Source of the DNA: Picochlorum sp. SENEW3
Taxonomy: Eukaryota
Direction of reading: 5' to 3'
NCBI GenBank assembly: GCA_034226945.1
Contig: CP120463.1
Location: 372,001-436,000, forward strand
DNA length: 64,000 bases
The notes beneath the pieces were generated by a model. That model was given only the letters and a program-made list of their open reading frames with translations. It was not told the DNA's origin and searched no databases. Both the position numbers and the translations under genes were made by a program. Shown here piece after piece: positions 1 through 64,000 of this stretch (the first letter of the stretch is position 1; every line of letters begins with the position of its first letter).

Positions 1-191
1 TCAAGCCAGTACTTACTGATGCGATGATTGAGCATCTCAGACCAATCCAAGCGAGGTATAACGAGGTGATCAGTGATCAAGCATATCTTGATGCGGTCCT
101 GTCCCAAGGGGCCCAAGCAGCAGCCCATGAGGCCCATGCAACGCTGGACAATGTCCGCAAAGCCATGGGATTCCCTGAGAAATTATACTAG
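1..191 (+). CDS. trpS: 3' end of organellar (bacterial-type) tryptophanyl-tRNA synthetase, partial
   Basis: Frame starting at base 3 reads KPVLTDAMIEHLRPIQARYNEVISDQAYLDAVLSQGAQAAAHEAHATLDNVRKAMGFPEKLY*, resembling the C-terminal anticodon-binding region of plant organellar/bacterial TrpRS. Stop TAG at 189-191. Confidence 0.85.
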   Translation, partial: KPVLTDAMIEHLRPIQARYNEVISDQAYLDAVLSQGAQAAAHEAHATLDNVRKAMGFPEKLY

Positions 192-255
192 CTCCTTCTT
201 CTCATCTGACCTAGATATATATAATTGTAATCTAATTCAATTATTGTATTAAAAA

Positions 256-429
256 ATGCAGCAACAGCCATTTCAGGCACAGCCAGTTCAGCCAGTCGCG
301 TACATTTGTGGCGACTGTGGAGCTGAGAATACTCTTCGGTCTGGAGATGTGATTCGATGCAGAGAATGTGGATACAGAATTTTATATAAGAAGAGAACAA
401 GTCGTGTTGTACAGTATGAAGCTCGGTAG
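256..429 (+). CDS. RPB12: RNA polymerases I/II/III shared subunit RPB12 (RPABC4), 57 aa, absent from the ORF track
   Basis: ATG 256 to TAG 429 gives [57 protein letters not shown], with the RPB12 zinc-ribbon signature YICGDC...[16 protein letters not shown]...YEAR. Confidence 0.97.
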
Positions 430-570
430 CGATACCAATTGCCATGTCATCTGCATGACTCGATGTTGTTGATGATGAAACATTGTTTCCTGAATAATAA
501 TACGGTATGTCATGTCGCACGACTACTATAGATTTAAGAGATATTAAGAGACATTGGTGGTGGTGGAGGT

Positions 571-692
571 GAACCGATGATGAAACACTGCAACTTCTCA
601 CAACGGTCTGCTGAGTGTGTTTTTCTCTTCCTCTCTTTTGGGGAGAAGGCACGCACGAGGCTGAGACACTGTCATGCTAATCTGATAGGTTT
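571..692 (+). ncRNA. Box C/D snoRNA, U35/snR73 family candidate
   Basis: Box C ATGATGA 577-583. Guide TCTCACAACGGTCTG precedes D' CTGA 611-614 and is complementary (1 mismatch) to LSU UAGACCGUCGUGAGA; the +5 rule gives the yeast Cm2959 equivalent. Internal hairpin 615-655, C' AGGCTGA 658-664, D CTGA 682-685, terminal GAACC/GGTTT stem. Lies within a GTATGT(505)...TGCAG(784) intron. Confidence 0.8.
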
Positions 693-1348
693 ATATACTA
701 CTACGCTCACACATGTATCTCTTTGGGAAATCTAGAATATGGGGAATGTAGTGATGATACTCACATGTTGTGAATGTGTTGCAGAGTTGTGTGATGGCCT
801 GCCTGCTGCTTCGTGCACTATGGAATAGACGACTGTGATGTTTGGTTTCTCGAATGGTTCGTGGAAAAGTATAATGAAATGCTGAAAATACTCAAGTATT
901 GGTAGTCTTTGTGCACCGTTCCAGAGTCAAGATTGCAAAGCAAAGGGCAGCAACTCTCCATGTCATTAAAATTAGGTGGATTCAAGTCATCATACTGATG
1001 ACTGGTGGCGGAGCGTGTGCGATTGATTTGATTATTGCTGCAAAGCAATCCTTGCGTGAGGGGTGGATTCAATGTTTGAAATTGGACACTCACATGTCAT
1101 GATGTGGAACTCTGCTTCTACCAGTACTACCAGAGCAGCTGCTGCAGCAGGGAGCGGATTTGAATGTTCAACAACTGGCAGTTGACAACTGCATCTATGC
1201 TACTACTGTTAGGATGGATAGATATCTTGAACTTGAAAGTTATTATTAATGTAACTATATATATAAAATTGAGTATAAGAATCTCACCACGTAGTAGGGA
1301 GTAGAAGAAGAGCACTGTTGCAAAAGACCAGTATCTCTCAACTCTACA

Positions 1349-2146
1349 ATGACCGACTCCACACGGAAAAGCGAGGCCGAGAGGTGCCTTGAGATGCTTA
1401 TGAAGGCCAGTAAAAATACTACAAGTAAATCGTATATTGATCTCTCGAGGAAAAGAGGTCGACCAAAGAAGAAGAACACGTGCGCTGTGACTGAGGTTGT
1501 TGACTTGACAAACTCTTCAGACTCGATTGTCGAGAATCAAGATGCCAATAAAAATAATAGTGGTACGAGGAAGAAAAAATATATTAAATGGACTAGTGAA
1601 GATAAGCGACTGCTTTTGGAAAAGTATCAGAGTTTCAAAGACAAGGGGCGGAAGAATCCTCTTGCAGCAACTGTGAGGTATTTTGGAAGGCACAGGGTGT
1701 CTACGAGTGGTGTGGAGTATCCAAGCTACTATCAAAATCTGAACGAGTCAAATTTGCGTGGTTGGATAAAGAGGAAAGATGACAGTGGCTGCAGAAGGGC
1801 TGGGAGGCCACCAGTTCTGAAACCTGAAACTGTCAAGGCATGTGAGGCTTTTGTCTTGAGTCGGTTTGAAAACATTGGTGTTACGAATGATGGCACATCA
1901 GGTATGGCTAATAATGTTAATAATAAAACAGGTACAGGTGATGCCATGAGTTCGCGGACATTGAAGCCACTGATACAAGATGTGATTCGGCGCATGGGAG
2001 AAGGAGATAAACTAGATGACAAAACATTCACTGTGAGTACAACATGGGTGAACAAATTGTGTAGAAGAATTGGTATCCGCATGAGATGTAGAACCAAAGG
2101 GGCAATCAAAGAGCCTAATGATGAGAATAAAAAAACATTACAATGA
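1349..2146 (+). CDS. Pogo/Tigger/CENP-B-type HTH DNA-binding protein (transposase-derived, no DDE domain)
   Basis: AT-hook-like KRGRPKKK, an HTH-like block starting WTSEDKRLLLEKY, linker RAGRPPVL, and FTVSTTWVNKLCRRIGIRMRCRT resembling the Tc5/CENP-B HTH motif F.AS.GW..RF..R.G...R..T. The ORF stops right after this motif. Confidence 0.65.
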   Translation: MTDSTRKSEAERCLEMLMKASKNTTSKSYIDLSRKRGRPKKKNTCAVTEVVDLTNSSDSIVENQDANKNNSGTRKKKYIKWTSEDKRLLLEKYQSFKDKGRKNPLAATVRYFGRHRVSTSGVEYPSYYQNLNESNLRGWIKRKDDSGCRRAGRPPVLKPETVKACEAFVLSRFENIGVTNDGTSGMANNVNNKTGTGDAMSSRTLKPLIQDVIRRMGEGDKLDDKTFTVSTTWVNKLCRRIGIRMRCRTKGAIKEPNDENKKTLQ

Positions 2147-2158
2147 AACGTGAGAACA

Positions 2159-3922
2159 TTATGAGGAAGCAGCAGCAGCAGCAGTTGTCTTTTTGGCGGC
2201 GGCAGCAGCAGCTAATGATGGGACATCGTCCACAATTTTATATGCGCATTGTCTTCCAGACAAGGTTGCACCTTCCATCGAGTCGATATAATCTTGCTTT
2301 GTGTAACTTCCTGCCAGATAAAAGTTTGGTACTGGGGTTTTCTGGTCTGGGCGGAATGGATCCATGCCTGGGGCTTCTCTGTACAGACTCTGTCCAATCT
2401 TGACCACGGAATTCCACGTCATGGTGAGTCCTCGTGATGATGGGAAGAGTTTTCTGACCTGTGCGTCAACCTCGGCAGCAATGTCTTCGTTTGTCTTGGA
2501 CATGTATGGGTCTGCTGGGGTGAGGACACACTGCATCAGGGAACCCTCTCCTTCCTTGTAATAATCCACAGGAGATGTCAATGCGAGATCTGCAAAGCAT
2601 GAGAAATCGGCATCCGCGCTATATAATAAATTATTCAGACCATATCCTTGGCCCCCTCCAACCTTTCTTGAGAGCTCAATATCCTTCATTTCGGTCACCC
2701 ATCCATCATATCTGAGCTGTACTGTGATGACTGGAACACCAACCAGTTTGAAGATGTTGTCGAAAAAGGCATCAGATCTCCATTCTTGTGGGATCAATTT
2801 CTTTGCTCCTGGTACATCCAATGCTGCTACATATGCATCGGCTGTAATAATCTTCTCCTCGCCTGCCTTGGAGAGACGAAGACCAGACACTTCTGTTGGC
2901 TTTCCATTCGCATCCGTCTCATACATGACTTCCCTGCATCCCCATCTGGTATGAATTCGTCCTCCCTTTTGAGTAATATAGTCGGCGATTGGTGCTAACA
3001 AGCGATCAGCTGGGGATCCATTCAACATTCTCAGGGCAGATGCATCCGTCTTTGTGGCAAAGAATTGGAAGATTGAAAGCATGCATCGTGCCGAGATATC
3101 ATTGCAGTCAAGGAATCCCAATGCGTATGCGATTGGATCCCACATTCGGTCGATAGATGCTTGACTTCCACCATGGCTCTTGAACCAGTCAGAGAAGGAT
3201 ACATCATCCAGTGCACGCACATCCCTCATCCCGCCTTCTGGATCGAACAACGATCGTACGATAGGTGAGGTACCTAATGCAAGAGAGTTGGCTACTTTAT
3301 CAACTGGAGACAGCTGTGGGGTGGTGAAGAAGGCTCTCAGTCCATGGAATGGAGCCCCAATCTTTGTGTCACCAATAAAGAAACGAAAATCCAACTCGCG
3401 TACGTCCCCACCAGCATTACAGAATGTATGTGTGTGTTCCTTTAACAACAAGTTCTCCAACACACCGCACTTTGCCATGAGACGGAACAAGTTGAAATAG
3501 CATCCAAAGAACACATGCAACCCCATCTCGATATGGTTCCCATCTTTATCCTGGAAGGACGCAACCTTGCCTCCAATCCAAGGCCTGCTCTCGTAAATAT
3601 CCACCTCATGGCCCTGCTCTAACAACTCGACAGCCGTCGACAGACCAGCAAGCCCACTCCCCACGATGGCCACCTTGAGTTTGGGTGCCCCAGGCGCTGG
3701 CGCTGGCGGTGCCTCTGGAAACAAAGATCGAAGAGGCACATCCTTCAGCCCAACATCCTCCACACTACCAACATTGGATTTTGATGGAGCAGTAACAGCG
3801 CATTGCACGTGTGTATATCCACGATCACGTCTGGACAAGACTGAGCGTTTCTCGCCACGTGCCCCAACACCACACAGACTTCCATACCTTCCCTGATGGG
3901 ACAATGTACCAGACAAATGCAT
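2159..3922 (-). CDS. ZDS: Zeta-carotene desaturase, plastid-targeted
   Basis: [51 protein letters not shown] and [20 protein letters not shown]-terminal transit-peptide-like region. Confidence 0.97.
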
Positions 3923-4190
3923 TATGATTTGGATTTATATGGTATAATCAATCACTCAGGGATCTGGAATGCCTCTTTGAGAGATACGCTGTTGAATCAC
4001 CGAGTCAAGGAATGGAACAACCAGATATCCCAAAAAATTGACCTCGTTGATCGAGACAATGTAGTCTAATGCGTATTTATAGTAATAAATTAAACTTTAC
4101 GTCGCACATTGGCGATTATATGCACATTCACGATGCTTCTCTCATGTTGCCCATTCATGGTGGATTGGCTAATGCTGAATCTACTCATGG

Positions 4191-5884
4191 TCAGGGATGG
4201 TTGATCCTTATGGCAATCCTTGGAAGGACAAGGTGGAGATATAGAAAGACAGAGAGTCCTTCGAGAAGAAGACTTCCAACGACACGAGTCCAGATGGTAT
4301 CAAACAACAGGATGGATGCATAGGCTGGATATACAAACAATGCCACAGCCACAGCATATAGGAGTATGATGTGCTTGTTGCCATGGTCTTCCTTAACGGT
4401 GGCGCTTCTCTTCTCTTGCATGATGAATGGATAGTCTCCTTCTGGAGGCAACTGTACACTGCTGTCTCCACCATGAGTGTCAGGAGCATCATACCAGAGG
4501 AAATGCTCAAGGCATATGTTGTTGATCAATGGTATCATCAGGCTGAATAGAAGGAAAAAAGCTGCGCATCCTGCCCATGGACTGAGCTGTTGAGGAGTTG
4601 CGTAAAATGCAATGACAGCAGATACAACCAGGCTCAACAACCCATATGCTGTTAGTGCAAGGTGCATCCCACTGCACATCCTTCTATTGCTCTTGTGTGT
4701 ATGGATACATTGATCATTCGTCATACATAGTGTGCTGGGGAGAAGGATTGTACTCTTATGCGATGCTGCCTTGGCGGTCTTTTTGCTCCTCTTTTTGCTC
4801 TTCTTCTTCTGTGTTCCTTGGGGAAAAATCATGCGTCGATATCCCATACCAAGCAATGCCACACACATGCCATAGACATACCATTCCCTCATATCATACC
4901 TATGATCCATCATCGAAGTATGTTGCTGAATACTCCGAGATGGTGTCTGAATAGGCAATGCCACTGGCCCACCAGGATGCAATGCCTGACGAAATGCCAA
5001 CCAGGGGGCCATGGCATCATGACCAAGCACCCAATAACTCCACCATGCCCACGGCTTCACAGGCCCCAATGTATAATGAATAACACGTACAGTATCTATT
5101 GCCCAACGATTTCTATTCAGCACAAACAGACCCAGATCCGCATTGTACTGTGTTGGCAGCCTGCCCATGGTCAGCTTGCCCTGTGTCGTATTCTTACTAC
5201 TGTCCAGCAACATCCCCCTTTCGGGATAAAACATTGGTGCTTCTGCAAATCCTTTTAAATATTCATTCAAAAAACCTTGATCGCCCCCCGTATACGATGG
5301 CATACCCTTGATATGTGATAGCATATCATCCACATCAAATGCAGCAGGCTGTATTGCCATGACACCACTGTTAAACCGCTCTGAATGCCGCAGCACAGCA
5401 CAGAATCCATTGCATAGAAACAAGGAATCAATATTTTCTACAACTATCGTATCTGCATCGAGAAAGACGATGCGATCATACGTTGTATCCCCAAATATCC
5501 TCAGCTTTGTATACACTCCAGAAAACTTGGGAGGAAACACATCCCCTGGATTTTGAACAATCTCCGACGTCCGAACCTTCCATCCATCCTGCTCTAAAAT
5601 TGATATTGTATCGTGTCGGATTGGACCCGCGACAATCGCGACGCGATCCGCCCGTGCACCGCTCGCTTGTAGACTTTGCCCCAAAACCTGCACCAGTCAT
5701 CCTTCTCATCCAGTCAGAGGACCAGCATCGTCAGAATACCAAGAATACAACGCACACGAAGTCCGAGAAGGAATTCATCTCCATACAAGAGAGACACGTA
5801 TGCCCACGGTGGTGGCTCCGCCTCTGCATCTTTTTTTTTCCCACGCCGCTGAGCAGCAATAGCAGGCGTCATGGGTGAGTCCAT
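4191..5884 (-). CDS. IPUT1: GT8 glycosyltransferase, IPUT1/PGSIP6-like (inositol phosphorylceramide glucuronosyltransferase); exons 5756-5884 and 4191-5687
   Basis: Splicing the 68-nt GTGCGT...GCAG intron (5755-5688) gives AYVSLLYGDEFLLGLR|VLGQS. Also GVYTKLRIF, FLDADT, HSERFNSGVM, SYTGGDQGFLN, HYTLGPVKPW and C-terminal TM helices. Confidence 0.88.
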
Positions 5885-6259
5885 GCTCCACAGTATCCTT
5901 GTACCTATGCTGCTCTAATCGTCATAAAATATTCATCGGTATTTTCATCCAAAGTGACATGTGTATACAAATACACGTGCCTCGAGTATCTCGAAAGGAA
6001 GAAATAGCGGTTATGCGATGCATTATGCGATGCATAGTGGTGACGTGTCCAACGTTGTCGTTGGAGTCTGACCAGAGCGCCCTCAATATTCCTAATTTAG
6101 ACAGATCTTAACTTCTTGGAAGAGAGATCTTGGGTTGCTTTTGACTCATATTCATGCAAGTATGGAATCAGATTGCGATGGTTCTTTTTAAATATTAACT
6201 ATGAGTACTAATTTGATATCGTCATTCGTATGATATGAGCCTAGTACCTTGTCGTTGTG

Positions 6260-8677
6260 ATGTTGGGTCGGGTTTTGAACGGTTGTCGTCAGATACGAGT
6301 GTGTCGTCGTCTGGGAGCAACGCATCTGATTGGCTTGGAGAATCCTCATGACGTACCTCTTAGAATTTCGGATTCATCTTGCCATGGACAGACCATCTGC
6401 GATGCAGTAACACCCGTGCGGTCTCTTTTTGGTTCTGCTTTTGAAGGAAAAAGCAAGAAACCATTCCATCAACCTCTCTGGAATGGCACTTCATGGTATC
6501 ATGGGACACGGGCAGATGATGATGGTGGTGGTTCTGAACGAGCTGTTGGTTGCTTTGCCGGCGTTGCTGGGGTGCATGAGGCAGGTGATTGGGAAGGGTT
6601 GGCTGTGAGGACAGAAGAGGCGTGTAGGGGTTTGATTGATGATGTCATCATGTCGGATCCTGGTCCGGATGTGGTGCGAAAGCTGGATGAGATATCGGAT
6701 GTATTGTGTCGGACAATGGACGCGGCCGAGTTCTGTCGGCATGTGCATGGAGAGGAGGTGTGGAGGCAGGCAGCTCATATGGCATGTGTTCGGCTGGGAG
6801 GGTTTGTGCAGGAGTTGAATACCCATGTGGGCTTGTACAGTGCTTTATGTCGTGCCTTGGATACCATGCGTGGGGGTGAAAATAATAATAATACACGTAT
6901 GTCGCATGGCAATCAAGACGTACAGGATGACGAGAACATGTATGTGGGGGAGATGCTCAAAAGGGATTTTGAGAGATTTGGAGTGCACCTGCAGGGAAAA
7001 GAGAAGGATGATATGACCGAATTGATTGGTAGTATTCACAACGCTGGGCATTCATATATGCAGAATACAATAGATGCAAAGAAGACAGGAGAGATTATTG
7101 TGGATGAGAGGGCGTGTTCGAAGGAGGTTGGTCGGTTGGTGCAGCGTGATGCAAAGGTGGGATTGGATGCTGTGTTTCAGAGGGATGGGATGTTGGGGGA
7201 TTGTATACTGCGTGCGCCTGGGGATTCTAGAACATGTCATGGTATTTTATGGCACTGTGATGTGGAAGAGGTTCGTAAAGCTGCGTATAAGACCTATGCA
7301 TCGTATCCAAGGGAGAATGCAGGGATTGCGAGGGATCTGTTGCATGCGAGACGGCAGGTGGCTGATATTATGGGGTATTCGTCGTTTGCGGCGTATCAAC
7401 TGGATGGATTTAGTCTAGGGAATACACCTGAAGCAATCGATGTGTTTTTAAAGGAGGTGAATAGTGCGTTGAAAGAGTCTATCGCAGAGGAAAAGGAGAG
7501 GCTGTTGGCATGGAAAATGTCCTTGTATCAACAAGGACATGGTGGTGGGCATGAGGTACTTCAGCCATGGGACAGGGATTGGGGGATTCAGCAGACGCTG
7601 CCGAAAGAATGTGTAACAGCGTTGCAGAGTTTAGGTGATATGGTTACTGTTCCAGGGTTTTTGCTTGGGATGAGTGCGCTGATGGAGCAGGTGATGAATG
7701 TGAAGTTGGTGGTGAGAAGCATGATGCCGGGTGAATCGTGGGCAGACGGGGTAATGAAGGTGTGTGCGTATGATTCCCACACAGATGAAAAGTTTGGTAC
7801 TATATATGTGGATTTATTCCAAAGACCTGGGAAATTTGGTGGTGCGGCGTTGTTTACGCTGCAGTGTGGACGGCAAAGGGGTGATGGGATGTACCAGTTG
7901 CCCAAGGCAGCTCTTGTGGCAAATCTGTCCTCTGATAGATATTTAAGTTTTGGTGATCTCGAGACGCTGTGTCACGAGTTTGGTCATGCAATGCACTCTA
8001 TTTTATCTCGAACACGGTTGCAGCATTTGTCCGGGACCCGTGGTCCGCAGGATATTATTGAAGTGCCATCACATGTGTTTGAGAGGTTTGCAAGTCACCC
8101 TGTTGCACTTGAATTAATGGTCAAACATTCTGGAAAAGGCCATGGGTCTGTCCCAGCTGAACTGATGAGAAACTTGAGTATCAAAAAGAAACATTGTGCG
8201 GCGTTGAAGTTGCAGAATACAATCGAGACGTGCTTATTGGATCAGTACATGCACAGCGACAGGGTGGGCTCTCGTGGTTTTGGGACAGCAGAAGATCTGG
8301 AGCATTTTATGTTGGAGCACGGTGTGGAGCAGTATGGAGGTAAATCGTATCCTCCGTTGCGGTTTTCGCATCTTGTAGGATATGCTGGAAATTATTACAG
8401 TTATCTGTTTGCAAATTGCATTGCCTCACAGGTCTGGGATGGTTTGGAAGAGCATGGGATGCCATCGACTGATGTGATGCATAGGCGGATGCTAGCCTGC
8501 GGGGGGTCGAAACCAGCAAAGCAGTATGTCGAGGATCTTTTGGTCGGTGATGCTGGAACAAAAGCGCTAGTGGGCGTGAAGGGGTCGACATCAGATACGG
8601 TGACTGGGGGATACTATCCTGATTTTCATGCATACTTGAGGGACATGAACATTTTGAGACATGGTACTGCTACATGA
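6260..8677 (+). CDS. MIP: Mitochondrial intermediate peptidase (M3 family)
   Basis: HEFGHAMHS zinc motif, LDEISDVLCRTMDAAEFCR, HLSGTRGPQDIIEVPSH, FSHLVGYAGNYYSYL; Arg-rich presequence-like N-terminus. Confidence 0.92.
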   Translation: MLGRVLNGCRQIRVCRRLGATHLIGLENPHDVPLRISDSSCHGQTICDAVTPVRSLFGSAFEGKSKKPFHQPLWNGTSWYHGTRADDDGGGSERAVGCFAGVAGVHEAGDWEGLAVRTEEACRGLIDDVIMSDPGPDVVRKLDEISDVLCRTMDAAEFCRHVHGEEVWRQAAHMACVRLGGFVQELNTHVGLYSALCRALDTMRGGENNNNTRMSHGNQDVQDDENMYVGEMLKRDFERFGVHLQGKEKDDMTELIGSIHNAGHSYMQNTIDAKKTGEIIVDERACSKEVGRLVQRDAKVGLDAVFQRDGMLGDCILRAPGDSRTCHGILWHCDVEEVRKAAYKTYASYPRENAGIARDLLHARRQVADIMGYSSFAAYQLDGFSLGNTPEAIDVFLKEVNSALKESIAEEKERLLAWKMSLYQQGHGGGHEVLQPWDRDWGIQQTLPKECVTALQSLGDMVTVPGFLLGMSALMEQVMNVKLVVRSMMPGESWADGVMKVCAYDSHTDEKFGTIYVDLFQRPGKFGGAALFTLQCGRQRGDGMYQLPKAALVANLSSDRYLSFGDLETLCHEFGHAMHSILSRTRLQHLSGTRGPQDIIEVPSHVFERFASHPVALELMVKHSGKGHGSVPAELMRNLSIKKKHCAALKLQNTIETCLLDQYMHSDRVGSRGFGTAEDLEHFMLEHGVEQYGGKSYPPLRFSHLVGYAGNYYSYLFANCIASQVWDGLEEHGMPSTDVMHRRMLACGGSKPAKQYVEDLLVGDAGTKALVGVKGSTSDTVTGGYYPDFHAYLRDMNILRHGTAT

Positions 8678-8688
8678 TACCCTGTATA

Positions 8689-11600
8689 TTATGAATTTTC
8701 TTTTTTGGAGTTTGGCATGTAAGTTGACGTCATTCCTTCGAGTGCGCTTCTGATTCTCGTCTGTGCCAGATGAGGGAGCTCTGTCAAACACTGTCCTGTA
8801 CCAGCTGCCTCCGCTCGCCTGGCAATGATTGCTGCGGCCGTCATTTTGACGCAGGGGCCCCACGCGTCTGGAAGCAGCAGCTCTACGGTGCTTTTAGAGC
8901 ATTTCTGTATCGTATCTCGAAGTGCCTTTATTGATGCAGCTCGCACAGTATCATACAATGTTGACCGGAAGAGATTATCAGCTGATGTGCAAACAGCCTC
9001 AAGTTTCTGCTTGTCAACTCTACCCTTGGAGGCATTATTTGTCTGAGAAATAACACATGATGCAGCATACTGTTCTAGCTGCTCCTTCATCTCATTCTCA
9101 AAGATTGCACAGCATGATGTGACAGCCTGATCCAGACCAGCAGCAACACCCTTGCGGGCAATGGCATCAGAGCACCAGGCTACAAAGTCTCTCAATTTAA
9201 TATCTGTCACCTTTGTTGACGTACTATACTGATCCAAAAATACTTTTTCTAGTTCTATTAATACTTGCTGGTGCGACACGGGCGCGGTAGTGGTCTCCTT
9301 CTGTGCTACAAGAGCCGTTGATGTCTGGGTCACCTGGCTTGGTGCTGTGGGTGTAATCTTTCTCACTCGTCTCGGTACTTGTGTAGAATCAAGAGATCCT
9401 ATACTCTTTTTCGAGAAAAATTTCCCCAAAGAGGACAGATCAGGACAGGCCGTCTCTACATAGCGACGACCGAGGTTTGCATTTGCCCACACAATATCTT
9501 CCCTGAGGATACTATCCACCCATGATTTTGTCTGTCCACCAGGTGTGTCTGCTCGCTCCATATACGGCTGAAACTGCCACGCAAGATCATCCAAAATAGA
9601 TCGTAAAGAAAGGCACGCGATACCTCTAAAGCTACGACTTCTTGCCTGCAAATAGGGATGCCTTCTGATACCTCCAACTATTGAGAAAACTCTCTGAAAG
9701 TACAATGATTCAGCTGCTTTCTTGTTCCACGATAGAAACTTCAAATACCGGGATATCCAAGGCATTATCTTATATAGCATCCCAAGGCGCGAGTCATGCG
9801 GTGGAGACTCCAAACACAAGTTGAGATAATATAGGACATCCAAGTGATGCGTGCCATCATAATCACCATTACAACACCTGCTCTGGACTCCCACACTGTC
9901 GCCCTTTGTAAATGACAGGTACCCCAAAAATCCAGCTAAAGCAGTTGTAGATATACAAATCTCATCAATACCAAGAAGGCCCCCGCTATCGAGAGACGTG
10001 GGCGCATCATCAGGGGAACACTGGACAAGATGTTCCAGTTTGGCCCTCATGACACGTATTAAACTCATATCAAGTCTGTGACTATCACTCGCCTCCAAAA
10101 ACAACACAAAAGGGCGTAGAGATTTTGTAAATTCTCCAGCAACATTGAGAGCATGCTCTGCTGATTGATCAACCTGTGTCCTCTTTGACATGTACGAGAC
10201 CCTTCCCTTTGACTGTCTATTCTGGTAGTCATTCCTTGGCCCTCCAAATCCAGGCTTTTTCGAGTCATTCTGCAACTGAAATCTCTTATTCAACGATTGG
10301 AATCGAGACACATTTTGTTTTGCGATTCCTGTGAGTTCTTCATCCATCAACGCCTCACCAGTCGCTGCAGCCTGCAGCACAGCAGCAACAAAGAGTTCCG
10401 CAAATGCCTCATAATTATCGAGCCTCAGGCCTCTCAAAAGCCGAGACGATTCTTCTTGAAGCAATTTGAGCACAGTAGCCTCGCCATGGCGTTCTTCAGG
10501 CACGTGATGATGACCAATCTTCCCAGCCCCATGCTGCTGTAGCTCGCTCAGCGATGTTGACTGACGCACAGCCTCCTTCATCAATTTGAACCAACTATCA
10601 CGAAATGCCTCTCTATTCGACAATTTACGTTGTCCATCTGGACTTTTCTTCCTATTCATGTCGTCATCGTTTAAAAACACATTCAATCCCGTATGACCTG
10701 TCAAACAGCCAGTATTCTTTTGTGTGTGAAATGAGGGAGACTGCACCAGCCCACCCCATGGCTCATGCCGCTCTAGCGTGTCCATCACTATATTCTTGAG
10801 CTTTCGAATCTCTTCTATCTGTACATTTCTAGAGATGACATCAATATATGCATTCATATCCTGCAGCACTTTCACACCAAGGCCTAGCACAAGATTCCCC
10901 GCATGCAACAAAACACATGCAGCATACTGCACCGCATCCATTCCACACGTAAATCCATCTATTCCTAGAGACACATCATGATTTTCCTTCTTCTTCTCAC
11001 TCGCCGACACATCAACAGTGAGCATCTGAAACAAAAAGCTAATCTCTGATGTCATAAACATGGTGGAGGACAGTCCAAGCACACGCCCATGGAGGCACGC
11101 AAGCCTCTTCAACCCATCACCAAGCGCATGACTTATATCAACAATTTCAGATTGCAGGCTGTGCTCTTCTTCCTCCAGTGTCATTCTCCCAACCGCCAAT
11201 GCACCATCATCCATTCTTGACTGTGCTTTCTTCTTCCAGCCCTGCTCTGGCGTGTCAAATCCAGACCGAGAAGCCATGATACGTTCCACTCGACTCGATC
11301 CAACTACACTATTCTTATTATTATTATCTTCCTCATCCTTCTTCGTCTTCTTGGTCCAAGAAAAGGAAGAAGAAGAAGAAGAAGAAGTAGCAGGCCACGC
11401 AGGTGCCCCAACTGATTCTTCATCCACCAGAAACTTGGTATTAATCTCCACAGACTGCACTGCAGTGGGCACAATCCTCCTTTTCGATTCCTTAGAGTTC
11501 ATTACATTCCTCCCACTTCCCGCCCTCGGCGACGCAATCCTCGCCTCCAACCTCGGAAACTCCTTCTCAGACGCAACCTGTACCACACCTCGACCACTCT

Positions 11601-11949
11601 CCTTCTGACGCTCCTCTTTCACACGCTCTCGACGTGACAACACATCCTTTGATAGTGTACGAACATAGTCCAATACATATATCTCAAAAGAGACGATATC
11701 AATGGAATCCCATGACGCATTCCAGGAGTGGTCGTTGGGCTCAACCACATCCCGAATCGTCAATGGAGCCGCCTCTACCTCCGCCATAGCCCCATACATA
11801 CCCTCTGAATTAGTATTATGTATTCCCTTTGAGGATCCATCTGTGGCAATCGAGCACCGTCCTTGGACAACGGCTCTCAACAATTCCTTGTTTTTTTCCG
11901 CTTCTGTATCGTCACTACCGTCCCTTGAGACACCATCCACAGTCTCCAT
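8689..11949 (-). CDS. CDAN1: Codanin-1 (CDAN1/discs lost)-like protein
   Basis: Motifs in codanin-1 order: SNREAFRDSWF, RFQSLNKRF, FLEASDSHRL, LAGFLGYLSF, MPWISRYL, RKITPT, ELEKVFLDQY, LRDFVAWCSDAIA. Confidence 0.75.
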   Translation of the reverse strand: METVDGVSRDGSDDTEAEKNKELLRAVVQGRCSIATDGSSKGIHNTNSEGMYGAMAEVEAAPLTIRDVVEPNDHSWNASWDSIDIVSFEIYVLDYVRTLSKDVLSRRERVKEERQKESGRGVVQVASEKEFPRLEARIASPRAGSGRNVMNSKESKRRIVPTAVQSVEINTKFLVDEESVGAPAWPATSSSSSSSFSWTKKTKKDEEDNNNKNSVVGSSRVERIMASRSGFDTPEQGWKKKAQSRMDDGALAVGRMTLEEEEHSLQSEIVDISHALGDGLKRLACLHGRVLGLSSTMFMTSEISFLFQMLTVDVSASEKKKENHDVSLGIDGFTCGMDAVQYAACVLLHAGNLVLGLGVKVLQDMNAYIDVISRNVQIEEIRKLKNIVMDTLERHEPWGGLVQSPSFHTQKNTGCLTGHTGLNVFLNDDDMNRKKSPDGQRKLSNREAFRDSWFKLMKEAVRQSTSLSELQQHGAGKIGHHHVPEERHGEATVLKLLQEESSRLLRGLRLDNYEAFAELFVAAVLQAAATGEALMDEELTGIAKQNVSRFQSLNKRFQLQNDSKKPGFGGPRNDYQNRQSKGRVSYMSKRTQVDQSAEHALNVAGEFTKSLRPFVLFLEASDSHRLDMSLIRVMRAKLEHLVQCSPDDAPTSLDSGGLLGIDEICISTTALAGFLGYLSFTKGDSVGVQSRCCNGDYDGTHHLDVLYYLNLCLESPPHDSRLGMLYKIMPWISRYLKFLSWNKKAAESLYFQRVFSIVGGIRRHPYLQARSRSFRGIACLSLRSILDDLAWQFQPYMERADTPGGQTKSWVDSILREDIVWANANLGRRYVETACPDLSSLGKFFSKKSIGSLDSTQVPRRVRKITPTAPSQVTQTSTALVAQKETTTAPVSHQQVLIELEKVFLDQYSTSTKVTDIKLRDFVAWCSDAIARKGVAAGLDQAVTSCCAIFENEMKEQLEQYAASCVISQTNNASKGRVDKQKLEAVCTSADNLFRSTLYDTVRAASIKALRDTIQKCSKSTVELLLPDAWGPCVKMTAAAIIARRAEAAGTGQCLTELPHLAQTRIRSALEGMTSTYMPNSKKENS

Positions 11950-12143
11950 AGGGTATTTTAGATGTACATGGATGCCTCGCTTTTTTCTGTATTCTACTCA
12001 TGCAGCAGTGGTGGTGGAACATGTTGTATCCATTCCAGAAATAGTTTTCTTAATGTTTTAATTACTCATAAGCAATGGCTTTTTGAATCGTCCATCCCAC
12101 CCAGGCAACCAAACAAAGCATTCATTTATGTATCAAACATGTC

Positions 12144-13091
12144 ATGATCAAACATGTATTCAGGCTATTGGCTGTAGTAACCGTAGCAGCAGCAGGGTGG
12201 TATGTCCCACCTAAAAATGTGTCTTGGCAGTACCAACTTTCCGATACAGGTTCTGCCTCATATATACCCGGCGTCGATCTGTATGTCATTGATATAGATA
12301 CAGCACGAGATTCTATACCATATATAAAGAAGAAGAACCCTGTGGCCAAGGTTGTATGCTATTTCAGTGCTGGGACATTTGAAGCCTACAGGGTTGACTG
12401 GGATGAAGATCGTGGGCCGTATAGCTTTTCAAAAGAGGCCTGGGGGTCGTCTATTGGGCGTCCTATGGACGGGTGGCCAGGAGAATATTGGGTGGATGTG
12501 CGATCCAAGAGAGTGAGGAGGATTGCCAAGAAGCGAATCAAATTTGCCAAGAGTATTGGGTGTGCGGGAGTGGACCCTGATAATGTGGATGGATACACGT
12601 TTGGGAAGAAGGAGACTGGATTTTCACTGACAAGAAAGGAGCAGCAGTCATTCATCACGTATTTGGCAGAGACGGCGCATTCGCTGGGGTTGGGCATTGG
12701 ATTGAAGAATGCCATAGAGTTGGTCAGTAGGATTGGTTCCAAGTTTGATTGGTTTATGAACGAGTCATGCTTTACGTTTCGGGAGTGTATGGAATACTCC
12801 AAAAAGAAAAGTCTAAGTAAAAAGGCTTTATTTATTGTAGAATATTGCGATGCGACCTCAGCGTTGGGGGAGCCCACGCAAGATCCTGGATGCTATTGTC
12901 CAATCTCCCTCAAAGAGGGGTGGAACACGTTGATCAAACAGGCAGATTTGGGTGTTCCTCGGCTACCGTGTTCTGTCTTTTGTCATGAAGAACATTCCTC
13001 ACAGAGTCCATCTTCTTCATGTCCATTAGAAGAGGATCAACAGCAACAAGAAGAAGATGTGTGTTTGGTCTTGCAAGAAGACTCATACTAA
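12144..13091 (+). CDS. Secreted glycoside hydrolase family 114 (endo-alpha-1,4-polygalactosaminidase-like)
   Basis: Signal peptide, then SWQYQL, DLYVIDI, VVCYFSAGTFE, WPGEYWVDVRS, GCAGVDPDNVDGY, GLKNA and NESC. Intronless. Confidence 0.9.
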   Translation: MIKHVFRLLAVVTVAAAGWYVPPKNVSWQYQLSDTGSASYIPGVDLYVIDIDTARDSIPYIKKKNPVAKVVCYFSAGTFEAYRVDWDEDRGPYSFSKEAWGSSIGRPMDGWPGEYWVDVRSKRVRRIAKKRIKFAKSIGCAGVDPDNVDGYTFGKKETGFSLTRKEQQSFITYLAETAHSLGLGIGLKNAIELVSRIGSKFDWFMNESCFTFRECMEYSKKKSLSKKALFIVEYCDATSALGEPTQDPGCYCPISLKEGWNTLIKQADLGVPRLPCSVFCHEEHSSQSPSSSCPLEEDQQQQEEDVCLVLQEDSY

Positions 13092-13447
13092 TTACTAGTA
13101 TGTATGTTTGCCTGTAGCATATGGCTCTGAAAATTGAAAAAATTATTGTATCCAGTTTATGCTACTATGGATAGATAATGCGGATCAAAGAAGAATGAAT
13201 TAAAGACACGGTACGACGACTGCATGCAGCATGACATGCGTCTGAAACAACATGGAAGACAGAGATCTGCAACATCTAATACAGCATGGCTCGCATTTCT
13301 TTAATTTGAATTAATGCAATCATCACCAAGCCATGTTTGTTTCGCGTGTTGCTACATAGTATCCTGTGTGTTTCAGCACTCTGTTGTCAATCCTTTGCCA
13401 TATTCTATAGAGTCTACAAAACACGCACATGATGACACAATATCACC

Positions 13448-14974
13448 TTATAATGATGCAGTATCACGGACAAAAAATACATTTCTCGGGCGAGATACAA
13501 TGCCGTAATAGAGTACATGAACGAAAAGCCTGGAAGCATAAAACCCTGACAAGGCCCACCACACGCTGGGCAACCCAAAAGGTGCTGTGGTGTATAATAT
13601 ACACAGAACAGATACCAGTCCAAGTCCAACGCCAGCTGGTAAATGCAATAATGCATTAGATCCTAAACTAATGCCATCAAACATCATCATCATGCTACAA
13701 ATAGCCATGGCAAGGGCGCCATAGGGCGCCAAACTGGAGACAGTCTGTCGGATGAGGACATCCTTTGAGAAGAGGCCTGCGCCCCATGCTAGCGCACCTG
13801 CTGCCGATATACTCAACACAATGGCAAATAATACACCTGATGTGACCAACATACGGGCCCAGGACGCAGCAGCAGGTGGGTTTTTGGTATAATCTTTTGC
13901 AACAAGAGTCTGTGCTGCCATGGACAATGGCTCTGGCAAATAGCTAATAAACCAAAACAACTGCATCGCCACTTGGTGACTCGCTGATGCTATGATACCC
14001 ATACGCGTCGCAGCTGTAGCCATGGACACATAGGCACTCATCCCAGCAAGCGTCCTTGCAATCAGCGTGCAACCAACGGTTGCAAATTTCTTTACCCGAT
14101 CCGCCCGAGGCAGCGCGAACAAATCCTTGAATCTAATCTCAGAATATGTGTTACTACGAAATACCATGAGCCCCATGGCCACCATGCCACAGAACTGAGC
14201 AGACACAGTAGCCAAAGCAGCACCCTTCACCCCCATGTGATACTGGCTCACCAGTATAATATCCCACACAATATTGATCGCTGTCGCCATTGCACACACA
14301 ATCATTGGTGTAATTGTATCCTGTTTTCCTAAACAAAGACCTTGAAATGCATTCATCACCAGCACACATGGCAATCCCATTGCTCGAATCAGCAAGTACT
14401 CTCGGGCCAAGGGAATCACACGGGCATCCGTGCCCATACCAGACAAAATCCACGACCCGAGCCCTCCATGCAACACGAGCACACTCAGTATACCAAATAA
14501 CACTGCAAGAAACATGGCTGTCGACACCGTCGACCGAATCTCCTCCTCCCCTTCAGAGCCAGACACTGTTGTGGCTGTTGTAATCCCAATAAATGTGAAA
14601 ATTTGAAAAATAGAATTGAATATAGCGGTATTCGGACCCACCGCAGCCAAATGCAACGTCGAATATGTACCCAACACAGCAGAATCAACCAATGTCTGCA
14701 ACGGATCCGATGTCACCACCACCAGAGCTGGCAAAGCCAACCGTACCACTGTTCTCAACTCCTCTCCACGACTGTCACTGCTCGATGACGACGCAGCAGC
14801 ATGAACCACACCCAATCGGTGACCGCTTCTTGCTCCATACTGATACCGTAGTACTGCCTTGTGACTACTATAGCGAGTTCTCTGTAGTCTGAGTGAGCCC
14901 TTCCATGGCTCCTGACGACACGACAAGGAACATTGTCCGAGACCTGCAATCCCACAATGCACCCAACGTTGCAT
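13448..14974 (-). CDS. MATE/DinF efflux transporter, plastid-type (EDS5/DTX46-47-like)
   Basis: LALPAL...SDPLQTLVDSAVLG...LAAVGP, EYLLIRAMGLP, LGKQDTITP, MGVKGAALATVSAQ, EPLSMAAQTLVA; multiple TM segments and a transit-peptide-like N-terminus. Confidence 0.88.
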   Translation of the reverse strand: MQRWVHCGIAGLGQCSLSCRQEPWKGSLRLQRTRYSSHKAVLRYQYGARSGHRLGVVHAAASSSSSDSRGEELRTVVRLALPALVVVTSDPLQTLVDSAVLGTYSTLHLAAVGPNTAIFNSIFQIFTFIGITTATTVSGSEGEEEIRSTVSTAMFLAVLFGILSVLVLHGGLGSWILSGMGTDARVIPLAREYLLIRAMGLPCVLVMNAFQGLCLGKQDTITPMIVCAMATAINIVWDIILVSQYHMGVKGAALATVSAQFCGMVAMGLMVFRSNTYSEIRFKDLFALPRADRVKKFATVGCTLIARTLAGMSAYVSMATAATRMGIIASASHQVAMQLFWFISYLPEPLSMAAQTLVAKDYTKNPPAAASWARMLVTSGVLFAIVLSISAAGALAWGAGLFSKDVLIRQTVSSLAPYGALAMAICSMMMMFDGISLGSNALLHLPAGVGLGLVSVLCILYTTAPFGLPSVWWALSGFYASRLFVHVLYYGIVSRPRNVFFVRDTASL

Positions 14975-15678
14975 CACACCAAACTCTTATATGTTTATAC
15001 TATGCGGTATATGGGAAGCTCCATGCAGAACAAGACACAATCAATCGGTTCTCATGCAAATTTATATTTTATATATGGAGTATTGGTTTCAGCCACCGTG
15101 TGCGCAGGGAAAATCCCTCCTCCTTGGTCCATCTCTGGCAATCAGATCCCACCGTTCCCTGATCCCCAGTCAGAATCAAATCCTATTAACAATACAAGCA
15201 TATTTATTCCTGAAGTAGGCTATTCACAGGTACGTCTGTTCTTGGATGTCTATAAACACCCAGGTCCCCTTGCTGTTTTGGAAACATTCCATTCCTGACC
15301 ACCCTGGTCTCCTTCTTCTTCTTCTTTTTGGGATTATATTGATAGAAATGTACAAGACTGATATTCTAATCGTCTGAAAGAGGAGAATAGTGTCTTGAAT
15401 CGACCGAGTGCATGATTTCATCATTGCGGGGGCTTTGGTTGTCTGCGTTGATTCATGTCCCAGTATTTTCCTTACTATGTACTATATTCTCGACAAAGAA
15501 GAAGAACAGAAAGAAGAAGGAGACGGAGAACAGAGGTACCTGGGGAGGGTTGCTTATGTGGTTCTGTTTCCGTACGTACATAACTTGCCTGTTTCGTTGA
15601 TATTATAGATTTACCACACAAGATACCGGGCTGTTTTCTATTGGTGGAGACGAGTGTGTCGTCGGTGGTTGTGAGAAT

Positions 15679-17244
15679 ATGGTTGAGCACGGGATCGAGG
15701 GGGGAGCTGTAGAGGAGCAGCAGCCCAAGCAGCAGCAGCAGGAGCAAAATGGTGGGGACGAATCGTATTCGGAGAAGCAGTCTGATCCTGTACCTATATC
15801 AGGGAGAGGGCGGGGGAGATCGCCGTATGGTGGTGGATATCAGCAGCATTCCCCTGGTAGGTACCAGCACTCGCCCAGTGGGTATCAGCACCACAGAGGT
15901 AGGGGTGGGTATCGTGGAGGGGGGCGCCGGTATCACCACGTAGATTCGCCTCGAAGTGGTAGTAATTCTCCAAGGATGATGAACCCGAGCTCGAATTCGC
16001 CGCGATATTACCAGCAGCAAGGGGGTTCTCGACTGAGTGGGGGTGGTCATCAGACACCGGTGAGCACACCGCCTCCGCCCCCTCCCCGATCTCCTATGGT
16101 TGTGACGGATGGATGGCAGTATCAAGATCCTGAAGGGGATGTGCATGGTCCGTATTTGGCATCCAAGATTGTGAACTGGGTGGATAAAGGGTATTTCTCT
16201 GATGGGCTTCCTGTGAGAAAGGTGACCAAGGAGGGGAGTGCGGCATGGGGTCCTTTGAAGTTTGTGCTGAGTGATTTGAGGCGTGAGGCGGCGTTGACGA
16301 TCGTTCCTAATCCGGATAAAATACCGATACAGGAGCAAAGTAGTCCGGTGGTGGCGGTCAAGCCTCCGCCACCTCCGGTGGCTGCCAAGGAGACAGTGCC
16401 AGAGAGAGAGCAGAGGAAGGTAGAGGTGCCGCCGCCGCAGCCATCCGCGGATCGTTGGGAGAAGGTTCAGCCCTCTCGGACACGTTTCAATGATAGGTGG
16501 AATGCAAATGATGACAGAGCACGCCGAGGAGGGGGTCGAGGCCGCAATCAACGGGGTAACAGAACAGACAGGGGACGAGGCAGGGGTCGTGGAGGGAGAG
16601 GCGGTCGTGGGAGAGGGGGATCGACAGTGGACCCTGATCTTGCCGAGGCAGTGCACAAGCTTTTCAGTGGAGACGTGGATCAGGGTGCTGATCAGCCCAT
16701 GTGGAGGTATATAGATTATGAGGGGGTCACACAGGGGCCCTTCCCTGCCAAGAGTATGATTGAGTGGTTCCAGGGAGGGTATCTGAGTGACAGTACAATC
16801 CCCGTGTGTGGCACGGAGAGGAAAGTGTCTCCTCCGAATCTTCCTCCGAATGACTTTTACATCCCTCTGGGTGCGCTGATATACTGGGCACGGAGAGGGA
16901 ATCATTTCAAACCAGTCACAGTGGCTGATATTCAGAGCAAGACGCTGCCTGAAGAGCTTGCTGCGCTGAAAGAATCTGCTGCGAAAGCGTTCGAAGGTGT
17001 TGACAAGGAGAAGAAGGTTGCAGCGGACAAGGCAACCGCAAAGCAGAAGGATGATGCGCCTCCTCCAGTGTTGGAGCAGCGCGAGTCATCCAAGTTGCGG
17101 AGTCCTGGAGATATCAGCTGGGCAGAAGCTGAAGAATTGGAGTCTCACGATCTTTTGGAGGACGATGAAGTGGTGTCACGGGCTACTGATGAGGTGACTG
17201 AAAAGGTGTCCTCTCTGGAGGTGAACACTGGTGACGAGGAGTAG
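15679..17244 (+). CDS. Tandem GYF-domain protein with RGG-rich regions
   Basis: Two GYF domains: WQYQDPEGDVHGPY...WVDKGYF and WRYIDYEGVTQGPF...WFQGGYL. RGG boxes and proline-rich segments. Confidence 0.85.
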   Translation: MVEHGIEGGAVEEQQPKQQQQEQNGGDESYSEKQSDPVPISGRGRGRSPYGGGYQQHSPGRYQHSPSGYQHHRGRGGYRGGGRRYHHVDSPRSGSNSPRMMNPSSNSPRYYQQQGGSRLSGGGHQTPVSTPPPPPPRSPMVVTDGWQYQDPEGDVHGPYLASKIVNWVDKGYFSDGLPVRKVTKEGSAAWGPLKFVLSDLRREAALTIVPNPDKIPIQEQSSPVVAVKPPPPPVAAKETVPEREQRKVEVPPPQPSADRWEKVQPSRTRFNDRWNANDDRARRGGGRGRNQRGNRTDRGRGRGRGGRGGRGRGGSTVDPDLAEAVHKLFSGDVDQGADQPMWRYIDYEGVTQGPFPAKSMIEWFQGGYLSDSTIPVCGTERKVSPPNLPPNDFYIPLGALIYWARRGNHFKPVTVADIQSKTLPEELAALKESAAKAFEGVDKEKKVAADKATAKQKDDAPPPVLEQRESSKLRSPGDISWAEAEELESHDLLEDDEVVSRATDEVTEKVSSLEVNTGDEE

Positions 17245-17603
17245 GGCATTTCTCTGGGAATGTCTGATACAAAGTACTTGGATATATTTATCACATTATT
17301 AATCAACCAACGAGTGGCATAAGTAACAAACTATTTATTACTAGTATGAGACAAACCAATCTGTGTAGTAGATTGTTTTTGCAACATGGGCAGGAATGCG
17401 GAATGTCATTCTTGCATGAACACATCACAGCAGTCTTTCGTCATCATCTGTTACACAATGGTACGGATATGATGGGTTCCAAAACAATGTTATATACATG
17501 TTGACCAAAGTCATTATCGTTTCATCGGTGGTATATATTCAAAATGCAATGATGATGGTTCCTTGATCAAGGAGATGTCGCATTTCCACCTCTTAAAGTC
17601 CTC

Positions 17604-18203
17604 TTAGACTTTACCATTGTTGTCATTGATGGTTTCATACATCTCCCGATCCCTTTCACACTCTTCAACCCACTTTTCGGAGCATTCGTTGCATGTATAG
17701 TACTCACCAATGCTTTCGCCCTCGCGAAATTGCTCAACCTTGACATATTGTCCGTTTTCTTGGTAGCATCCACAATAACTGGAGCAAACGTCCAGGGTCA
17801 CCTCACCAATGTTGGAAAAGTTGATGGTTTGTTTCTTAATAGCACAATTAATCTTGTAATCCTCCACCTCTGTGTATGATGGGCCATAGTCGTCATCTCC
17901 AGGATCTGTATCCTCTTCCTCCTCTTCATCAGTACAGCAGAGATACTTGCCAAAGAATGTTTCACGAGCCCTCTCACAGTCGTCAGAAACGCGGCATGAT
18001 TTAGAAGACCCTTTGTACTCGCAACTTGAAGGAGTAAAAAAGAGTTCCCTGCACTGCCCATTCCTGCAGGCACACGGACCAGAGGAGTCTGCAAAATCCT
18101 CCGGATTGGATTGGGCACTGCTTGTTTGACTACCCAACAATACAGCCAACATCATGTAGAACATGAGTGCCAAGCACATTTGAATCATATTGAAGCGTCC
18201 CAT
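17604..18203 (-). CDS. Secreted Cys-rich protein, unknown family (one A module plus B domain)
   Basis: Signal peptide; 8-Cys module SNPEDFADSSGPCACR...FGKYLCCT; acidic linker; SYCGCYQENGQY...YYTCNECSEKWV domain. Clear paralogue of 18654-19754. Confidence 0.8.
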   Translation of the reverse strand: MGRFNMIQMCLALMFYMMLAVLLGSQTSSAQSNPEDFADSSGPCACRNGQCRELFFTPSSCEYKGSSKSCRVSDDCERARETFFGKYLCCTDEEEEEDTDPGDDDYGPSYTEVEDYKINCAIKKQTINFSNIGEVTLDVCSSYCGCYQENGQYVKVEQFREGESIGEYYTCNECSEKWVEECERDREMYETINDNNGKV

Positions 18204-18653
18204 GTTGAGATCCAGTATGAAATACGGTAGTACAATGGCCTTTCGAGAGATATGGTGAGGGATTTATGATGGTTTTTTTTGTAAAGGTTTTGTACACACT
18301 GTCCATCAAGGAATATCATGCAATTATAATGCGAGATTTTCATTACGCTGGTTGTTCTCGAGTCAACTCTGTTGACTCGGACAGATGAGAGAACACGTGT
18401 CAGCTCGAAAGATTGCCACGAGCAAGTATGGAAGCTTTGTCTGATTTCTCCAATGGAAGAGGGTGCCTTCTTCTTGTGCTTGGGTGGATTGCAAATCGCG
18501 TCTGCGCTGGAAGGCGTAAGAGCATATTAGCAACTGTAGGCAAAACGATTTGGTATAAATAACTACATTCCTGTAGTTATGCCATAGATTTTCTTTCTGA
18601 ATGCACTTATTCAGGCTTACGTGGTCTGAATGAAGCTGAAATCAATCAGGAAT

Positions 18654-19754
18654 CTAACAACAATTTGACTTAACATCCTGCCACTGGATTGGTCCCAGGG
18701 TGAAAGGCTCCAAGCGTTCTAGGGCATCATACATCTTCGAATAAGCGTCAGAATACTCCGAATTGAATGCAGCCACCAAGCTCTGCTGCGCTTTGTCAAT
18801 AGCATTTTGCGCCTCGGCGACATACAGATTCCCAACATTTTGGTTTATGGTTTCATACTGCTTCCTCTTTGATTCACAGTCCCGAACCCATTTTTCGGAG
18901 CATTCGTTGCATGTGTAGTACATTCCGATGCTTTCACCTTGATAAAACTGCTCAACCATAATATACTGTCCATTTTCTTGGTAACAACCACAATAACTGT
19001 AGCAAAGATCTAGAGTTACCTGGCCATAGTTGGGAAAGTTGACAGTTTCTTTCGCGATTGCACAATTACTCTTGCAATCCTCAACATCAGTGTATGATGG
19101 AAGCATTCCGTAATCGTAATCGTAATCATCGGCATCATCGGCATCATCAGCACCAGCATCCTCTGTTGATTTATCTTCCTCTTCCTGCGACTCTTCTTCC
19201 TCCTGCGGCTCAAGATCCCCTGTACAACACAGGTACTTGCCAAAAGCTGTCTCACGACCCTTATTACAATCTGTAGAGACACGACATGATTTGGAAGAGC
19301 CTCCGTATTCACAGACGCTTGGAGTATTTCTTTGTGGCTCGCAATCTCCACGGCATGTGCAGGGCCCAGAAGAGTCGACAAAATCTGCACTACTGGCAGA
19401 GTCACTGCTTTTATCGTTATCTGTTGATTTATCTTCCTCTTCCTGCGACTCTTCTTCCTCCTGCGGCTCAAGATCCCCTGTACAACACAGGTACTTGCCA
19501 AAAGCTGTCTCACGACCCTTATCACAATCTCTAGAGACACGACATGATTTGGAAGAGCCTCCGTACTCACAGACGCTTGGAGTATTTCTTTGTGGCTCGC
19601 AATCTCCACGGCATGTGCAGGGCCCAGAAGCGTCCACAAAATCCTCTGGATTGCTGATGGCATTGGCTGCTCCTAGTAGTACAAACAAGACTACATGGAG
19701 GCACAATGTCAGCCACATCCGGCTTGCACTGTAACGCGCGACGTTTTCGATCAT
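18654..19754 (-). CDS. Secreted Cys-rich protein, unknown family (two A modules, B domain, C-terminal extension)
   Basis: Signal peptide MWLTLCLHVVLFVLLGAANA, two near-identical 8-Cys modules, and the same B domain as 17604-18203. Start uncertain (ATG 19754 or 19718). Confidence 0.8.
   Translation of the reverse strand: MIENVARYSASRMWLTLCLHVVLFVLLGAANAISNPEDFVDASGPCTCRGDCEPQRNTPSVCEYGGSSKSCRVSRDCDKGRETAFGKYLCCTGDLEPQEEEESQEEEDKSTDNDKSSDSASSADFVDSSGPCTCRGDCEPQRNTPSVCEYGGSSKSCRVSTDCNKGRETAFGKYLCCTGDLEPQEEEESQEEEDKSTEDAGADDADDADDYDYDYGMLPSYTDVEDCKSNCAIAKETVNFPNYGQVTLDLCYSYCGCYQENGQYIMVEQFYQGESIGMYYTCNECSEKWVRDCESKRKQYETINQNVGNLYVAEAQNAIDKAQQSLVAAFNSEYSDAYSKMYDALERLEPFTLGPIQWQDVKSNCC
19162..19643. 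repeat. Intragenic direct repeat, 258-bp period (19162-19385 / 19420-19643)
   Basis: Two ~224-bp copies differing at only a few positions. Period 258 bp equals 86 codons. Confidence 0.95.
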
Positions 19755-20233
19755 TGCCACGGAATTATGTATCGTAGAGTAGACCAGAGATTTATTCTAC
19801 CAGTATAAACTTCTCGCGAGAAGGGGCGAGGGAGGACAGAGTTGTTACCCTTGAAGGGTCTTGAGTTCCTTCGTGTTCTGTGCACTTTCGAAGCAATCCG
19901 TTCAAAATATGATAGAATGCTTTCCAGCGATCACTGTTTCTCAACCAGTTGTTGGGCACAGGTAAATTGAAAAAATTCGAGTGTTCTGTTTATGTTGTGT
20001 GTATTCAATCATGCTTAGAATTCGGGGCTAGGGCAAGAATCGTCGAATGTGACACCTGGCAAATCTGGGAATTGCCACGTACCATCACGGAAGCTTCCGC
20101 CGTTGTGATTGTTCCCATGAAACGAGAAAAAGCCCTACCGTCACAGGTGTATGAGCAATCTCAATATCAATCTGTAAGACAGCGACTACGCCTAAAAAAC
20201 AAATTGAAAGGATTTTGAAGCAAAGAGTAAAAG

Positions 20234-21277
20234 ATGCAGGAGAAAGCGGCGATAACACGTGCTCATCATGGAAGCATCTTTGTCTTGAACCGAGGTATTC
20301 AGATGACCCTGCTCATGTTGTTAGCTCTTGGATCCTCTAATGCCCAATATATTGACTGTAATGCATGCAATTATGATTGTGTGGACAAGCTTCTTGCTCT
20401 CGATGCCAGCTGTCCTGCAAAGTATGCAAGTTGTTGGGCTGCCTCTGACATTGTATCATTATACAAGGAATATGTGGAGTCAAATTGCGCGAATGACCCT
20501 GTGAGGCTCGACAAGAGAGATTTGATTGATGCTGCAATCAAACTTCTAGATCAGAGTGGAATCGTCAGTCAGAATGAGTTTGATGGGGTGGTAATTCGGT
20601 TTTGTGGTGTGCTTGAGACAGTTACCGTTGGGGATATTCTTTTTGGTCTTGATGGGGTTCTTGCTGACCTGGGTATCGATGTTTCTGTCGGATTAGAAAA
20701 AAAAATAGATGCTGCCGCAGGTTTTGTGCCGAACGCTGGTAAAATCCTTCTAGCATCATCAACGAGGGATGATCAACCAAAAGACATGTCCAGATTATTG
20801 GCCCATGAGATTGTTCACATAAAGCAATACAGAGATCTTGGTCTCGGGACGTTCCGGTGCGAATATCTCCAGAATCTAGCTCAGTGGGGATTTGGAGCTT
20901 CGGATCCTAGGAATATGCACCTTCTTGAAAACCCAGCCTTTGCTGCAGGGGCAAAGGCGTTCCAGGATCTGAGCAGCTATCACATTAATCTGCTGTCAAC
21001 ATGCTCTCTTGGGTCTGGTGCTGCTCCCTGTGCCCAAGGATTGTCGATTCAACAAGCTATAAATGCTGCAGATGGGTGCGCCAAGACACCTATTCCATCT
21101 TTTGAGGTCGAAACAGGAGTTACAGCAGCAACTGTGTGCAGCTCAGCAGCAAATCTTCAGGACTGCCGGGCAAAGGTTAATGCATTGAATAATTTCGTGG
21201 GACCAAAGGCTGTTGCTCTAGGTAAACAGGCAGGCAAATGCAAAGCTTTGTATGATTATCTCCAAAAACTGATGTAA
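20234..21277 (+). CDS. Secreted Cys-containing protein with HExxH (DUF4157-like zincin) motif
   Basis: Signal-like MTLLMLLALGSSNA; LLAHEIVHIKQYRDLGLGTFRCEY...LLENPAF resembles DUF4157 (HE..H..QY...LE.EA); Cys-rich flanks. Intronless. Confidence 0.65.
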   Translation: MQEKAAITRAHHGSIFVLNRGIQMTLLMLLALGSSNAQYIDCNACNYDCVDKLLALDASCPAKYASCWAASDIVSLYKEYVESNCANDPVRLDKRDLIDAAIKLLDQSGIVSQNEFDGVVIRFCGVLETVTVGDILFGLDGVLADLGIDVSVGLEKKIDAAAGFVPNAGKILLASSTRDDQPKDMSRLLAHEIVHIKQYRDLGLGTFRCEYLQNLAQWGFGASDPRNMHLLENPAFAAGAKAFQDLSSYHINLLSTCSLGSGAAPCAQGLSIQQAINAADGCAKTPIPSFEVETGVTAATVCSSAANLQDCRAKVNALNNFVGPKAVALGKQAGKCKALYDYLQKLM

Positions 21278-21437
21278 TATCACTGACTCGATCACGATCT
21301 TAATTACAGGACTTAAACTAATTCCAAGTACTTGGCATACCAGGATTCCATTGATCATCGTCAGATGACACTGCACCACCATCTGTTACACATTCTGCCC
21401 TCTTCCATCTCCCATGGTACTTTTGAAATACCAAGTA

Positions 21438-24400
21438 ATGATATTTTCAACGTATGATCACCCAAGGATAGGATATGGCCGCAGTGCCATCAGAGGACAT
21501 GTGCAGTTAGGTCTTCTGACTCGGCAGTCACGGCTGAGCCCAGTATCCATACCAGGGGTTTTTGATAGACGATATCGAACGAATGATTCATATGTACACC
21601 GTACGTGCGCTGATTTGTCCGAAATTGCCCTTGAATTGGTCAGCTATCGTCGTTACGATGTCGTTCCGACATGTGGGGTGTGTTTCCTCTTGTCTTGCGG
21701 GAAAGCTTGCCCAGCATTGCCTCGTGATCATATTTGGCACAAATAGCCACACATGATACTGATGGATATTCTGCTGGATACAGGAAATGCGATTTTGAAG
21801 CGATCGGTGCGGAGAATCCGGGCATCAGCGCCCGCTGCTGCTGAGCAGGAGGTCTTATCCATGGTCTCCGAAGAATCTGTGGGCATTAATCTTCAGGCTT
21901 TGACCGATGGTGACACGTACACTGTCATTATACAAGCTTCAGATTCGTCTAGAACTGATTTACGGGTGCATTGGGCGATGAATGATTGGGAGTTGGTGCC
22001 TGAGGAGTTCAGACCAGATGGGACGGTGCAAGTGGATGACCTTGCTGTGCAAACACCACTCGATCCGGATGGTCGGGTTATCATTCATTTTCCATCCGCC
22101 TCATGCCCTTCTAAGATTGTGTTTGTTTTAAAGGAAGGAGAGAAATGGATCAGTAACGGAGCTGGTGATTTTGTAGTGTATTTGAAGCCACCTGGTGTCG
22201 AGGAGATTATAGCAAAGGTGTTTGCTGCGGAGACTGAGTACGAACGATGGTCTCTGTTTGATCGAGTAAATCTTGCAACGTCTCTAGTAGATGCAGCCAT
22301 TGCTGCTGGTCCACGTGGGATGGGTTTCATTTTCACATGGTTGCGGTTGTCGTCCATGAAGGTACTGCCATGGTATAAAGGGTCAAATTACCAGTCAAAG
22401 GACGCTGCTCACGCTCAGAAAGTGTTGGCACAGAAGATGGCGAATTTGTGCTGTAATGCGCCAGATCCTCTCTCGCGCCATTTCGCACGCCTGTCTCTGG
22501 CGACGCTGCCACGTGGAGGAGGCAATGGGGATGATATTCGGATGGGGATTCTGCACATTATGAGACAGCATGGCATTCGCGAGGGGCATCGACCAGGAAT
22601 AGAGGATGCGTTTCTCGAGTCATGGCATCAAAAGCTTCATACAAACACAACGCCGGAAGATGTGACGATTTGTGAGGCGTATTTGGCATTTTTGCATACA
22701 GGAGACATGGGGGAGTTTTGGAGGGTGGCATGGGAAAATGGCAGAATCACTCCAGAATACCTGTCGCAGATGGATCATCCTATTAATCCCAACCCATTCC
22801 ATTTACCACAATTGATAGATTCTATGAAACATTATCTATGGATATTGAAAACGACACATGCGGGCGCCGATCTGGATGTTGCATATGAAATGGTCAGGGG
22901 CAACCTGGATGGGGAACTCTCTTGGATGATTGGTGACCTCTTGTCTAATAGAGATGCCTGGTGGGCTCCAGGAAAGATTGTTGAAATACGTCAACGTCTA
23001 TCAGGGTATTGGAAAGGTACTCCAGGGTGCTCTCGAGATATTCTTTTGCTCGATATTGCCCTGGACTCGTATTTTAGAGTACTTGTTGAACGAATGGATA
23101 AAGCCAGTCTCTCTGCTGACGATTTGATCAATATCGTGAGTATGGTTCTCTCAAACGCAACCATATCGTGTGAAAGTGACGTATTACAAAATGCGCATGC
23201 TTTTTGGAGGCGAGTATTTGATGAATCTCCTCGATGGTCTGGATGTTCATGGGCACGACAGGCACTTGCAGCAGCAGACACTCTCATGGTCAGCCTGGAG
23301 GATTATGCAGATTCAATCACCACACACGTGCAACCGTATGCAGACAGTTTTGGAAAAAAATGCTCTATAGAAGAGAATTATATTCTGAATTTCTCCGAGG
23401 AAGTTGTTCGTGGACAGAGCCTTGCGGTGCTAGGCCCCATGTTGCAGCACGTGTCGGGCCACATTCGACAGGATGCAGACATGGGATCCTGGGAGATTGT
23501 GAGTTCAGGCATAGCTGGATCACGAGTTGGTAAACTACAATGTTTGGATAACCTCGATTCCATCCAAGGAGCAACGATTGAAGAGCCAACAATATTTGTG
23601 GTTGATAAACTCACAGGGAATGAGGATATTCCAGAGAATGTGGAATGCATTATAACAGGCCAAGCAACAGACGTCCTCTCTCATATCGCCATTCGAGCAA
23701 GAGCTCAGTCTGTATTGCTAGCAACATGCTTTGATGCATCGACTCTGGAAGCCATCAAAGGCTTGGCAGAGGAAACAGAGCATGTGCAGGCATCTGTTGA
23801 TGGCACTGGCACAGTCCTCGTCTCACCTGCAGAAGTAGGCACGGCACAGTCTTCATCAGGAGGAGATTCTTCTGCGACAACAACAATGAAGACCTTCAAG
23901 GCAACCATCACACCATCCTCGACGTGGTCTCTGGAGCAGCCATCCTTTGCAGAAAATACAGTAGGGGGTAAAGCATTAAACCTCCACACGCTCTTCAACA
24001 TTCCATCCATACGCATCCCCAAAAGCCTGGCGATTCCGTATGGAACATTTGAAAAAGTTTTAGAGGATTCCTCCAACACGCACATTCGACAGAAGATTGA
24101 GACTCTCACATCGCAGCTGGCACACGCAAAACCTGGGGCAGGAATCCCTCCAGAACTGGCAGAACTCAGGCAGATCATTTCAGACGATCTTCATGTCCCA
24201 GAGGACATGTTCAAAGAAGTATCTAAAAGGATAGAAGAGATGCATGAATCTCAATTGACTATTTCATCACCATCCAGCCCTGAATGGTCATCCATCTGGA
24301 AAGGCATCTGCCATGTCTGGGCCTCTGTCTGGAATGACAGAGCATGGTTGAGCCGTCAAGCCATGAACATCCCAGACGATGCACTATACATGTCTGTATT

Positions 24401-24938
24401 ACTTCAAGAGCTTATTCCTGCCCAATATTCTTTTGTGCTGCACACATCAGATCCAATCACAGGCGCACCAGGCTGTGTTCATGGTGAACTTGTCCTCGGC
24501 ATGGGAGAAGCTCTGGTTGGAAATTTCCCTGGCAGGGCACTCAGTTTCGCTCAGAATGATGCATCTATTGATATCACGACATATCCATCCAAAACCCACG
24601 CGCTGTACTGCGACAGAGAAGATACGGGCGGAATGATGCTTCTTATGGCCCGCTCTGATTCAAACGGAGAGGACTTGCAAGAATTTGCTGGAGCGGGATT
24701 ATACAGCTCAGTCCCAATCCCCATCACAGGATACACATCCAAATCAGTATCATACGCAGATGAGCAAATCATTTGGAATGACGACTACAGACAGTCGGTG
24801 ATAGAGTCCCTCATCACGAGTGCTCAGGACATTGAGGCAGCATGCGGCTCTCCCCAAGACATTGAGGGAGTCATTGACCAAACAGGAAGAGTGCACATTG
24901 TACAAACCCGGCCCCAAATCATCCACCATCATGAATGA
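21438..24938 (+). CDS. GWD: Alpha-glucan, water dikinase; exons ~21438-21600 and 21784-24938
   Basis: WHQKLHTNTTPEDV, phosphohistidine motif DVLSHIAIRAR, RSDSNGEDLQEFAGAGLY and QDIEG...VQTRPQ; CBM45-like VHWA..W region. The GTACGT...ATACAG intron (21601-21783) joins a transit-peptide-like exon in frame (alternative start ATG 21414). Confidence 0.93.
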
Positions 24939-25173
24939 TATGCAAGATCATGTCAAGATTCGTATATATAGTAGAATGAGTTCGATCCCAACTGTAAAAA
25001 GCACGCTTTCCTTACTTTCTCCTAGCAGCAGCAGCAGCATGGGAGGGGCGATCACCACCTGATGATGCCCGCTGCTCTCTTGTCAGCACCCATTTTGAAA
25101 ACGTACTTGTAGTAACCAACTAATCCATCGCCAGGACATCCCGCATGATTGCTTGCTATATATTTTTGATGAC

Positions 25174-25425
25174 ATGACATCATCCGAAAACGCAGAACTC
25201 GAGTCCTCTAAAAGAGAGATGAACAACGCAGTGTTTAAAAGAGATTACAACAAAGCCAATTACATGCAATTGTGGCCAATCGCCCTCGCTCCGGCAATCC
25301 CATTGGCAGGAATAGCATTAAAAAATCACCCTGTAGCTAGAAACTGGGTTATTGGTGGCATCGCAGTCTCCGTCTTATTCTATGCACATGGGGCAGCTCT
25401 GGGAGGAAGTTCATCCGTGACGTGA
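25174..25425 (+). CDS. Small hypothetical membrane protein
   Basis: 83-aa ORF with two hydrophobic segments (LWPIALAPAIPLAGIAL; WVIGGIAVSVLFYAHG) filling a gene-sized gap. Confidence 0.6.
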   Translation: MTSSENAELESSKREMNNAVFKRDYNKANYMQLWPIALAPAIPLAGIALKNHPVARNWVIGGIAVSVLFYAHGAALGGSSSVT

Positions 25426-25783
25426 ACCACAACCCTATGCATCATTCTTGCACTGGGGAAGATTTTCTATTTCACAAATAAGAAACAGTGGCGCCCAAAT
25501 CCCGAAGTACTTTGGGTTCATATCTTTGGTTGAGATGTCTTCATGCATGCAACACCCCTTTTAACGCCAGTCTATTCGTCTTAAAACAATGTAACATTGC
25601 CTATATGCATTATCCTGTATGGAAATAGGAAAAGGAGAACGAGTGAAGAGGAACATGTGTCTTATGCTGGGCTCCATGCCATGGTACCATTGATGTCGGG
25701 ATACACCGCCGAGATATTGCTTGCAGGGGCATGTATATGATATTGAAACCTTTGATATACCAGTATAGGAAGGGTGAGCGAGT

Positions 25784-27217
25784 ATGGAGACTGTGAATCG
25801 CTTGAGAGTTGAATTGGCTGAAGAGGTCAAGGGCCTGCCGTATGAGTTGCAGTCGTTATTTCCCGATCTGGGGACTGATTTTCTTTATCATACATTTCAT
25901 GATGTATTGGAGACGGATTTGAATGCGGATGGAGCGAGGAAAGAGGATATCAATTGTCTTGCTGGGACTGAGGAGAATGGTCGACATGAAGAAGAGATCA
26001 GGGGGAATGCTGAGGGTGTCGTATTGACGACGGAGGATATTGAGAGATCGAAAAAGGATATTTCTGCTGTTAGGGAATGGTCCAAGGGAGTTGAGAGGGA
26101 GGTGTTGCGTGAGGGTATGGATGGTGGATATTGTACTGATTTGGTCAGGTGCATTCTTTGTGGGCAGGTGGTTGAGAAGGGGCGTGAACGATTTCATAAG
26201 AGATATTGTGTTCGTCAGAAGATGAAGCAGGATTTTATTCAACAGAGGAAGGAGCGTGCGAATGTGCATAGGGGGAGCAATAGTTCATCTAGCAGTAGTT
26301 CATCCAGCAGCAGTAGCAGCAGCAGCAGTAGTAGCAGCAGTAGTAGTAGTGACGACGAGGATAGTCTTGTCGATCAGAGATCGAAAAAGGTCATGTCTAA
26401 TATAGCCCCGATTGCAATTAAGAAGAAAAAGGTGGGTGCTGAGAAGAAGATGGAGGATGTGGCAGAGGGGGCACTTAGCCCTGTTCTTAGAGCTGCTTCT
26501 GCAGCTCGGCAGGGGCGTTCTCCAGGAATACGAAAACGACGATCCGATCATATTGGTCTACCTGGGATGCAGGCAATGCCGAAACGAGTACCTGATGTGG
26601 TGACGGTAGCTGTTCCACAGCAGCAGCAGCCGCAACACGATATTCTTCAGCGAGCCTCTGAGATTTTGCAGCAAAGGCACAGCATGCCTCAAGGGTATTA
26701 TCATCCGTATCAAATGCTTAGATCACAGCATCCTATGCATCCTATGCATCATATGTCAGGTCAGTATGGGGGATCCTTTCCTGGCGGCAATATTCCTGGC
26801 GGCATGGGGGTGGAACAGCAACGGATACTGGATGCTGAGAGAATGAGGTCACAGATACAGATGTTGCAGCAGCAGCAATATCAGCAAATGGCCATGTTTG
26901 GAAGATCATTTCCTCGCGCTCAAGGCATGTTTGGGGGGATGCAGGCGCCAATCCCTACATCATCAGCAGCCCATGGTGTACCAGAGTTGATCCGGCCTGT
27001 GTTTCATCATCAAGCCATGCCGTATCCAAACATGATGCCAGTGTCAAACGGGGTTCCATTCGAAGCAACCGGGATTCCGGCAAATATCATACGACAACAA
27101 GATTTTTCTGGGGATCCACCGTCATCATCATCATCGCAGGGGGCTCTTCCTCAGCAGCATGGAGGTACACCCAACAATACTATGAATTTTAGTCGTCGTG
27201 ATTTTAAAAAGCAGTAA
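25784..27217 (+). CDS. Hypothetical nuclear protein with a C2HC-type zinc-finger-like motif, poly-Ser and a Q/M/P-rich tail
   Basis: LVRCILCGQVVEKGRERFHKRYC motif, basic KKKK patch and low-complexity C-terminus; 477-aa open frame. Confidence 0.65.
   Translation: METVNRLRVELAEEVKGLPYELQSLFPDLGTDFLYHTFHDVLETDLNADGARKEDINCLAGTEENGRHEEEIRGNAEGVVLTTEDIERSKKDISAVREWSKGVEREVLREGMDGGYCTDLVRCILCGQVVEKGRERFHKRYCVRQKMKQDFIQQRKERANVHRGSNSSSSSSSSSSSSSSSSSSSSSSSDDEDSLVDQRSKKVMSNIAPIAIKKKKVGAEKKMEDVAEGALSPVLRAASAARQGRSPGIRKRRSDHIGLPGMQAMPKRVPDVVTVAVPQQQQPQHDILQRASEILQQRHSMPQGYYHPYQMLRSQHPMHPMHHMSGQYGGSFPGGNIPGGMGVEQQRILDAERMRSQIQMLQQQQYQQMAMFGRSFPRAQGMFGGMQAPIPTSSAAHGVPELIRPVFHHQAMPYPNMMPVSNGVPFEATGIPANIIRQQDFSGDPPSSSSSQGALPQQHGGTPNNTMNFSRRDFKKQ
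26281..26350 (+). repeat. Coding (AGC/AGT)n microsatellite encoding poly-serine
   Basis: Run of agc/agt/tca/tcc codons encoding more than 20 consecutive Ser. Confidence 0.9.
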
Positions 27218-27221
27218 ATGT

Positions 27222-30200
27222 TTACATTGTATTCTTGGCACTTTTTCCAACACGAGTCAAATTTTTAAAAGTACGAGAAAGACCTTGGGCCATTGGCTTT
27301 TTGGGCAATGCATCCTCTAAAGGCTTTGCACTGCTGTTCATGTATGTAGGAGCTGGGCTTGCTGATGCACCCTTCCTGAGAGAGGCTTGTGTGGCCTTGA
27401 GTCGATTTTTGAAATCGCGATGCCATGTTTTATATCGGACAAGAAGCCTTTTAATCTCATAATCAGGGTCCATGTTAGGTGCCAATGACACTCCTTCGTG
27501 TACTTCCCGAATGAATGCTGCGTCATCATTGAAGAGGGGTCCCTTTTTTGAAAGTTCTGCATTGAGTGCTGCCACAGCACCTTGCGGTCCTGCCCTTCCG
27601 AATGACAATTCCTGTTTCGCGGACTGCAAATTTGATCCATTATCTGTTTCTGTATCACTATATGACATGATTGACACCGATTCCTGGCTTCTTGGTGAAT
27701 CCATATCTGATGCATTGGCAGTAATGGCAACAACTCTGGCATGCTTCTTGGCACTCAACTGCTTTGCTTGCTGGTCAATCAGGATATTATTTTCATCTTT
27801 CAACTCTTCAAGTTCCTTCTGTAATTCAACATTAATCCTTTGAAGCTCTTGTAATGCAGAGTCAGGCTCTCTGGGCTGGGCTACGATTAATACTCCAGAT
27901 GTGTACTTTTGTAGGATGTCACGCATCTCATCCAAACTCATATTAAATTCGGCACCTAGATCAGCGATCCTTGCATCTTGACGTTCTTCTTCTTGAATCT
28001 TTTGTTCCAGCATCTGTTTTTCGTGCTGTTGTCGCTCTTCCTCGGCGTTAAAGGCTGCAATCCTTTCTGTAATTTTTGACCTGAGAAGAGTTTGTCTCCA
28101 CCAAATTTGGAGGCATCTCGCAGCACGCAGCTTTTCCTGAAATTCCCCACGCATCTTATGTGCCTTGTACACAGATTGTATATTGCATGCAGCGACATGA
28201 CGCTTTTTCAGCTCGATGAATGCTAGCTGGGCCTCGTGTGCCCTCCAGCATGCTTGAATATTGATGGATGCCTGTCTCATGTGCAGGAATGGTTGCCTGC
28301 ATTGATACATCCTTGTCACAGACTGAATCGTCAAGCATGCATCCGTGGCGCGAAGAACATGATCTTCCAAATGCCCAAGGACCCCAGCCCTGAAGAACAA
28401 CTTGGTCTTTCCAATCTGAAACTGGGATTGATCAATGCCAAAGTGATCCAGCAGAGCAGTGCAGATATCCAAAGGCTTCATCGACTCTCGCTCACGAGCA
28501 CTTACTGGAAGGAATGTCTTGTATCGCTCAGCAAAGTCATTATGAGTGTAACGGGTGGGATACCCTGCTCGGGCAATCCTTGCAACCTCGATAATGCCAC
28601 AACATTTGAGTTGGTGCAAAACGAGGCTCTGATCAAAGCACTCTGGCTTTTGCATGGCATTGGGCTTGATACACCTCACAAAGTGCAACTGAGACTGATC
28701 TATCCGTTCGAGCAACACTTTCAGCTGTTCTCTGAAACGTGAACCAACTGATGCACTCCTGCCTCCCTTTGGAGCACCGACACCCATGTGACCAGACAGC
28801 ATGGAGACAAATCTTGATTCAGAACTCTGAACCAAATTCATCAAATCAGGATTCAACGTGTCCCTGTTTTTATCCAAAAAGTGCTGTGACGAATACGAAA
28901 CTGGTCCAGCATAGTGATGGATTGTAAATGCGTCGCCTGGCTTGTTGGCATTGAAACTAAACTTGCCATGCCCCGAATGAGTCTTGCACACCTTTTCAGA
29001 GAATGATGCATCCGTTCCCTTTGGGAACAAGCACTCCTCATCCAGCAATGTCAATAACCCAAGTCCTTGCGGCGGCTTGCTTTCAATCAAATCAACGCAA
29101 GCTTGGTTGTCCTCAAACTCCACATACTTCCAATCCACCCCTTCCTCTTCATACATGGCTTGTTCCAGCTTGAAGAGATGAGCTGCAAACTGCTGCTGCA
29201 AACGTTCATTCGCATAATTGATACAAAGCTGCTCGAATGAATTTTCTTTGAAGCATTCAAATCCATATATATCAAGAAGCGACAGTTTCGACACAGCAGA
29301 CTGCCCATCTTTCCCTCGAAGTGCATCATTCACCAAATGTATCAAGTCTCTGAATTGTGCCTCATACAGGAATTTCGCCAAAGCATCCCTCACATCTTGA
29401 GCAGTTTCAATATTCAGCTCTTTCATGATGACATCACCACCAACACACATTTTCCGGGTCGACAAGGCTCCCGCCAAACATGCCTTGGACACACCAAGCA
29501 ACATGGCAGTGTGCTCGAGTGCCTCCTCATCCACAACAGACACTGAATCATCTGTCAAGGCCTCAAATCGAACATTCCCGAGCCACAATATTGCAGATAA
29601 TGTTTGCCAGAATCCCATTTGCTTCTCCTCTCCAATCCCAATATCAGCCATGGCATCACACACGAGATGAAAGTTGCCAGCATCATCAACCTTGTCAATC
29701 ACATCACATCCACTCTTGTTCAAATACGAAAATACAGACGCAGGATTGTCAGGTATTTTGCATGCATCTTTAATCTCTTGAGAAGCACCTCGAATCAGCT
29801 GATAGAAAATATGATAGTTCCTTTCACCCTTCAATTGATGCACCACACGCGACTTTTCCAACAGGTATGTCTCAATAGAAGCCCCACAGATCCTATACGA
29901 TTCGTCAAAGTGGATATCAATCAGCTTTCCAAATCGACTACTATTGTTATTATGAAGGGTCTTTGCATTTCCAAACGCCTCCAAGATTGGATTCGTCTCC
30001 AAAACCCGATGCTCCATGCCCAACCCTCCAGCTAGCCCTGCAACATACTTCATCACAAACTTGGTCGTCTCTGTCTTCCCCGCACCACTCTCTCCCGTGA
30101 TCAAAATACTCTGATTCATGCCAGAAATCTTCATTTCTTTAAACGCTTTATCCGCTGTCAGAAAAATATGAGCAACGTATTCGTCACTGTCCGCATGATG

Positions 30201-30644
30201 CCCCATGGCTGGCCTCTTGACATACTTGTTCACCTGCTCCTTGGAATACAACGCATCCACATCTCTGAAAGGATTCACCGCCACCAACACCGGACCAGCA
30301 TGTGTGTACAGCATAGAATCGTCATATCTCTCGTTTAGCACGTGCAAAATACCTGGCTCATTCAAGAATGACAGCTCTGTCAAGTCATCCACCTTTTCCA
30401 TCACCCCTGGGTTTGCAGGCTCAACAACAGCCACCTCCACAACCTGCCCGTCATCACAACACACCCGAGTACATCCAGTCGACGGATCATAGTCCTCTGC
30501 AAGGCTACCTTGCCGCCATTCACCATCACTACCCTGCTGCCTACCAAGACTCTTCCGCGTGGCCAAAACTCCTGCCCCGTCCCCAGAGACTGGCGTGTGA
30601 GCAGTATTCCACCACACGCGCATACCCTTTTTCATCGTATCCAT
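27222..30644 (-). CDS. Myosin class VIII
   Basis: GESGAGKTE P-loop, LEAFGNAKTLHNNNSSRFGK, DIYGFE, IQ motifs, coiled coil, and the class VIII tail MDPDYEIKRL...TWHRDFKNRLK. Confidence 0.93.
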   Translation of the reverse strand: MDTMKKGMRVWWNTAHTPVSGDGAGVLATRKSLGRQQGSDGEWRQGSLAEDYDPSTGCTRVCCDDGQVVEVAVVEPANPGVMEKVDDLTELSFLNEPGILHVLNERYDDSMLYTHAGPVLVAVNPFRDVDALYSKEQVNKYVKRPAMGHHADSDEYVAHIFLTADKAFKEMKISGMNQSILITGESGAGKTETTKFVMKYVAGLAGGLGMEHRVLETNPILEAFGNAKTLHNNNSSRFGKLIDIHFDESYRICGASIETYLLEKSRVVHQLKGERNYHIFYQLIRGASQEIKDACKIPDNPASVFSYLNKSGCDVIDKVDDAGNFHLVCDAMADIGIGEEKQMGFWQTLSAILWLGNVRFEALTDDSVSVVDEEALEHTAMLLGVSKACLAGALSTRKMCVGGDVIMKELNIETAQDVRDALAKFLYEAQFRDLIHLVNDALRGKDGQSAVSKLSLLDIYGFECFKENSFEQLCINYANERLQQQFAAHLFKLEQAMYEEEGVDWKYVEFEDNQACVDLIESKPPQGLGLLTLLDEECLFPKGTDASFSEKVCKTHSGHGKFSFNANKPGDAFTIHHYAGPVSYSSQHFLDKNRDTLNPDLMNLVQSSESRFVSMLSGHMGVGAPKGGRSASVGSRFREQLKVLLERIDQSQLHFVRCIKPNAMQKPECFDQSLVLHQLKCCGIIEVARIARAGYPTRYTHNDFAERYKTFLPVSARERESMKPLDICTALLDHFGIDQSQFQIGKTKLFFRAGVLGHLEDHVLRATDACLTIQSVTRMYQCRQPFLHMRQASINIQACWRAHEAQLAFIELKKRHVAACNIQSVYKAHKMRGEFQEKLRAARCLQIWWRQTLLRSKITERIAAFNAEEERQQHEKQMLEQKIQEEERQDARIADLGAEFNMSLDEMRDILQKYTSGVLIVAQPREPDSALQELQRINVELQKELEELKDENNILIDQQAKQLSAKKHARVVAITANASDMDSPRSQESVSIMSYSDTETDNGSNLQSAKQELSFGRAGPQGAVAALNAELSKKGPLFNDDAAFIREVHEGVSLAPNMDPDYEIKRLLVRYKTWHRDFKNRLKATQASLRKGASASPAPTYMNSSAKPLEDALPKKPMAQGLSRTFKNLTRVGKSAKNTM

Positions 30645-31227
30645 GCTTTTATTGAATTAATTATATAGTATACTGCAGAGATCGAGTTGCTTCTGTGGTA
30701 TCAAGGGTCGTGACGACGCAAATCTCAACCGACACTCGCCCTTGCCAACGACGTCTCTTACTGTCTATCCGTCTGTATTCACCACATATAGTTGTATAAA
30801 CAAATAGTATGTGCGATTGCCGAGAGGGCAGGGGTGGAAATCAACGGATGTGAGCCATATGCCATGCCTCATGCTACCAACCGTTGAACGACTCCCGAAT
30901 CTCTGTCCCATGCGTCGTCGTCCTCAACGTTGAGGGGAACATTTGCTTTAAACTTTTAATCAAGGAGAATGTGGGTGGGTGACAGTGCTTTGAGAGGTAC
31001 ATCACTCTGGAGAAGGCATATGCTCGTATAAAAATACATATTTGTGACCTTGTAGTTCAGTATTGGTCGCAGAATGCTGTGTGTGATGGCAGGCTATGAG
31101 ATTGATTGCATGCTGCATTCATGACAAGGAATCGTCTTCTCCATTGTGGCGTATAGTCTCAGATATATCCATCATAGTTTATATTAGCCCATTTATTTAG
31201 AGAATAGCATCGTCATTGTGATTATTA

Positions 31228-34200
31228 ATGCCTGCATCGTCGTTAGAAAGTCAATTACAGCGCATTGCTGTAGCGGCAGGAGTGCGGGCTCCTCAGCCTT
31301 CAGATCCGAGTGAAAGGGAGTATGATCCAGTGGGTGTCAAGGGGAAAGCTTCTTTGGTGTACTCGTCGTACCAGGATGCGGCTGAGGTGGGGTTGGAGGA
31401 GGTGTATGAATTGGGTCTAAAGGGTACGTTTTTTTTTCATGTCTGGATTCTCTTCGTAGATGGTGTGGGTGATGCCTGTGGTGTTTGTGTGTAGGATTTG
31501 ATGCTCTGTGTCGGTTGGATCCACGGTTTCAGAGCTGTCGACAGGCGCTTTTTAGTCAATCGGCAGCAGTGTCCTTTGACAGAGGGACATGGGATGCTGA
31601 GAGGCTCAAGGGAATTGATGCGCACATTGATCGGTTTTGCAGACTTCTGGGTCCGTACTTTTTGCTGCCTGCTGCTACTCGTGCACTCGAGTACTTGGTT
31701 AGAAAGTTTCAGGTGCATGAGAATAATGTGTATGCTCTGATGAAGGCAGCATTGCCGTATCATGGGACGGCAGAGTTTGTCCGTTGTGTGATGATTATGA
31801 GATTGAAGAAGACCTGCTTTGAGTTTTTGAGTCCGATGAAAAAATCCCCACCAAAAGGAGGGTTGTCTAGGGAATCTTTGGTTCAGAGGTGTATCACAGA
31901 TAGAGCATTGCTCAGGTTCATATGTGATATGGCTCGGGAGTTGTCAGATCCAAAGACGGGGGTGCGATCATGCATGGGGTGGTATGCTGTGGTCCTATGC
32001 GAATACATGGGTTCTCAGGAGTCAAGGGTTGATGAAAATTTTATCGCCTTTCTTCTCCCGTATATTATTCATGGAGTCCAGGGTCATGCTGTCACAGAAT
32101 ATAGGGATGCTACGTACATGGTCTTGGGGCAATTGGCAAGCAGAGCGCAATTTAGTGAGCAAGTTTTCAATGGTACGTGGTTTAATGTGTCTGTTGGTGA
32201 GATCTTTGGATGCCCTAGGATGTGTATCTAGTTGTACTCTTTGAGGAGAGATGGTGGATATCAGCATCTTCTCTGGATGACGTGTTTTAAAACAGTTTGT
32301 ATTCACTGAGGGTGGTTGACGGGTTTCATCTTGTTTTCTGTCTTAATCTTTGCACAAATATGTATTCAATATAAACTATGATGATGATGATGATGTTTGA
32401 TTGCATCTAATGGTGTGTTTTCTTGACTTGCAGAACTGCTTCCAGATATCACCAGTTCATGTACGCCAGGTTCGTTGCCTCAAGTGTTGCTCTTGTTGGG
32501 ATATTTGGCTTCCTCTCAAGAATGCTTCACCCGTCTTCCTGGGAAATGCTATGAGCATTTGTCCCGATTGCCCACCTTGTTTTCCGAGTTGAAGCAGCTC
32601 ACGTCAAAGATGCCGCATAGTCATGCATTGGGATATCTGCTCTTTGTTGCTGCTGCTGAGCATGCGCTGGACAAGGAGGAGCATGTTGATTCGTATTCTA
32701 GATTGATTAAGTCATTGGAGATGGGCGCGTATATGAATACATGTGCCGAATTTTTGTTGGGATTGGCTAAAACGCCAGTGTCTGGAGACAGGCAGACTCG
32801 GTTGGTGAGACTGATCAAAGAATTCGACCTGCCCCATGGGGACGTTCTTGAAAAAGCTCTGAATGAGTATCTTGCAGTAGAAGATCGAGATTCTGAAGAA
32901 AGATCGTGCTTGATGGGAGTCCTTGGCAAATCCCTGGAAGACACAGTCCGGGCGCCTCTGGTAGATGCCAATGTCACTCTTGCAGCTGGTGTCGATCATG
33001 CCTCGGCTGCGGTGCGAATAATGGCTCTGGAGAAATTGAATGATATTTTCAAATCTGAAGGAGCAACGAAGGAGGAATCAGAGATGATTTTAAAGGGGTC
33101 GCTGCTCCGAAGGCTCCATGATGATGACTTTGGTGTTGTGCTGACAACCCTGAATTTGGATCAATTGCCCCATCTTATTCCGGAAAATTTGCTCATGGAA
33201 AACCTCATCATGTGTATTGAAAGATGCATGAAAATGATATATTCCAAGCAGGATGGGAAGAGGTCCCGTGCGTTGGCTAGAAAATCAGCAAAAGTTGCCC
33301 TGCAGCATATTGCATTGATGCAGAAGGAGGAGACACTTTTGGTAGGAGTTCTCTTCTCTGTCCTGCTTGCTGGCACCCACTCGTACAAACTTTCACTCAA
33401 GAGTTTAGATCTATTGGTAAAAAATAAGGGCACTGTGATGTCAAAGGTCCTTGAGCCAGTGTACAAAAGGTATAACATGGGTGCAGTAGCAAATGGTACA
33501 AAGCGCTGTAGGAGAGGTGAAGCAACCGGCCTTACTGAAGGGTTTGATGTTGACGCGTTTAATCAAGATATAATCCAAACACTATCAAAGGGCCTCTTAA
33601 AAGAAGACGAAGCTCGTAATGTGCTGTTTGCGGTACTCGAGCATGGGGATGTCAACTCCTCAGCAAAGGCAGTAATTGCCTGTGTTATGGAGTCGGCACT
33701 CATGTCTGCTGGAGGTAAAGATACGTCAAAGAAGGATGCGATCGCTCAAAAAGTCATTCAATGGTTTAACAACGAGGGAGATGATTCGCTGCTTTCGCAG
33801 AGGAGGAAGAGTGAAGCATTCAAGTCTCTGTGGGATTCGAGGAAAAAGTCCCTGTCTTCTAAGTCTTTGCTTGACTTGGCATCAAGGTCTACCCATCTAT
33901 GTGCGATCGAACCCGAACTTTTGCTCGCAGCATTGTCAAATATGTCAAAAAAATCTTCACAGAATATGAGTGAGCCTGCCCCCATGGAGCTGTATGGGTA
34001 CTTGGCGACCCTATCACCCAATGTGTGGTTCCAGCATTTGGGTGCTTTGCTAGAAAAGCTAGATGATCCTGTGTCTTCGCTGATCACTTTCTGGGAAGAG
34101 GCATGCATGGAAGATACATCACTTGGTAACACAGCACCTCCAGCTTTAAAACAATGGTCAGAATACATTTCTTCGCAGAAACTGTCGGGTGATCAGAAGA

Positions 34201-37200
34201 AATCAGTCGCAAAGAGTCTTGTCAAGTTACTCTCTGCATTGTCCAATACATCTAGAAGTGTGAGGCAGGCCGCCTTATATTCATCTGCAATTCTGTTAGA
34301 TTCCATCGAAAATTGGTGGCCAGTCAAAATCGAACTTTCAAAATCCGTCGTGGAGTCTTTGCTGGAAGTGATTGTGAAGAGCCAAGAGAGAATTCTGGCT
34401 GATTCTGACGGTTTGGAGTACCTGCTGCAGCAAATTATCGGGCAACAAGATGCGAAAAGTAGAAAGAAAATGAAGAGTCCCAAATCTAGGGATGTCAAGC
34501 CTGCATTTTTTGATCCTGAAAGTCTGACTTCCTTCCTTCTGCAGGAGCTACAGAGTGATACCCAGTTGCAGCATACTCCTCTCCTCCTTCGTATTCTACA
34601 GGTTGGTGGGGCTGCAGAAAGACTTCCCGCAATCTGTGCTACAATATTAGAGAGATCTTTTTCAGATATCGAGACGGAAAGCTTTGTATCACCATTGAAT
34701 CCAACTCAGAGAGCAGCATGCCTAGAAATGTTACATGTGCTCAATGATCCCGATATCAACCGTGTCGGTTCACAGTCAGACAAGGCTATCTTGATGTCCG
34801 CTCTGAAGTCATCTACTTGGAAAGATGAGCCCGATTTACGACAAATTGGACTGTCTGCTTTGTCAAAATGTGTGTCATCCTCAACTTCAGTAGAGGACTT
34901 GCAAAATGCTGCAGAGGTGCTGATTAGTGCAGCGTCGACAGACTTGGACGAAAGTTGTCGAAAAGCAGCGCTTTCTACCTTAGAGATATTAAAAGTGTCA
35001 TCTGACGTGGTTGTACCATTTTTGAAGTTGCCTCAATCATCTCATGAGCAAGGCAAAAGACAGAAGTCAACTGCAAAGCAGGCAGCATTGGAAGCACAGA
35101 ATACAAGGGGAGAATCCATGTCGCTTTGCCTGCATACCCTTGAACTTTTGCAATGGAAACGAGATATTGAAGATTTTGAAAACTTCACCAAGCCTGTGCA
35201 GTCACTCATACAGGAATTCATGGTTCTCTCAAAGGACTTGCAAACTTCTGCAGGTGATTTGGACAGCGAGATGCAAGGTCCTGCAGTTGCGAGTTATGGT
35301 CTGCAACTGTGCCTAAACATCCTTCTATACATATCGGAAACACCAACACTTGAGAAGAAGGTGAGAAAATATTTCAACACTGGACTCATTGTTGATTGTG
35401 CAAGCAGCAGGGCTGATCATGCAGTGAGCACAGTTGCCCTGGATCTTCTCCGTTCAAGGATTGATTCTTGCCCTGAAGACGCCCTTGATCATATATTAAA
35501 AACTGTGGAGACGGTTTGCCGCATTGTATCTGATGAATCTGACAAATATAGTGCACTATTAGCCTCCAAGTCATTGTCCACTGCAGCTGCTGCCTGGATT
35601 TCAGGGGGCAATTCAATGCATGACTTAGTGCCACATGTGATCGATTCCATCCAAGATACTTCCTTTTCTCGCAAATATGCCATTTTGGGCGCGCTCGTAG
35701 ATTCCATGCCATCGAATGCGGCAGAGACAATGGCCTCCATTTCTTACCATCTGTTGATTTCTGATGACCTTGGTGAAGACTCGTGGAAGCAAGACGCTGC
35801 GGTATCAATTCTCTCAAAGGTATGCATATATGTATGAGATCTGTATTTATTCTTGGAGGCGATGACGATATCTAAATTTGCACGTCAGTCTGATCTCTTG
35901 ATGAGCATTACACACAAGTCCAATTGCTGTCCGAGCCCCAGACAGGTCAACACGAGTGCTGTGATGAATATTTACAAAACCTGAAATTTGAATGCAGAAC
36001 AATAAAGCAGATTGTATATCTGCTTTGGGATGGCTCCTTCAGATGTGTCTTGCACAGGATACAAGTTACGATGTTCAGCTGCAAGTCAATGCAATGACAT
36101 ACAAGCTCATGATGAACAGCATGAATGCACTCCAGCGCATGCAACAAGCAAATCCAAGCATACTTGAATCGTACGAGATTATTATGCAATCCATCTTAAG
36201 ACAGTTACAATTGATTGGGAAAGCCAGGGCAAAGAGTTCAGATCCTCGCCTCCTAGAAGTTGAAAATGGTGCATACAAAGTCCTCAATGCACTGAAAGAA
36301 ACAATGGATTCCACCCAATTCATTGAATGTATGTTACGATCTTTACTTCACAAAGACACAACTGAAGCCATGACCAGGAAATCGCTATCTCTATTAGGAC
36401 AAGTTGCATCTGATATAGATGAAGAAGAGTTGCTGCACACATCCTTCTATCAATGCGTGCATGACACGGTAGGTGCATGCATATCGATCGTAGACGTCCA
36501 TGGTAAAAAGTCAGAGATCACTCGCCAAGTTGCTCTGGAAACTTTGGGAGCATTCAGCAGAAAATTTGGTGCACACTACCATGACATTTTCTTGCAAGCC
36601 ATTCCTGCAACAGTTGATTTGGTGAATGAAGAGGAACTGCCTGCCATTCGAGGAACTGCGCTCCTTTGTCTATCATCATACATCAATTCCATGAAGAATG
36701 GGGTGATCCCAATGATTCCAAGAATAGTTCCAGCAATCATCCTCGGCTCCTCTGCTGCTCTGGAAGAAAATGCCTCTCAGATGTCTCGACTTGATCTCTC
36801 TGCATCTTTGACAGCACTCGAGGCACTAGCACAGAATCTTGGAAGCTTTATGGCGCCAAATATGATTGACATCCTGAGGATACTGTTACACGAGAATGTA
36901 GTCAACTCTGAGGACGAATCATGCAGGAGGCTGGGAAAATCCTGTTGCAGCATTATCTCATCACAAATACCTGCAAGGCTCTTACTCAGTCCATTATGCG
37001 AGATGATGGGAGAAAAAGAAGGACTGCATGGCTCTTCATTACGAAGTCTGTTTGAATTGGCTTCTGTTATGATTTATCACATGGACTCGACAGCTGTAGC
37101 CACGTACCATGCCACTGTCTTCTCCCTCATTTTACAGGGGTTGGATATTCGCCGAAATGGTAATGAGGAGCCAGATATTGTTGACTCCATAGAATCTTCT

Positions 37201-37998
37201 GTGGTTGATTCAATGGTGCAATTAGTTCTCAAACTGAATGAGACAAAATTCAAACCTCTCTTCTTTAGGTTTGTGGAATGGGCAACAACAAATCCAGCTG
37301 GGGAGACAGCCCCATCTCCAGAGAGAAAGATTGCATTTTTCCATGCCATCAGCGTACTAACGGAGAATCTGAAATCAGTCTTCACCCCATATTTCGCCTC
37401 CCTGGCGAAGCCAATCGTGCAGATACTCGAGGACCAGCAATCTGCTCTCCTCTTGCGACTCTTGGTGTTAAAGTCACTTACTCGTTGCTGCATATATGAT
37501 ACGAGTGGGTTCTTGGACGAACATCACTTCAGCAAGCTTTTAGATCCCTTGATTGAGATTATGAAGAGTCAAAATGGAGAACCTGAGGATGATCAAAAGA
37601 ATAGTGCATTGGTGACTGATGCTGCCATTGACGATATGATCCCATCACCAGAGGTGAGAGCATCACTTGGCGTCTTGGCACGCTATACAATCGCGTGTAT
37701 ATCTCAAATGGCAACTGCATCAGGATCAAATAGTGAATCTCGATGGAGACCACTGCACCATGCCGTGCTCATGGTCACCAGAGCATCCCACGCTGATGCC
37801 CGCCTTGCTGCCCTGGAAACAACCATGGCCATATGCGATGCCCTACAGGAAGAGTACCTCACCTTGCTGCCAGAGGCTCTACCATTCCTGAGTGAGCTTC
37901 TCGAAGATGAGGATACTCGCGTAGAAAAGAGAACTGTGGAAGTCCTGAAAAAGATGGAAGATGTGTCAGGAGAAGACTTGAAACAGTACTTGCAATGA
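31228..37998 (+). CDS. UTP10: U3 snoRNP protein UTP10/HEATR1 (BAP28); exons 31228-31423, 31495-32172, 32434-35819, 35998-37998
   Basis: SSLESQLQRI start, LGPYFLLPAATRALEYLVRKFQVH, LPYHGT, and C-terminal KLNETKFKPLF and YLTLLPEALPFLSELLEDED. Three GT-AG introns join the ORF pieces in frame. Confidence 0.93.
32236..32313 (+). ncRNA. Intronic box C/D snoRNA candidate in UTP10 intron 2
   Basis: ACTC/GGGT terminal stem, variant C box TTGAGGA 32241-32247, C' TGGATGA 32274-32280, and guide (ACA)GTTTGTATTCA 32292-32305 directly before D CTGA 32306-32309, complementary to LSU UGAAUACAAAC. Confidence 0.7.
35854..35940 (+). ncRNA. Intronic box C/D snoRNA, snR72/snoR72Y family candidate, in UTP10 intron 3
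   Basis: C ATGACGA 35862-35868. The 13-nt guide ATTTGCACGTCAG 35876-35888 perfectly complements LSU CUGACGUGCAAAU. D' CTGA 35890-35893 (+5 rule gives the yeast Am876 equivalent), C' TTGATGA 35898-35904, D CCGA 35931-35934, terminal stem TGG.GGC/GCCCCA. Confidence 0.85.
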
Positions 37999-38155
37999 TT
38001 CTATACAATTCATTCTTCTAATTCTTAGGGTGTAGAATTACACAAACAACTCGTATTGATAATACACGGAATGAGTCAATGTCACTATATATCCATCAAC
38101 ATGTTCATTTCTTCAAAATTATACCACGCATTCATTTCCCGCGAGTAGTCATGGC

Positions 38156-38731
38156 TCACTTTGCCACCCCTCTCCTGCTCTCAGATGTCATGTGACTCAC
38201 CTTCTCCAGTGCAGACTTGTACCTTGGGGATCCACTCACACCAGAAGACGGAGACGCAACTGAATCCTCTTGAGGCATCCAGCCACGCACATTGGAGAAC
38301 ATCTTTAACAAAATACCCATCCTTTGGGCAACATTCACACTCATCGATGGCCTTCTCACGCTCCGCTTACCTTCCGCATGGAGCGAAGAGATATTATTCA
38401 TTTGATTCATCACAGTACTTGCTGCAGGGTGACCCCTCTGATCAGCCCTGTATCGATCATCATTCTTTGTTGCTCCCAAGTACTCGTTCCGAGACGCCAT
38501 GGCCACACCATCATGGCGATCCCTCATCTGACGACGCCCCTCCATCTCTGTATTATAGGATGCATCAGGTGCATTCTCACCATAATATCCAGCCCTCTTC
38601 TTCGAGTCTACCGCAGTCCCTCCTACGGAGTAGGTTGCCCTAAAAACGGGCTGGCTCGAGTTGAAGGCAACAACCCTCCCACGGGGTGCTCCGACACTTC
38701 GACATGCTTGATTATTCATATAGACCAACAT
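38156..38731 (-). CDS. Hypothetical protein
   Basis: Open frame of ~190 aa filling the gap between UTP10 and NAGK, with a transit-peptide-like start. No recognisable domain. Confidence 0.4.
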   Translation of the reverse strand: MLVYMNNQACRSVGAPRGRVVAFNSSQPVFRATYSVGGTAVDSKKRAGYYGENAPDASYNTEMEGRRQMRDRHDGVAMASRNEYLGATKNDDRYRADQRGHPAASTVMNQMNNISSLHAEGKRSVRRPSMSVNVAQRMGILLKMFSNVRGWMPQEDSVASPSSGVSGSPRYKSALEKVSHMTSESRRGVAK

Positions 38732-39228
38732 GGATATTAATTCACAAGGATATGCGTGATAGTAGAGACACAACAACTGTCGGAAGATGAGAAACGCCGG
38801 AAAGATTCAGTCAAGAGGACAATCGCCGTTGTTTCCCTTTTTTACGCCAAAAATACTGCGATAAATATGCTTTACAATTTAAAATTGACAAGAGGCCAAC
38901 CGCAACGCGTTGTAGTAGTACTGGCCTGCGAGGCTCCCAAAACCCGCCACCCACATCTTTTTTTCTCTCCTATCAAACAATCCATTCGACGGTCTATTAC
39001 ATATTATACGGTCAAAGGACCTCTATGATAGGGACATGTGGGATGGAAACAAATGGCAAAATCGAGCGTCACCATCAGGCCAGCTTGGGAACACACAGGT
39101 GTACATTTAGAAAATCATTTGTTGCTCATTCTGCATGCATGCATGCATGCGAATTTCCCCTGATATTGACATCGCTATTTGATCAGATCGTAGATACATC
39201 GTCATCGTTTTAGATCAATCGGCTCAGA

Positions 39229-40272
39229 ATGATTGCTGTGGTCAAAAGCCCTAGTTCTGTTGGGAACAGTTGCATCCTTCGCGCTGCGAATGGCACTGGG
39301 ATTCAAGGGCCATCTGTGTCGTTTAGAAGTAATAGAAGTAAAAACACAGTGAGAAGGAGAAACGCGGGTGTCGTTTCAACGTGTGCTTTGAGTACAGAGG
39401 GCGAGCAGGCTGAGAAACAATTCAGTGCGTTTGATAGAGTGTCTATTCTCTCTGAAGCTCTCCCTTACTTGCAACGATTTCGTGGAAAGACTATTGTCAT
39501 TAAATATGGAGGAGCGGCGATGAAAGATGAGTCACTCAAGGCCCGTGTGGTGACTGACTTGGTGTTGCTGGGAACGGTGGGGATTCGGCCAGTTCTGGTG
39601 CATGGGGGTGGTCCTGAGATTAATATATGGCTCAGTAAGCTTGGTATTGAACCAAATTTCAAGAATGGGCTGAGAGTGACGGATGCTGATACGATGGATG
39701 TGGTGGAAATGGTGTTGGGGGCTCGTGTGAACAAGTCTCTGGTGAATTTGATACAACAGGCTGGAGGGCAGGCCGTTGGTCTGTGCGGGAAGGATAATGA
39801 TACGATTCTCGCCCGTCAAATGGTTGAAAAAGATATTGGATTTGTTGGAGAGGTGACAAGTGTGGATGCGCGATTAATTGAAGGGTTGGCTGGACAAGGG
39901 TATATTCCAGTGGTGGCCTCAGTGGCGAGCGATGGAAAAGGCCAGGCATTGAATGTGAATGCTGATACAGCGGCGGGGGAGATTGCAGCTGCTTTGAGGG
40001 CTGAGAAATTGATTTTGATGACTGATGTGGCTGGTGTGTTGCATGATAAGGACGATCCAGAGTCAATCTATGCTGAATTGTCTATTAGAAAGTGCAATGA
40101 GTTGGTTGAACAAGGCATCATTGCTGGTGGCATGATTCCAAAGGTTGATTGTTGCATCCGATGTTTGAGTCAAGGGGTAGCTGCCACTCATATTATTGAC
40201 GGAAGGCAACCTCATTCGTTGCTCATGGAATTGTTGACAGATGAAGGTGTGGGCACCATGATTCAGGGATGA
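39229..40272 (+). CDS. argB: N-acetylglutamate kinase, plastid-targeted
   Basis: [63 protein letters not shown] and [12 protein letters not shown]. Confidence 0.97.
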
Positions 40273-40352
40273 TGTCTTGTTTTCTGTGTGTAAATGTATT
40301 ACATATTTCCATGTCATGGAACTCAGTTTTCTATCTACCCTTTTCTTCTGTC

Positions 40353-42353
40353 TTATGAGGAAGAAATATACATGTCATGTTGCGTTCTATTGGGAGAAAT
40401 CTCAGATACCTGCATGGCAGTTGACAGTGTTTTGGGGGCATGCATGGAATGATGCATCACTGTTGGTGGATCAGGTGCAGCTTGTTGCAATGCCTGAAAC
40501 AATCGCTGTCCTTGAGATTTTCCCACACTCGATATAGTGCGTGATCTACTTCTTCCGTTCATTCTGAGAATATGTTTATCGCTCGATATCTGCTGATTGA
40601 TTTCAGTGCATGGGGGAGACACACCACCGCTACAGCTTTGTGAGTATTTTGCCCCAGATGATGCTAGAAGCATTCGCAGACCCCGAGTAGAGTGCTGAAC
40701 TTGATCCGCTTTCACAGGGGCATATTTCTCGGTGTATTCGTTCTCGCAGTACGTATGCTGAATATTTTCCTCCGCCCATCGCAAGCGTGGCGGGGACTTT
40801 CGTCCAGACACATCTCGCTTCAAAATGCTCTTTGGAGGCCCTGGTGTTTTGCCAGTATCATCATGGCATTGGTCAGCATGATATTTTTGTCGTACTGCAT
40901 ATATATGCTCCCAATCCTTTTCTATGTCTGCCATGTAGGTTTCCAGCGCCTCATCGCCGTGTTCCCGTCTCACAGACTCGACAGCCTCGTGTTCCAACTG
41001 CACAAGATCAACCTCCATGTCCAAGTCAACACCAGCCGCATTTAACTTAGCCCATTCTTCTCCAATCTTGTAATGCTTGGCAAGTCGTGTATTTATGACG
41101 CATTCTCGCAGCTTGGTGAACAACGCGTTTTCAATCTCACGCTGCTTACCAGCTCCTCCATTCTTGCCCCACCTCTTCCTCAAGAGAGCCCTCATGGATT
41201 GCACGCGGACAGGCGGTGGAGACGCCTTGCTCGCCGTGTTCTCGGCACAGGGCACATCTTCTGGACTAAGATCCACATTATGATTTCCAATTCCAATAGA
41301 TGTGTGCGATACTGGACTCTTGTCGCCTTGTTCAACATGCTGTGCACCATCATCATTGGGAACCCACACATCAGGGAATGTATTGAAACCCTCAAACACG
41401 TCCTCCGTGGTCGGTGGAAGAACCATATCCTCATCAATAGCACATAATTGCGGGGATAATGCTGATGTCGCATCACCGGATTTGTCCGCATCAGCACCAT
41501 GCTGCACCATGTTCACCAGAGAGACTTCTTGGGCAGCTGATCCTCTAAGTGACGACAGTGATGCCTCTGCACTCCCAGCATCTACACATTCCTTTTCGAT
41601 TGGATCTTCTCCTATATCAGGTTTATCGGTATCGATATTGGTGTCATCGTCGTCGTCATGCGCACAGCAGCCCCGCTCCACCGCTCCAGTATCCAGGGGA
41701 CCAGGAGATCTGGGAACGTCCCTATCAATGAGATCCAACATTTTCACTCCTCTCGATTTCACCTTGACAAAAGGTTTCACATGGTCTACGTCACGATTAT
41801 TATCTTTCTCCACATGTCTCGCGGTCGTATTGATGGACAGACGCTGTAATAATTGTTGCCTCAATTCTGACCGTGACACGGTCTCGACAGGTTTTGCCAC
41901 CCCAATATCAACCGTTGGAACGTTCCGCACTATTGTCGACGAGGACAAGATCCTTTCATACGCATCATCTGTATCAAATGTTTCAGAATCGCCACCACTG
42001 GCAGCATTGTCGCCATCATTGCCATGACCATGTGAATGAATCTCATCATCATTGCCATGACCATGTGAATGAATCTCATCATCATTGCAGAGCGGAATAC
42101 TCGAGCGACTCCATGCCACATCTCCAAATCTAAACGCTGCTTTCACCACATCCTGAACCGCCATGGCGACTCGGGCCGTCAACAATGACCCCTTCCTCAA
42201 CAAGTCGCTTGCAAACGACCAACACCGACTCATCTTCCTCGCACCACAATCCTCCTCCTCCTCCTCCCCATCTCTCTTCCTCTTCAGTACCCGACCAGAT
42301 CCTTCTTCTACATGAGACTGTGTCTCCTCCATAACGCCACCGATGCTCATCAT
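40353..42353 (-). CDS. Hypothetical, largely disordered protein with SILK and RVxF-like motifs
   Basis: ~666-aa open frame, acidic low-complexity N-terminal half, and KSILK...RLRWAEENI near the C-terminus. Confidence 0.6.
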   Translation of the reverse strand: MMSIGGVMEETQSHVEEGSGRVLKRKRDGEEEEEDCGARKMSRCWSFASDLLRKGSLLTARVAMAVQDVVKAAFRFGDVAWSRSSIPLCNDDEIHSHGHGNDDEIHSHGHGNDGDNAASGGDSETFDTDDAYERILSSSTIVRNVPTVDIGVAKPVETVSRSELRQQLLQRLSINTTARHVEKDNNRDVDHVKPFVKVKSRGVKMLDLIDRDVPRSPGPLDTGAVERGCCAHDDDDDTNIDTDKPDIGEDPIEKECVDAGSAEASLSSLRGSAAQEVSLVNMVQHGADADKSGDATSALSPQLCAIDEDMVLPPTTEDVFEGFNTFPDVWVPNDDGAQHVEQGDKSPVSHTSIGIGNHNVDLSPEDVPCAENTASKASPPPVRVQSMRALLRKRWGKNGGAGKQREIENALFTKLRECVINTRLAKHYKIGEEWAKLNAAGVDLDMEVDLVQLEHEAVESVRREHGDEALETYMADIEKDWEHIYAVRQKYHADQCHDDTGKTPGPPKSILKRDVSGRKSPPRLRWAEENIQHTYCENEYTEKYAPVKADQVQHSTRGLRMLLASSGAKYSQSCSGGVSPPCTEINQQISSDKHILRMNGRSRSRTISSVGKSQGQRLFQALQQAAPDPPTVMHHSMHAPKTLSTAMQVSEISPNRTQHDMYISSS
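42014..42088. repeat. 33-bp tandem repeat (~2.3 copies) encoding NDDEIHSHGHG
   Basis: catcattgccatgaccatgtgaatgaatctcat repeated at 42014 and 42047. Confidence 0.9.
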
Positions 42354-42918
42354 ACCGTGGCACAATGTCTATATATATACCTCTATGGTGTCTTGACAAC
42401 CACCGCTGAACGATCAGACACGAGTAAACCCCTCTTATAGAGAGCAATCGGGCAATTACCTATTCCACGTATATCAAATCAATGATATCAACGCTCTTCA
42501 GGACACTAGTACATCGATGTCGTTGTTACGCTTGAAAATGCCATTCCACATTCGCGTGCTAACAACCAGACATGTACTCTCTCTCCAGAAGCTATCTGGA
42601 CTCGCCACCCCAGTATCCTTCACAAACTATTCCAAATGAATAGTTACACTGAACCCTGCACGCTCCATCGACGTCTACGCAGGATTCGGATCATTTCAAA
42701 TAATAACGTCTTAATAAAAACAATAAATAATGTCGTTTAAAAATGACAGTACCGTCACAGTACCATGAATCACCTCCTGCTTGGCGCATGAACACATATC
42801 CCTTTCCCTTGTATGACACTCCATGTCATAGAAATATACAGGTGAAAAATAGGAGAAGGAAGGAACAGATTCGGTGCATTGCTATCGATTCTGCCCTCTA
42901 TCAGAGTGTTTTCATTAA

Positions 42919-43872
42919 ATGAAACTCCTTTGCCATGCAACAGGTTTTGTGAGCGCCTGCGCTCCACAGAATAGCCTCGATTCGAGGCGCATGGAATGCA
43001 TTAAAAGTCTTCAAAATTCAACAGTGAAACATTGTGTCAAATTGCTGAAGAAGAAATCCTATAGAGAGGAGACGGGGAATTGCATCCTGGCTGGGACTCG
43101 GGTGGTGGAGGAGCTTGGGCCCCATGTGGATGTTGCATGTCTCTTTTATCAACCGGATATACTGTCGGATGACGCTGCTGCGAGTATTCATGATCTGATT
43201 GAATCAGAAATGTCCATGGCAGTGTCCTCTGGGGTCATGGGAAAGATTACTGGGCTGGAGACGGTTTCTCCGAGCATGGTTGCGGCTGAAGTACACATGC
43301 CTCGTATGGCTGATTTTACATCATGGGAGCCTGGGACAATGACACGGTTGCTGGTGTTGGAGTGCTGTCAAGACCCTGGGAATCTGGGGACATTGTTGAG
43401 GAGTGCAGTTGCCTTTGGCTTTGACGGGGTCTTCCTGCTCCCTGGGTGCGCTGATCCTTTTAATGATAAGAGTATACGGGCAAGTAGGGGAGCGTGTTTT
43501 CGAATTCCTTTGAGCAGCGGTAGTATGGAGGACTGGCAGGATGTGTGTCGTCATCATGACCTCGTGCCTCTGGTGGCTGATATCAACGGCACAGAGCAGC
43601 GGGGTGGTGTTGTCAATTCAAGTCCCCAGGGAGATATTTCATACCTAGGTGATAGTAGTACTAGTAGCAGGAGGGTTAGTTTGGCTGTTGGGAGTGAAGG
43701 GCAGGGTGTGTCTCATGCCATGAGGGATGCATGCATCCCTATTGAGATACCAATGGCCGATGAGATGGAGAGTTTGAATGTTGCAGCTGCAGCGTCCATC
43801 ATCATGTGTGCTCTATCCCCAGCAGGTTTTCAAGTATTTCATACGATTGACGCCGCGTTGAAAGATGCATGA
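42919..43872 (+). CDS. SpoU/TrmH-family RNA 2'-O-methyltransferase
   Basis: SPOUT motifs QDPGNLGTLLRSA, KSIRASRGA, GSEGQG and IPMADEMESLNVAAA; N-terminal IKSLQNSTVK. Confidence 0.92.
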   Translation: MKLLCHATGFVSACAPQNSLDSRRMECIKSLQNSTVKHCVKLLKKKSYREETGNCILAGTRVVEELGPHVDVACLFYQPDILSDDAAASIHDLIESEMSMAVSSGVMGKITGLETVSPSMVAAEVHMPRMADFTSWEPGTMTRLLVLECCQDPGNLGTLLRSAVAFGFDGVFLLPGCADPFNDKSIRASRGACFRIPLSSGSMEDWQDVCRHHDLVPLVADINGTEQRGGVVNSSPQGDISYLGDSSTSSRRVSLAVGSEGQGVSHAMRDACIPIEIPMADEMESLNVAAAASIIMCALSPAGFQVFHTIDAALKDA

Positions 43873-44225
43873 ATGAACGAATTCGTAGTGTTCTTAATGT
43901 TTTAATTACAGCGATTTCTGACAATTTGATTCCGTGAAAGGAAAGATTCCTTTGCGCAATGCGCGAGGGTATATGGATACCCCTGAATTGACACAGAGCA
44001 TTAATACATTCAGAACGTACAATTGATACACATACCAAGGCAATATTGGTTGGGTTTTTCAGTTTCTGTGTATTTTGGGGCACATACGGCTGTCGTTCGT
44101 ATTTCTTTGGCAGTGACTGACTGGCAGCATTCTCTGTTCCCTGGCTACTTGTACCACTGACTCAGTCAGATCAACGTTTTTTCAATCAAAAATAGTATAT
44201 TTGGGGAAAGAGGGGCGGAGATACC

Positions 44226-46507
44226 ATGGTCAAGGTATGTAATGGCATATGGGTTTCTTCTCTTGCCTTGTCGTCTGGCCTTTTTTCATGGATGGATGAT
44301 GACGACTGTGACTACTACTCCGTCTGCAGTTTGGGAATTATCTGGAGACAAATCAGCGTCCGGAATGGAAGCCGTATTATATCAATTACAAGGCGCTCAA
44401 GGATCTGATCAAGTTGGGAGCTCAGGAGGCAGCAACAGAGACTGTCGGGCAGGATGGGTCTCCTCGTGAGACGTCTCTGTCTGTTGTCCGTGCTTTCCGA
44501 AAGCAGGATTCTGCAGAGGAGAGATTTTTCAAAAGATTGGAAGCGGAAGTTTCCAAAGTTGGGGCATTTACAGCAGAATTGGTGTCTAGTTTGAGGAACA
44601 AGATGAGCGTGTTGCAGGCAGAGGTTGCCAAGGTGGTGGACAAGTCTCGTGATGATCCGGAGGCAGAGAAGCAGCGTCAAGCCTTATTGGAGGAGGCGAA
44701 AAAATATGCTGATGAGTTTTTAGCTCTAGAGAAATACGTGAATCTGAATTACATGGGATTTCATAAGATTTTGAAAAAGCATGACAAGAATATTCCAACG
44801 GCTCCGTGTCGGCAGTTTTATGTGGCGCATCTGCATAATCAGCCATGGGTCCAGGGTAATTATTCTGATCTGATGGTGCAGTTATCAGTTTTGTATTCTC
44901 AGGTTCGTGGGGATCAGCTTGCAGAGGCGGCAGGTGGGTCTGCACAGGCATTCAAGAGGTCGACAACAAAGTATTGGATCAAGACGGATGATGTGACTGC
45001 GGTCAAGAAAATCATCATTGAGAATATGCCTGTGTTTGTGTTTAATCCAGAGAACTATACCGGGGATTCTCAGCTTGTGAATTCTGTGTATTTTGATAAC
45101 GAGTCTTTGGAGTTGTATCATGGGCGGTTGGATAAAAAGCCTGGAGCTTTGGCTATTCGAATTCGCTGGTATGGTCCCAATGAGCCAAAAGGAAAATCTG
45201 TGTGTTTTGTTGAAAGAAAAACTCATAGGGAATCGTGGAAAGGAGAAAAGTCAATCAAGGAGAGATTCACGCTTCCAGAGGAGAGGATTGTGCCATATAT
45301 TGAAGGGGAGTACACTGTCGAGGAATATGCTGATGGGTTGAGAGCCAAGGGGAAATCCGAGGCGGAAGTTGAAAAAGCGTCTATTTTGTTCATGGAAATT
45401 CAAAGGACTATTGAAGCAAAACAATTGAAACCGTTTGTCCGCACACAGTATATGAGATCTGCATTCCAAATGGGACATGATAGGACCGTGTCATTTACCC
45501 TGGATACAAATCTGATTATGCTGAAAGAGAATCCTGAAGGTCATCCTACATGCTCGTTGTCTGGAAGATGGTATCGAGACCCAAAGCTTCCAATTCACCG
45601 CACTGAGATTACCAAATTCCCTCATGCTGTTTTGGAGATCAAGTTGGCATTGCCTGATGGGGAGGCTCCTCCAGAGTGGGTCCAAAATATGATGTCGTCT
45701 GGTTTGATTACTGAGGTGCATAAAATGTCAAAGTTTATCCACGGTACAGCAGTATTGTTCCCTGAACTTGTGCAAGCAGTGCCATATTGGATTGATGACG
45801 AATCTATCCGTGAGTCCATCAAGCAGAGCGGTCCAGATCCGAATGAAATCAGTTCCTCTGCGTTAGATGCAAATGCAGCAGAGAGACATAGCAGGAAACC
45901 TAGAAGAAGAGGATTGGATCCTGCTGCAACCTTGAATCACCCGCTCTTGGGAGAGGCGCCAACATTGGCACTGATGCAAGGAAGTGGACAGGACAAGGAA
46001 TATATGGAGACACCTTGGTGGAACCCATTCTACAGGCATGATGGACCTAGGACATCAATCCCACAGCGATTAGAACCGAAAACGTTCTTAGCCTCAGAGA
46101 GAACATTCCTCTCGTGGTTGCACATGGCCATCACCTTGTCTTCGATTGCTGCTGCATTGCTTGCATTTGCGTCCACAGCGAAGAAGACAACGGACCCAAT
46201 GCACGCACTGTCCAAAAATCTGGTCGAGTTCATTGCTCTCATGCTTCTCCCACTTGGAGTATTCATCGTTGCCTATGCATTGATGGTCTTCTTGTGGAGA
46301 AATTCTCAAATTGCACTCAAGCAAGCGTCGTACATTGATGACAGGCGAGGACCGTTGCTTTTAGCAACTTTAGTGGTGTCTGCATTAAGTGCAATTTTCG
46401 TTGTGAGTTGCATGGATCTGTATGATCAGATCAACTCTGGCCAATTTACCCCCAGCCCAGCTCCTCCAGTCCCAGCATCACCTCCTGCCATGGAATTCAT
46501 GCACTAA
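44226..46507 (+). CDS. VTC4: SPX-VTC-DUF202 vacuolar transporter chaperone (polyphosphate polymerase VTC4-like); exons 44226-44234 and 44330-46507
   Basis: Spliced start MVK|FGNYLE...EWKPYYINYKALKDLIK (SPX), LNYMGFHKILKKHDK, RSTTKYW, SVYFDN, RIRWYG, FVERKTHRE, FPHAVLEIKL, SKFIHG and EPKTFLASERTFLSW. Confidence 0.88.
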
Positions 46508-46750
46508 TTGTCGCGTGTCACGTCTGATTTTTATTTTGTAACTATGTCAAAAAAAACAGTCAAGATTTTTGTTACAATATGTTGGTAATCGCTCTTGCCA
46601 ATTGAATAGAACTACACTGGATGGTATGATGTGGGAAGGAGTGTGTCAGTGCTACCCCATCATACGTCCATTTTTTCATATCATAAAGTTGTACCATTGC
46701 CAAGAGACACGAGGAATCGAGAGAAAAAGACTACTGTATGGACAAAAGAT

Positions 46751-47925
46751 CTATTCAAGGCCAAGCCTTCGCATGGCTGCCAACGTGTCAGATTTGGGGT
46801 CAGCAGCGGCAGGATTCGAGCTCTGGCCTGCAGCAACGTACTGCTCTCCCCCAGCACTTCTCTTGGGTTGATCTATTTGGTTCTTGGAACCACTTGGTCC
46901 GGCAGCAAGGCCAGGGACTCCGCCTGCCTGCTGTCCAGCAGGACTAGGAGAACTACCTCCTTGCTGTTGATACTTCAGGATTGTCCAATCAAAAACATAA
47001 TCCCAGACGAACCCTTCCCGAACAAACAAATCCCTGAAAAGCTTTCTGAGGTATGAATAGTCCGGTTTATCATCAAATCTCAGCGAACGTGTATACTGGA
47101 AATACACAACAAACTCTGTGGGGAATCCCTTGCACAGAGTCTCTGTAGGAGTCGCCATTTTCTTCTCACTGATCTTCTCATACTTTTGTTTCTTTGTAGC
47201 TGCTTTCAGCCCCTGCCATGGAAGGGACCCCCTCAAAAAGTACATGAGAACATATCCTAGTGACTCCAAATCATCCCTTCTCGACTGCTCAATCCCCAAG
47301 TGTGTGTTAATAGAAGCATACCTTGCTGTTCCTGTCAAGTTCTTATTTTCACGATACGGGATATGAATGTGAGATTTTGGATCCCTATATTTCTTCGCCA
47401 GCCCATAATCTATCATATACACTTGGTTGGCCCGGCGCCCAAGTCCCATGAGAAAGTTGTCTGGCTTGATATCTCTGTGAATAAAGGACTTGGAATGCAA
47501 ATACTCGATACGAGAAAGCATCTGATCCGCAAGCATCAATACAGCTTTCAGGCTAAACTTTCTATTGCAAAAATTGAACAAGTCTTCCAGCGATGGACCC
47601 AACAGGTCAATCACCATGACATTATAGTCTCCCTCTACTCCATACCATCGAATATTTGGAATCCCTGTACCTCCTTGCAGTATTTTATATATCTTTGACT
47701 CGTACAACAGCTGTGGATGCTTTGTCTTTGTAGACTCCAATTTAATTCCAACTTCTTCCCCCGTCAACAAATGCGTTCCAATATAAATATCCCCAAACGA
47801 CCCGGAACCAATCTTCCGTCCCAAACGATACTTGCCCTACAGACACAAAATCAACCGCATTCATACCAGACCATCCCTCACATACACCATATACAACTAT
47901 AACGTACAGCTATGCGAATCTCCAT
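46751..47925 (-). CDS. CK1: Casein kinase I; exons 47908-47925 and 46751-47836
   Basis: [24 protein letters not shown] after splicing a 71-nt intron; also [30 protein letters not shown] and GTARYASIN. Confidence 0.97.
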
Positions 47926-48268
47926 GGCTGATCAATGAACGCGATCAACGAGACAAACCAAAGATCAGCCCTTGTGTGTGCTGTTGTTGCTCTCAAGGAA
48001 AAGAGGGGGGCTCTACTACCGGCGGATCGCACGATACCAAACACTCAAATACACCCGTAGATCACACTAAATATTATCTGAGAATAAAAAAGGACCGTTG
48101 CACAATGAAATACAGCGAGTGATACAACCTCAGAACCCGAGAAGTCGTGATGAGCGTCAGTGACATTCACGCCGTTGCTTCTTTATTGCACCACGTCGCC
48201 CGACTTTAGAGGTCTCTGAACATCAGTGAATTATATCTAATGTAAATGACAGCATTTTGGCAGGATGG

Positions 48269-48366
48269 CAACGAGTGTACAACCCAGGCGACTGGGTTGG
48301 TATGAGAGATCCGCGTTGAGATGACTGGGGTTGATTGTATCCCATCCAACCACACCGTTGACAGAA
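48269..48366 (+). ncRNA. Possible box H/ACA snoRNA
   Basis: CAACG/CGTTG basal stem; upper stem AACCCAG-GCGA-CTGGGTT; AGATGA (ANANNA) at 48319-48324; short second hairpin; ACA at 48361-48363. Pocket arm AGAGATCCG resembles the complement of 5.8S CGGAU(C/A)UCU. Confidence 0.4.
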
Positions 48367-48495
48367 GGCTTTATTCGATCACAAAGTATTCTAAATGCAG
48401 CCGTACGGAATTAAATATATCATCCATCTCACGTTCTTTGCATAGGAACCTGCATGCAAGCCTTCTGAGGTGTAAATATTTTCTAAAAATTCAAT

Positions 48496-50742
48496 ATGTA
48501 CGTTTATATTGCATGCATGCACAGGGATAGAATCTCTTAGGAGGCCGTTCTTGGGTGGATTTGGTGGGGCTGACGGCAGGAAACTGTTTTTGCGCTAGAG
48601 TGGCATTTCTGTCGTTCAATGCCTTGGTTATATTTCATGGTATATATTTAAATGATATACAAAGCATGGAGGTGATGCATTGTCTCTGTTTGTGCAGGGT
48701 GAGTGATTCCAAGAAGAAGCGTTTGGAGAAGAAGGAGAAGAAAGGGAAGGTCAAGCCATCAAAGAGCAAGGGTAGCTCTTTAAATGGATCCACAAATGAT
48801 GTTAATGGCTTGGCTGTCGAGGTGGAGGAGGAGTTGGGGCTGAATGATCGTTCTACGACTGGAGTTCTGACGAGTCATCCCCAGTCTCGTGATATACACT
48901 TTGAGTCGTTCACATTGTTGTTCCACGGGCATGAACTGTTGCAAGATACAAAGCTTGAATTAAATTATGGAAGGCGGTATGGATTATTGGGGCCTAATGG
49001 CTGTGGAAAGTCGACACTGTTGAAGGCATTGGGGGCAAGGGAAGTGGATATTCCAGAACATATTGATATTTACTTTTTGGATAGGGAAATTGCAGCATCT
49101 GATATGACTGCGTTGGAAGCGGTGATGTCTGTAGATGCGGAAAGGACCAAGTTGGAGAAGGAAGCAGAGTATTTGATGGATAAGGAAGGACCAGAAGTGG
49201 AGGCTCGAATGGAGGATATTTATGAGCGCTTGGATGCTTTAGAAAGTGATATGGCTGAGGTTCGAGCTGCTTCTATTCTGCATGGTCTTGGATTTGATAA
49301 AGAAATGCAAGCAAAGAAGACGAGGGATTTCTCTGGTGGATGGAGAATGCGAATTTCCTTGGCTCGTGCATTGTTTGTGGAGCCAACGTTTTTGATTTTG
49401 GATGAGCCGACAAATCATTTGGATTTGGAAGCATGTGTGTGGTTGGAGGATACGCTGAAGAAATGGAAACGTATTTTGTTGCTGGTATCCCATTCACAGG
49501 ATTTCTTGAATGGGGTGTGTACAAATATTATCCACATACATCAGAAGAAGCTCAACTACTACTCAGGTATGTTTGTTGTGTGTGCACTCGTATGTCATGT
49601 TGTACAGAGGGTGGTTCTGGGGGTGATGCAATTTTTTCTATGAGCAGCACGCGGCGGATCAACCGTGTGCTGCACCTGCTGAAAAAACTTTTGCTTGAAC
49701 GCTTGGCTTCTGACCCATGAACAGCGCTCTCTGGTTGCTCTTGTGTATTGTTCAGAGGTGGTCTATGAATGTGCCAATGAGTATATATATTTGATGTTAT
49801 TGTGTAGGTGATTATGATACGTATGTGAGAACCAGACAGGAACTGGAGGAGAATCAGATGAAGAAATACAGATGGGAGCAAGAGCAGATTGCCAATATGA
49901 AGGAGTATATTGCCCGGTTCGGTCACGGAAGTGCCAAGCTTGCACGACAGGCACAGTCAAAGGAAAAGGTGTTGGCCAAGATGGTTCGAGATGGTCTTAC
50001 AGAGAAGGTGGAGACTGAAAAGGTTGTCAAGTTTTCTTTTGAGAATGTTGGTAAATTACCTCCGCCCGTTCTTCAATTCACAGAAGTCACGTTTGGATAC
50101 TCCAAGGATAAAATCCTGTACTCCAATGTGGATCTGGGAGTAGATTTGGATTCCCGCGTTGCTATTGTTGGACCAAATGGAGCAGGAAAATCAACACTCC
50201 TGAAATTGATGACTGGAGATTTAGAACCACTTGATGGTATGGTGAAAAGGCACAATCACCTCAAGATTGGACAGTATCATCAGCATTTGACCGAACTCTT
50301 ACCGTTGGACAAGTCCCCTCTTCAGTACATGACGGAACAATATGGACAAGATATGGGAGAGGAGAAGATGAGAGCAGCAATCGGTAAATTCGGAATCACA
50401 GGAAAGAACCAGACAATGGCGATGAGAAAATTGTCTGATGGTCTGAAATCCCGTGTTGTTTTCGCATGGCTAGGATACAGACGCCCTCACATGCTGCTAC
50501 TGGATGAGCCTACGAATCATCTTGATATGGAGACGATTGATTCTTTGGCAGAGGCCATTAATGATTGGGATGGTGGATTAGTGCTCGTATCGCATGATTT
50601 CCGACTCATTTCTCAGGTTGCAAACGAAATTTGGACTGTGGCTGATGGAACAGTCACTAAATGGGATGGAGACATTATACAATACAAGGACTACCTGCGC
50701 CAGCGCAGTGCAGCACTTGAAAACAGACAGGATCTCAATTAA
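48496..50742 (+). CDS. ABCF2: ABC-F family ATPase (ABCF2/ARB1-like); exons 48496-48497, 48698-49566, 49808-50742
   Basis: Two NBDs (GPNGCGKS...FSGGWRMR...LDEPTNHLD and GPNGAGKS...LSDG...LDEPTNHLD), [18 protein letters not shown] linker, no TM segments. Splicing AT|G gives the start MVSDSKKKR. Confidence 0.93.
49618..49717 (+). ncRNA. Intronic box C/D snoRNA candidate in ABCF intron 2
   Basis: TGGG/CCCA terminal stem, C GTGATGC 49623-49629, D' ATGA 49640-49643, hairpin GCAGCACGCGG/CCGTGTGCTGC, C' TGCTGA 49677-49682. The 13-nt guide TGAACGCTTGGCT 49696-49708 complements LSU AGCCAAGCGUUCA; D CTGA 49710-49713. Confidence 0.82.
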
Positions 50743-51019
50743 CCTCGTGTATTCAAGAGAAAGACTTGTGTACATGAGTTCAATAAAGAAGAAGCGATTT
50801 CATTCAGCACACAATATCTTACTGCATCTACATCAGAATTGGTGACTTTGTAAACATCGATTGCATACATACCTTTGTATGTACTACTTAGGCAAGCCTT
50901 GGCTAGTATGAACGTATTAGTACTACCTTCGCCACCGTAAGGGGCTGGAATTGAAATCATTATTTTTCTTCCCTGATTACAGTCAATTAATATCTAAATG
51001 TATAAAATGTGAAATATCG

Positions 51020-51706
51020 ATGCTTTCTCTCTCGAAAGCCGGCGACAACGACAGTTTGCTAGCTCTCCTAGAACAAGAAGGTGGTGACCCAAATGTCACA
51101 GAAGATCCTGAGGGTCACACGTGCCTCATGGCAGCTGCCTCTGCTGGTCACCTACATACAGTAGAGTTACTTGTATGCAAAGGAGGCGATGTAAATCAAA
51201 CGTGCACGTATGGCCGCACGGCTTTGTTTTGGGCAGCGAGCAAGGGGCATGCTCACATTGTCAGGAATCTTATAGACCACGGTGCTCATGTACAGCTGTT
51301 CAGCACGTGTAGCGATCGAACGACACCACTAATAACAGCGTCACATCGTGGTCATACTGATGTAGTATCAGTTCTGCTTGAACATCCTGCATGTGATGTA
51401 GATGCAACAAATGCGTATGGAGAGACTGCTCTAATAGCAGCTGCCTCATATGGTCACCTGGGAATTGTTCGCGCTCTTCTTTCGGCACATGCATCAGTCA
51501 ATATTGCTCAGAAATATGGTGCGACACCTATATTCTGTGCTGCCGCATACGGCCATTATGAAATTGTGCAGGAATTGATAGCACATGATGCCGACACCAA
51601 CAGACCCAACTCCAACGGAAATACCCCTGTGTCTATTGCCACACGTAAAGGCCACCATGATATCGTGAGGCTTCTTCTCACCGCCGATAGAGCTGCGAAG
51701 GAATAG
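51020..51706 (+). CDS. Ankyrin-repeat protein (~6-7 repeats)
   Basis: Repeated G.T.L..AA..GH...V..L motifs. Confidence 0.9.
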   Translation: MLSLSKAGDNDSLLALLEQEGGDPNVTEDPEGHTCLMAAASAGHLHTVELLVCKGGDVNQTCTYGRTALFWAASKGHAHIVRNLIDHGAHVQLFSTCSDRTTPLITASHRGHTDVVSVLLEHPACDVDATNAYGETALIAAASYGHLGIVRALLSAHASVNIAQKYGATPIFCAAAYGHYEIVQELIAHDADTNRPNSNGNTPVSIATRKGHHDIVRLLLTADRAAKE

Positions 51707-51785
51707 CAGCAGAACTGGTGGTATGGAATACAAGAAACCACAACTGTCTCCACAACAGTGTGTCTGTAATAACACGATGTAGTTT

Positions 51786-52157
51786 TCATCTGTCGCCGAA
51801 CAATTTCTTCTTCAACTCATCCTTCTCCATCTGTTCTTTCTCCCGTCGTTCAATCCTATTCCTCTCCCGAAGCACAACCTGTGCCCAATATACAATAGGA
51901 GGGATGGATGCCACCATTGCTGCAACAACCACATTAGAATCAACCCGTGGTGCAAACTCTGCCTCGTGAGCTACAACAAGGAACCCCTCTATCCCACTCC
52001 GACACACCAGTGTGCTATGCTTGGGGTCCTGTCTGGTACACAGATGGAGGTGACTGAGGCCTTGCTGCAGAGACCTTGTGTGGACCAGTTGGCCACTCGA
52101 GCATGTACCCTGGTTTGACGGGCACCGAATCGCATTGAACGTGTTAAGCAACATCAT
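51786..52157 (-). CDS. Small hypothetical protein, probably plastid-targeted with one TM helix
   Basis: Transit-peptide-like N-terminus, hydrophobic VVVAAMVASIPPIVYWAQVVL and a charged tail. Confidence 0.6.
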   Translation of the reverse strand: MMLLNTFNAIRCPSNQGTCSSGQLVHTRSLQQGLSHLHLCTRQDPKHSTLVCRSGIEGFLVVAHEAEFAPRVDSNVVVAAMVASIPPIVYWAQVVLRERNRIERREKEQMEKDELKKKLFGDR

Positions 52158-52457
52158 TCTTTATTTTGTTCAATACTATAGCTGTAGTAGACACCAATGC
52201 GCTTGCATGTGGAAATTCATTTGAACTTGAGACGAATCGTGTCTGAATTTTCTGTGGATCGATCAACGTGATCCCCTGACCGATTGATTGCGATATCCAA
52301 ACGCTGACTTGTTGTAATAAAGATTTAAAAATCCTTCGCGGCTTTCCACCCACATGTGGGCATGTACATGCCAAGGGATTCAATGCAACCCTGTGGCAAT
52401 CAAAGATACTCTCAAAAATATTGAATTGCATGCGTTCCAAAACCATAGCATCTACAT

Positions 52458-52805
52458 ATGATACGGTTACGGTATTTTGAGCATTTCCTGCAGCCATTAC
52501 ACGCTTCTAGATGGTGCAGAGGTGTTGCCTCGCTCCAGAACAAGAGTCAGGTGCTCGCTGCGTCTGGACCCTTGGAGCAGGATGGCGTTGACATATTCAC
52601 CAGGAAGCTTCAGCAGAAGACAGAAATGGAGCTAGAGGAACTTGTAGAACGTCGGGAATCTACTTTGGGTGACTCGACGTCAGCTGAGACGGATTTGGAA
52701 GAAGACAGGACAGAGGGTGCCGTGAAGGAGATTGGTGGACCACAGGGACCAGAGCCCACTCGATTTGGAGATTGGGAACGAGCTGGGCGCTGTTCTGACT
52801 TTTAG
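52458..52805 (+). CDS. SDHAF4: Succinate dehydrogenase assembly factor 4 (DUF1674)
   Basis: C-terminal EIGGPQGPEPTRFGDWERAGRCSDF signature; presequence-like N-terminus. Confidence 0.93.
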   Translation: MIRLRYFEHFLQPLHASRWCRGVASLQNKSQVLAASGPLEQDGVDIFTRKLQQKTEMELEELVERRESTLGDSTSAETDLEEDRTEGAVKEIGGPQGPEPTRFGDWERAGRCSDF

Positions 52806-52830
52806 AATAGTCATAGAATGTATATTGTTA

Positions 52831-55125
52831 CTAGCTAATATAGAGTTCATGTGCTGTCAACTGCTTTTGAGCATTCATATCAAGGAACCCATTGTAATTG
52901 AGTTTGAGAAGTAATCTCCTAATGGCTTCACCTCGTCGTTTCGACTGCAGCTGATTCGATTGTAGCAGCTGATAAAACACATTATACTTTGCTAAGAACG
53001 AGGCGTACATATCATCAAATCCTTGATCTGAACCAGATGTACTGAGTGTATTCAGATCTTTTACGAATGAAAACATTGCCTCCAGGACACCCATGACTTG
53101 TTTCACATCCAAACATGACACCTCGATAATATCAGTGAGATACTCTTCGTGCTTTAATTCTGCATCGATCAGAGATGACGATGTCGATAGAATATCATGA
53201 ATTCTGCTCGAACTATGTGAAACAATCTCAGATTGAAGAAACATGGCATAGGTAGATAGCAAATGATATAGCTGATGATGCATTGCTACCATCTTCCTTC
53301 CAGTTGATTTCACTCTTGATTTTCTCATTTCCTGCCTCACTGTTTTCATGGTGTATAATGCTCTACTGAGTCTGAACATGAGCTGCCAGAGAGCGCCATA
53401 CCGCCTTGTGAATTTGACAGGAAACACCAAATGCATTGGCCATTGCATGGTATATTCAATGCATAAACCGTCCCATTCATCATACGATGGAACAAAAATA
53501 GTATCATCATATGCTGGATGCCATACAGGGAGTAATTGAGAAGGGTTTGTCACATCATACCATACCATGCTGAAGTTGTCCAACTCTCCCGTGTCACCCA
53601 CATGAAACATGGCCTCTTGGAATGAACACGACGCACAGGCAGACGCCCTCTCAGGTACAGGCGGTTCTGTATATATTGTCGAGTCGTTCATCCTCTCGAT
53701 TAAATCTGCATATAAAGCTCCTCTATTCTGCAGAATCAGATCTACAAAACTGCCAATTTGTCCCTCAATATTTCCATAGGCATACATCTCGTTCCACACC
53801 ATCTCAGATAATTGAACCTTTCTATCATACACAAGTTTCTTCACATATGCCCAATCAATCAAGTCTTTCGAAAATGCGCCCCATAATCGACGCCCAAAAG
53901 TATCCTCTACAGACAAGCTTCCCTGTGTTGCATGCTGGAATGAGTCAAGTATCCGAGTGTACTGCCCCACATACAAAATATCACGAGCCAACCCTAACGA
54001 TACGACACCAGGAATCCTTGAGGATAATATATTTGCAGACTGAGACGCTTGAGCCAGTCGAATATGCTGATTCATACCCCTCTTCCCTGCATGCGAATAC
54101 TGTGGACCCTTGACCCCTTCAATATGAATAAAAAAGTCATTTGATGGATCCAAAAGCCTTCCATACACAGCCCACGAGTATATCTGTTTACATAAAACCT
54201 GATAACAATGCCATCTGATTCTCTCTGAACACCCTTCTACGATTGGAATGCCAGTCTGGGCATTCTGCTCAAACAGATGAAGAACCTCTGCTCCAATCAT
54301 TGCATCCTCCGAATCCTTCAATACATGTACCTGACGAGCCAGAAATGGAAATAATTCAAAAAACTCACTCAAAGCCCTCTCCAGTGGAAACATGGACCGC
54401 AAACAGTTTGCAGAAACAACACATTCCTCCAACTTGACCACAGCATCCCTATACACATCCAACACCTCCATCAACCCTTGGCCCACAGCCGCATGATACG
54501 GCATCGACACCCGTAAAGCACCGTCTTTCAGCACATCTACATGGCTGTGAGCATACTCGGATAAAACCCGGTAGTACGAGCCCAGCATGACAATCCGGTT
54601 CAACTGTTCCCGTTCAGCACTCGTCACCCAGTCTACATTCTCTGACAACTCTAAGCGATACGTCACTCGACCACATCCCTCTCCATTCATAGGTTCAGTA
54701 GAAACACTGTCATCCTTGTCCTGGCTGCCCTGTGTGTCAAAAGAATCGTCTTCTATTCGATTCCAGACAAAAGCACCCCCTCCACAGCCAACCAGACCGA
54801 GTAAGAGCTCAGGAATGAGATTCTTCCAACCAGGTACATCATCTATACCTTCATATTGTGTCATTGTATTTTTGATATCAGACAAGCGCCTGTTCTGGAC
54901 ACTTGAATGGCCTCCAGTTGATTTTAATGTTCTATTTACAGACATATCCATCCATCCAGATGGATAGACCAATAGGAGTGTATTCAGTGCCAAGGAGAGA
55001 CCATGCACGTATTCTAATCTATAATAATAGTCTTGATTGTACGGATTCCTACGTGGTACAGCAGTTAACGGTTGATAAAAGTCTTCGCAGTGGGATCGAT
55101 TGAACATTTCTTTGTTCAACAGCAT
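52831..55125 (-). CDS. GCP4: Gamma-tubulin complex component 4 (true start probably at a downstream ATG)
   Basis: LIPELLLGLVG, YRDAVVKLE, SWAVYGRLLDPSNDFFI, ILYVG, YTMQWPMHLVF...YGALWQLMFRL and C-terminal LLLKLNYN. Confidence 0.85.
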   Translation of the reverse strand: MLLNKEMFNRSHCEDFYQPLTAVPRRNPYNQDYYYRLEYVHGLSLALNTLLLVYPSGWMDMSVNRTLKSTGGHSSVQNRRLSDIKNTMTQYEGIDDVPGWKNLIPELLLGLVGCGGGAFVWNRIEDDSFDTQGSQDKDDSVSTEPMNGEGCGRVTYRLELSENVDWVTSAEREQLNRIVMLGSYYRVLSEYAHSHVDVLKDGALRVSMPYHAAVGQGLMEVLDVYRDAVVKLEECVVSANCLRSMFPLERALSEFFELFPFLARQVHVLKDSEDAMIGAEVLHLFEQNAQTGIPIVEGCSERIRWHCYQVLCKQIYSWAVYGRLLDPSNDFFIHIEGVKGPQYSHAGKRGMNQHIRLAQASQSANILSSRIPGVVSLGLARDILYVGQYTRILDSFQHATQGSLSVEDTFGRRLWGAFSKDLIDWAYVKKLVYDRKVQLSEMVWNEMYAYGNIEGQIGSFVDLILQNRGALYADLIERMNDSTIYTEPPVPERASACASCSFQEAMFHVGDTGELDNFSMVWYDVTNPSQLLPVWHPAYDDTIFVPSYDEWDGLCIEYTMQWPMHLVFPVKFTRRYGALWQLMFRLSRALYTMKTVRQEMRKSRVKSTGRKMVAMHHQLYHLLSTYAMFLQSEIVSHSSSRIHDILSTSSSLIDAELKHEEYLTDIIEVSCLDVKQVMGVLEAMFSFVKDLNTLSTSGSDQGFDDMYASFLAKYNVFYQLLQSNQLQSKRRGEAIRRLLLKLNYNGFLDMNAQKQLTAHELYIS

Positions 55126-55228
55126 ACAGTGAACGGATTATTCTAGTATTAGTCACTTTATATTCATATTTTTAAATTGCATACTACAGAAGCACAGGGA
55201 AGTGCTGAAGAAGGCAGATACGAGTATC

Positions 55229-58200
55229 ATGTCTCCGTCGGCCACAGAGATGTTTGCTCGTCTCGTGCGTGAGCATCCTTTGGTGCTCGCGGGAGGAATA
55301 GTTGTTTTAATTCCAGCGGTTGTTCTGTTTGGCATGTCGTTTCTTCTATTGGTGTCAGCGCTGGTGATTCCAATGCTGATTCCAGTCGTGGCTATAGCTG
55401 GGGTGCGTTTTTGGATGATGTTTTTGATGCGTGATCGAGTATCGGTCGCTGATGCGTGTCTTGTATCGTAGGGTGCTATATATATGGGGCAAGGGGATGC
55501 TCTGCTAGAGATTGGAAGGCATGTGCTCCAGAGCGTGAATAATTTGGGTGCTAGATTAGTGAGTGGTGCTGAGGAGCAGAGTGCAGCTGATGAGCAGGCA
55601 CCTCCTGCTCCGGTTCCAACGTACCGTGTTCACGACGAGTCTTCGTCGTTGAAGAAGAGTGATGCGTTCGACAAGCTGGATGCGTTGATGCAAGAGCGCA
55701 TCATGTTCATCGATGGCGCCATGGGCACCCAAATCCAAAAGTGGAAGCTGCAGGAGGAGGACTTCCGTGGGGAGCGGTACAAGGACCACAAGGACGAGCT
55801 GAAGGGGAACAACGACATCCTTGTGATCGCGCGTCCAGATGTGGTGGAGTCGATCCACAATGCGTTTTTGGAGGCTGGTGCCGACATCATTGAGACCAAC
55901 ACGTTCAATGGCACCACCATCTCTCAGGCTGACTACTCTCTGGACCAGAAAGAGGAGGTGGACCTGATCAACCGCACCGCCGCCCAGGTGGCGAAGAAGT
56001 GCACCAAGGCGTACATGGAGGCTCATCCCGGGAGCGTGAAGTTTGTGGCTGGGGCGATCGGCCCCACCAACAAGACGCTGAGTGTGTCTCCCAGCGTGGA
56101 GAACCCAGCGCTTCGTGGCATCACGTTTGACGAGGTGGCGCAGGCGTACTACGAGCAGGCGATCGCGCTGTACGACGGCGGCGTTGACGTCTTCTTGGTG
56201 GAGACCATTTTCGACACAGGGAATGCGCGCGCGGCTCTGTACGCCCTTGACAAGTTCTTCAAGGAGAAGGGGGTGCGCATCCCAGTGTTTGTGTCTGGCA
56301 CGATTGTGGACAACTCTGGCCGCACGCTGAGCGGTCAGACCAACGAGGCATTCTGGAACAGCATCTCTCATGCCAAGCCGTATGCAGTTGGTCTGAACTG
56401 TGCCCTTGGCGCCAAGGACATGAAGCAGTACATTGCCAATTTGAGCCGGTGTGCGGACTGCTACGTGTTCTGCTACCCGAATGCTGGGTTGCCGAACGCG
56501 ATGGGCGGGTACGACCAGGGCGGCCCGGAGATGGGTGAAGAAGTACGTCCATTCTGCGAGGAGGGTCTCGTGAATGCGATTGGGGGCTGCTGCGGCACCG
56601 GCCCAGAGCACATTGCTGCCATCAAGAAGGTGGCCTCCGAGTATGCTCCACGTCAGAAGCACCCTGTGGAAGACATCATGCGCTTGAGCGGTCTTGAGCC
56701 TCTGAACTACCGTCCAAAGGAGGATGACATGCGGTCGACGTTCCTGAAGATTGGGGAGCGTTGCAACGTGGCTGGGTCACGCATCTACAAGAAGGCTATT
56801 GTGGACGGAGATTACGACAAGGCTCTTGGCATTGCGGTGTCCCAGGTGAACCAGGGGGCTGACATCTTGGATATCAACATGGACGACGGTTTGATTGAGG
56901 GTGTGTCTGCGATGACGCGTTTCGTGAACCTGTTGGTGTCTGATCCAGAGGTTTCCCGCGTCCCATTCATGATTGACTCGTCCAAGTTCCACATTGTGGA
57001 GGCTGGGATCAAGTGCTGCCAGGGCAAGTGCATCGTCAATTCTATCTCGATGAAAGAGGGCGAGGACAAGTTCAGAGAGCAAGCATCTGAGATTCGTCGC
57101 CACGGGGCTGCTGTGGTGGTGATGGCGTTCGACGAGGAGGGCCAGGCGGCGACGTGTGAAGACAAGGTCCGCATCTGCACTCGCGCATATCGCATTTTGG
57201 TCGAGGAGGTCGGTTTCAACTCTCAGGACATCATTTTCGATCCAAACATTTTGACTGTTGGTACTGGTCTGGCAGAGCACAACAACTATGCGGTTGACTT
57301 CATCCGTGCCACGTCAGAGATCAAGCGCCTGTGCCCCGGGGCCAAGGTGTCTGGTGGTGTGTCAAACATTGCCTTTTCCTTCCGCGGGAACGAGCCAGTC
57401 CGCCGTGCCTTCCACTCCTCATTCCTTCATCATGCTTGCAAGGCTGGTATGGACATGGGTATTGTGAATGCCAAGCAAGTCCAGGAGGACGTGTATGAGA
57501 AGATTGACAAGGAGCTGCTAGAGATGGTGGAGGATGTTCTGTTGAACAGGAGGGATGATGCAACCGAGAGACTCCTTGAATATGCGGCTACGCTTGACCC
57601 CAAGAGTACTCCAACAAACGTCAAAAAGCTCAATGCTGGGCCAGTGTTGCCTGAGAAGGTCAACCCTATTCCCAAGGGATTCGATCCGCTCGCTCCACCA
57701 GAGAACTTGCCACCAGTCCCAACGTACCGTGTTCACGACGAGTCTTCGTCGTTGAAGAAGAGTGATGCGTTCGACAAGCTGGATGCGTTGATGCAAGAGC
57801 GCATCATGTTCATCGATGGCGCCATGGGCACCCAAATCCAAAAGTGGAAGCTGCAGGAGGAGGACTTCCGTGGGGAGCGGTACAAGGACCACAAGGACGA
57901 GCTGAAGGGGAACAACGACATCCTTGTGATCGCGCGTCCAGATGTGGTGGAGTCGATCCACAATGCGTTTTTGGAGGCTGGTGCCGACATCATTGAGACC
58001 AACACGTTCAATGGCACCACCATCTCTCAGGCTGACTACTCTCTGGACCAGAAAGAGGAGGTGGACCTGATCAACCGCACCGCCGCCCAGGTGGCGAAGA
58101 AGTGCACCAAGGCGTACATGGAGGCTCATCCCGGGAGCGTGAAGTTTGTGGCTGGGGCGATCGGCCCCACCAACAAGACGCTGAGTGTGTCTCCCAGCGT

Positions 58201-61200
58201 GGAGAACCCAGCGCTTCGTGGCATCACGTTTGACGAGGTGGCGCAGGCGTACTACGAGCAGGCGATCGCGCTGTACGACGGCGGCGTTGACGTCTTCTTG
58301 GTGGAGACCATTTTCGACACAGGGAATGCGCGCGCGGCTCTGTACGCCCTTGACAAGTTCTTCAAGGAGAAGGGGGTGCGCATCCCAGTGTTTGTGTCTG
58401 GCACGATTGTGGACAACTCTGGCCGCACGCTGAGCGGTCAGACCAACGAGGCATTCTGGAACAGCATCTCTCATGCCAAGCCGTATGCAGTTGGTCTGAA
58501 CTGTGCCCTTGGCGCCAAGGACATGAAGCAGTACATTGCCAATTTGAGCCGGTGTGCGGACTGCTACGTGTTCTGCTACCCGAATGCTGGGTTGCCGAAC
58601 GCGATGGGCGGGTACGACCAGGGCGGCCCGGAGATGGGTGAAGAAGTACGTCCATTCTGCGAGGAGGGTCTCGTGAATGCGATTGGGGGCTGCTGCGGCA
58701 CCGGCCCAGAGCACATTGCTGCCATCAAGAAGGTGGCCTCCGAGTATGCTCCACGTCAGAAGCACCCTGTGGAAGACATCATGCGCTTGAGCGGTCTTGA
58801 GCCTCTGAACTACCGTCCAAAGGAGGATGACATGCGGTCGACGTTCCTGAAGATTGGGGAGCGTTGCAACGTGGCTGGGTCACGCATCTACAAGAAGGCT
58901 ATTGTGGACGGAGATTACGACAAGGCTCTTGGCATTGCGGTGTCCCAGGTGAACCAGGGGGCTGACATCTTGGATATCAACATGGACGACGGTTTGATTG
59001 AGGGTGTGTCTGCGATGACGCGTTTCGTGAACCTGTTGGTGTCTGATCCAGAGGTTTCCCGCGTCCCATTCATGATTGACTCGTCCAAGTTCCACATTGT
59101 GGAGGCTGGGATCAAGTGCTGCCAGGGCAAGTGCATCGTCAATTCTATCTCGATGAAAGAGGGCGAGGACAAGTTCAGAGAGCAAGCATCTGAGATTCGT
59201 CGCCACGGGGCTGCTGTGGTGGTGATGGCGTTCGACGAGGAGGGCCAGGCGGCGACGTGTGAAGACAAGGTCCGCATCTGCACTCGCGCATATCGCATTT
59301 TGGTCGAGGAGGTCGGTTTCAACTCTCAGGACATCATTTTCGATCCAAACATTTTGACTGTTGGTACTGGTCTGGCAGAGCACAACAACTATGCGGTTGA
59401 CTTCATCCGTGCCACGTCAGAGATCAAGCGCCTGTGCCCTGGGGCCAAGGTGTCTGGTGGTGTGTCAAACATTGCCTTTTCCTTCCGCGGGAACGAGCCA
59501 GTCCGCCGTGCCTTCCACTCCTCATTCCTTCATCATGCTTGCAAGGCTGGTATGGACATGGGTATTGTGAATGCCAAGCAAGTCCAGGAGGACGTGTATG
59601 AGAAGATTGACAAGGAGCTGCTAGAGATGGTGGAGGATGTTCTGTTGAATCGTTGTGAGAATGCAACCGAGAGACTCCTTGAATATGCGGCTACGTTAGA
59701 TCCAAAGAGTACACCCACGAATGTGAGAAGAAAGGGGGAGAGCGACAATTCATCTTCAGATAAGAAGACTGGTGACTCATGGAGAGATTTACCTGTTGAG
59801 AAACGTATTGAGCATGCCCTTATCAAAGGTATTGATGCCCATGTGGTGGCTGATACAGAGGAAGCTCGTGTGTCTGGCCGTTACCCAGAGCCTTTGAATG
59901 TTATTGAAGGTCCTCTCATGGATGGTATGAATGTTGTCGGGGATTTGTTTGGTGCGGGCAAAATGTTCTTGCCTCAGGTAATCAAATCTGCACGAGTGAT
60001 GAAGAAGGCTGTAGGCCACCTTATTCCGTTCATTGAGGAAGCGAAAAAGAATTCCGGAGTCACATCTGATAATGCTGGAGTAATAATTATGGCGACTGTT
60101 AAAGGAGACGTACATGACATTGGAAAGAATATTGTATCAGTTGTTCTGGGTTGCAATAATTTCAAAGTCATTGATGTAGGAGTCATGTGTCCATGGGAAA
60201 CCATTCTGGATGCAGCAGAGGAGCACAAGGCTGATATCATTGGTCTCTCCGGTCTGATCACTCCATCGTTGGACGAAATGGTCACTGTTGCAAAGAAAAT
60301 GGAAGAAAGAGGTTTGAGATTGCCACTGCTCATTGGTGGGGCAACCACATCAAAGATGCACACGGCTGTCAAGATTGCTCCGCAGTACTCAGGCTCAGTT
60401 GTGTATGTCCTCGATGCTTCTCGCTCTGTACCTGTGGTTCAGTCGCTGTTGGATCCTAACGCAACACAGGACTTCCAAGATGATGTTAGAGAACAGTATG
60501 AGGAATTGAGAGAGGAGTTCTATGCCGGCTTGGAAGATAGGACATACCTTACTCTGACGGATTGCCAGGCCAAGAAAATCCAGGTCGACTGGTCTTTGCC
60601 AGAGTATAAGCCTATCAGGCCTGCAATTCTGGGCACAAAAGTATTCAAAGATTATCCATTGGAAGAGGTCGTGCCTTACATTGATTGGAATCCTTTCTTC
60701 CAGGTATGGCAGCTGAGGGGAAGATATCCAAATAGAGGTTACCCCAAGATTTTCAAAGATGAGACTGTGGGAGCGGAAGCTAAGCGCCTGTTCGATGAGG
60801 CGCAGGAATTGCTGCAAAAAATTATCGATGGAAAACTCCTTACATTGGTGGGCATTGTCGGTTTGTATCCAGCAAATGCTATTGGGGATGATATTGAGGT
60901 GTATCAGGACGAGACGAGATCTGACATCATAGGCAAGTTCTATGGATTGCGTCAGCAAGCTGAGAAAGAGACAGAGGAACCATATACTTGCATCTCGGAT
61001 TTCATTGCTCCAAAAGACACTGGAATGGTGGACTATGTTGGGGCATTTGCAAACTCTGCTCTTGGGGTCGAAAAGCTCACAGAGGAGTATAAACAAGCTG
61101 GTGACGACTATAACTACATCATGGCAGAAGCACTTGCAGATCGTCTAGCAGAAGCATTTGCAGAGAAGTTGCATGAGGTGGTCCGCCAAGAGTTGTGGGG

Positions 61201-61543
61201 CTACTCAAAGGATGAGAAGCTCGATGTTGATGACCTGCTCAAGGTGAAATATCAAGGCATCCGTCCAGCAGCAGGATATCCATCACAACCAGATCATACA
61301 GAGAAAAAGACAATGTGGAACATGATGAATATCAAAGAAGAAATTGGCATGGATTTGACAGAGTCAATGGCCATGTTGCCAGCAGCCTCTGTGTCTGGTC
61401 TGTACTTTGCTGCTCCTCATTCGCATTACTTTGCTGTGGGTAAGATTACCCAGGATCAAGTTGTCGATTACGCAGAGAGAAAGAAGATGCCATTGGAAGA
61501 AGCAGAGAAGTGGCTTCGGCCAATGCTCAGTTATGAACCATAA
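55229..61543 (+). CDS. METH: Cobalamin-dependent methionine synthase with N-terminal hydrophobic extension and duplicated Hcy/pterin domains; exons 55229-55402 and 55472-61543 (~2,080 aa)
   Basis: DGAMGT, GLNC, GGCCGT and IGERCNV each occur twice. One cap/B12 domain ([32 protein letters not shown]) and one AdoMet activation domain (GIRPAAGYP). The GTGCGT...TCGTAG intron 55403-55471 joins the upstream hydrophobic ORF in frame. Confidence 0.93.
55616..59649. repeat. Near-perfect intragenic direct repeat: 55616-57546 vs 57719-59649 (offset 2103 bp)
   Basis: Copies read identical apart from one synonymous C/T that I found (57337/59440). Alternate-frame ORFs in the track recur at +2103. Homology decays over the following ~75 bp. 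Confidence 0.97.
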
Positions 61544-61675
61544 AAACCATGTCTAATGCGATTATCTTTTTGGAAACAATCATGATTATTTTAGAATTTT
61601 TTTTAACCAGACTCGAAGATGCTTTTTGTTTACAGTGGATAGAATACCCCTTGCGTGGACAATTTGCAAAGAGAA

Positions 61676-63226
<1,551 letters not shown>

Positions 63227-64000
63227 TGTCAGTTGACTGGCTTCTTCTTCACAGTACAGATGATTGATACCCTCAAGACCTCACAGCAGGGATTTTCAGA
63301 CTGATTTGTTTAATACCAGTCTTGCAATCATATAATGATTTTATTTTTTCTGCCATGAGTCACGCCACAGTATTCAAATCAATGACTCACTCCCTAGAGA
63401 ACTCCTTGGATGGAATCCATGGGTATTTGAGTTGACTCCATGCATGTGCCTGATGTTGACCAGAGCATGTCTGTTGCCTTGAACAGCCCAAAGTACATCA
63501 ACTACATTCATTCCTTACAAAACGAGTGTCTTTTAATACGAAGAATAAAAATAAAAAATATGAAATCAAAAATATAGATGTCATGCGAGTCCTAATAGCA
63601 TCTAAACTGGATGCATTCAGACTGGACTGAAACTACATACATCAACGCAGGCACTGCTTGGAAAACATAAGGACAATGCAGGAACTTCTCTACTCAAAAT
63701 ACTCTAGGCGATAAAAAAAGACTTCTACGTGTGCTAACATTCAATTGGCGATTCATTCTTTTTCTTGTTTTACCATTCTATCAACGTGCAGCTTCCCCTC
63801 GCCCATTGCCAGATTCTTTCTGATGTTTCATACTGAAGGAAGCCAGAGCTTCTGGTCCAATAGGAAACTGCTCTACCTCTCCATCAATATTAAACAGCAC
63901 TGGACGACACCTCTTATCCTCATGCAGCAAGGATGAATTTTGAAAATGTTGAATTAATGCAAGCTTACCCTGAATGCGGCCATAGGCAATCTGGCAGACT

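Follow-up and report, generated by a model that had tools for sequence, protein, structure and literature searches.

A methionine synthase with two near-identical N-terminal halves on one cobalamin arm in Picochlorum sp. SENEW3, and its multi-headed relatives among algae

Cobalamin-dependent methionine synthase (MetH/METH, human MTR; EC 2.1.1.13) is the enzyme behind the B12 dependence of algae and a model for one cofactor travelling between distant active sites. Canonical proteins of ~1,230-1,270 amino acids hold a single copy of each module. In human MTR the N-terminal half, Cap-Cob and Act are independently moving modules (PMC13376404), and Cap:Cob can be served in trans by the Hcy:Fol didomain (10.1101/2024.08.29.610163). 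The closest described departure from this plan is METH of the diatom Phaeodactylum tricornutum (Phatr2 23399), in which the Hcy and pterin domains are doubled in frame and ESTs cover the second copy, and for which the paper asks for experimental verification (PMC4523565). In the literature text available to us, multi-headed METH appeared solely as this passing mention of one diatom (PMC4523565). The design seems to have gone nearly unremarked, apparently because short-read assemblies collapse the repeat.

We analyzed a window of 64,000 nucleotides from the alga Picochlorum sp. SENEW3, in which a stop-free frame on the + strand (55472-61543, 2,023 codons plus stop) contains the entire catalytic METH. 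Pfam matches S-methyl_trans and Pterin_bind twice each, and B12-binding_2, B12-binding and Met_synt_B12 once each, all five domains of the family being present in order and far above the curated cut-offs. Unit 1, the distal head (55616-57546), comprises a Hcy barrel at ~55706-56632 and a folate barrel at ~56753-57469, as delimited by repeat comparison, Pfam and motifs, and unit 2, the proximal head, has the same two barrels (57719-59649). Between them lie the first-unit end mark N-RRDD, a 16-residue copy of the Fol:Cap linker helix and a Pro-rich inter-unit tether (57547-57718), while unit 2 is followed by the later-unit end mark N-RCEN and the Fol:Cap linker up to the cap (59650-59797). The cap (PF02607, 59798-60022), the cobalamin-binding domain (PF02310, 60080-60364) and the AdoMet activation domain (PF02965, 60656-61486) are single; all these features are on the + strand. 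The cobalamin motif DxHxxG with its His ligand occurs once, as DVHDIGKN at aa 1546, and is identical in human MTR. The three cysteines of the Hcy barrel are zinc ligands, and their motifs are kept in both units (GLNCALG at aa 307 and 1008, GGCCG at aa 371 and 1072; the unit 1 cysteines are aa 310, 373 and 374 of the frame) and align to the same motifs of human MTR. The preliminary description of this locus had read from the letters an in-frame duplication of the Hcy and folate modules, zinc-binding motifs in both copies, copy ends diverged as RRDDAT and RCENAT, and a single cap, cobalamin and activation module behind them, and all of this is borne out here. The protein thus departs from the one-copy-per-module rule in having two N-halves, its family membership being unaffected, and the gene is the alga's only cobalamin-dependent METH, with the layout (putative) anchor-(Hcy-Fol)2-Cap-Cob-Act. 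No exact match to the protein, taken from its first in-frame ATG, was present in the protein collection.

The gene start very probably lies upstream of the long frame. A probable exon 1 of 58 codons (55229-55402, +), suggested by the sequence and by the N-termini of relatives, could be joined in frame through a probable phase-0 GT-AG intron of 69 nt (GTGCGT...TAG, 55403-55471, +) to the long exon, which would give a protein of ~2,081 aa; predicted proteins of relatives begin at the same junction or read through it.

At an offset of 2,103 nt the two units differ at one of 1,931 nucleotides (57337/59440, CCC/CCT, synonymous), and their cores are identical at 633 of 633 amino acids. Of the 26 codons that follow the identical block, 13 are not the same in both copies (9 synonymous, 4 nonsynonymous), so that in this genome synonymous divergence begins just beyond the repeat. 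Base composition changes at the same edges: GC3 is 0.74 in the repeat (475/644 codons, the value for unit 1) vs. 0.45 in the single-copy tail (284/630; p 1e-25), and stands at 0.44 in the codons before the repeat and 0.53 in the linker. A 5' codon gradient as the source of the high GC3 was ruled out because of these low values for the pre-repeat codons and the linker.

Architectures of the type Hcy-pterin-Hcy-pterin-B12, which the preliminary description had proposed looking for in chlorophyte proteomes, were found in many chlorophytes and beyond. With the window's protein included, 124 proteins follow the plan (Hcy-Fol)n-Cap-Cob-Act with n = 2-4 (n = 2 in 104, n = 3 in 18 and n = 4 in 2), and their hosts are chlorophytes, early streptophytes, stramenopiles and dinoflagellates. 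In every case it is the complete Hcy+Fol pair, together with the Fol:Cap helix, that is repeated, and five active-site motifs are kept in 267 of 270 units. Copy number varies inside genera (2 or 3 in each of Volvox, Chlorella, Chloropicon and Skeletonema), and one-headed METH bearing the first-unit mark is nested among green algae (Helicosporidium, Closterium). Many single-unit database entries look like collapsed repeats. A metagenome scan with the junction yielded 80 loci, none of which had two units, and the matches look bacterial. A simple explanation by B12 or oxygen does not match the distribution. The window genome also encodes the B12-independent METE, and Chlamydomonas has METE together with three Hcy domains in METH; mamiellophytes, which are reported to be without METE (PMC12458973), have n = 2. 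Two units are also found in the non-photosynthetic Hondaea and Mucochytrium, and the photosynthetic Closterium has one. The suggestion that the doubled head economizes scarce B12 finds no support in the distribution, METE being present in this genome and copy number not tracking METE loss.

In the tree, the units of all 39 multi-unit proteins cluster by protein. Within-protein unit identity has a median of 99.2% (100 pairs), vs. 68-92% to the window unit, and the best match of 237 of the 270 units lies within their own protein; the remaining 33 have it elsewhere, mostly in near-identical entries. Other parts of the gene keep a record of position. With near-duplicate entries included, the first unit ends in N-x-nonCys in 63 of 73 green proteins (the other 10 carry the later-unit mark there) and later units end in N-x-Cys in 86 of 90. 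An inter-unit linker homologous to that of the window was present in 90 of 90 green cases, so that it is not, as had been thought, unique, and its back end moreover repeats the PVP.Y stretch preceding unit 1. The homologous linker and the shared position mark indicate that the duplication predates speciations within green algae. Green linkers (median 66 aa) are unrelated at E < 0.001 to those of stramenopiles (median 124 aa), and across lineages the same layout is joined by three or four unrelated linkers. In both trees green, stramenopile and dinoflagellate METH are separate from each other and from the bacterial rows; these trees, with 8 bacterial rows and no animal or amoebozoan ones, do not decide between one and several origins. 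Drifted first units with 79-89% identity occur in Dunaliella, C. eustigma, Botryococcus and P0012, and could reflect specialization or lapsed conversion. Taken together, the grouping by protein, the conserved linker and mark and the GC3 step speak for an old duplication that conversion has held uniform and against an assembly error. We put at roughly 0.9 the probability of a genuine duplication that is ancient in green algae, with recurrent, GC-biased intragenic gene conversion homogenizing the heads while linker and position mark escape it. That the 99.95% identity of the copies reflects a misassembly of the window genome is scarcely credible given the orthologous linker and end marks in separate assemblies of close relatives (P0017, P0018, P0177-P0191) and in distant algae, the transcript-labeled proteins (P0142, P0165, P0299, P0042) in which two units, or the junction, are present, and the synonymous divergence and GC3 step at the repeat edges; an artifact could not create a conserved linker. 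With orthologs in dozens of separately made assemblies, the earlier argument against an assembly duplication is thereby strongly reinforced, while the breadth of the architecture, its concerted evolution and the N-terminal hydrophobic segment had all escaped a description that treated the gene as a local oddity.

This segment, 42 uncharged, Pro-kinked residues of the probable exon 1, reaches a best 19-residue hydropathy of 2.92. Values of at least 2.0 at the N-terminus were found in 51 of 60 green vs. 0 of 33 non-green proteins, and BLAST connects the window N-terminus weakly (E 0.047) to that of Nannochloris. We infer a membrane or lipid-monolayer anchor. The PxxxP motif, one half of a proline knot, is present in 24 of 34 N-terminal segments. 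The oleosin family profile had no match in 13 proteins scanned to E 5, and an identity or location as an oleosin-type lipid-droplet hairpin is unsupported. A term search of two algal droplet-proteome supplements returned METE in one and METH in neither, with two of the three "homocysteine" places covered in one file and the B12 status of the cultures as a caveat.

Structure models are in line with the canonical fold. The N-half superposes on that of human MTR with TM 0.94-0.95, and in the AlphaFold model unit 2, cap and B12 domain come close to 9CBR, the Hcy-on state (rmsd 4.5 over 860 columns), the B12 domain sitting on the proximal head. Multi-head runs (pTM 0.65 and 0.63) leave the next unit without a fixed place; confidence for the tether was 43-49 in one run and 62-85 in the other, and a complex prediction of Fol1 plus linker against unit 2, made without alignments, scored 0.02. 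According to a crude model, a tether of 65 residues would give an effective concentration of 0.05-1.9 mM at 4-8 nm. The likeliest function, to which we give about an even chance, is that extra tethered heads feed one scarce cobalamin. Every head would then be a working methyl-transfer half-enzyme, the tether or anchor keeping the distal one near a single Cap-Cob arm, a proposition on which we are equally divided. The flexible tether of ~65 residues could hold the distal head by the Cap-Cob arm of its own chain or, alternatively, the N-terminal anchor could gather neighboring chains on a membrane and bring it near their arms. Cobalamin might collect a methyl group at whichever barrel is loaded with folate and pass it to whichever is loaded with homocysteine, with more turnover per B12 and a shorter dwell as oxidation-prone cob(I)alamin, whose oxidation occurs about once per 2,000 turnovers (PMC10293825). 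The repeated piece is the very piece that works in trans, which we count in favor of working heads: at 2 μM, HcyFol, but not Hcy alone, consumed methylcobalamin on a separate CapCob (10.1101/2024.08.29.610163). That one cobalamin arm could serve two pairs of sites, as suggested earlier, is made plausible by this activity and by the independent movement of the human modules. However, conversion alone would preserve motifs in an idle head, so that their retention is no proof of use, and the cycle is limited by its single cobalamin unless the barrels are slow to be loaded or found.

Selection might also act on a distal head that hands no methyl group to its own arm and serves instead as a methyl-folate/homocysteine store or sensor, as an aid to uncapping or loading, or works on free or chaperone-bound cobalamin. 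Folate binding drives a conformational switch (PMC10293825), free methylcobalamin is consumed by HcyFol and by Hcy (10.1101/2024.08.29.610163), the position mark RR.D vs. RC.N suggests that the heads are not equivalent, and in the AlphaFold model the arm stays with the proximal head. We nevertheless consider such a role unlikely, since in most species both barrels are 99% identical between the copies and signs of specialization are confined to the end mark.

A neutral turnover of repeats, in which unequal crossing-over changes n, conversion preserves the copies and the extra heads are useless, would account for the differing n within four genera and for the one-headed forms with the first-unit mark inside green algae. 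But recombination between repeats would yield an intact, in-frame one-headed gene in a single step, and the persistence of n ≥ 2 from Prasinoderma and Mesostigma to Chlamydomonas, even in a 13.9-Mb genome, implies selection; with the conserved linker sequence and the recurrence of the layout with unrelated linkers, this makes neutrality distinctly unlikely. Quite improbable, too, is a processing of the chain by linker proteolysis or splicing that would release an Hcy-Fol half anchored in the membrane and a soluble METH of canonical form, so that N-halves would be in constant excess over B12 arms. In its favor, the linker is rich in Pro and predicted to be flexible, the putative anchor is found on unit 1 alone, the N-half is active in trans (10.1101/2024.08.29.610163) and the Phaeodactylum gene model read one copy as an in-frame intron (PMC4523565). 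Against it, two units are retained in transcript-derived proteins, and ESTs lie within the Phaeodactylum "intron" (PMC4523565).

Tethered working heads, our preferred function, are also part of a broader and more tentative proposal, to which we give less than an even chance: that multi-headed METH is the usual form in eukaryotic phytoplankton; that it has at least three independent origins, in green algae, stramenopiles and dinoflagellates, each of which has a linker of its own; that gene conversion has held it uniform since before the chlorophyte/streptophyte split; that it is membrane-anchored in green algae; and that one B12 serves 2-4 catalytic halves, the whole being a convergent structural adaptation to scarce B12 that collapsed assemblies have concealed. 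Natural enzymes with 2-4 N-halves per B12 arm make it testable whether turnover is limited by the arm or by the loading and finding of barrels. In proteomic and metatranscriptomic data, N-half peptides and reads count 2-4 times per METH molecule; for several algae, reference entries 1,270-1,440 aa long are probably the product of collapse, and trees based on the N-half mix converted copies.

Compared with MetH, METH and human MTR (PDB 9SSP, 8SSC, 9CBR), the window protein has the five Pfam domains of the family in unchanged order; its part starting with unit 2 matches residues 13-1275 of human MTR with 1,604 bits, the Hcy-Fol fold agreeing at TM 0.95. But MTR has one N-half, whereas the window METH has two (relatives up to four), a conserved tether and a probable N-terminal membrane anchor, and the 18 distinct MetH sequences found in the PDB are all ≤1,265 aa, as against 2,023 aa for the long frame. 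Cobalamin-independent METE is likewise an internally duplicated methionine synthase, with a double barrel from an ancient duplication whose barrels have long diverged and of which one is catalytic; it is an unrelated enzyme, however, and the algal METH copies are near-identical whole didomains. The doubling in Phaeodactylum was presented as a mutation in a single species that had been annotated as an intron, the accessible text of that paper being silent on breadth, n = 3-4, conversion and a position mark (PMC4523565). In methanogens, mtrA-1 and mtrA-2 form a corrinoid methyl-transfer duplicate whose catalytic part has been homogenized by very long-lasting gene conversion while the flanks stayed distinct (PMC4632066). 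There, two genes of an archaeal operon are involved and the corrinoid part is duplicated (PMC4632066), whereas algal METH is one eukaryotic frame in which the corrinoid part is single, and which offers a clear example of intragenic concerted evolution persisting over a long time in an enzyme of core metabolism.

The gene for cobalamin-dependent methionine synthase (METH) occupies a forward-strand frame open over 2,023 codons (55472-61543), within which unit 1 (55616-57546), a pair of homocysteine (Hcy) and folate (Fol, pterin) barrels, recurs as unit 2 (57719-59649) with 1 synonymous difference in 1,931 nt. Pfam places two homocysteine and two pterin domains ahead of cap, B12 and activation domains, one each. 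Frame, repeat and domain order bear out the in-frame duplication of both modules on one arm put forward in the preliminary description, and a motif scan confirms that both copies retain the cysteine motifs: these and the folate-pocket motifs occur in each unit, the His motif once. In all but module number the protein has the sequence features of a METH. It is the sole copy in the genome (13.9 Mb, 14 contigs), the one further match being a homocysteine-methyltransferase-like frame (31% identical), and in the unit tree it adjoins Nannochloris within Chlorellales. The cobalamin-independent enzyme (METE) is encoded too; its gene (contig G000:C7, about 369400-372500) is intron-split, with both Pfam halves and stop-free matched pieces (L004-L009). 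From translation, we take the neighbours to encode a gamma-tubulin-complex component-like protein (52831-55137, reverse strand, upstream, divergent) and a beta-tubulin-like protein (downstream of 61543, reverse strand, convergent); no link of either to METH was seen.

The preliminary description missed a probable first exon upstream (ATG at 55229, 58 codons, forward strand), which would encode a 42-residue uncharged stretch; a probable intron, judged from sequence (GT at 55403, AG at 55471), joins it in frame to the long frame. A strongly hydrophobic N-terminal stretch is present in 51 of 60 green METH proteins vs 0 of 33 non-green ones, with PxxxP in 24 of 34 once 17 near-duplicates are dropped. 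It matched no Pfam family, oleosin included, and is a putative membrane or monolayer anchor. A glycogen/starch-binding module (PF16561) precedes the Hcy barrel in the METH proteins P0125 (Mesostigma) and P0116-P0120 (Closterium and others); in Mesostigma it is duplicated along with each unit.

The two-unit copy number in SENEW3 rests on the genome assembly and on relatives' proteins, and an assembly artefact is very improbable. Immediately downstream of the identical stretch, 13 of 26 codons differ between the copies, 9 of these differences being synonymous. GC at third positions (GC3) is 475/644 in the repeat vs 284/630 (p 1e-25) in the single-copy tail; it is 0.44 ahead of the repeat and 0.53 across the linker. 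A scan of 19 other long frames in the window put 18 at 0.43-0.54, and the remaining one (0.64) overlaps one of these on the opposite strand. Since the step sits inside one frame, expression level does not account for it, and we infer GC-biased conversion between the copies. The most telling support for the earlier rejection of an assembly duplication comes from multi-unit relatives.

The proteome search suggested earlier for such layouts returned many, in green algae and beyond. A junction query gave 3,876 matches; of the best 120, at least 68 contain the full unit two or more times, among them proteins of Chlorella, Nannochloris, Parachlorella, Trebouxia, Botryococcus, Volvox, Chlamydomonas, Dunaliella, Ostreobium, Bryopsis, a pedinophyte and Chlorokybus. 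Through cluster look-ups, Bathycoccus, Prasinoderma and Chloropicon joined the list. A search of proteins >1,750 aa (120 of 166) added Haematococcus (four units), Mesostigma, stramenopiles (Nitzschia, Epithemia, Chrysophaeum, Hondaea, Mucochytrium) and dinoflagellates (Prorocentrum, Polarella), and other searches Skeletonema, Effrenium and Symbiodinium natans. With the window included, these junction and length searches give at least 124 multi-unit proteins (104 with two units, 18 with three, 2 with four), a count that includes near-duplicate entries and undercounts broken gene models. Transcriptome-labelled proteins contain two units (P0142, P0165, P0299) or the green junction (P0042). Human MTR and other solved METH sequences are single-headed, judged by length. 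In 80 bacterial loci no second unit lay within 4 kb, and a Bacteroidetes-query long-protein search (7,997 candidates scored; entries without names only partly classified) placed no named prokaryote in its top 120 of 164 matches. METH is a well-known enzyme; its multi-headed variant is real and widespread, and has hardly been described.

There is good support for both this architecture and its concerted evolution. A tree was built from 100 units of 43 chosen proteins, and in it all 39 multi-unit proteins group their own units (support 87-100, or identical); identity within a protein has a median of 99.2% and a minimum of 79% (100 pairs), and 237 of 270 units find their best match in their own protein, most of the other 33 pairing with near-identical entries. 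A single profile detects 90 of 90 green linkers (consensus end LPPVP.Y), and the residue two places past the folate barrel's last Asn is non-Cys in the first unit of 63 of 73 green proteins, whereas 86 of the 90 later ones have Cys there. Repeated recent duplications would not yield a common junction such as green algae have; the shared junction and mark indicate that the green duplication very probably predates the split of the sampled lineages, the heads having been homogenised since. Stramenopile, dinoflagellate and one further linker type (medians 124, 96 and 115 aa) show no cross-match at E < 0.001 (best 0.003), which suggests separate origins; a single origin with losses is also compatible with the trees. 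In five proteins (P0006, P0011, P0012, P0014, P0064) the first unit has diverged and is 79-89% identical to the others, as if conversion had lapsed or the distal head were specialising. P0016 and P0019 (Trebouxia sp. C0005 and C0006) and P0083, with three or two units, carry an identical shortened Hcy or pterin match per unit, either a gene-model error repeated per copy or a homogenised deletion.

Merged repeats may be the reason that the layout has been overlooked. Short and long relatives were compared in 12 hand-picked pairs: in 9, taking exactly one period from the long protein gives the short one; 2 more come within one residue of this and 1 is truncated. The later-unit Cys occurs in 24 of 35 single-unit entries, as expected if assemblers merged units or entries were cut short, and real one-unit alleles would look identical. 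Single-unit entries bearing the first-unit mark instead (Helicosporidium, Closterium) are possible true one-headed forms, some of them falling inside green algae in the tree; P0110 (Helicosporidium), P0092, P0106 and P0107, nested among chlorophytes, are candidate head losses.

The repeated piece is a full Hcy+Fol pair plus the start of the Fol:Cap linker, and the arm stays single except in one fragmented Symbiodinium model (4,119 aa) that repeats everything. Passages on Thermus MetH report a trans reaction between the cobalamin of a separate CapCob and HcyFol, though not Hcy by itself, with uncapping guided by Fol and its linker (10.1101/2024.08.29.610163); passages on human MTR describe independently acting modules (PMC13376404), and others put oxidation of cob(I)alamin at about once per 2,000 turnovers (PMC10293825). 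In AlphaFold models every unit folds like the human N-half and the arm docks onto the proximal head in a pose close to the Hcy-on state, with low or mixed tether confidence and no fixed head arrangement. A crude tether estimate ignoring orientation gives 0.05-1.9 mM at 4-8 nm, which exceeds the micromolar range of the trans assay. Together these favour, at a probability of roughly 0.5, the proposal that extra heads would feed the single arm, so that each B12 yields more product and cob(I)alamin is shorter-lived.

The earlier idea of one cobalamin arm serving two site pairs gains plausibility from the trans and tether data; the distribution does not support B12 economy. Two points weigh against the proposal: copy number follows neither METE loss nor photosynthesis, and conversion alone can keep an idle head intact. 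A head acting as store or sensor is a less probable alternative, neutral turnover of units is unlikely, and processing into two chains is a little less likely again.

Public databases already contain the long METH proteins, which bear ordinary names. The sole published mention found in the open literature is in passages of PMC4523565, which describe in a Phaeodactylum gene model an 'intron' of 2,280 bases that stays in frame and encodes a second MetH and pterin domain, EST-covered and with verification pending; a fuller description may exist. Main-text passages of PMC11439496, PMC11197592, PMC12458973, PMC11302038, PMC11244166 and PMC7455551 do not describe multi-headed METH. Among evolutionary parallels to its concertedly evolving units, the closest encountered is mtrA of methanogens, as presented in passages of PMC4632066.
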